This document shows, one piece after another, positions 1-64,000 of a DNA stretch of 64,000 nucleotides. A program made the position numbers and the translations under genes. How positions within the stretch are numbered: the first letter of the stretch is position 1; every line of letters starts with the position of its first letter. This stretch comes from the human T2T-CHM13v2.0 reference genome, Homo sapiens. The notes beneath the pieces were generated by a model, which ran no database searches, was not told where the DNA came from, and was given only the letters and a program-made list of their open reading frames with translations. The stretch lies in assembly GCF_009914755.1 (NCBI RefSeq), contig NC_060940.1; one strand, given 5' to 3'.

Positions 1-1394
1 TGTTAGGTGGAAGAGGCCCAGTTCCAGAAATGTTCCAGCCCACCCCTGAGAATTCCTCCTGTTTAGTTGTGTGGGAAGCCCTCGTCTTCCAGGCTGTCCT
101 TGCGCCTTGAACCTGGAGAAGTGAGCTCACTGTTCTCAATACTTCACAAATGTAAAACTTTCTTTCGTCTGCATGTGCTCAGCCATCTAAATTGAGCAAA
201 TGATCTGGTGAGCACTGGGTTAGAATCAGGAATGGTGGAATACAATCTGAACCTCTCAGAGCCCAGAACAGAGGGTTCCTGACACTGTGACACTGTCTCC
301 TGGAACTAAGTATCTCTTGAATCATGACTTGGTTTTAGATCAGTCAAGAGAGACCCAGGTTTTGCCAGGAATCGAATCCCTAAATAACATGTTTTTTTCT
401 CACTTAGCTCATGAATTTGCATAGTAGACAGTAGTTCTGAATTAGATTTTGAAAACCTAATTTCAGGGCTCATTTTTTCCTGTGGCCCTAAATCCATTCT
501 ATCAAATTGTGTGATACTGACATGCAGTCATCTGAGGAACTCAGCGTAGATACTTGAGCAGCTCCTCGCCTCTTTTCTAACTCAAGTTTGACTAAAATAC
601 ATACACTCCGTACAGAAGGTAGGGGGTTATGTAAGAAAGGAAAACCTAATCTATGGAATCAGGAGTTGTCACCACCGAGCTTCCTCTGGAAGTCTGCCCA
701 TCAGCTTGCTTGTTCTCTGTTAAGAGGAAGGGCTAGGACAAGGATTTGGGCTTGAATATGTGGAAAGGAATTTTCATAGTTGTTGCTGCAGGACCTACAA
801 AAGTTTAAAATTAGATTGGATGTGACTCAATGACAAGTCCCATCTGTGTAATTGTTAAGGGGACCTGATTGACTCCTGTGGTTTGATTGAGCAACCAGGT
901 AAATAGAGACCTCTCTCCAGCTTTGGCAAAACCCATCAGAGGCTGCTGCAGAACTCAGACAGAGGGATCTGCCCTTGGGTTTGCTTCCATCCTGTTCCAT
1001 TGCTAAGCCCTTGTGACTTGGATCCTAGGACTGAAAAGTTTTTAGCTGCCTCAGCTTTCCCCTGACCTTACTGGCAGAGGTTCTGCAGATGTTTCCTTTG
1101 GAAGATCTCTTGCCAAGAATAGCATTCCTTTGGAGGAGGGGGGTTCTAGTTGGAATGTTGCTTTTCTTGGTTAGTGTAAATGTATTGCTAGTGAGACAGC
1201 TGCCGGCGCTGGAAAAGGCTCGTCTCACAGGGAGAGTGCTGGTCCCCAGAATGTGTGCTGTTCCCACGCTGCTGCCTTTCTTGAGCTTGTTAGAGGAAAG
1301 CCAGAAAGGCATTCAGATGGGATCAGTCTGGCTTTCAAATTTTTTTTAATTCCTAAGTTCTGTTTTATTTTTTAATTTTTTAAAAAAAATTTTA

Positions 1395-1670
1395 TTAGAG
1401 ACAGTCTCTCTCTCTTGCCTAGCTGGGAGTGCAGTGGAGTGATCATAGCTCACTGAGGCTTGAACTCCTGGGCTCGAGCAATCCACCTCAGCCTCCAGAG
1501 TAGGGGAGACTACAGATGTGTGCCACCATACTCAGCTAATTTTTAAACTTTTGTAGAGACAGGGTCTCCCTGTGTTGCCCAGGCTGGCCTCGAACTCCTG
1601 ACCTCAAAAAATCTTCCTGCCTTGGCCTCCCAAAGCACTGGGATTATAGGTGTGAGCCATTGCGCCTGGT
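1395..1670 (-). mobile_element. Alu (old, J-like)
   Basis: Reverse-complement Alu dimer (gagtgcagtgg...caaagcactgggattataggtgtgagcc). Confidence 0.85.
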
Positions 1671-1684
1671 CATAAATTCTTGTT

Positions 1685-1980
1685 TTTTTGTTTGTTTGTT
1701 TATTAGAGATGGAATCTCTCTCTCTTGACCAGGCTAGAGGGCTGTGGTGCGATCTCAGCCCACTGCAACCTCTATCTCCTGAGCTCAAGCGATCCTCCTT
1801 AGCTTCCCAAATAGCTGGAACTACAGGCATGTGCCATCACGTCCAGCTAATTTTTGTATTTTTAGTAGAGAAGGTTTTACCATGTTGGACAGGGTGGTCT
1901 CGAACTCCTGGCCTAAAGTGGTCCACCTAGCTCAGCCTACCAAAGTGCTGTGATTACAGGCGTGAGCCACCATGCCCAGC
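1685..1980 (-). mobile_element. Alu
   Basis: Reverse Alu dimer with (TTTG)n tail. Confidence 0.85.
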
Positions 1981-2312
1981 CTCTAAATTCTGTTTTCTAT
2001 TCAAAGTAAAAATGACATGTGTTTGAGTCATCCACTTGCTCATTTGCATATGGAATATTGTATGTGAATATTTTATTACACCCTTAAAATTAATTTTCAA
2101 GGGCTATATGTAGAGCTCAGAAGAAACATCTCTGCTGCTGAAATCAAACCTGGTCCAAAAAACGTCACAACGGAGGAAAGGAATAGATGGCTCTCGAGGA
2201 CAAGATAGGGACTCTTAAAACACCTGCTTGGCCATGGTTGATTGACATTTGAGTGATCTGGTAGCCCAACACACCCTGTGAAGTTCAGGTGAACTGAAAT
2301 GGGCAGGTGTAG

Positions 2313-2687
<375 letters not shown>

Positions 2688-3129
2688 AGGAGCTGTTTAA
2701 GCCATCAGGAGACATGCTGACCCACTAGAAGAGGCTGCTACGCTCATTTCTTCCACAAACGTTTACTGGGCACCTACCATGAACCACCACCTCCCAGCTC
2801 TGTTCTGCACCCAGAGGTTGGAGGAGAGTTTATAACCAGGCAGTCTCTGTCGCTGTGAGGTTGGTGGTGAGGTGAGTCTGCCAGAGGGCCTGCCACCAGT
2901 TTCAGAAGAGCCTGCAGCCTGCATCTGATTTCCTCAGCCACAACCTTGGGACTTCAGGAAAAATCAGAAGGTCCCAAGTCTGAAAAATGAAGAGGTGGGG
3001 AGTGGGCAGCAGGGGTTTTAGGTCAGGAAATGGTAGGAAACCTGTAGTTGTGGCTCATAATCCTAGTGGGATATTAGAACCCTCTTCATTTGTCAGAACA
3101 GATTCCTGGGGTCTGCTCCCAATTATTCA

Positions 3130-3262
3130 CACGGTGGTTCATGCCTGGTAATCCCAGCACTTTGGGCGGCCAGAGGCAGGCAGATTGCTTGAGCCCAGAA
3201 GTTTAAGACCAGCCTAGGAAACAGACCCCATCTCTACAAAAAATTCAAAAAGCCGGGCGTGA
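3130..3262 (+). mobile_element. Alu left monomer / FLAM
   Basis: taatcccagcactttggg...gaccagcct...ctctacaaaaaa. Confidence 0.7.
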
Positions 3263-3807
3263 AGCCCTGTTTTTTTTTTTTTAAAAAAAGAGTCTGCTGG
3301 TGATGTCTGGGCATGTGTCTGCTTCACAGTCCAGTGTTATGATCAGTAGCTGTGATGGACAATGAACATTGCTGCTTGTTCAAAATGAAGAAAAAAAATA
3401 TCAAAGAAAACCAGGTTTGGAAGTTTCAGATTTGGAAAAGGAGCTGGGCCAGCCCATCTGGAATAGCTGAGGGGCCCTGTTAGCCCCACCCTACCCCACC
3501 CCACCCCCGTATGCAGCATCTCTGGCGGTGCCCAGAGGCAAGCCCCCTTCAGTTTCCCACCTCTCACTCTGCCTTCCAGAGCCTAGTCAAGTTTTAAATT
3601 CCCAGGTCCACTCAGCAGAACTTGCTCCCTTCTCTGACTGCAGTCTCATAATGAAAGGAGAGGTGCTTTCAGTTGGGTCATTTGGTAGCGTTTAGGCTTA
3701 GAAGTTACTAATTTGGAGCCGTGAGTATATGTGTATAAGCTAGTAACACGTGATGGTCAAGGGAAGTACTACCATTTCCTGTGGGTTATTAGGGCCTCCA
3801 GCTGTTA

Positions 3808-4336
<529 letters not shown>

Positions 4337-4697
4337 CCGGTCTCCTGGGGTCATGGTAGCACAAACGCACATGACTGAGTGCTCAGGGGTTCTGAGGCTT
4401 GTCCGCTGACCTGGGGCTCTGGCCCTGGGAGATCTGGGGGACCTGCTGTCCTATATGTGATGCTTTGAAAGAAAGGGGCATCATTCCAAGCCAAGAGGCC
4501 CCAGAGAGGGCACCGTGCGGTGTTCAGGCTTCTGTGAGGCCCCAGTGAGATCCTGTGGCTGTGCCCCCATCACCTCCACCCACTCTGCCCTCCCACTAGC
4601 TGCCCAACGGATGAATCAACGCCTTGGCAGAGTTTTCCAGCAGGGCCTTGCAGAGAGTGTGTGTGACCTGTGTGGCCACTGCCTTGGGGACGGGTGA

Positions 4698-5220
<523 letters not shown>

Positions 5221-5639
5221 TAATAAGGGGTTCCTAAATCCAGGATTCTGTGCTCACATTCAGTGAAACACTACAGACTCCCCTCTTGGATAGTTTGAGG
5301 CTTTGAACACAGCCGTTCTCCTATCCTCCCCCACTGGCCCATCCCTAATGAATCCAAATGCAGTCTAGTAAAATCAGGAAGCCTGCTATGAAAACTTGAC
5401 AGAGATATTGAAGATGCCCCTGCAGTTGCCCACTCTGACCCAGGTGAAGGGAGAATGGCTGTACCTTTGGTGATGGTGCTGAGGGAAAGGACCTCAACTC
5501 CCGTAAGTGCTGGGTCTGAGGCCACGTGTTACACCAGGACAGGTCCTGTGTCCCTCAGGAAAACCTGGCTTTGGGGTCAGACCTCAGTAACCAGCTGGGG
5601 AATCTTAGGTAAGATTCTCTCTCTCTCTCTCTCAATCTC

Positions 5640-6790
<1,151 letters not shown>

Positions 6791-6994
6791 CTTTTAGTTT
6801 TATGAGACGAAGCTTTTGTCTAGGCCGAGTGTTCTGGAGAGGAGCTGGGGTAGTCCCTTAGAACAGTCCAAGCTGCCTGGGAGCCAGGGCCTGGGTTTGG
6901 GGGACTTCTTGTAGTCAACTGGCTGGCGCCCTCAGTCAGAGCAGTCCCCTGGCGGGTCCTCTGGGTTGAAGACTCCCTCCTACTTCACAGTCCA

Positions 6995-7083
6995 AGGCAG
7001 GCGGGGGCCACGTGGCCCTGCCCCGCCCCTGCTGGCTTCGGTTCCTGAGCAGAGCTGCAGTGGCCTGCTTTCCCCGCCCTTCT
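6995..7083 (+). promoter_or_regulatory. IL34: TATA-less GC-box/E-box promoter of the IL34 distal first exon
   Basis: GC boxes GCCCCGCCCC (7020-7029) and CCCCGCCC (7072-7079), and palindromic E-box GGGCCACGTGGCCC (7005-7018), directly upstream of the exon. Confidence 0.65.
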
Positions 7084-7238
7084 CATCAGACGGGAAGCCT
7101 GGACTGTGGGTTGGGGGCAGCCTCAGCCTCTCCAACCTGGCACCCACTGCCCGTGGCCCTTAGGCACCTGCTTGGGGTCCTGGAGCCCCTTAAGGCCACC
7201 AGCAAATCCTAGGAGACCGAGTCTTGGCACGTGAACAG
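7084..7238 (+). other. IL34: IL34 distal non-coding exon 1 (5' UTR)
   Basis: catcagacgggaagcctgg...ggcacgtgaacag matches my recollection of an IL34 mRNA 5' end. It ends in a consensus donor CAG|GTAAGA (GT at 7239-7240). No coding exon is in the window. Confidence 0.75.
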
Positions 7239-7671
7239 GTAAGAAGGCAGCAGGCTTTCTCTCCTATGCCTGGCTTTCCTCTGCCTCTGACGGCCTGGCT
7301 TCCCCACCCCGATTCTGCTGCTGCTTCACTGATCCCAGGAAGAGGGACCTGAGCTAGACTTGACAAAGACAGTCCCAGCCAAGATGCTCTGAAGTATGCC
7401 TCAGAGAAGTATATCTCAGCAGAACTGTCTGCTCTGGGTTTCAATTTTTAACCTTTGCCTTCATCAGCCTTGCAGGAAAAAGCCGATCCACATAACCATA
7501 AAGCAAGTCACTTCTCTGTGTGTGCCCTTCAGAGTTTAGTCAATTGACAAACCTACATTCTCAAATGGTTGGCATGGGCCGTGGGGCGCTGCTCCACTAT
7601 ATATTGCCGTAGGTCTTTGGACCTTAATGTACTGTGTGTGTGGATTATCACTTGCATGTATTACTTTATCA

Positions 7672-7995
<324 letters not shown>

Positions 7996-8106
7996 TTAAG
8001 TTCTTTAAAGGAAAGAGGCAAAAAAGTCAACAGCATAGGTAAGTCTTTCTCATGCAGGTGGGATTTCTGAAATTAAAATGAAGTGTTCTGCTTTTAAACT
8101 TTGCAT

Positions 8107-8440
<334 letters not shown>

Positions 8441-8839
8441 TAGATGTTGTTTTAAGGTCCACGTGGTATTCACCAAGTTAACAGACCCATCCCTGGACGG
8501 GCAGCCTCTGTCCGCTGATGAAGTTGAGTTGCTTCTAGGTGTTTTGCAATGAATAATTCGACTTTTCTGGACAACTCTGTGGAAATAACTTTTTTTTTTT
8601 TTTTGGTATTTGAAGTTATTGTTTTTTTCCCCCTTTTCCTTGGAGTGTATTCTGCATCCAGAATGAATACTCTGGGCCAAGGGCAAGAACATTTTTGAAG
8701 CTCAGCTCACGGTATGTGTGGGGTCAGCTCACTCATGAGAATTACGGGACTAATTTACTAATTTCCAGGGCCATGGTGGCAGAATGGGCTGGGCAGGGGA
8801 TTTGAGATCTCTGGGATTTCTCAGGAAGGGGACAGAGAC

Positions 8840-9215
8840 AGTCTAACGCAGTGGTTAGGAGCTTGGCTTTAGAAGGCTGACTAGTCTGGGTTTGTATGCA
8901 GTAGCTGCCTGACCATGAACTTCCACCACGTAACTTCATTGTGCCTCAGTTAGTTCATGTGTAAAATAGAGGTTATAAAACTTGTTAGGGGCCGGACATG
9001 GTGGCTCATGTCTGTAAGCCTAGCACTTTGGGAGGCTGAGATGGGTGGATTGCTTGAGCCTGGGATTTCGAGACCAGCCTGGGAAACATGGTGAAACCCT
9101 GTCTCTACAAAAACAAAAAACAAAAACAAAAACAAACAAAAACTTTTTAGGGATGTTGGAAGTCAGAGATCCTGTTTGTGAAGCATCTAGCATAAGGTCT
9201 GGTGCTTAACAAGCA
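8840..9215 (+). mobile_element. MIR remnant interrupted by an Alu left monomer (8990-9140)
   Basis: gcagtggttaggagc...gtgcctcagtt...tgtaaaatagag MIR core, plus the Alu monomer. Confidence 0.6.
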
Positions 9216-10289
9216 CCCCTGGAGGCCCCCTCTTCCCCAAGCCTGGGGCTTTAACTAGCCAGGCAAAATTGATAAGGTCAAGTACATCTTCTTGGCCCAG
9301 AGCCTATTCTTACCCAGCTTCATCGTAACTAGAGTGAAAGGCTTCATTGCCTGTTTGAGGATATTTTGACTAGGCCTCTGTCTGTCCCAAGGATGGCAGG
9401 TGGAGCATCAGGCTCAGGCCTCCCTCTGGGGGACCCCCAAGCTTTCATCCCCCTCTGTTGTCACATCTGGATGCCACCATTCTTATCTGTCAGCCACCCT
9501 CCTCGACATGCAGGTTTAAGGGATCCTTGGACAGACTGGAGAGTTTCTGGAACATCTGTGGGTTCACCTGCCCAGCCCCAGCCCGCTGTCACCGGGGTAG
9601 GTTACGCACATGGCTCAGCAGAAGGAGCGTAGGCTCTGGAGCTGGTCGGGCTGGATTCCGGTCCTGGCCACACCACTTTCCACATGTGGGCAGTGACTGG
9701 ACCTCTCCGACCCCCAGTTTCCTCATTTGCAGAATGGATGTGTTAATACCTGTGGCCTAGAATTACGTGAGATCACACAGATAAAGCAGTTGGCCCCAAG
9801 GAGCCCTTACCGTGGAAGTCAAGGCTGCACTCCAGAGCCTTCAGGAAGGTACTGGAATTAGCCATAAAGGACAGGCAGAAAATCCATGTGTTCATTTTCT
9901 CAGACAACAAACACTGATTGGGTTGGCCAGCCCTGGTGCTGGGAAGCAGGGAGAGACATGCACAAGATGCCTCTCTGCTGTTGACACAGGCACACTGCCC
10001 CCTGCTGCAGAAGCAGGAGAGACAATGGCCCAGTCAGCCTGGGTGCTTGGGAAATGGCTCCATGCTTAAGGATGAGGAACAATTGATTAGGCAGAGATTG
10101 GAAGGAAGCTGGCATAGCAGGCCTGGAAGCCGAGTTGAGTTTGGAGAAGGGAGAGATGTTTGGGAGACCTGCAGGGCTGGATGTAGGGAGCGGCGGAGTG
10201 GGAGATGAGATGAGGGGAGGTGGTAGGGATACGATTTTGAAGAACTTCGAAGATCAAGTGAGAATTTGGATTTGATTTCAATGACAAGG

Positions 10290-13929
<3,640 letters not shown>

Positions 13930-14383
13930 TCACAGCTCCTTGCAAGGTGCAACTGAGTCTCCCCCATTTTACAGATGAAGAAATCGAGGTACAGGGAAGT
14001 CTCCCAGCTTGCCCACGGTCACGCAGGCGGGAGGTGGCAGTGATGAGATGTGACCCCAGATGGGCTGTGCCCTGATTCACCTGTGGCGGCCACCTGGTTT
14101 GGTCACCTTGCTGGAGGGCCCCCTGCTTTCCTGCAAGATAATCCAAGATGTTGCGGGCTCATTTGGGGGCTGCCGAGCTAGCCCTGGGGCCCTGCTCCTG
14201 CCTGCGTGAGATGGAGGCCCCTCCCAGAATGCTAGCTAGTGTCAGGGTCAAGTAGGTCAGGGGGATCCAGGGGCTGGGGTTAGTCTTGCAACTCTCAGGG
14301 GTGGTCTCCTTTGGAGTCACTGCCTCCTCCCTAGCCAGGCCCTGGGTGGAGATCAATGCTGGAGGCCCTAGGGTGGCCACTGA

Positions 14384-14757
<374 letters not shown>

Positions 14758-14869
14758 CTGACAGTGCTGAGTTTGAATCCCAGCTCTGCCACCTGCCGCC
14801 TATAGGACCTTGGCAGAGTCACCATGCCTCTCCAGTCCTACTTTCCTAAGCTTAAAATGGGGAAAAATA

Positions 14870-17124
<2,255 letters not shown>

Positions 17125-18609
17125 TAAAAACAAACGAAAAAATAGTAGATCCTTTACAGGGTTCGTGAGGACAGGATGAGGCAACGCATGTGAACTGTGT
17201 TATTAGCCTCAGGTCTGTGGGAATACAAGGCTTTCTGCCTTCGGGGAGGTGTTGCTGGAGAGATGGACAGACCCACCCAGGGGAGGGGCGTCTGTGTCCC
17301 TGTGGAAGTCATTACTCCATTCAGCAGAAGCTGCTCACGGCGGGAGAGGGCTGGGGTTCAGGGAATCCTTCCTGGAGCCGTGATGGGGCCCTGCTTGGGG
17401 GATTCCTAGCATGTGTGGGATGGGCAGATTCCAGACATTGGAAAGTCCCTGGCAGAAAAATCACTCCCACTAAGGGGCAGTTGTAGGGAAGAGATTTGGG
17501 CTCACGCTAGAGAACTCATGATCAGAGATGTCTGCATGAGGAACAGAGGCTGCTTTGTGGATTGGGGAGCTCCCCATTAGCGGAGGCAGGTAAGGAGGTG
17601 CCTGTGCGAGGTGGGGGTGGAGCCAAGGCTGTGTACCTCCGACGCTGTGCACCTCTCTGATGGGACCCAGTCCAGACAAAAATTGTATATAACAAACCCT
17701 TGTAAAGGTGGTGCTCGGGTCAGAGGGAGGGGGCAGCCGGGTGGGAAGGCTTGTCCCAGGTCTAGCCCAATAGTGCGGAAGTAGCTGGTGCTGTTTTCAC
17801 TGGGCCAGGTGCTGTGTTAAGCTGAACAGGCTTGATCTCAAATCCTCACCATAGCCCTGTGCGGTAGGGGCTGTCAACACCTGGGAACCAAGGCTCAGAG
17901 GTTAAGTCACCTGCCCAAGGTTAGCCAGCAGCTGGCGTTGCTGGGATTCGAACCCAGGCAGTCCGGCTTGAGCCCTCCATCCTGGGTGGAAGTCTCCCAA
18001 ACCCGTCCCCCCGCAAGCTGGCCTCTCCCTGCCCCCGCCCCTGGCAGTCAGTTCCTGGGGTCAGGGGTGCCCTGCCACCCCCACAGTACAGATGTAGCTG
18101 CTGTGCCCTCCCCGTCGTCAGTGCGCTGCCCCTCCCTCTGGCTGCCTTCACACTGTCAGCGCTGGCTGCTCTGTGCAGTCAGACCCGGCCCCGGCCCCAG
18201 CCTGCTCGGGTCTCCGGGGTCTCAGGACAGCACTGTGGGGACCATGCCAAGCGAGACTGGGAGAGCCAGGCTCCGTGTCACTCAGTGCCTTCCTTCTCCT
18301 GCCATTCAACGAGACACTCCTAATAACTCTCTTGCAGGCCTCTAAGTCTGTCCCATAGCTGTTGAGCTGATTTTGCCTTTTGTGCAACTGTGTTTTCCAA
18401 CTCAGCTCTCTGGGTGCCAAGACCTTGTCCACATGATTCAATCTGTCCAACTCCAACCTGGCCCCTGATAGGCCATAAATACCATTCCTGATGGCAGTGA
18501 TCCAGTGCCCTCCTTTGTCCCCAGAGCTGAGGCAGGATGACCACCACGCTTATAGCTAGGACAGAGGGTGACTCTGGCAGGGACAGCAGTTTATCCAGAA
18601 TGACCCAGT

Positions 18610-18779
18610 TAGCCGGGCGTGGTGGCACGTACCTGTAGTCCCAGCTACTCAGGAGGCTGAGGTGGGAGGATCGCATGAACCCAGGAGGTCGAGGCTTCAG
18701 TTAGCCATGATCACACCATTGTACTCCAGCCTGAGTAGTGGAGTGAGATCCTGTCTCTTAAAAAAAAAAAAAAAAAAAG
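18610..18779 (+). mobile_element. Alu right monomer
   Basis: ttagccgggcgtggtggc...poly(A). Confidence 0.8.
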
Positions 18780-19801
18780 AATGGCCCTCACCGTCCTCCC
18801 ACCCTGCCCCTGTTAGCTTGCCTGGCAGTCACCTTGTATGGAGGCACAGGGAGCTGTCATTTACCTCTGTGCCAGGCAGGGTGCTCAGCCCTATACAGGC
18901 ACCATCTCCCCGGATTCTTACAGGGCCCAGCTGGTGACGTGCAGCTGATATTCCCATACTGCAGATGAGGAAACTGAGGATCAGAGAGGTTAAGTCATGC
19001 CTAGGAGCCTGGCTTCTCCCTTCCCCCTGCTGTTGCCCTGAGGCTCGGTGCTGGGGCTGGGCTGGGGCCAGGCTGGGGCCAACGGCAGTGGTGTTTGTGC
19101 TCCTTGCTGCTTGGAGGAGCAAAGTGCATTTGATCTTTCTCTTCTCACCACTGTCCTGGGTGGGGGCCCTGGTAGTACTAGGTAGTGATGAAGAAGCTGC
19201 TTAGGGTCTCCTCCAGGGTTCCACAGTGGGAAGGGGCATGGGGGCGGCGGGGAGGTGGTGGTCCTTCTACTCCCCCCACCACCTGCTCCAGGTTCATTCT
19301 TGTCTCTACCATACTGGGTCACTCCATAGCCCTCCTCCTGGCTTCCCAGGCCCCACTAAAGCCATACAATGCATAAAGGCCAGCAGACCTGCTGGCCCGG
19401 CTGAGGCTGGGCTGGGGCCAGGCACTTTCCAGTGTCTTGTCACAGGCAGGAAACCTTTGTTGGATGATGTCACTGGAGCGGGTGCCTCCTGTTCTACTCG
19501 CCCTCGTTCTTCTCCCCAGTGCACCCCACCCTGACCGCCTCCTGAGGTGTAATAGAAGGCCCCTCCTCTCTCTGCCCATGAGAATCAGGTAGCAACATAA
19601 CTTTTGACTCTCATGCTGCTGTGGGTTCTGGGACCCTTAACCCAACCCTGGAAGGTGTGGCTGTAATCCCCAGAGGAGGAAGCTTGGCAGGCTCAGGGTT
19701 CTGAGACTTGAATCCTGGGCTGTCTGCCTGCAAAGCCTATACCAGTTGCTGAATAATTATTTTAAAAATAGCTTTTAAACTTCCTTAAAAAAAATCAGTA
19801 G

Positions 19802-21600
<1,799 letters not shown>

Positions 21601-22009
21601 AATATGTGCATACAGTAAAAACATTCAATAGAGAGAGATTGGTTTATAGTGAAAAGTGGCTTCCTCTACTTCTCATTCCCTAGGCCTCCATTCATCTATC
21701 CAAAGACAGTTACTGATGCCTGGTTCTTATGGGTCCTTCCAAAGATTGTATGTGTATATTCAAGCTCTAATCTAATTCAAGCTCAATATCTAATCCTCAC
21801 AAGAATTCTGCCTGGCAGGTCTTATTATCTCTGAGGGAGGGTCAAGGGCCCAAAGAGGACTTTCTGGGGAGGACTCTCTTCCTCTTCAAGAGCTCAAGCA
21901 GAACACACTGGTCCTGCCAAGATCTAGGGGCAGGGCTGCTACTGCTCAAGGCCAGAGGAAACAGGTTTTGGAAGGGAGGGCTTCTTGCCAAGCCAGTGGG
22001 TACAGATGA

Positions 22010-22805
<796 letters not shown>

Positions 22806-22883
22806 CTCCTCTCTCATTTTGTAGGAACATTCTTCTGGGGAGTAGTCTAACCTTGTTTGGCTGACCTCAGGAGAAATGGGATT

Positions 22884-23524
22884 TGTCTTAGTCTGTTTGG
22901 GCTGCCATAAGAAAATCCGGCTGGGCGTGGTGGCTCATGCCTGTAATCCCAGCACTTTGGGAGGCCGAGACAGATGGATTACTTGAGGTCAAGAGTTCGA
23001 GACCAGCTGGGCCAACATGGTGAAACCCCATTTCTACTAAAAATAAAAAATTAGCTGGGCGTGGTGGTGTGCACCTGTAGTCTCAGCTACTCAGGAGGCT
23101 GAGACAGGAGAATTGCTGGAACTTGGGAGGCAGAGGTTGTAGTGAGCTGAGATTGTGCCACTGCACTCCAGCATGGGCGACACAGCGAGACCCCGTCTCA
23201 AAAAAAAAAAAAAAGAAAGTTGTATAGACTGGGAGGCTTGTAAACAACAGAAGTGTATTGTTCTAGAGCCTGGGAAGACCAAGATCAAGGCGCTGACAGA
23301 TTTGGTGTCTGGTGTGGGCCCTTGTCCTAGGCGGCTGTCTTTTCCCTGTAGCCTCAGAGGCAGGAGGGGTGAGGGATCTCTCTGGGGTCTCTTTTATAAG
23401 GGCACTAAATCCATTCAAAAGGCCCACCATCACGACCTCATCATCTTCCAAAGACTTCACCTTCTAATACCTTCACCTTGAGGTGATGAATTTTGGGGGA
23501 GACACAGATATTCAGACCATAGCA
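22884..23524 (-). mobile_element. MaLR solo LTR (MLT1A/MST-like) interrupted by an Alu (plus, 22919-23214)
   Basis: tgtcttagtctgtttgggctgccataa...aaacaacagaa...attcagaccatagca termini. Confidence 0.7.
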
Positions 23525-25045
23525 GCATTTATTTATGCCAAGACTAAGACTGCCCGGAAAGGTGGCTAGGGCATCTCCAGAGGCACAAAGAGGACCGTGG
23601 TCATGACAGGCTGTGATATGGAGCCAGGGAGCGTGAGTTGCTGCAAAGCAGGCATCTGAGTGGCAGATCTGGGCCAAATCAACTTCTCCCCACGTCTTCC
23701 TCCCAGGCTGGAGGTGACTGTCTTCCACATGGCGTTGGGCACACTGGCATCCCATTTCCCACCACTGCCTCAGAAACTGGAGCCCCTGAAGCCACGCATA
23801 TGCCTCTCTGTACCCGTCCCCCACACCCTGCCAAAAATATTTGTGCCCAGTTGCAGTGGGGGTAGAGCGACTATTGCCTGTGTGTGTCATGCTTATAGTA
23901 ATGGTAGCTTACCACTGACTGCAAATTTCATTCCCTCTTTATTAAAAAAATTGGTTTTTTGTAGAGACAAGGTCTGGCTATGTTGCCCATGCTGGTCTCA
24001 AACTTCTGGTCTCAAGTGATTTCCCTTGGCCTCCCAAAGTGCTGGGATTACAGGCATGAGCCACCGCGACCAGCCTCATTTCCATTTTACAGAGGAGGAT
24101 GGGACTCTGAAGCCAGACCTGTACTTGTACCCATAATACTCCATTGCCTCCACAGGGTCCCAGCACCCAGGGTATAGGCACGCTCAGTAGAGGCCGTCCC
24201 CAGCTCAACCTGTTTGTATGTGGATCACTTGAGCAGCTCAGGTGGGTGCCTGCTGCTTAACCCTCCTAGTGAACTGAGCCCCTTCTCCTCCGTTGTGCTC
24301 TGGGGTAGTTCCCAAGTGACACTGCTTTGGGCCATTACTGACTTCCTTATTTCCTAGGGGCCCATCTCCTAAAGTGAAGTTACCCCCTCACAGAGTTCAG
24401 CCAGTTTTTTAGCTTTTTTTTTTTTTGGAGACAGTGTCTTGCTCTGTTGTCCAGGCTGTAGTCCAGTGGCACGATCATGGCTCCCTGTAGCCTTGAGCTC
24501 CTGGGCTTAAGCGATACTCCTGCCTCAGCCTCCCATGTAGCTGGGACCACTGGCACATGCCACCATGCCTGGCCAAGTATTAATTTTTTCGTAGAGATGG
24601 GGTCTCTCCATGTTGCCCAGGCTGTTATCGAACTCCTGGGCTCAAGTGATCCTTCTGCCTTGGTCTCCCAAAGTGCTAGGGTTAAAAGTGCTGGGGTTAT
24701 AAGTGTGAGCCACTGCCTCTAGCCCAGTTTTTTAGTTCTTGTTACAAATTGCCAAGTAAGGACTAATCCAGAAAGACTGGAGTATTTTGTCAATGAACAT
24801 GTTTCAAACATATGTATCTCTTACAAAATGCAGCTGTTTAATTCCTAAAGGCAGAATGTGTTTTCTTACATGATGATGTACACTCTATACAAATGTAAGC
24901 AGTGTGTTTTTTAGCCCCTGCATCTATTAAATGGTATCCATTTTGTTGTCAAGGAGCTGATTCTTTATATAGCTGTCCCTCTCCAGAATAGGCCAGGAAA
25001 TGCCTGGGTGGCCCAGGCCCTGGAGATGCAGTTCTTTTTTTTTGA

Positions 25046-25213
<168 letters not shown>

Positions 25214-25614
25214 TAGTAGAGACGGGGTTTCGCCATGTTGGCCAGGCTGATCTCAAACTCCTGACCTCAGGTGATCTGCCCTCTTCAGCCTCCCAAAGTG
25301 CTGGTATTACAGGCATAAGGCACCGCGCCTGGTTGAAGGGACAGTTCCTTAAAGGGTCTGAGATGCTTCTCCATCTTGGCATGGCTCAAACCGTCTGCCC
25401 CCCAGAACTTCCTGCCAGGCCCTTCCAGGCACACCATCCTCCATTAGCGACCTCTTAGAGGTCACCTTCCTATATCACAGGACTTGAGGGAATGGTTGGT
25501 GTCCTGGCCTCTAGCTTTTGCCTCCAGTTCACCTTGCATATTAGTATTTCATAAAGTAATGTTTTCCTCAGGCCGCGCCCCTGCTCAAGAACCTGCACTG
25601 CTCCTGGTGCTTCT

Positions 25615-26593
<979 letters not shown>

Positions 26594-26615
26594 AAATTCT
26601 CATGGTGAGATCTAG

Positions 26616-26735
<120 letters not shown>

Positions 26736-27957
26736 TAGTAGAGACGGGGTTTCGCCATGTTGGCCAGGTTGGTCTCAGGTCTCGAACTCCTGACCTTCAG
26801 GTGATCGCCCGCCTCGGCAGTCCAAAGTGTGCTGGGATTACAGGAATGAACCACTGCACCCGGTCTTTTTTTTTTTTTTTGGAGACAGGGTCTTGCTTTG
26901 TCGCCCAGGATAGAGTATAGTGGTGTGATCACAGCTTACTGAAGCTTCGACCTCCTGGCCCCAAGCAATCCTCCTACTTTAGCCTCCCAAGAAGCTAGAA
27001 CCATAAGCACACACTACTACACCTGGCCAGGTTTTTAATTTTTAATTTTGTAGAGATGGGGTCTCCCTATGTTGCCCAGGCTGGTCTCAAGTTCCTGGGC
27101 TCAAGTGATGCTCCCACCTCGGCTTCTCAAAGTGCTGGGATTACAGGTATGAGTCATGGCACCTGACCCTGCTTGGCTTCCAAGTCCCTCTGTAGTCTGG
27201 CCTTGTCCTGGCTGTCCAATGTAGAGTCCCCTGACACCCTGACACGGCTTCTCTGTCCCAGACAAACCCAACTTTCTCCTTGATGTCCTGAGTGTCTGCT
27301 ATGTGAGCTTCATCTCCATTCTTTGTTCACTTTATCCCCACTTCTCTCTTCACATGTCTTCTCTCGTTCCTATTTTCCACCCTTCAGCCTCTAGTGTAAG
27401 TCTCTACCCCTCTCTACCCCCTGCCACAAAGCCTGCTTGACCACCTTGGTCAACTCTAATCCATCCCTTCTCCAATCACCTCTTTCATTTATTGTCCACA
27501 CCACAGAGATTAGCCTTGAACTGTTTTGTAGATGTTCTCTGGATTGGCCTTGAAGATCATCAACTACCCTATGATTTCCATAAAGGCAGAGAACTGAATC
27601 CCATGTCTAGGATGGTGCTAGGCACATGGCACCTGCTTACCAAACATTGACAGAACACAGCGCTGCACATGGAACTATTCTGTAAGCCCCAAGCAAGACA
27701 TGAAATGCACAGTGGGGCTCTTAGTCTTACCACATTCTACTAATTCTAACTTCCCCCTATCTTAGCATCCCCTCTGAAATTAGGATCAATGGTGTATCAT
27801 AATTTAATTGGCAGTTTCCCCACATCTTTCTCAATGGTGCATAAAATAATGTGCATTTTACAATCAGTCGTGCATTAGGCTTGACGAAATGAGGTGTAAC
27901 TGGTTGATATGACAATATGTTGGTAGCTGTTTCTGGCTTGGACGTGGAAAAAAGTAT

Positions 27958-28330
27958 TTGGGAGAAACAGGGAATGCTGGGAGAGATGGGGATGCTGGGA
28001 GAAATGAGGAGATGCTAGGAGAAGCAGGGGATGCGGGAGAAATGAGGGGATGCTAGGAGAAGTAGGGGATGCTGGGAGAAGTAGGAGATGCTGGGAGAAA
28101 TGAGAAGATGCTGGCAGAAGCAGGGCTGCTGGGAGGAGTAGGGGATGCTGGGAGAAGTAGGGGATGCTGGGAGAAGTAGGGGATGCTAAGAGACGTGGGA
28201 GATGCTGGGAGAAGTAGGGGATGAGGGGAGAAGTAGGGGATGCTGGGAGAAGTGAGGGATACTGACAGAGATGGAGAATACTGGGAGAGATAAGGAATGC
28301 TGAGAGAAGTGGGGGAGTGCTGGGAAAGGA
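27958..28330. repeat. G-rich minisatellite, ~19-bp unit GCTGGGAGAAGTAGGGGAT, roughly 19 degenerate copies
   Basis: Directly visible tandem array with near-perfect central copies. Confidence 0.9.
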
Positions 28331-28474
28331 GGTGAGGGTGCCCTACTGGGCCCAGAGTTTCTGAATCACTCTGCATGGATTCAGCATTCCTCCTCTCCAT
28401 TCTCCTGTCCTCTGTGCATGTGCTGCCTCAGAGACTGACTCTTTATTTATTTATTTAAAAATAATAAAAAAAAA

Positions 28475-31068
<2,594 letters not shown>

Positions 31069-32082
31069 CTGATTCTTTCTATTGCTGAGGAGATTCCATC
31101 GTATGGACATACCACAATTTTTTCCCTGGTTGATACATGTTAGCAGAGAAGATTTGCCAGCCCTTGACTGTGCCTGCCTGCATTAATTGCTTTAATTAGT
31201 GCAGTGAAGCTCTGAGGTGCCTGGAATTCAGTGGGGCTGCTGTTCCAGTGAAGGAGAAATATGTGAAACTATGAATGAATGATTGATTATTTAATTACAG
31301 TTGCCCATCGCTTTGGAAGATATAACAGCAAATCCAACCATGAACCAGAATAGCAAAGCCTGTAAGCCAGGCCCTGGGAGGGGCAGGGATGTCCTCCACC
31401 AGCATCCTTTGAAGAGCAAGACTTGAACCCAAAATAAAAAAATGTGAGGCCAAACCTGGGAACAAACCTTTGCAAACAGGGCTTGTGTGCCCAAGACTGT
31501 ACTCACAAGTGGGGACCTCTGCAAACACCCATTTCCCCTACACCACTGGCCCCATCGAATTTGAGGAGGAGTTTCTCAAGTTCCATTTTTCAGATGAGTA
31601 AAGTGAGGCCTGGAGTAAGGAAATGATTTGCTCTCTAGGTCCCAAGTCAGGAAGGGGAAACCAAAACCAGGCATCCAGCAGCCTGTGGGTGTCTGCCTAA
31701 GTCCCCACAGCCCATCCTCTGTCTGCCAACACATTTGAAACAAAGATGCTCTGTTCACCAAGAATTCCATTTTCCCCATTGTTCTCCACTAGGGACACTT
31801 CTGGGTTAGTCAAAAGAGGGACTGGTTCAGCCCAATCCCTGGCAGTGGATCAGCCGTGCCAGGTCTAGATTGGACTTAAAATGTCAGGAGACAGAAAGGA
31901 GTTAGGCAAAGTCCGATAAGGAGCTCCCGGCCTGGGGCCCAGGCACAAAGTGACGTGCAGGATACTTCCAGTAGGCTAAAGGAAGAGCGGGGACCGAGGG
32001 CCTGGGGACACAGAAAGGTAGCCCCTTGGAGAGGCTGGCAGCCTCCTGTGGCTCAAGGGATAAAGTCAGAGAGCCTGGGGGT

Positions 32083-32150
32083 TTGTGTGCATGCATGTGT
32101 GTGTGCATGTGTGTGTGTGCATGTCTGTGTGTGTGCATGTCTGTGTGTGT
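32083..32150. repeat. Imperfect (TG)n/GCAT repeat
   Basis: Directly visible. Confidence 0.85.
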
Positions 32151-32519
32151 CAGGGGTGGTTCTGCTGCTGGTGAGGGAGGAGGCAAGGCCTCTCAGAACC
32201 AGGATTAGGCTGGTGGGGGAAGGGAGAAGGGTGTTTTGCTTATTGGAAACAGCAGGTGCAAAGGGGCTGAGGCCAGTCAGTCATCAGGGAGAGAGGTGGG
32301 GACTGCAGAGGTGGAGATCTGACTCCCTGGAGATCCTGGGTCTGTGGAGCAAAGGATCCCGAGAGCCTTGACCTGGGAGAGGGGAAGGCTGTCTGTCCTA
32401 TGAGAAGAAAGGCTGTTGTGAGTCTCTGACGACAAGAGGCCCCTCAGGAGGTTGAGAAGAGTCCAGGACCCTCTTCCTTCTCATCAAATGCAAGTGTCCA
32501 CTTCTATGTGATTCAAATT

Positions 32520-35670
<3,151 letters not shown>

Positions 35671-36264
35671 GGAGATTAGGATACAGGGATCTAGGTGCCC
35701 CCAGCACATGGTGGGTCTGGTTCCCCAGTAAAACCCAGTTTTGGGCCTGGTCATCTGGTAGAGGGAGGGAGGAGGCACAGATCAAGGGTGGGGAGAGGGC
35801 TGACCTCCAGACACTATAGCCTCTGCCGCCAACTCTGAGCAGCACAGGTGAGTCAGCCCAGGTGAGCCTTAGGCCAAGGCCGTGCAGGCGACTGCTTCCC
35901 ACAGCAGGTTCAGGTGGGGCAGGCTCTGCTGCCTCTCTCTCTTGCCTGGAGAGGCACCTGGGGCTCATCATGGGTTCAGTGTGCAGACTTGCACCTCAGC
36001 CTCACGCCTCAGTCTCTGCATCTGGGAAGCTGGGAAGCAGAGCTGGCCCCAGGGAAAGCTCAGGCAGCGAGGAAGGCGGGGTGTGGGGGCGGGTGTTGCC
36101 ACTCAGACCTGGTTCCAATTGTGCTTCCCTTCTCTGTAAAATGGGGGTAATCATGCCTTCCTTCCATGTGATATGAGCTGATGGTGACAAGCCACTTAAA
36201 TACATGAGAGGAAAGCATAATTCTTTTATTTTTTATTTTTATTTATTTTTTAAAAATTATGTTT

Positions 36265-40373
<4,109 letters not shown>

Positions 40374-40647
40374 TGAGAAGTGTATTTTTGCAGAGGCTGG
40401 TGGTTTGAACTAATCTCCCTGGTAAGTGGTTTATTTCTCCGGAGAGTGAAGGACTGTGCATGATTTAGTAAATTTCCATGCCATGTTCTGAAGGGCTGGC
40501 ATCCCTTCTTGGCTCAGGCAGGCTTGTAGCGTAGACTGGGGACATGGGGTTGGAGCGGGGCGGTTTCCTGAGGCATGGCGGCCACACTGGATGGGGCCTC
40601 ACCTGGTCTCCACCCTTACTGTACAAGTGCCCTTGGCAAGTCACTTA

Positions 40648-41680
<1,033 letters not shown>

Positions 41681-42415
41681 ATGGAAGCTCAGATTCAACA
41701 GTGATGGGAGCCGAGGTTTAGCTGTGGTGCAGCTGCTGAACACGGAACCTGTTTTGTTTTTGTGCTGCTTTCAGAAATGTGCACACACTTGCCTTTCACA
41801 GCAATTTCATGATGTTGTTTGTCCTTATCTTTGCTCTGCCTAAGAGATAACTGGGTTTTAAGGGAAGTTATGTGAATTGCCTACACTCTTTGTGTCTCAC
41901 AGTGTCTTGCAATAGCAATATTCACATAAAGCATTTCTGGCAAGTGTCAGTGAGCTGTTACAGGTGATAAAACTTCTTGTAAATATTTGTTCCTTGATTA
42001 TAAATGACAGAGGCTCTGTTGGAACAGGAGCTGGGGTAGATCTTGTAGGTCTTGCCCAAGGCTCAGGAGCTGATGAACTGCAACTCCTCTGTTTTACTGC
42101 TTAGTATTTTGATTAGAGAATAAACTCATACGGTTTCAACATCATGTAAAATAGAACTATAGCAAAGAGTTTTCTTCCTGCTCCTGTCCCATAACCGGCC
42201 TCACCGGGTAACTGTTTATATTTTATTGGGTCTAATCTAATTAGAGCTGATCCTCAGGAAAACAGAAACTCCTGATCTATGGCTCCCCTGTTACCCCCCA
42301 AATCTCTGGACTTACGGTGTATGCATTTTTGCAACTTATTTTACTACCCTGACAAAAAGTCCATCGAATTCTAGACTTATTTGGGTTAACAAACATCTTC
42401 TTTTAAAGATACACT

Positions 42416-43150
<735 letters not shown>

Positions 43151-43717
43151 ATCCGTCCCCCCTCAAACTCCTTCCACAGATATTTATAGATAAAAGCTTT
43201 GCCACCTCTGCTGAACACAGCTTCCAACATAGAAAACACACCATTCAGTGTCTTGCTTGTTTTACTGAATCTATCATGCTATACTACTGTGTGGTGAACA
43301 TGCAGGTTATACCATCTGCTATCACAGACGCTGATGAGATGAAAAATCTCATACACGTGGCCTGTTGCAGGTGCATACTGTATATGCAGGATAAATTCCC
43401 AGAAACGGCATTGCTAAGTATCTGCATTTGTGATTTGAGAGATATTGCCAATTTCCACTCCATAAGGTTAATACCAATTTGCACTTCCATCAGCTTTGGA
43501 TGAAAAATTAGTTTGCCCGCATCATTGCCAACACATTAAATTGGATTTATATCATTGGATTTTTACCAATCTGATAGGTGAAAAACAGTGACTCAATGTA
43601 GTCTTAATTTAAATTTGTTATGAAAAAATTTTAATTTATAATGTGTTTAAGGCCTATGTATTTTTCTATGACCGTCTTACTCATATTGTTTTGCTTATTT
43701 TATTTATTTATTTTTTT

Positions 43718-44104
43718 GTGAGCAACATGTCTGTTTATTTCACCTGGGTGCAGGCGGGCTGAGTCCGAAAAGAGAGTCAGCAAAGCGTGCTGGATTATCA
43801 TTAGTTCTTATAGGTTTTGGGATAGGCGGTGAAGTTAAGAGCAATGTTTTGCGGGCAGGGGTGGATCTCACACAGTACATTCTCAAGGGTGGGGAGAATT
43901 ACAAACAACCTGCTTAAGGGTGGGGGAGATTACAAAGTACATTGATCAGTTAGGTGGGGCAGGAACAAATCACAATGGTGGAATGTCATCAGTTAAGGCT
44001 ATTTTTACTTCTTTTGTGGATCTTCAGTTACTTCAGGCCATCTGGATGTATACGTGCAAGTCACAGGGGATGCGATGGCTTGGCTTGGGCTCAGAGGCCT
44101 GACA
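43718..44104 (-). mobile_element. 3' LTR (U3-R only, U5 absent), LTR7B/type II-like
   Basis: Starts TGTCAGGCCTCTGAGCCC on minus at 44104. Carries type II repeats (CCCACCCTTAAG/CCCACCCTTGAG). AATAAA at 43734-43739, then poly(A). PPT adjacent at 44105-44120. Confidence 0.85.
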
Positions 44105-47100
44105 TTCCTGCCGCCTTATATTAATAAGAAAAATCAAAATAGTGTTGAAGTCCTGGGGCGGCGAAAATTTTTGGGGGGTGGTATGGAGAGAGAGTGGGCG
44201 ATGTTTCTCAGGGTTGCTTCAAGCAGGATTAGGGGTGGCGTGGGAACCTAGAGTGGGAGAGATTAAGCTGAAGGAAGATTTTGTGGTAAGGGGTGATATT
44301 GTGGGGTTGTTAGAAGAAACATTTGTTGTGTAGAATTATTGGTGATGGCCTGGATATGATTTTGTATGAATTGAAAAACTAAATGGAATAAGAGAAGGAG
44401 AAAAACCGGTATAAAAGGTCTAAGAATTGGGAAGACCTAGGACATCTGATTAGAGAGTGCCTAAGGAGATTCAGTATAGTCCTGCCAGCAAAGATTATTT
44501 ATTTACTTCAAGAGTTAAGAGTGGCAGTTTGGGGATAGCACGAGGAGATATCAGCTGTGATGGCTTGGAGAAACTGTGTAAACCGGCAGTGTAAACAAGA
44601 GCAGGGCATGTATGAGTAGTTGAGAACGGAGAATAGGAGTATGACTAGACAGAAGATAGTAGGGATGACAAGTTTTTTTGGGGCACAGTCTAAGTTGGTC
44701 TGGTGTCTGGAATGAGACTGGGGCCTAATAAAAAGGAGCGTCTATACAGGAGCTTAAATGGGCTGTACCCCCTGTAGCATTCCGAAGACAGGCCTGAATT
44801 CTGAGAAGGGAAAGTGGTAAAAGTATTGTCCAGTCCTTTTTAAGTTGGTGGCTGAGCTTGGTGAGGTGTGTTTTTAAAAGACCTTTAGTCCATTCTACTT
44901 TTCTTGAAGACGGAGGACCGTAAGGGATATAAAGGTTTCACTGAATACTAAGAGCCTGAAAAACTGCTTGGCTGATTTGACTAATAAAGGCTCGTCTGTT
45001 ATCAGACTGTATAGAGGTGGGAAGGCTAAACTGAGGAATTATGTCTGACAGAAGGGAAGAAATGACTGCGGTGGCCTTCTCAGACCCTGTAGGAAAGGCC
45101 TCTACCTATCCAGTGAAAGTATCTACCTAGACTAAGAGGTATTTTAGTTATCTGACTCAGGGCATGTTGAGTAAAGCTAATTTGCCAGTCCTGGGTGGGG
45201 CAAATCCTCCAGCTTGATGTGTAGAGAAGGGAGGGGGCCTGAATAATCCCTGAGGAGTAGTAGAATAGCAGATGGAACACTGAGAAGTTATTTCCTTGAG
45301 GATAGATTTCCACAATGGAAAGGAAATGAGAGGTTCTAGGAGGCGGGCTAGTGGCTTGTACTATAGCATAGCCTGCCTTTGCTGGTGTGTGGTGATTAGG
45401 CCTGGTGGAACCTCCATCAATAAATCAAGCGTGATCAGGGTGAGGAACAGGAAAGAAGGAAATTTGGGGAAATGGGGTTAATGTCAGGTGGATCTGAGAG
45501 ATACAGTCATGGGGGTCAGGTGTGGTATCAGGAATAATGTGGGAGGCCGGATTGAAGTCTGGGCCAGGAACAACGGTAATTGTGGGAGACTCAACAAAGA
45601 GTGAGTATAGCTGAAGGAGCCGGGAAGCAGAAATTATATGCGTCAGGTATGAGGAAGAAAATAGATTTTGGAAGTTATGAGAAATGTAGAGAGTGAGTTG
45701 AGCATAGTTTGTGATTTTGAGGGCCTCTAAAAGTATTAATGCAGCGGCAGCCGCTGCACGCAGACATGAGGGCTAGGCTAAAACAGTAAGGTCAAGTTGT
45801 TTGGACAGAAAGGTTACAGGGTGTGGTCCTGGCTCTTGTGTAAGAATTCTGACCACGCTAACCATGCCTAGGGAGGAAAGGAATTGTTTTGTAGAAGGTG
45901 CTGGGGTTTGAGAGATCAGTCGGACAGGGAGATCACGTGTGTTTTTATGAGAATTATGCAGAGATAGGTAACAGATGAGGAAGAAATTTGGGCTTGATTG
46001 AAGTAATGGGGGCTGTCTGTGAAGCTTTGCAGCAGTACAGCCTAGGTAATTTGCTGAGCTTGATGGGGGTCAGGGTCAGTCCAAGTGAAAGTGAAGAGAG
46101 GCTGGGATTAACGGTGCAAAGGAATAGTAAAGAAAGCATGTTTGAGATGTAGAACAGAATAATGGGTTATAGAGGCAGGTATTGAGGATAGGAGAGTATA
46201 TGGGTTTGGCACCACGGGGTGGATAGGCAAAACAATTTGGTTGATAAGGCATAGATCCTGAACTAACTTGTAAGGCTTGTCTGGTTTTAGGACAGGTAAA
46301 ATGGGGGAATTGTAAGGAGTTTATAGGCTTTAAAAGGCCATGCTGTAGCAGACGAGTGATAACAGGCTTTAATCTTTTTAAAGCGTGCTGCGGGATGGGA
46401 TATTGGCGTTGAGTGGGGTAAGGGTGATTAGGTTTTAATGAGATGGTAAGGGGTGCATGATCGGTCGCCAAGGAGGGAGTAGAGGTATCTTGTGGGTTAA
46501 GGTGGGGGAATACAAGAGGAGACGCAAAGGAGGCTTTGGATTGGGAAGAAGGGTGGCAATGAGATATAGCTGTAGTCCAGGAATAGTCAGGGAAGCAGAT
46601 AATTTAGTTAGAGTATCTCGGCCTAATAAGGGAACTGGGCAGGTGGGGATAACTAAAAAGGAGTGCTTAAAAGAGTATTGCCTAAGTTGGCACCAGAGTT
46701 GGGGAGTTTTAAGAGGTTTAGAAGCCTGGCCGTCAATACCCACAACAGTTATGGAGGCAAGGGAAACAGGCCCTTGAAAAGAAGGTAATGTGGAGTGGGT
46801 AGCCTCCGTATTGATTAAGAAGGGAAAGGGCTTACCTTCCACTGTGAGAGTTACTCGAAGCTCAGCGTCTGTGATGGTCTACAGGGCTTTCGAGGCGATC
46901 GGGCAGTGTCAGTCTTCAGCCGCTAAGCCGAGAAGATCTGGGAAGGAGTCAGTCAGAGAGCCTTGGGCCAGAGTTCCAGGGGCTCTGGGAGTGGCTGCCA
47001 GGTGAGTTGAACAGTCCGATTTTCAGTGGGGTCCCACACAGATGGGACGCGGCTTAGGAGGAATCCCGGGCTGCCGGCATTCCTTGGCCCAGTGGCCAGA

Positions 47101-48797
47101 TTTCCAGCACATGTAGCAAGCTCCTGTGGGAGGAGGTTCTGGAGGAACGCCTGGCCGCTGCGGTTCAGGAGTTTGGAAGTTCTTGTGTGCTGGAGATGTG
47201 GCTGGGGTTTGTCTCACAGTGGAGGCAAGGAATTGCAACTTTTTTCTATTATTGTACACCTTGAAGGCGAGGTTAATTAAATCCTGTTGTGGGGTTTCAG
47301 GGCTGGAATTTAATTTTTGGAGTTTTATTTAATGTCGGGAGCACATTGGGTAATAAAATGTATTTTGAGAATAAGATGGCCTTTTGACCTTTTAGGGTCT
47401 AGGGCTGTAAAGCGTCTCAAGGTTGCAGCCAAACAAGACATGAACTGGGCTGGATTTTTATACTTGATGAAAAAGAGCCTAAACGCTATCTGATTTGGGA
47501 TAAAGAAAAAGGAGCATTCACCTTGACTATGCCTTTGGCTCCAGCCACCTTTTTAAGAGTGAATTGCTGGGCAGGTGGGGGAGGGCTAGTCACGCAACGA
47601 AACTGTAAGCCCCACCAGGTGTGAGGAGGGGAGGTGATAAAAAGATAGGGTGGAGGAGCGGAGGCTGAGGAAGAATTGGGACCTAGCTCAGCCTGGCGAG
47701 GAGGGGAGAGGTCAGATGGGTCTGTAGAAAAGGAAGATTAGAAAGACTCAGCGACACTTGGGGTTGGGACTGAGGGGACAGGCGGGAGGGAAAGAAGGAA
47801 GATTTGGTACGAGTTGCATTGGGCACAGAGACTAGGAAGGGACTGATGTGTAAAAGAATGCCTGGACGTCAGGCACCTCAGACCTTCTGCGTATTTTACA
47901 ACAAGAATTATTTAGATTTGCAGGATGGAAAAATTCAAAGTGCTATTTTCTGGCTATTTGGAACTACTGTCGAGTTTGTATTGGGATCAAGGGGCATTGC
48001 AGAAGAAAAGGCACTTAGGTTTTAGGTCAGGTGTGAGTTGAAGAGGTTTTAAGTTTTTGAGAACACAGGCTAAGGGAGAAGAAGGAGGAATGGAATGTGG
48101 AATCTTACGTATAGTGAAGGAGGCAAGCCCAGAGAAAAGAGTAGAGACACGGAGAAGGGGTGGAGGGTTCTTGCCCTCCAGAAAAGCAGAGAAGGGGTTG
48201 GGGCACGGAAATAAGGGATTGAGACACAGAGATAAGAGTTTGGGTGTGGAAATAAGCAATTAGGGGGTTCTTGCCCCCTAGGAAAGCGGGACTTGTCGCT
48301 AAGGGTGAAGGAGAAGGGGTTGAGGGGTACTTGCCCCTGCCCCAGGAAAGCAGGACTTGCCGCTAAGGTTGAAGGACCAAGGCAGGCGTCCCTGCATGGT
48401 CTGACACCCTTGAAGCGTGCCTGTATAATCAGAGAGGCGTCCCTGCAATGATTAAACACCAAGGGAAGGCTGCCTTCCCAGTCCGTGACTGGCACCGGAG
48501 TTTTGGGTCCACGGATAAAACATGTCTCCTTCGTCTCTCCCAGAAAATGAAAGGAATTGAAATTAAGAGAAGGGAGAGATTGAAGAGTGGAAAGAAGAAA
48601 GTGGTTGAGGGACAGTGAGAGAGGTTGGAGAAGAGTAAGAAGGGGCCGCTTACCTGATTTAAAATTGGTGATATTCCTTGGGCTGGTCGGTCTGAGGACC
48701 TGAGGTCGTAGGTGGATCTTTCTCATGGAGCAAAGAACAGGAGGACAGGGGATTGATCTCCCAAGGGAGGTCCCCCGATCCGAGTCATGGCACCAAA
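44105..48797 (-). pseudogene. HERV-H internal region B (deleted, env-less type) with defective gag-pro-pol
   Basis: PBS-His 48778-48795; splice donor CAG|GTAAGC 48648-48656; NC zinc knuckle CYMCWKSGHWAKEC (47023-47259); protease FLINTEATHS...LLGRD (46435-46842); frameshifted RT N-terminus (46076-46471). Confidence 0.9.
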
Positions 48798-49251
48798 TTT
48801 CATGCGCGTCCGTGTGAAGAGACCATCAAACAGGCTTTGTGTGAGCAACATGGCTGTTTATTTCACCTGGGTGCAGGCAGGCTGAGTCCGAAAAGAGAGT
48901 CAGTGAAGGGAGATAAGGGTGGGGCCGTTTTATAGGATTTGGGTAGGTAAAGGAAAATTACAGTCAAAGAGGGTTTGTTCTCTGGCGGGCAGGAGTGGGG
49001 GTCGCAAGGTGCTCAGTGGGGGTGTTTTTGAGCCAGGATGAGCCAGGAGAAGGACTTTCACAAGGTAATGTCATCAGTTAAGGCAAGGACCGGCCATTTA
49101 CACTTCTTTTGTGGTGGAATGTCATCAGTTAAGGGGGGGCAGGGCATATTCACTTCTTTTGTGATTCTTCAGTTACTTCAGGCCATCTGGGCGTATATAC
49201 GTGCAAGTCACAGGGGATGTGATGGCTTGGCTTGGGCTCAGAGGCCTGACA
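48798..49251 (-). mobile_element. Complete central LTR7 (type I)
   Basis: 454 bp TGTCAGG...CATGAAA; type I repeats; TATAAAA at 48927-48933 followed by CGGCCCCACCC; AATAAA in R. Confidence 0.9.
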
Positions 49252-52200
49252 GGTTTCACTGAATACTAAGAGCCTGAAAAACTGCTTGGCTGATTTGACT
49301 AATAAAGGCTGGTCTGTTATCAGACTGTATAGAGGGGGGAAGGCTAAACTGAGGAATTATGTCTGACAAAAGGGAAAAAATGACTGTGGTGGCCTTCTCA
49401 GACCCTGTAGGAAAGGTCTTTGCTTATTCAGTGAAAGTGTCTATTTAGACTAAAAGTTATTTTAGTTATCTGACTCAGGGCATGTTGAATAAAGCTAATT
49501 TGCCAGTCCTGGGCGGGGGCAAATCCCTGAGCTTGATGTGTAGGGAAGGGAGGAGGCCTGAATAATCCCTGAGGAGTAGTAGAACAGCAGATGGAACACC
49601 GAGAAGTTATTTCCTTGAGGATAGATTTCCACGATGGAAAGGAAATGAGAGGTTCTGAGAGGCGGGCTAGTGGCTTGTACTATAGCATAGCCTGCCTTTG
49701 CTGGTGTGTGGCGATTAGGCCTGGTGGAACTGCCATCAATAAATCAAGCGTGATCAGGGTGAGGAACAGGAAAGAAGGAAATTTGGGGAAATGGGGTTAA
49801 TGTCAGGTGGATCAGAGAGATACAGTCATGGGGGTCAGGTGTGGTATCAGGAATAATGTGGGGGGCCAGATTGAAGTCCGGGCCAGGAACAATGGTAATT
49901 GTGGGACTTAAAGAGTGAGTACAGCTGAAGGAGCCGGGGAGCAGAAAGTATATGCTTCAGGTATGAGGAAGAAAATAGATTTTGGAAGTTATGAGAAATG
50001 TAGAGAGTGAGTTGAGCATAGTTTGCGATTTTTAGGGCCTCTAAAAGTATTAATGCAGCGGCACCCGCTGTATGCAGACATGAGGGCTAGGCTAAAACAT
50101 TAAGGTCAAATTGTTTGGACAGAAAGGCTACAGGGTGCGGTCCTGGCTCTTGTATAAGAATTCTGACCACACTAACCATACCTAGGAAGAAAAGGAGTTG
50201 TTTTGTAAGGGATTGAGGTTTGGGGGATTAATCGGACACGAGCAGCAGGGGGAGCACCTGTGTTTTTATGAAGAATTATGCTGAGATAGGTAACAGATGA
50301 GGATGAAATTTGGGCTTGATTGAAGTAATGGGGGCTGTCTGTGACGCCTTGCAGCAGTACAGCCCAGGTAATTTGCTGAGCCTAATGGGTGTCAGGGTCA
50401 GTCCAAGTGAAAGCGAAGAGAGGCTGGGATGATGGGAGCAAAGGAATAGTAAAGAAAGCATGCTTGAGATCCAGAACATAATAATGGATTGTGGAGGGAG
50501 GTATGGAGGATAGGAGAGTATATGGGTTTGACACCATAGGGTGGATAGGCAAAACAATTTGGTTGATAAGGCACAGATCCTGAACTAACTTGTAAGGCTT
50601 GTCTGGTTTTAGGACAGGCAAAATGGGGGAATTGTAAGGAGAGTTTATAGGCTTTAAAAGGCCATGCTGTAGCAGGCGAGTGATAACAGGCTTTAATCCT
50701 TTCAAAGCATGCTGTGGGATGGGATATTGGCATTGAACAGGGTAAGGGTGATAAGGTTTTAATGAGATGGTAAGGGGTGCATGATCAGTCGCCAAGGAGG
50801 GAGTAGAGGTATCTTATACTTGTGGGTTAAGGTGGGGGAATACAAGAGGAGGATGCAAAGGAGGCTTTGGATTGGGAAGAAGGGTGGCAATGAGATGTAG
50901 CTGTAGTCCAGGAATAGTCAGGGAAGCAGATAATTTAGTTAAAGTGTCTCGGCCTAATAAGGGAACTGGGCAGGTGGGGATAACTAAAAGGAGTGCTTAA
51001 AAGAGTATCATCTAAGTTGGCACCAGAGTTGGGGAGTTCTAAGAGGTTTAGAAGCCTGGCCGTCAATACTCACAACAGTTATGGAGGCAAGGGAAACAGG
51101 CCCTTGAAAAGAAGGTAATGTGGAGTGGGTAGCCTCCGTATTGATTAAGGCGACGGACTTACCTTCCACTGTGAGAGTTACTCGAAGCTCGGCGTCTGTG
51201 ATGGTCTACGGGGCTTTCGAGGTGATCAGGCAGCGTCAGTCTTCAGCCGCTAAGCCGAGAAGGAGTCAGTCAGAGAGCCTTGGGCCAGAGTTCCAGGGGC
51301 TCTGGGAGTGGCTGCCAGGTGAGTTGAACAGTCCGATTTTCAGTGGGGTCCCACACAGATGGGACGCGGCTTAGGAGGAATCCCGGGCTGCCGGCATTCC
51401 TTGGCCCAGTGGCCAGATTTCCGGCACGTGTAGCAAGCTCCTGGGGAAGGAGGTTCTGGAGGAATACCTGGCTGCTGTGGTTCAGGCATTTGGAAGTTCT
51501 TGTGTGCTGGAGATGTGGCTGGGGTTTGTCTCACAGTGGAGGCAAGGAATTGCAACTTTTTTTCTGTTACTGTACACCTTGAAGGTGAGGTTAATTAAAT
51601 CCTGTTGTGGGGTTTGAGGGCCAGATTCCAATTTTTGGAATTTTATTTAATGTCGGGAGCACATTGGGTAATAAAATGTATTTTGAGAATAAGATGGCCT
51701 TTTGACCTTTTAGGGTCTAGGGCTGTAAAGCGTCTCAAGGTTGCAGCCAAACAAGTCATGAACTGGGCTGGATTTTTATATTTGATGAAAAAGAGCCTAA
51801 ACGCTATCTGATTTGGGATAAAGAAAAAGGAGCATTCACCTTGACTATGCCTTTAGCTTCAGCCACCTTTTTAAGAATAAATTGCTGGACAGGTGGGGAA
51901 GGGCTAGTCACTGAACGAAACTATAAGCCAGACAGGGTGTGAGGAGGGGAGGTGATAAAAGGATTATAGGGTGGAGGAGGGGAGGCTGAGGAAGAATTGG
52001 GACCTAGCTTGGCCTGGAGAGGAGGGGAGAGGTCAGATGGGTCTGTAGAAAAGGAAGATTAGAAAGACTCAGTGACGCTTGGGGTTGGGACTGAGGGGAC
52101 AGGCGGGAGGGAAAGAAGGAAGATTTGGTACGAGTTGCATTGGGCACAGAGACTAGGAAGGGACTGATGTGTAAAAGAATGCCTGGACATCAGGCACCTC

Positions 52201-53201
52201 AGACCATTTGTCTATTTTACAGCAAGAATTATTTAGATTTTGCAGGATGGAAAAATTCAAAGTGCCATTTTTTGGCTATTTGGAACTACTGTTGAGTTTG
52301 TATTGGGGTCAAGCAGCATTGCAGAAGAAAATAAGGCGTTTAGGTTTTAGGTCAGGTGTGAGTTGAAGAGGTTTTAAGTTCGTGAGAAGTCAGGCTAAGG
52401 GAGAAGGAGGAATGGATGGTGGAAGGTTGCCCATAGTGAAGGAGGCAAACCCAGAGAAAAGAGAGCATAGAGATATGGAGGGAAGGGGTTCGGGGGTTCT
52501 TACCCTCCAGAAAAGTGGGAAGGGGGGTCGGGGCATGGAAATAAGGGATTGGGGCACAGAAATAAGAGGTTGGGGTGCGGAAATAAGGGATTGGGGGTTC
52601 TTGCCCCCTAGAAAAGCGGGACTTGCCGCTAAGGGCGAAGGAGAAGGGGTTGAGGGGTACTTGCCCCTTCCCCAGAAAAGCAGAGAAGGGGTAGAGAGGG
52701 AGAGAAGGAGTTGGGGAACTTGCCCCTCCCCCAGAAAAGCGGGACTTGCTGCTAAGGGTGAAGGACCAAGGCAGGCATCCCTGCGTGGTCTGACACCTTT
52801 GAAACGTGGGTGAATAATCAGAGAGGTGTCCCTGCAATGATTAAACACCAAGGGAAGGCTGCCTTCCCAGTCCGTGACAGGCGCTGGAGTTTTGGGTCCA
52901 CCGATAAAACGTGTCTGCTTTGTCTCTCCCAGAAAATGAAAGGAATTGAAATTAAGAGAAGGGAGAGATTGAAGTGTGACGCCAAGATTGAAAGGAGAAA
53001 GAGGTTGAGGGATAGTGAGGGAGATTGGAAAAGAGAGTAAAAAGTGGCCACTTACCGGATTTGAAATTGGTGAGATGTTTCTTGGGCTTGTCTGTCTAAG
53101 GACCTGAGGTGGTAGGTGGATCTTTCTCACAGAGCAAAGAGCAGGAGGACAGGGGATTGATCTCCCAAGGGAGGTCCCCCGATCCGAGTCACGGCACCGA
53201 A
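49252..53201 (-). pseudogene. HERV-H internal region A, 3'-truncated at the central LTR, with defective gag-pro-pol
   Basis: PBS-His 53182-53199 (TGG>CGG); donor CCG|GTAAGT 53050-53058; NC CYTCRKSGHWAKEC (51340-51555); RT N-terminus SPYNSPILPVLKP...LVQDL...LDLKHAFFTIPL (50382-50795). Confidence 0.9.
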
Positions 53202-53309
53202 TTTCATGCGCGTCCATGAGAAGAGACCACCACACAGGCTTTGTGTGACCAACATGGCTGTTTATTTCACCTGGGTGCAGGTGGGCTGAGTCCAAAAAGA
53301 GAGTCAGCC
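53202..53309 (-). mobile_element. 5' LTR remnant (R-U5 only, U3 absent)
   Basis: Minus strand reads G-GCTGACTCTCTTTTTGGACTCAGCCC...CATGAAA, directly inside the TSD. Confidence 0.9.
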
Positions 53310-53324
53310 TGTTTTGCTTATTTT

Positions 53325-56600
<3,276 letters not shown>

Positions 56601-56605
56601 TACTA

Positions 56606-58300
<1,695 letters not shown>

Positions 58301-59061
58301 TGTTATGTTATATTAAGAAGTTTCCTTATATTGAACCATCCTTGCACTCTTGGAATAAAGTCTCTTTGGTTTTTCCAGTGTCTTGTGCCCCCAGCTGGAG
58401 AAGCTCCTTTGACTGAGCCAATAGCTACTGTGGACTGTTGTGGACATGGTCTGTGGACATGGACAGGGCCAGTACCCATAGGCCTAAGTCTCCTTTCCTG
58501 CAGTAAATTATTGGTTTGATTCTCTTCGAGAAACCCAGCTCAAAGTCCTTTCTGTTGTCAGGGAGAATAGAAATTGGGTTTTCCCATGGAGTTAGAAAAA
58601 ACTACAGTCTTTTCCAATTTATTCTTGTTTTTATTAACTTTTAAAACAAAACAAAACATATTAAATGTTTTTTTAATATGTTAAAAACAAAACCAAAGAA
58701 TCTTTATCCTGTTATACTCAGCTTTGTTTATATAATGTTTTGGAGGATGTCCCAATGACCTTTTAGAGTCTCTGGGCTGTTATAAAACTAAACTTGGGAC
58801 TCACTTCCCTAGTTTTTCTCAAGAAGAGTGGAAAAATAAAAAAGTTAAAATAGTTTTGGCCAGTAACAAAGAAAAACCTTTAGGTTCTTGGTCACTGGAG
58901 AATATGGTACTTAATCCCTAGAAGCAGGTATACACTGGGCGGGATAGCCCAGTGGTTAAGACGGTCCCTGCTGTGCAGCTTACTGTTGTGTGTAACCTCA
59001 GACAAGTTACCTCATCCCTCTGGTCCTTCATTTCCTCATCAGTAAGAGAAGATAATAATAT

Positions 59062-60753
59062 TGATCCCAGGAGTTCAAGACCAGCCTGGGTACCATGGCA
59101 AAACCCTGTCTCTACAAAAAAAAAATTATAATACAAAAAATTAGCTGAGTGTGCTGTTGTGTACCTGTAATCCCAGCTACTTGGGAGGCTGAGGTAGGAG
59201 GATTACCTGAGCCTGGGGAGGTCAAGGCTGCAGTGAGTGGAGATCGTGCCACTGCACTTCAGCCTGGGTGATAGAGTGAGACCCTGTCTCAAAAAAAAAA
59301 AAAAAAAAGAGAAGATAATAGTTCCCAACTCCAGCCTTGTTGGGAGGCAATTAGTTAATGCTTGAAAGTTCCTTGGGACATGGTAAGCACCAGTGAATAT
59401 GGAGGAGCCTGTGGGGATGAGATCATGCTGTAGGGATTGGGCCAGGTGGTCTTAGCATTCAGCGGCCATTTCTGACCTTCGCTGACCCTAATCCTCATGC
59501 AGATATCTGCAGGGTGTGCTTAGACAAATGACGGGCCTGTTCTCAAGGTCTAGGCTTCTACCATGAAGCAAAATAATGAAGTTAAAAACAAAATCTCCTT
59601 TTGTAGGTGTTTAGCCTATAGGAACCAAAGGAATGGAGCTGAAGATTCCTTCAGGTGGGCATTTTGGGGAACACATCTGTGAATGAATGGGAAGAGGAGC
59701 TGGGCCAATGCTTTCGGCTCCTGACCAGGTGGTCCTGAGGGCTTAAACTCCAAGGAAGGGAGTGCTCTTATAAGCGGGCCAGTGGCTTTCCAATGGAGCA
59801 TCTGCAAAGTGGGTCTCTGGGGTGGTGCTGCACAGAGACCATGTGGTGTTTGTGTTTGAGAGAGTGAAGGGGGTATTTTTGCTGTGGGCAGAAGGGACAG
59901 TTTTTTTGTGACAGATGAGCAAGAAGGGAGAGCTATGGGGAGGGATCTGTCTGATCAGTGGCCAAGTACTGCCTCTCAAGGTGAATTCAGAGTAGCATTG
60001 GGCTGGCCTTCTTTTGGGGGTTTTGTCTTATTTGATGAAGCACGAGCCAGGTTGGAGCCTTTGTCACCAGCTTGCTGTTTCCAACCAGCAATTTTCTATT
60101 GTTAAAATTGGAGTATAACTTACTTAAAATAAAATTCTTACTTAAAATGTGTCTTATCAGGACATATTTTTTTTTGAAACAGCGTCTCTGTCACCCATGC
60201 TGGGGTGCAGAGGCACAACCATGGCTCACTGCAGCCTCGACCTCCTGGGCTCAAGTGATCCTCCCACCTTAGCCTCCTTAGCAGCTGAGACCACAGGTGC
60301 ATGCCACCATGCCTGGCTAATTTTTGTATTTTTAGTAGAGACAGGGTTTCGCCATGTTGCCCAGGCATGTCTCAAACTCCTGAGCTCAAGTGATCTGTCC
60401 TCCTTGGCTTCCCAAAGTGCTGGGATTACAAGTGCCCAGACTGATTTTTTTTTTTCTTTTAAGACAGGGTCTCACTCTGTTGCTCATGCTGGAGTGCAGT
60501 GACAGGATCATGGCTCACTGCAGCTTTGACCTCCCAGGCTAAAGCGATCCACCTGCCTCAGCCTCCTGAGTAGCTGGGACCACAGGTGAGCACCACCATG
60601 CCTGGCTAATTAAAAAAAATTATTATTTTTTTCTCTAGAGACGTGGTCTCCCTATGTTGCCCAGTCTGGTTTCAAACTTCAGACCTCAAATGATCCTCCA
60701 ACCTCGGCCTCCCAAAGTGCTGGGATTCCAGGTGTGAACCATTGTGCCTGGCC
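59062..60753. mobile_element. Alus (plus 5'-truncated 59062-59309 within a MIR; minus 60167-60440, 60445-60753)
   Basis: Alu consensus blocks. Confidence 0.8.
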
Positions 60754-60786
60754 AAAATACACAATCTTAAATGTTCAGGTGGGTGG

Positions 60787-61514
<728 letters not shown>

Positions 61515-61561
61515 GATATGTTTTATTGACAATTATATATACCCATGTGACCACCACTCTA

Positions 61562-61885
<324 letters not shown>

Positions 61886-62700
61886 TTTCCAAAGTTCCCT
61901 AATGCCCCTTTCCAGTCAGATCCTTACCACCACCAGCCACCTGGGATAGCCACAGTTCTGATACCTATCACCATAGATTAGTTTATTGGCCTGTTCTTGC
62001 ATTCAAATAGCTGGAATTATGTAGTGTGCACGCTTTTGTGTCTGGTTGCTTTTGCTCAAAATAATGTTTTTGAGATTCATCCATGTTGCTGCACAGATCA
62101 GCAGTTCCTTTTAATTTCAGAGTAATATTCCACTGTCTGATTATGGCACAGTTCATACGTCCAGTCTTCTGTTGGCAGATATTTGGATGGTTTTCAGTTT
62201 TAGAAGTGCCTATGATTCATAGTATGAATACAGCAGCAATAGGCATTCTTGGTCATTCGTCTTATGGCCATAGAGTTTGATTTTTCTAGGTTAAATTCTA
62301 GGAGTGGGATTGCTGGGTCAGAGTCTAGGTATGTGTTTAACTTTGTTAGAATCGCCAGTCTTCCAAAATGACAATCCCAGCTTATACTCTCAAGGGTAAC
62401 GTGGAGGGCCCCATTACCATGCATCCTGAGAACTCAAACAGTGATTTTCTTGGCGACAGATATTTTCTTTGCTCCATAGAGGGGATAACCCCTCTGCAGA
62501 GGTTTCCATCACAGAGCTGTCAAGCTAAACACCCTCCAGCTGCTGCAGCCTACCCTGCTAGTTTTTGCTTTGTTTTCTTTTGTCTCCTGCTGCTCTCAGG
62601 AAGCACAAAGGCCTGTTGGAGGCCCTTTGTCTACTGTCCCAGTACCAGTGTGGATGCTCCACAGTCTGTTCTTGTGCTCTTGAGTCCCCTTGCTAGTCAC

Positions 62701-62734
62701 AGGTCAGAGGTTGGAGGTCAGAGGTCAGAGGTCG
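62701..62734 (+). promoter_or_regulatory. Five tandem nuclear-receptor half-sites in DR1 spacing
   Basis: AGGTCA g AGGTTG g AGGTCA g AGGTCA g AGGTCG. Confidence 0.5.
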
Positions 62735-63219
62735 GAAGCTGGAGTCCTTCAGCAGAACATCGGCAGCTTCCTTGAGCAGGAGCTGTTTCCAGTGTTCAAG
62801 GGTCCCATTGACTGGTCCCACGCTGGGTTTCTTTCTTGCCTTCTTTCACAATCAAGTAAGTATTTTGCTCACAGACCTCTATTGATAGTGCAAAAACAAC
62901 AGCAAAAGGGGAAATGATTCAAATATAAAAGAAAAAGCCTACGTTTTTCCAAAACCCATTTTTTTACTATTAGTAATACGAGTGAGTAATTATAACAATA
63001 GCAAATACCAAGATAGCATGTACTGTATGCCAGCTCATGTTCTAAGTTTTCTGTATATAGAAATCCAGTAAATCCTTACATAGCCCTTTGAGGTCAGAAT
63101 CTCATATCAAGCCCATTTTACAGATGGGGAGGCTGAGGCAAAAGAGGATCCTCACCTTGCCCAAGGCAAGGTGGAGTCAGAGTTTGAACCCAAAAGGTGT
63201 AGCTTCAGGGTCTGTATCT

Positions 63220-63773
63220 TTTTTTTTTTTTTTTAATTTTTATTTTTGAGACAGTCTCGCTCTGTTGCCCAGGTTGGAGTGCAGTGGCATGATCTCAACT
63301 CAATGTAGCCTTCACCTCCCAGGTTCAAGTAATTCTCTTGCCTCAGCCTCCTGAGTAGCTGGGATTACAGGTGTGTGCCACCACGCCCAGCTAATTTTTG
63401 TGTTCTTAGTAGAGACAGAGTTTCTCCATATTGAGGCTGGTGTCAAACACCTGGCCTCAAGTGATCCCCCTGCCTCAGCCTCCCAAAGTGCTGGGATTAC
63501 AGGTGTGAGCCACTGTGCCAGGCCCAGGGTCTGTATTTTATACCTGCATGTTTTCCTTTGGTTCATTTACAGTCTAGAAACTTAACCACATTTATTTAAA
63601 AAGGAAACTTTGTATCACTAGCATAAATGGAAGATCCACATTGCTTGACATAGATAGTAACTGTAAAAAATGAATACTCTGACATAGTGTCGTGGCTCAT
63701 GCCTACAATCCCAGCACTTGGGGAGGCTGAGACCAGGAGCTTGAGACCAGCCTGGACAACATAGCAAACCCTG

Positions 63774-63820
<47 letters not shown>

Positions 63821-63996
63821 TAGCTGGGCATGATTGAGTGTACCTGTGGTCCTAGCAGTGTGGGAGGATGCCTTGAGCCCAGGAGTTCGAGGCTGCAGTG
63901 AGCCTGATTGTGCCACTGCACTCCAGCCTTGGCAACAGAGAGAAACCCTGTCTCAAACAAACAAAACAAAACAAAACAAAAAACAAAACAAAACAG
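63220..63996. mobile_element. Alu minus (63220-63523) and Alu plus (~63680-63996) with a (CA)n at 63775-63816 in its linker
   Basis: Alu consensus blocks and microsatellite. Confidence 0.85.
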
Positions 63997-64000
63997 AATG

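What the first reader, a model, noticed from the sequence alone, without database searches (positions are those of the whole stretch)
43687..53324. 9.6-kb HERV-H with the ends of an L1-retroposed RNA, not of a provirus
Seen, on the minus strand: (1) the 5' end lacks U3 and starts at GCTGACTCTC in R (53308). (2) The 3' end lacks U5 and stops ~16 nt after AATAAA (43718). (3) A decayed poly(A) follows (43702-43717). (4) A perfect 15-bp TSD, TGTTTTGCTTATTTT, lies at 43687-43701 and 53310-53324. (5) The target reads TT/AAAAA on minus. (6) Both major splice donors are retained, so the RNA was unspliced. Established: integrase gives complete TG..CA LTRs with a ~5-bp TSD, whereas R-U5...U3-R-poly(A) with a long TSD is the L1 ORF2p TPRT signature, well known for HERV-W processed copies and much less described for HERV-H. 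Inference: HERV-H genomic RNA was mobilised in trans by L1 into an old L1M in IL34 intron 1.
Basis: partly seen in the sequence, partly recalled or inferred. Interest (0 to 1): 0.85.

Follow-up and report, generated by a model that had tools for sequence, protein, structure and literature searches.

The report
L1-copied HERV-H, actually two nested units
This stretch is an old endogenous-retrovirus (HERV-H) RNA that was pasted into the genome by the LINE-1 machinery rather than by the virus's own integrase, but it is a composite of two different HERV-H units joined by a complete internal LTR, and it is one of dozens of such LINE-1-made HERV-H copies in the genome.

Summary
The end features are real. 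On the minus strand the element starts at the first base of R (53308), after one extra G. It ends at the R cleavage site (43717), followed by a 15-nt A-rich tail. An exact 15-bp duplication found nowhere else in the window flanks it, at a TTTT/AAAAA target. That is the LINE-1 signature, not an integrase one.

The "9.6-kb HERV-H genome" reading is wrong. There are two HERV-H units, 90% alike, each with gag, zinc-knuckle, protease and integrase remnants. A complete U3-R-U5 LTR (49251-48796) separates them.

- The internal LTR and the 3' LTR carry different U3 variants.
- Unit A stops inside its integrase remnant, exactly at the first base of the internal LTR. That junction is unique in the genome.
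- Unit A and the 3' U3-R both point to one chr19 provirus as closest relative. Unit B's relatives carry the other U3 variant.

Best reading: an L1-made retrocopy of one HERV-H RNA, interrupted by a second HERV-H provirus whose 3' end was lost. Whether that happened here or in the source locus is open.

The class recurs: 19 of 47 "G + R-start" sites lack U3, and about 44 R ends are followed by A-runs. Held reviews call HERV-W the sole LINE-copied group. The "L1M" host repeat is unconfirmed. Interest is moderate.

The parts
53310..53324 (-). 5' target-site duplication (AAAATAAGCAAAACA on the minus strand), preceded by TTTT+A
   Evidence: exact 15/15 match to 43687-43701; only two copies in the window
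53309..53309 (-). extra G between the duplication and R, templated by neither the target nor the LTR
   Evidence: the 3' copy of the duplication is followed by A, and U3 ends in T before GCTGAC. The same extra G is seen at chr5, chr22 and chr14 retrocopies
53200..53308 (-). 5' R-U5 without U3 (R 53308-53244)
   Evidence: the start is about 31 nt downstream of the TATAAG position in the complete LTRs
53182..53198 (-). primer-binding-site-like motif of unit A
   Evidence: motif GGTGCCGTGACTCGGAT; reading it as a tRNA-His PBS is recalled, not tested
49252..53181 (-). unit A internal region: leader donor GGTAAG 53056-53051; Gag_p30 51852-51646; zf-CCHC 51594-51343; RVP 50996-50817; rve fragment 49423-49259. 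It stops inside the integrase remnant
   Evidence: only the zf-CCHC hit passes Pfam's cut-off, the other three are below it
48796..49251 (-). complete internal LTR (U3 49251-48905 starting TGTCAGG, TATA 48935-48928, R 48904-48840, U5 to 48796). Its U3 variant is unlike the 3' LTR's
   Evidence: 95.2% to the 3' LTR of the chr9:111.85M provirus; overlaps the RefSeq enhancers 48669-49764 in the hub's table
44105..48795 (-). unit B: PBS-like 48794-48778; donor-like 48656-48650; Gag_p30 47552-47328; zf-CCHC 47328-47026; RVP 46878-46438; rve fragment 45105-44941; then an 829-bp tail (44932-44105) that unit A lacks
   Evidence: only RVP passes Pfam's cut-off
43717..44104 (-). 3' U3-R without U5 (U3 44104-43782, TATA 43813-43806, R 43781-43717, AATAAA 43739-43734)
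43702..43716 (-). decayed poly(A) tail (AAAAAATAAATAAAT)
43687..43701 (-). 3' target-site duplication

Best explanation
A polyadenylated HERV-H RNA ran from the LTR transcription start (R) to the R cleavage site. It belonged to the lineage whose closest surviving relative is a provirus at chr19:49.88 Mb. LINE-1 ORF2p nicked a TTTT/AAAA site and reverse-transcribed the RNA in place. That gave R-U5...U3-R-poly(A), a 15-bp duplication and one cap-derived extra G.

The insert is not that RNA alone. A second HERV-H provirus, with a different U3 variant, sits in the integrase remnant of the first. Its 5' LTR is intact and begins exactly at TGTCAGG. Its 3' LTR and the neighbouring tail were lost, most simply by recombination between the two 829-bp tails that lay as direct repeats. 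I favour nesting and deletion at this locus after the L1 event. The same events in the source locus, followed by read-through transcription, are the main rival.

Shown: the ends, the duplication, the dimer, the complete internal LTR, the two U3 variants, the unique junction, and the lineage links.
Inferred: L1 as the agent, the cap origin of the G, the order of events, and the recombination.

The locus has no intact retroviral gene. Its only complete promoter-bearing LTR is the internal one.
For: Ends
- Searches show the R start, the R end, the tail and the duplication; about 0.001 such 15-mer pairs are expected by chance.
- TATAAG lies 31 nt upstream of the R start in the 3' LTR, and 30 nt upstream in the internal LTR.

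Recurrence of both boundaries
- 19 of 47 genome sites matching G + R-start have no U3 upstream; 27 have U3 and 1 is an inverted R-R oddity. The reversed-pattern control gave 0.
- 11 of the 12 such loci I could test continue into HERV-H internal sequence.
- The R-end + A7 pattern gave 10 exact hits and 55 hits at up to 2 mismatches, with 0 in the control. By my reading of the matched strings, 44 of the 55 are A-runs and 11 are ordinary U5 variants.
- 8 loci have both ends on one strand within 0.8-9.6 kb.
- The 3 others examined have duplications of 16, 13 (one mismatch) and 12 bp.
- An R-only copy at chr14 has a 13-bp duplication and an extra G. It was found through its 3' end, so it was not selected for the G.

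Composite structure
- Gag_p30, zf-CCHC, RVP and rve occur twice, 4.3 kb apart: 8 of 57 ORF pieces hit, and 2 of those pass Pfam's cut-off.
- Self-alignment gives 90.2% identity over 4083 bases.
- The internal LTR is complete.
- Unit A stops at ...AGTGAAACC directly before TGTCAGG, whereas 11 of 11 other HERV-H copies continue TTT[A/G]TATCC.
- The 33-nt junction has no other genome match at up to 3 mismatches.

Lineage links
- Unit A's best match by identity is chr19:49876396-49880387, at 94-95%.
- That provirus's LTRs are 97.2% (3') and 96.7% (5') identical to our 3' U3-R.
- They are the two best of 40 scored hits (1188 candidates) for the variant-specific 209 bp of our U3.
- At 5 of 5 sites where the chr19 LTRs differ, ours has the 3'-LTR state.
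- 21 of 23 non-self relatives of unit B stop aligning where the U3 variants part, and 0 of 23 appear in the list.
- All 4 provirus LTR pairs captured in my sample are concordant in U3 variant.
- The chr19 provirus has about 795 bp between the integrase point and its 3' LTR, so it carries no nested insert.
Against: - No outgroup or empty-site sequence was available, so neither the single-event insertion nor the order of events is shown directly.
- Internal HERV-H sequence is not diagnostic of lineage in my sample. No crossover could be mapped, and only 2 U3 columns separated the variants. The A/3'-LTR link therefore rests on best-hit coincidence, not on a tree.
- Our 3' U3 has 6 unique changes against 0 unique to the chr19 3' LTR. 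That argues against chr19 being the direct source.
- One close relative of unit A (chrX:117.70M, 93%) has neither U3 variant.
- Genome searches scored only 24-40 of more than 1000 candidates, so closer relatives may exist.
- The in-situ order needs three events in one 5-kb target.
- The extra G was partly selected by my own search pattern.
Confidence: 0.5

Rival explanations
1. One read-through RNA from a composite source. Nesting of the second provirus and loss of its 3' LTR happened in the source provirus. Transcription from that provirus's 5' LTR ran through the internal LTR's poly(A) signal to the 3' LTR. L1 then copied the whole 9.6-kb RNA in one event.
For: - One duplication and one tail flank the whole 9.6 kb.
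- The internal LTR is seamless U3-R-U5 with no internal A-run or second duplication.
- The lineage links between unit A and the 3' LTR fit this model as well as the in-situ one.
Against: - No locus in this assembly has the A/internal-LTR junction at up to 3 mismatches in 33 nt, so the source would have to be lost.
- It needs read-through of a complete internal LTR 4.4 kb from the start.
- The 7 other start-to-tail copies are 0.8-6.0 kb long and none is a dimer.
- The closest relative of the outer parts has no nested insert.
Confidence: 0.3
2. Template switch during L1 reverse transcription. ORF2p copied one HERV-H RNA to its 5' R, then jumped by R homology to the 3' R of a second HERV-H RNA and copied that too. 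The result is a dimer with a rebuilt LTR in the middle, like retroviral strand transfer.
For: - The middle LTR is exactly U3 + one R + U5.
- The two units differ by 10% and carry different U3 variants, as two RNAs would.
Against: - It predicts that unit A goes with the internal U3 variant and unit B with the 3' variant. The best-hit links point the other way.
- It leaves unexplained why unit A's body stops in the integrase remnant exactly at the first base of U3.
- None of the 7 other start-to-tail copies is a dimer.
Confidence: 0.07
3. An ordinary integrase-made provirus or tandem provirus whose outer U3 and U5 were lost by later deletions. The 15-mer repeat is chance.
For: HERV-H loci often carry deletions. 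No outgroup was checked.
Against: - Both deletions would have to end exactly at the transcription start and the cleavage site.
- One would have to leave an A-run and the other an exact 15-bp repeat (about 0.001 expected).
- The same two boundaries recur at 18 and about 43 other sites.
Confidence: 0.02

Closest known systems
HERV-W processed pseudogenes made by LINE-1 (Pavlicek et al. 2002; Grandi et al. 2016, PMC5016936, passages read)
   Same: 5' LTR reduced to R-U5, 3' LTR reduced to U3-R, poly(A) tail, long target duplication at an L1-type site, and colinearity with retroviral RNA.
   Different: - A different HERV group.
- Here such copies are a small minority of HERV-H. The size of the HERV-W share is recalled, not read.
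- This copy holds a complete internal LTR and a second unit, which is not part of the HERV-W description I read.
- Pavlicek 2002 itself (PMC155283) was not held, so I could not see what it says about HERV-H.
Retrotransposed HERV-K(HML-2) rec-like mRNA at 2q32.1 (Schmitt et al. 2013, PMC3590776, passages read)
   Same: A single HERV RNA copied by L1, with an A stretch and a 13-nt duplication. That paper also states that retrotransposed HERV-H and HERV-W elements "have been described before", citing Goodchild 1995 and Pavlicek 2002.
   Different: That copy is spliced and belongs to another group. Ours keeps the leader donor and gag-to-integrase remnants, and it is composite.
Spliced HERV-H copies in genomic DNA (Goodchild, Freeman and Mager 1995; not held, seen only as cited in PMC3590776 and PMC11998498)
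   Same: HERV-H RNA re-entering the genome by reverse transcription.
   Different: As described in PMC11998498, the spliced form was found among cloned HERV-H proviruses. Whether those copies have L1 hallmarks I could not check. The copies found here are defined by R start, R end, A tail and a 12-16-bp duplication.
Cellular processed pseudogenes and full-length L1 insertions with an untemplated 5' G (recalled; no call)
   Same: Start at the transcription start with an extra G ascribed to the cap, a poly(A) tail, and a 7-20-bp duplication.
   Different: The template here is a retroviral RNA.

Membership tests
L1-made processed pseudogene of a retroviral RNA | 5' end at the first base of R, no U3 | tested here: met
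   the same start at 18 other loci
L1-made processed pseudogene of a retroviral RNA | 3' end at the R cleavage site, no U5, followed by poly(A) | tested here: met
   the tail is decayed to 15 nt
L1-made processed pseudogene of a retroviral RNA | Target-site duplication of about 7-20 bp abutting both ends, at a TT/AAAA-like site | tested here: met
   exact 15 bp; TTTT then AAAAA
L1-made processed pseudogene of a retroviral RNA | Insert colinear with one RNA | tested here: not met
   two units and a complete internal LTR. This is met only if a later nested insertion, or a read-through composite RNA, is assumed
L1-made processed pseudogene of a retroviral RNA | Empty site with one copy of the duplication in a species or allele lacking the insert | not testable with these tools
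   No primate genomes were available. As a substitute, 1 of 6 paralogues of the flanking old repeat matches both flanks colinearly (88-bp gap against 118 bp expected), which is weak
Integrase-made HERV-H provirus (outer ends) | Complete TG...CA LTRs at both ends with a short (about 5 bp) duplication | tested here: not met
Integrase-made HERV-H provirus (internal LTR + unit B, nested) | LTR starting at TG directly abutting foreign sequence; a matching 3' LTR of the same variant ending in CA; a short duplication | tested here: inconclusive
   The 5' LTR end is exact. The matching 3' LTR and the duplication are absent, and the LTR present at the 3' side is another variant
L1M host repeat at the target | Similarity of the flanks to L1 sequence or L1 proteins | tested here: inconclusive
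   19 weak paralogues (66-86% identity).: 0 of 15 flank ORF pieces hit an L1 domain. No repeat library was available

The most novel reading that the evidence does not exclude
HERV-H is a second HERV group that LINE-1 copied again and again. The genome holds at least 18 independent copies that start at the transcription start, about 40 R + poly(A) ends, and R-only mini-copies. No paper I could read describes this class, and reviews call HERV-W the sole such group. This locus would be its most complex member. A bolder variant that is not excluded: the dimer arose when L1 ORF2p made a retrovirus-like R-to-R template jump.
Probability: 0.45. Interest if true: 0.6.

Novelty: new member of a known kind. 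Interest (0 to 1): 0.45.

Why it matters
- It shows with exact boundaries that HERV-H RNAs, which are abundant in early embryos and pluripotent cells, were substrates of LINE-1 in the germ line. "HERV-W only" is therefore too strong.
- The recurrent first base, with its extra G, marks the LTR7 transcription start. The recurrent last base marks the cleavage site.
- HERV-H censuses and LTR-divergence dating that treat all copies as proviruses will misread these copies, because their two R regions come from one RNA.
- At this locus the U3-less retrocopy should be promoterless. The nested complete LTR7, listed by RefSeq as enhancers, and an antisense IL34 alternative exon show how such a composite can still feed regulatory sequence to a cytokine gene.

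Tried and rejected
1. Paralogue "empty site". A search with 591 bp of one flank was swamped by an Alu at 53576-53890. The other flank gave only weak paralogues that stop short of the duplication. Of 6 paralogues fetched, 1 matched both flanks. This is suggestive only.

2. L1 identity of the flanks by Pfam gave nothing.

3. Post-insertion R-to-R unequal crossover of a monomer. Rejected, because it predicts that the middle U3 equals the 3' U3, and they are different variants. It also does not explain the integrase/U3 junction.

4. Two successive L1 insertions. Rejected, because there is no internal A-run or second duplication.

5. Mapping a crossover in the 829-bp tail by sliding identity and by diagnostic sites. 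There was no signal; internal sequence is too uniform among the 9-12 copies held.

6. A tree of 5' leaders labelled by U3 variant. Dropped, because all 4 loci held with the 3'-LTR variant (L006, L019, L032, L038) had no internal sequence downstream.

7. Full 10-kb fetches of the 18 other start-site copies, to find their 3' ends and duplications. Only 3 of the 7 other paired copies were examined end to end.

8. Papers not held: Pavlicek 2002 (PMC155283), Jern 2005 (PMC1091717) and Goodchild 1995.

10. No supplements were consulted.
Full report
**1. The observation**

Read on the minus strand, the 5' junction is ...GTAATTTTAAAAATAAGCAAAACA G GCTGACTCTC.... The 3' junction is ...AAATAAACAGACATGTTGCTCACA AAAAAATAAATAAAT AAAATAAGCAAAACA ATATGAG....

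- The 15-mer at 43687-43701 and 53310-53324 is identical. It has no third copy on either strand of the window and does not extend on either side.
- Identical 15-mer pairs occur at 8.2e-6 per position pair in this repeat-rich window. About 0.001 is therefore expected within 11 x 11 offsets of the two boundaries.
- Aligned with complete LTRs from elsewhere in the genome and with the internal LTR, the 5' piece begins exactly where U3 ends, and the 3' piece ends exactly where U5 begins.
- TATAAG lies 31 nt upstream of that first base in the 3' LTR, and 30 nt upstream in the internal LTR.
- AATAAA lies 17 nt before the last base.
- The G at 53309 is templated neither by the target (the 3' copy of the duplication is followed by A) nor by the LTR (U3 ends in T).

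**2. The insert is a composite**

Pfam was run on 57 stop-to-stop pieces of the minus strand. It hit Gag_p30, zf-CCHC, RVP and rve twice each, in the same order, 4.3 kb apart. That is 8 of 57 pieces. Only one RVP hit and one zf-CCHC hit pass Pfam's cut-off. No reverse-transcriptase or env domain was found.

Self-alignment shows that 53307-49251 matches 48903-44933 at 90.2% over 4083 bases. Between the two units lies a complete LTR at 49251-48796. It starts TGTCAGG and has a TATA box, R and U5, followed by a primer-binding-site-like motif.

Two further points matter.

- The U3 of this internal LTR is a different variant from the U3 of the 3' LTR. They part about 129 nt into U3 and rejoin at R.
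- Unit A stops inside its integrase remnant at ...AGTGAAACC and runs straight into the first base of the LTR. In contrast, 11 of 11 other HERV-H copies continue TTT[A/G]TATCC.
- Unit B has a further 829 bp before its U3.
- Among 40 scored genome matches (2285 candidates), the 39 non-self matches cover only the internal side of that junction.
- A search with the 33-nt junction at up to 3 mismatches finds only this locus.

An LTR terminus butted onto unrelated retroviral sequence is what integrase leaves. So a second HERV-H provirus was inserted into the first, here or in the source.

**3. Which parts belong together**

- Unit A's best match by identity is a provirus at chr19:49876396-49880387 (94-95%). 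Next come chr7:34.44M (93-94%), chrX:117.70M (93%) and chr6:128.04M (91%). Only 36 of 2703 candidates were scored.
- The chr19 LTRs carry the same U3 variant as our 3' LTR: 97.2% for its 3' LTR and 96.7% for its 5' LTR.
- With the variant-specific 209 bp of our U3 as query, the chr19 3' and 5' LTRs are the two best of 40 scored hits (1188 candidates). Both chr6:128.04M LTRs are also listed.
- The chr7:34.44M provirus also has this variant at its 3' end, at 90.7%. The chrX copy has neither variant.
- At 5 of 5 sites where the two chr19 LTRs differ, our U3 has the 3'-LTR state. That is expected if the RNA's U3 came from such a 3' LTR.
- However, ours also has 6 unique changes against none unique to the chr19 3' LTR. 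So chr19 is better called the closest surviving relative than the source.
- Of 23 non-self relatives of unit B (92-94%), 21 stop aligning at the point where the U3 variants part, one runs through and one ends earlier. None of the 23 is in the list.
- The internal LTR is 95.2% identical to the 3' LTR of one such provirus.
- All 4 provirus LTR pairs caught in my sample are concordant in variant.

Together this says that unit A plus the 3' U3-R are one RNA's two ends. The internal LTR plus most of unit B are a foreign, nested provirus that lacks its own 3' LTR.

I could not place the crossover. Sliding identity and diagnostic sites show that internal sequence is too uniform among the copies held.

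**4. Mechanism**

Shown:
- The ends, the tail, the duplication and the target motif.

Inferred from the established L1 mechanism (target-primed reverse transcription):
- ORF2p nicked TTTT/AAAA, primed on the poly(A) tail, and copied the RNA to its capped 5' end. That added the G.

For the composite I rank three routes.

- (a) An L1 retrocopy of a roughly 5.2-kb RNA came first. A provirus then integrated into it, and the provirus's 3' LTR was lost by recombination between the two 829-bp tails. This needs no read-through and no lost source. It also fits the chr19 relative, which has about 795 bp between the integrase point and its LTR and so carries no insert. Odds about 0.5.
- (b) The same nesting and deletion happened in a source provirus that is now gone. 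Read-through of the internal LTR followed, and one 9.6-kb RNA was copied. Odds about 0.3.
- (c) An R-to-R template jump by ORF2p joined two RNAs. This predicts the opposite pairing of bodies and U3 variants and does not explain the integrase/U3 junction. Odds about 0.07.

A provirus that merely lost its ends by deletion is nearly excluded.

**5. The class**

The window's own assembly could be searched.

- The pattern G + first 26 nt of R has 47 exact matches, with 0 for the reversed control.
- Reading the upstream 80 nt of all 47: 27 have U3 ending in a T-to-G variant, 1 is an inverted R-R junction, and 19 (including this locus and a duplicated chr7 pair) have unrelated, mostly A-rich flanks.
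- Of the 12 such loci with 1.5 kb held downstream, 11 continue into HERV-H internal sequence.
- The pattern R end + A7 has 10 exact matches, and 55 at up to 2 mismatches, with 0 for the control. By my reading of the matched strings, 44 are A-runs and 11 are ordinary U5 variants. Some of the 44 are chr9 pericentromeric duplicates. A CCTTG variant among them may belong to a sub-group I did not identify.
- Eight loci pair a U3-less start with an A-run end on the same strand. These are this locus (9.6 kb), chr8:116.94M (4.46 kb), chr5:12.43M (4.27 kb), chr22:28.20M (2.8 kb), chr8:89.87M (5.3 kb), chr10:110.45M (5.5 kb), chr16:68.77M (6.0 kb) and chr15:53.52M (0.8 kb).
- The three I could read end to end are colinear with HERV-H, with internal deletions. 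Their duplications are 16, 13 (one mismatch) and 12 bp. An extra G is present in two of them; in the third the G lies inside the duplication.
- A chr14 copy consists of R alone, with a 13-bp duplication, a tail of about 30 nt and an extra G. It was found through its 3' end, so its G was not selected by my pattern.

The counts are lower bounds in one respect, because copies without the G or with mutated R are missed. They are not corrected for segmental duplicates.

**6. Literature**

Seven full-text searches were run, and passages were read in 13 papers.

- Magiorkinis et al. [quoted passage not shown]
- Thomas et al. 2018 (PMC6298018, passage) removed LINE-made copies for HERV-W only.
- Vargiu et al. 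2016 (PMC4724089, passages) did not separate processed pseudogenes from proviruses.
- Schmitt et al. 2013 (PMC3590776, passage) says retrotransposed HERV-H and HERV-W elements were described before, citing Goodchild 1995 and Pavlicek 2002.

None of the passages I read, in papers drawn from those listings, describes a HERV-H class with these hallmarks. The three most relevant older papers were not held, and no supplements were read. I therefore cannot say the class is unpublished.

**7. Surroundings**

- The flanks are an old interspersed repeat: 19 weak paralogues at 66-86% identity, and 1 of 6 fetched paralogues is colinear with both flanks. Its family is unproven.
- An Alu lies at 53576-53890.
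- The element is antisense to IL34.
- By the hub's table, RefSeq enhancers at 48669-49764 cover the internal LTR.
- An IL34 alternative exon (51181-51318, plus strand) lies inside unit A. It has no AG before it and CAG|GTGAGT after it, as a first exon would.

**8. Verdict**

The end signature is real, and L1 is the well-supported agent. The "single 9.6-kb genomic RNA" reading and the L1M host are not supported as stated. The locus is a new, unusually complex member of a known kind of element, and it belongs to a HERV-H class that is larger than the literature I could read suggests.

Noticed in passing
window 51181-51318 (+): The IL34 alternative exon from the hub's table lies inside unit A, antisense to the HERV-H gag/protease remnants. 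No AG precedes it and CAG|GTGAGT follows, so it looks like a first exon started inside the retrocopy.
   Followed up: partly
window 48669-49764: The two RefSeq enhancer features cover the complete internal LTR (49251-48796). This is the only LTR at this locus that keeps its U3 promoter together with a downstream unit.
   Followed up: partly
L016 (G000:C14:33487232-33487260, minus): A retrocopy made of R alone (start to cleavage site), with an A tail of about 30 nt, a 13-bp duplication and an extra G. It implies short start-to-poly(A) transcripts from a single LTR.
   Followed up: partly
L029 (G000:C3:90149543): R is preceded by a reverse-complemented copy of R (an inverted R-R junction) instead of U3 or a flank.
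   Followed up: no
G000:C4:95602699-95603063 and query positions 713-783 of unit A (about window 52596-52526): Many relatives break their alignment at this stretch of the leader, and one chr4 copy holds many tandem copies of it. This points to a variable tandem repeat in the HERV-H leader.
   Followed up: no
G000:C7:144897949 and C7:145067215: Two U3-less HERV-H starts have identical flanks in opposite orientation about 170 kb apart. This looks like an inverted segmental duplication carrying one retrocopy.
   Followed up: no
window 53576-53890: An Alu (87-92% identical to the full-length Alu matches) lies 250 bp from the 5' junction and dominates any search with that flank.
   Followed up: yes

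What the first reader, a model, noticed from the sequence alone, without database searches (positions are those of the whole stretch)
43718..49256. Discordant LTR subtypes and a PPT-less junction: a nested HERV-H-in-HERV-H collapsed by recombination
Seen: the central LTR (48798-49251) is type I LTR7, while the terminal LTR (43718-44104) has a different, type II/LTR7B-like U3. The central LTR's TG start joins directly to internal sequence (49252 corresponds to 44934 in the other unit), so unit A lacks the ~830 bp 3' segment and the PPT. Established: a provirus has identical LTRs at integration, and true tandem proviruses keep the PPT before the shared LTR. Inference: an LTR7 provirus (B) integrated in the same orientation into pol of an LTR7B element (A). 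Recombination between their 3' internal segments then removed B's 3' LTR. This happened either here after retroposition, giving a promoterless retrocopy a new promoter, or at a source locus whose read-through RNA was retroposed.
Basis: partly seen in the sequence, partly recalled or inferred. Interest (0 to 1): 0.8.

Follow-up and report, generated by a model that had tools for sequence, protein, structure and literature searches.

The report
Retrocopied HERV-H re-armed by nested provirus
An old, promoterless copy of a human endogenous retrovirus in an IL34 intron was hit by a younger retrovirus of the same family, and recombination then fused the two into one element with mismatched ends whose middle repeat is an active stem-cell promoter.

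Summary

- **Boundaries.** The minus-strand block 43687-53324 has LINE-1 retrocopy hallmarks. It starts in R, ends at the R poly(A) site with an A-rich tail, and is flanked by an exact 15-nt target-site duplication.
- **Junction.** The central LTR (48798-49251) abuts internal sequence at its first base, with no polypurine tract.
- **LTR types.** Published annotation of this locus calls the central LTR LTR7up1 and the terminal U3-R (43718-44104) LTR7B.
- **Two lineages.** The units are 93% identical and have disjoint sets of nearest genomic relatives.
- **Crossover.** All 20 nearest relatives of the downstream unit carry central-type LTRs. That unit switches lineage between 44770 and 44570: 36/3, then 0/10 diagnostic sites, with 0 of 20000 shuffles reaching the statistic. 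Trees are incongruent, 97/97 against 100/98.
- **Host.** The upstream unit groups with LTR7B-flanked copies, 33 of 38 sites.
- **Source locus.** No second junction exists in T2T-CHM13.

Whether the events happened here or at a lost source locus needs ape orthologues. The mechanisms are known, and the locus is already published as an IL34 enhancer.

The parts
53310..53324 (-). 5' copy of the 15-nt target-site duplication AAAATAAGCAAAACA, preceded by TTTT (a TT|AAAA-type LINE-1 nick site)
   Evidence: exactly 2 copies in the window and 0 in 100 shuffles.
53202..53309 (-). 5' end of the retrocopy. One extra G (53309) is followed by R-U5 only, starting GCTGACTCTC and ending ATGAAA. There is no U3, so this end is promoterless.
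   Evidence: R-U5 is 98 of 106 identical to the central LTR's R-U5. Carter's remasking labels this stub LTR7u2.
49252..53201 (-). Host element, 5' internal part (primer-binding site 53199-53182, leader, gag, protease region). It is cut at ...AGTGAAACC, the point that corresponds to 44934.
   Evidence: 33 of 38 diagnostic sites show the LTR7B-panel state. It pairs with the C19 LTR7B provirus in the tree (82/81).
48798..49251 (-). Complete central LTR (U3-R-U5) of LTR7up1 type. It is the 5' LTR of the inserted provirus, and its first base TG joins host internal DNA with no polypurine tract.
   Evidence: It is 94-97% identical to the LTRs of most nearest relatives. Carter supplementary file 1 gives RNA=1, chimeric=1, NANOG/KLF4/SOX2/FOXA1/TCF4=1 and H3K4me3/H3K27ac=1. 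RefSeq enhancer features 48669-49216 and 49217-49764 come from the hub table.
44771..48797 (-). Internal region of the inserted LTR7up1-lineage provirus: primer-binding site 48795-48778, gag remnants, protease 46438-46878.
   Evidence: 36 of 39 diagnostic sites show the LTR7up-panel state. It lies inside the LTR7up-flanked clade (97/97).
44570..44770 (-). Interval that contains the recombination crossover, between the last insert-type site (44770) and the first host-type site (44570).
   Evidence: MaxChi 34.8, reached by 0 of 20000 shuffles. Supported.
44105..44569 (-). Host-derived 3' internal end, including the polypurine tract (44105-44119).
   Evidence: 10 of 10 diagnostic sites show the LTR7B-panel state. 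It forms a clade with 5 LTR7B-flanked copies (100/98).
43718..44104 (-). Terminal LTR7B-type U3-R, cut at the R poly(A) site with no U5.
   Evidence: It is 96-97% identical over 387 nt to the LTRs of the C6:128.04M and C19:49.88M proviruses.
43702..43717 (-). Degenerate A-rich tail: A7 T A3 T A3 T.
43687..43701 (-). 3' copy of the 15-nt target-site duplication.

Best explanation
Three events built this locus.

(1) A LINE-1 machine reverse-transcribed a full-length, capped and polyadenylated RNA of an LTR7B-type HERV-H into an IL34 intron. The result was a ~5.3-kb promoterless retrocopy: R-U5, internal region, U3-R, A-tail, with a 15-nt target-site duplication.

(2) A younger LTR7up1 provirus integrated by its own integrase, in the same orientation, 829 bp upstream of the retrocopy's 3' LTR.

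(3) That insertion created a direct repeat. The insert's last 829 bp plus its 3' LTR lay next to the host's last 829 bp plus the LTR7B. Homologous recombination between the two 829-bp segments, with a crossover between 44770 and 44570, deleted about 1.28 kb including the insert's 3' LTR.

The product looks like a tandem provirus, but it has a PPT-less central LTR and mismatched LTRs. The central LTR7up1 now supplies the only complete promoter. Published data show it is transcribed and bound by pluripotency factors in human embryonic stem cells.

What is shown: the retrocopy hallmarks, the integrase-type junction, the two lineages, the crossover and the LTR types. What is inferred: the order of events (retroposition first) and the identity of the 3' tail with the host's own end.

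Confidence in the core, nested insertion plus homologous collapse, is about 0.85. The figure of 0.55 given below also includes the 'retroposition first, at this locus' order.
For: **Retrocopy.** There is an exact 15-nt duplication at both ends (2 matches, 0 expected). The 5' end starts at R next to non-LTR flank with one extra G. The 3' end stops at GCTCAC followed by an A-rich tail.

**Junction.** Host sequence runs to ...GTGAAACC and then TGTCAGG follows. 18 of 20 two-LTR panel proviruses have exact 5-bp duplications, and all start TGTCAG, so a precise TG join is what this family's integrase produces.

**Two lineages.** The top relatives of the two units are disjoint. 20 of 20 nearest relatives of the downstream unit carry central-type U3, and 0 of 20 carry terminal-type U3.

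**Crossover.**
- In 200-nt windows the downstream unit behaves as a member of the LTR7up-flanked group down to ~44600 and as a member of the LTR7B-flanked group from there on. Within-group identity stays at 0.957-0.965, so the region is not locally hypervariable.
- Of 49 diagnostic sites, 36 are insert-type and 3 host-type to the left of the break; 0 are insert-type and 10 host-type to the right. 0 of 20000 shuffles reach the statistic.
- The left-segment tree puts the unit inside the LTR7up-flanked clade (97/97). The right-segment tree puts it with 5 LTR7B-flanked copies (100/98).

**One host.**
- The upstream unit shows 33 of 38 LTR7B-panel states at sites outside the region used to choose that panel.
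- The C19 provirus, with LTR7B-type LTRs at both ends, is the best relative both of the upstream unit (92-97% per window) and of 44600-43718 (95-97.7%).
- The piece 43718-44530 is contiguous in the same way at 36 of 39 other scored loci.

**Order of events.**
- No second junction exists in T2T-CHM13.
- Simple HERV-H retrocopies are recurrent: 19 places have the R end followed by A12 or more, against 0 for the control.

**Activity.** Carter supplementary file 1 row for this locus, and passages of bioRxiv 10.1101/318329.
Against: - Only 1 of the 10 relatives of the upstream unit with the highest bit scores has LTR7B-type LTRs; the others carry various LTR7-like types.
- Carter's remasking calls the 107-nt 5' R-U5 stub LTR7u2, not LTR7B.
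- The 'LTR7B-panel state' may mean only 'not LTR7up lineage'.
- The LTR7up-flanked panel was chosen by likeness to the downstream unit, and the LTR7B-flanked panel by likeness to 43718-44530. The 10 right-hand sites therefore lean towards the result.
- 3 left-hand sites and 5 upstream-unit sites show the 'wrong' state.
- 2 of 8 LTR7B-flanked copies fall with the other group in the right-segment tree, and that tree's bootstrap had not settled.
- Tests confined to the 929-bp segment were weak. Pairwise triplets gave 20 of 160 pairs at p<=0.01 with a median p of 0.063. Group sites gave 13 sites and p=0.07.
- The insert's 5-bp target duplication cannot be seen, because its 3' side was deleted.
- Nothing here dates retroposition relative to the insertion. 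Gammaretrovirus-like integration may prefer active proviruses over a silent retrocopy, which would favour the source-locus order.
Confidence: 0.55

Rival explanations
1. Source-locus order. The nested insertion and the recombination happened in an LTR7B provirus elsewhere. A 9.6-kb RNA started at that provirus's 5' LTR, read through the poly(A) signal of the central LTR7up1 and ended in the LTR7B R. LINE-1 then copied this RNA here.
For: The structure is colinear with such an RNA, from R start to R end. Proviruses far outnumber retrocopies as integration targets: Carter supplementary file 2 counts 735 full-length elements, against 19 A12-tailed R ends. An active provirus is a likelier integration target than a silent retrocopy; this last point is general knowledge and was not tested.
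Against: No second junction was found. Only this locus itself spans the 101-nt query among the 40 scored of 2107 candidates. The 24-mer with up to 3 mismatches hits only this locus and one chance site. No relative of either unit exceeds 93-95% identity. The model also needs read-through of a canonical AATAAA signal and full-length copying of 9.6 kb.
Confidence: 0.27
2. The 3' tail (44570-43718) comes not from the host but from an unrelated LTR7B element, by ectopic gene conversion or recombination into the insert's 3' end.
For: 36 of 39 other scored loci carry an equally similar 3' end plus LTR7B, at 87-95%. Only 1 of 10 top-scoring relatives of the upstream unit is LTR7B-flanked.
Against: The terminal U3-R stops at the poly(A) site and abuts the A-tail and the target-site duplication, so it is the retrocopied RNA's own end. 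The host's own 829 bp and LTR would then also have to be deleted separately. The C19 provirus matches both host pieces best.
Confidence: 0.06
3. Chimeric retrocopy made by LINE-1 reverse-transcriptase template switching. Synthesis began on an LTR7B-type RNA and jumped at a homologous position to a second RNA.
For: The join lies in a stretch where the groups are 94-97% alike. Chimeric LINE-1 retrocopies exist; this is recalled and comes from no call.
Against: The second RNA would itself have to carry the host|LTR7up1 integration junction and start at R, so a nested locus is needed anyway. Homology-guided internal switching is not the usual form of such chimeras; this too is recalled.
Confidence: 0.05
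4. Tandem duplication of one provirus by unequal LTR-LTR crossover followed by a deletion, or an assembly artefact.
For: Two head-to-tail units share one LTR, with a spacing of ~4.32-4.40 kb.
Against: The units are 93.25% identical and belong to different clades. Each has many closer relatives elsewhere. The LTRs are of different subfamilies. The 829-bp gap ends exactly at the LTR's first base. The same structure is present in hg38.
Confidence: 0.02

Closest known systems
HERV-W processed pseudogenes made by LINE-1 (Grandi & Tramontano 2017, PMC5537654, abstract and passages seen; Pavlicek et al. 2002, recalled, not held)
   Same: R-U5...U3-R colinear with the viral RNA, A-tail, long target-site duplication, TT|AAAA-type site, and no promoter at the 5' end.
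   Different: The family is HERV-H, not HERV-W. The retrocopy later received a nested provirus that supplies a complete LTR.
Tandem proviruses sharing a central LTR, such as the HERV-K(HML-2) tandem at 7p22 (recalled, from no call)
   Same: An LTR-internal-LTR-internal-LTR layout.
   Different: In true tandems the units are near-identical, the central LTR is preceded by the polypurine tract, and all LTRs are of one type. All three features fail here.
Solo-LTR formation and other homologous-recombination deletions within HERVs (Thomas et al. 2018, PMC6298018, passages seen)
   Same: An intrachromosomal crossover between direct repeats of a provirus removes what lies between them.
   Different: The repeats are the 829-bp 3' internal segments of two different elements, not the two LTRs of one. 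The product is a hybrid element, not a solo LTR.
Mosaic LTR7 subfamilies formed by inter-element recombination (Carter et al. 2022, PMC8912925, passages and supplementary files 1, 2, 7 seen)
   Same: Recombination between LTR7 and LTR7B lineages creates new combinations.
   Different: Those events are attributed mainly to template switching and gave rise to new replicating subfamilies with two identical LTRs. This is a single-locus DNA-level event that leaves two different LTRs.

Membership tests
LINE-1-mediated processed pseudogene (retrocopy) | Colinear with the mature RNA: starts at the transcription start in R, ends at the R poly(A) site, with no 5' U3 and no 3' U5 | tested here: met
   GCTGACTCTC... 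sits next to non-LTR flank, and the 3' end is GCTCAC followed by A-rich sequence.
LINE-1-mediated processed pseudogene (retrocopy) | Poly(A) tail followed by a 7-20-nt target-site duplication at a TT|AAAA-like site | tested here: met
   a 16-nt degenerate tail and an exact 15-nt duplication (2 copies, 0 in shuffles), preceded by TTTT.
Integrase-made HERV-H provirus (the nested insert) | The LTR starts TG exactly at the join with target DNA, and the primer-binding site follows U5 | tested here: met
Integrase-made HERV-H provirus (the nested insert) | A 5-bp target duplication on both sides (18 of 20 panel proviruses) | not testable with these tools
   The 3' side of the insert is deleted. It would be visible only in an uncollapsed orthologous allele.
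Integrase-made HERV-H provirus (the nested insert) | Two LTRs of the same type | tested here: not met
   5' LTR7up1 against 3' LTR7B. The crossover at 44570-44770 explains this.
LTR7up1 (central LTR) and LTR7B (terminal LTR) | Assignment by subfamily-specific U3 blocks | tested here: met
   One search gives the published remasking of this very locus. One search is the by-eye match to the published aligned subfamily sequences. Searches give 94-97% identity to genomic LTRs of each type.
Tandem provirus by unequal LTR crossover | Near-identical units, a polypurine tract before the shared LTR, and one LTR type | tested here: not met
Inter-element recombinant | Phylogenetic incongruence on the two sides of a breakpoint | tested here: met
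   The caveat of panel selection is stated in the Against line.

The most novel reading that the evidence does not exclude
A dead, LINE-1-made HERV-H pseudogene served as the landing pad for a young LTR7up1 provirus and was 're-armed' by it. The resulting hybrid is the HERVH element reported as the pluripotent-cell enhancer and promoter behind human-specific IL34 expression. An IL34 alternative first exon (51181-51318, + strand) arises antisense in the old retrocopy, divergent from the new LTR. Beyond this locus, LINE-1 retrocopies of HERV-H would be a recurrent class, with at least 19 further loci carrying long A-tails. That runs against the printed statement that HERV-W is the only HERV group mobilised by LINE-1.
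Probability: 0.5. Interest if true: 0.6.

Novelty: new member of a known kind. Interest (0 to 1): 0.5.

Why it matters
This locus is used in the literature as an expressed '7up1' HERVH (Carter et al. 2022, supplementary file 1). It is also cited as a 'full-length LTR7-HERVH-LTR7' enhancer of IL34 in human pluripotent cells (bioRxiv 10.1101/318329).

The dissection shows it is neither a full-length provirus nor three truncated ones. It is a three-step composite, and only the middle LTR is a complete promoter.

This affects three things:
- dating, because LTR-LTR divergence is meaningless here;
- subfamily counts, because one locus is scored as three 'truncated' elements;
- any study that links HERVH internal sequence to LTR type.

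The locus also gives a clean natural example of homologous collapse between a nested element and its host. It points to an under-counted class of LINE-1-made HERV-H copies.

Tried and rejected
- **Crossover tests on the 929-bp segment alone.** Pairwise triplet MaxChi gave 20 of 160 pairs at p<=0.01. Group sites gave 13 sites and p=0.07. Both were underpowered, and longer flanks were needed.
- **Pfam scan of minus-strand open frames.** Protease scored E=2e-11. The zinc knuckle and Gag_p30 fell below their cut-offs. Nothing was found between 44105 and 46400, even at E<=5. 'Into pol' therefore stays unverified.
- **Second junction.** None was found. C1:77298438 is a chance 24-mer.
- **Literature.** Six phrase variants of 'HERV-H processed pseudogene(s)' returned 0 papers. 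'HERVH + IL34 + LTR7' returned 1 paper. A search on nested or tandem provirus terms returned 104 papers, and none of the 12 listed was on point by title. Passages of Thomas 2018 and Gemmell 2016 held nothing relevant. Pavlicek 2002 is not held.
- **Earlier-findings store.** It was closed.
- **Panel rows dropped.** 3 of the 11 loci fetched (L051, L052, L057) could not be anchored and were left out. L059 was left out of the LTR7B panel because its LTRs are mosaic. The second half of the intended relatives panel could not be fetched. As a result, the relatives of the upstream unit are represented only by LTR and 3' pieces of its top 10, plus two whole loci.
Full report
**Anatomy.** The element lies on the minus strand.

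Read 5' to 3', from high to low coordinates, the window shows these parts:
- non-repeat flank ending TTTT;
- a 15-nt string AAAATAAGCAAAACA (53324-53310);
- one G (53309);
- R-U5 of a HERV-H LTR starting GCTGACTCTC (53308-53202);
- a primer-binding site and internal sequence down to ...AGTGAAACC (49252);
- a complete LTR from TGTCAGG to ATGAAA (49251-48798);
- a second primer-binding site and a second internal region (48797-44105), ending in a purine-rich tract;
- an LTR that begins TGTCAGG (44104) and stops at GCTCAC (43718);
- a 16-nt A-rich tail;
- the same 15-nt string again (43701-43687).

The 15-mer occurs exactly twice in the 64-kb window and in none of 100 shuffles. The whole 9.6-kb block therefore has the hallmarks of one LINE-1-mediated retrocopy of an RNA that ran from R to R. 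The same span is present in hg38, so it is not an assembly artefact.

**The observation.**
- A self-comparison aligns 44933-48903 with 49251-53307. The upstream unit thus stops at the position equal to 44934 and lacks the 829 bp that precede the 3' LTR in the downstream unit.
- The two strings are identical up to GTGAAACC. One then continues TTTATATCCC and the other TGTCAGG.
- 20 of 20 two-LTR proviruses fetched as relatives have a conserved purine-rich tract before the 3' LTR. The terminal LTR here has it; the central LTR does not.
- The two LTRs align only at their first ~130 nt (85.7%) and in R (95.6%).
- Carter et al. 2022 (PMC8912925) list this locus. The central LTR is '7up1' and the terminal one 'LTR7B'. 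The 5' stub plus upstream unit is 'LTR7u2 ... truncated' (supplementary files 1 and 2).
- By eye, both LTRs follow the corresponding rows of that paper's aligned subfamily sequences (supplementary file 7).
- The same paper equates LTR7 with Type I and LTR7B with Type II. My own recalled labels were reversed, and I dropped them.

**Not a duplication.**
- The shared 3.8 kb of the two units is 93.25% identical, with K2P 0.071 and 26 gap openings.
- I searched the T2T genome with each internal region. For the downstream unit, 30 of 1483 candidates were scored; for the upstream unit, 37 of 1307.
- The two sets of best loci are disjoint.
- For the downstream unit, 28 rows from other loci rank above the upstream unit (90%).
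- The downstream unit is not among those scored for the upstream unit.

**Which LTR belongs to which unit.**
- I fetched the 20 best relatives of the downstream unit with their flanks. All 20 carry central-type U3 at every LTR present, and none carries terminal-type U3.
- The central LTR is therefore the natural 5' LTR of the downstream unit, and the terminal LTR is the odd one.
- The last 426 bp of internal sequence plus the terminal LTR, used as one query, match 36 of 39 other scored loci contiguously. 24 of these match at 92-95%. That 3' end is thus a standard LTR7B-type end.

**The crossover.**
- In 300-, 200- and 100-nt windows, the downstream unit is 96-99% identical to its 20 relatives from ~46600 to ~44600. 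It then drops to ~91%.
- Eight LTR7B-flanked copies were used for comparison. Seven were chosen from the top, and the eighth was the C19 provirus, which appears in both.
- Upstream of ~44600, query-to-LTR7up-panel identity equals within-panel identity.
- Downstream of ~44600, it equals between-panel identity, and query-to-LTR7B-panel identity equals within-LTR7B-panel identity.
- Within-panel identity stays at 0.957-0.965 throughout, so the drop is not local hypervariability.
- I defined diagnostic sites as substitution sites where at least 80% of one panel and at least 75% of the other differ. There are 49 of them.
- The query shows 36 insert-type and 3 host-type states down to 44770. It shows 0 and 10 from 44570 on. 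MaxChi is 34.8, reached by 0 of 20000 shuffles.
- A maximum-likelihood tree of 46600-44770 places the unit inside the LTR7up-flanked clade (97/97).
- A tree of 44570-44105 places it with five LTR7B-flanked copies (100/98). That tree's bootstrap had not fully settled.
- Tests restricted to the 929-bp segment were too weak to decide.

**The host.**
- At the 38 diagnostic sites covered by the upstream unit, it shows 33 LTR7B-panel states. These sites lie outside the stretch used to pick that panel.
- In the left-segment tree it pairs with the C19 provirus (82/81) among LTR7B-flanked copies.
- That provirus has LTR7B-type LTRs at both ends (96.4% and 97.4%). It is the closest copy both to the upstream unit and to 44600-43718.

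Against this:
- only 1 of the 10 highest-scoring relatives of the upstream unit is LTR7B-flanked;
- the 5' stub is labelled LTR7u2 in print;
- the panel state may mark only 'not LTR7up'.

I put 0.75 on the host being a single LTR7B-type element.

**Mechanism.**
- 18 of 20 panel proviruses have exact 5-bp target duplications and start with TGTCAG. A join at the first LTR base is therefore the integrase signature.
- After insertion, the insert's last 829 bp plus its LTR and the host's last 829 bp plus its LTR formed a direct repeat.
- A crossover 164-364 bp into that repeat removes ~1.28 kb and leaves exactly what is seen.
- Retroviral template switching cannot give two different LTRs, because U3 of both LTRs is copied from one 3' end. 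This is established retrovirology.

**Order of events.**
- No second junction exists in T2T-CHM13. In the 101-nt query only this locus itself spans it. The 24-mer with up to 3 mismatches hits this locus and one site whose flanks are unrelated.
- Simple HERV-H retrocopies recur. 19 places have the R end followed by at least 12 A, against 0 for the reversed control. Two of them, already in hand, have A18 and A21 tails. Of these, L042's partner fragment L041 carries only R-U5 at its 5' end, and a third locus, L011, starts at R next to non-LTR flank.
- I therefore favour retroposition first and insertion later, at about 2:1. Only ape orthologues can settle it.

**Function.**
- Carter's table marks the locus as transcribed in embryonic stem cells and as chimeric. 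It is bound by NANOG, KLF4, SOX2, FOXA1 and TCF4, and carries H3K4me3 and H3K27ac.
- RefSeq enhancer features cover the central LTR (hub table).
- A preprint names this HERVH a functional enhancer of IL34 in pluripotent cells (I saw passages only, and figures are not held).
- Carter dates most LTR7B insertions to 10-20 mya and LTR7up1 to about 10-14 mya by orthology. This fits an older host and a younger insert.

**Novelty.** The processes are all textbook, and the locus is already annotated and used. The three-step history was not found in my searches, which cover only the held library. Supplements of bioRxiv preprints are closed, and the figure showing primate conservation of this locus could not be seen.

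Noticed in passing
G000 genome-wide. Examples in hand: L042 (C2:199.736M), L051 (C8:116.946M), L011 (C4:97.40M).: 19 distinct places have the HERV-H R end GTTGCTCACA followed by at least 12 A, against 0 for the reversed control. L042 and L051 show A18 and A21 tails. L042's partner L041 has only R-U5 at the 5' end, and L011 starts at R next to non-LTR flank. LINE-1 retrocopies of HERV-H therefore look recurrent. A review abstract (PMC5537654) calls HERV-W the sole HERV group mobilised by LINE-1.
   Followed up: partly
window 51181-51318 (+): An exon of alternative IL34 transcripts lies antisense inside the upstream (host) HERV-H unit. No AG precedes it and GTGAGT follows it, so it is a first exon. 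It lies ~1.9 kb from the central LTR7up1 and is divergent to it.
   Followed up: partly
L059 (G000:C7:34439700-34445500): This provirus has mosaic LTRs at both ends. The first 123 nt of the middle of U3 are LTR7B-like (94-97%), and the following part is LTR7-like (88-91%). That is the kind of hybrid described for LTR7Y.
   Followed up: no
window ~48500-47900 and ~52700-52500; G000:C4:95602699-95603063: Short stretches of the leader and 5' gag region match relatives many times in steps of ~42 nt. This is a variable tandem repeat, and it explains the low-identity windows there.
   Followed up: no
Carter et al. 2022, supplementary file 2: 86 LTR7up1 entries are scored 'truncated', and many are 5.3-5.7 kb with one LTR. 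Some may be elements whose two LTRs were given different names, as at this locus, or retrocopies. They need not be true truncations.
   Followed up: no
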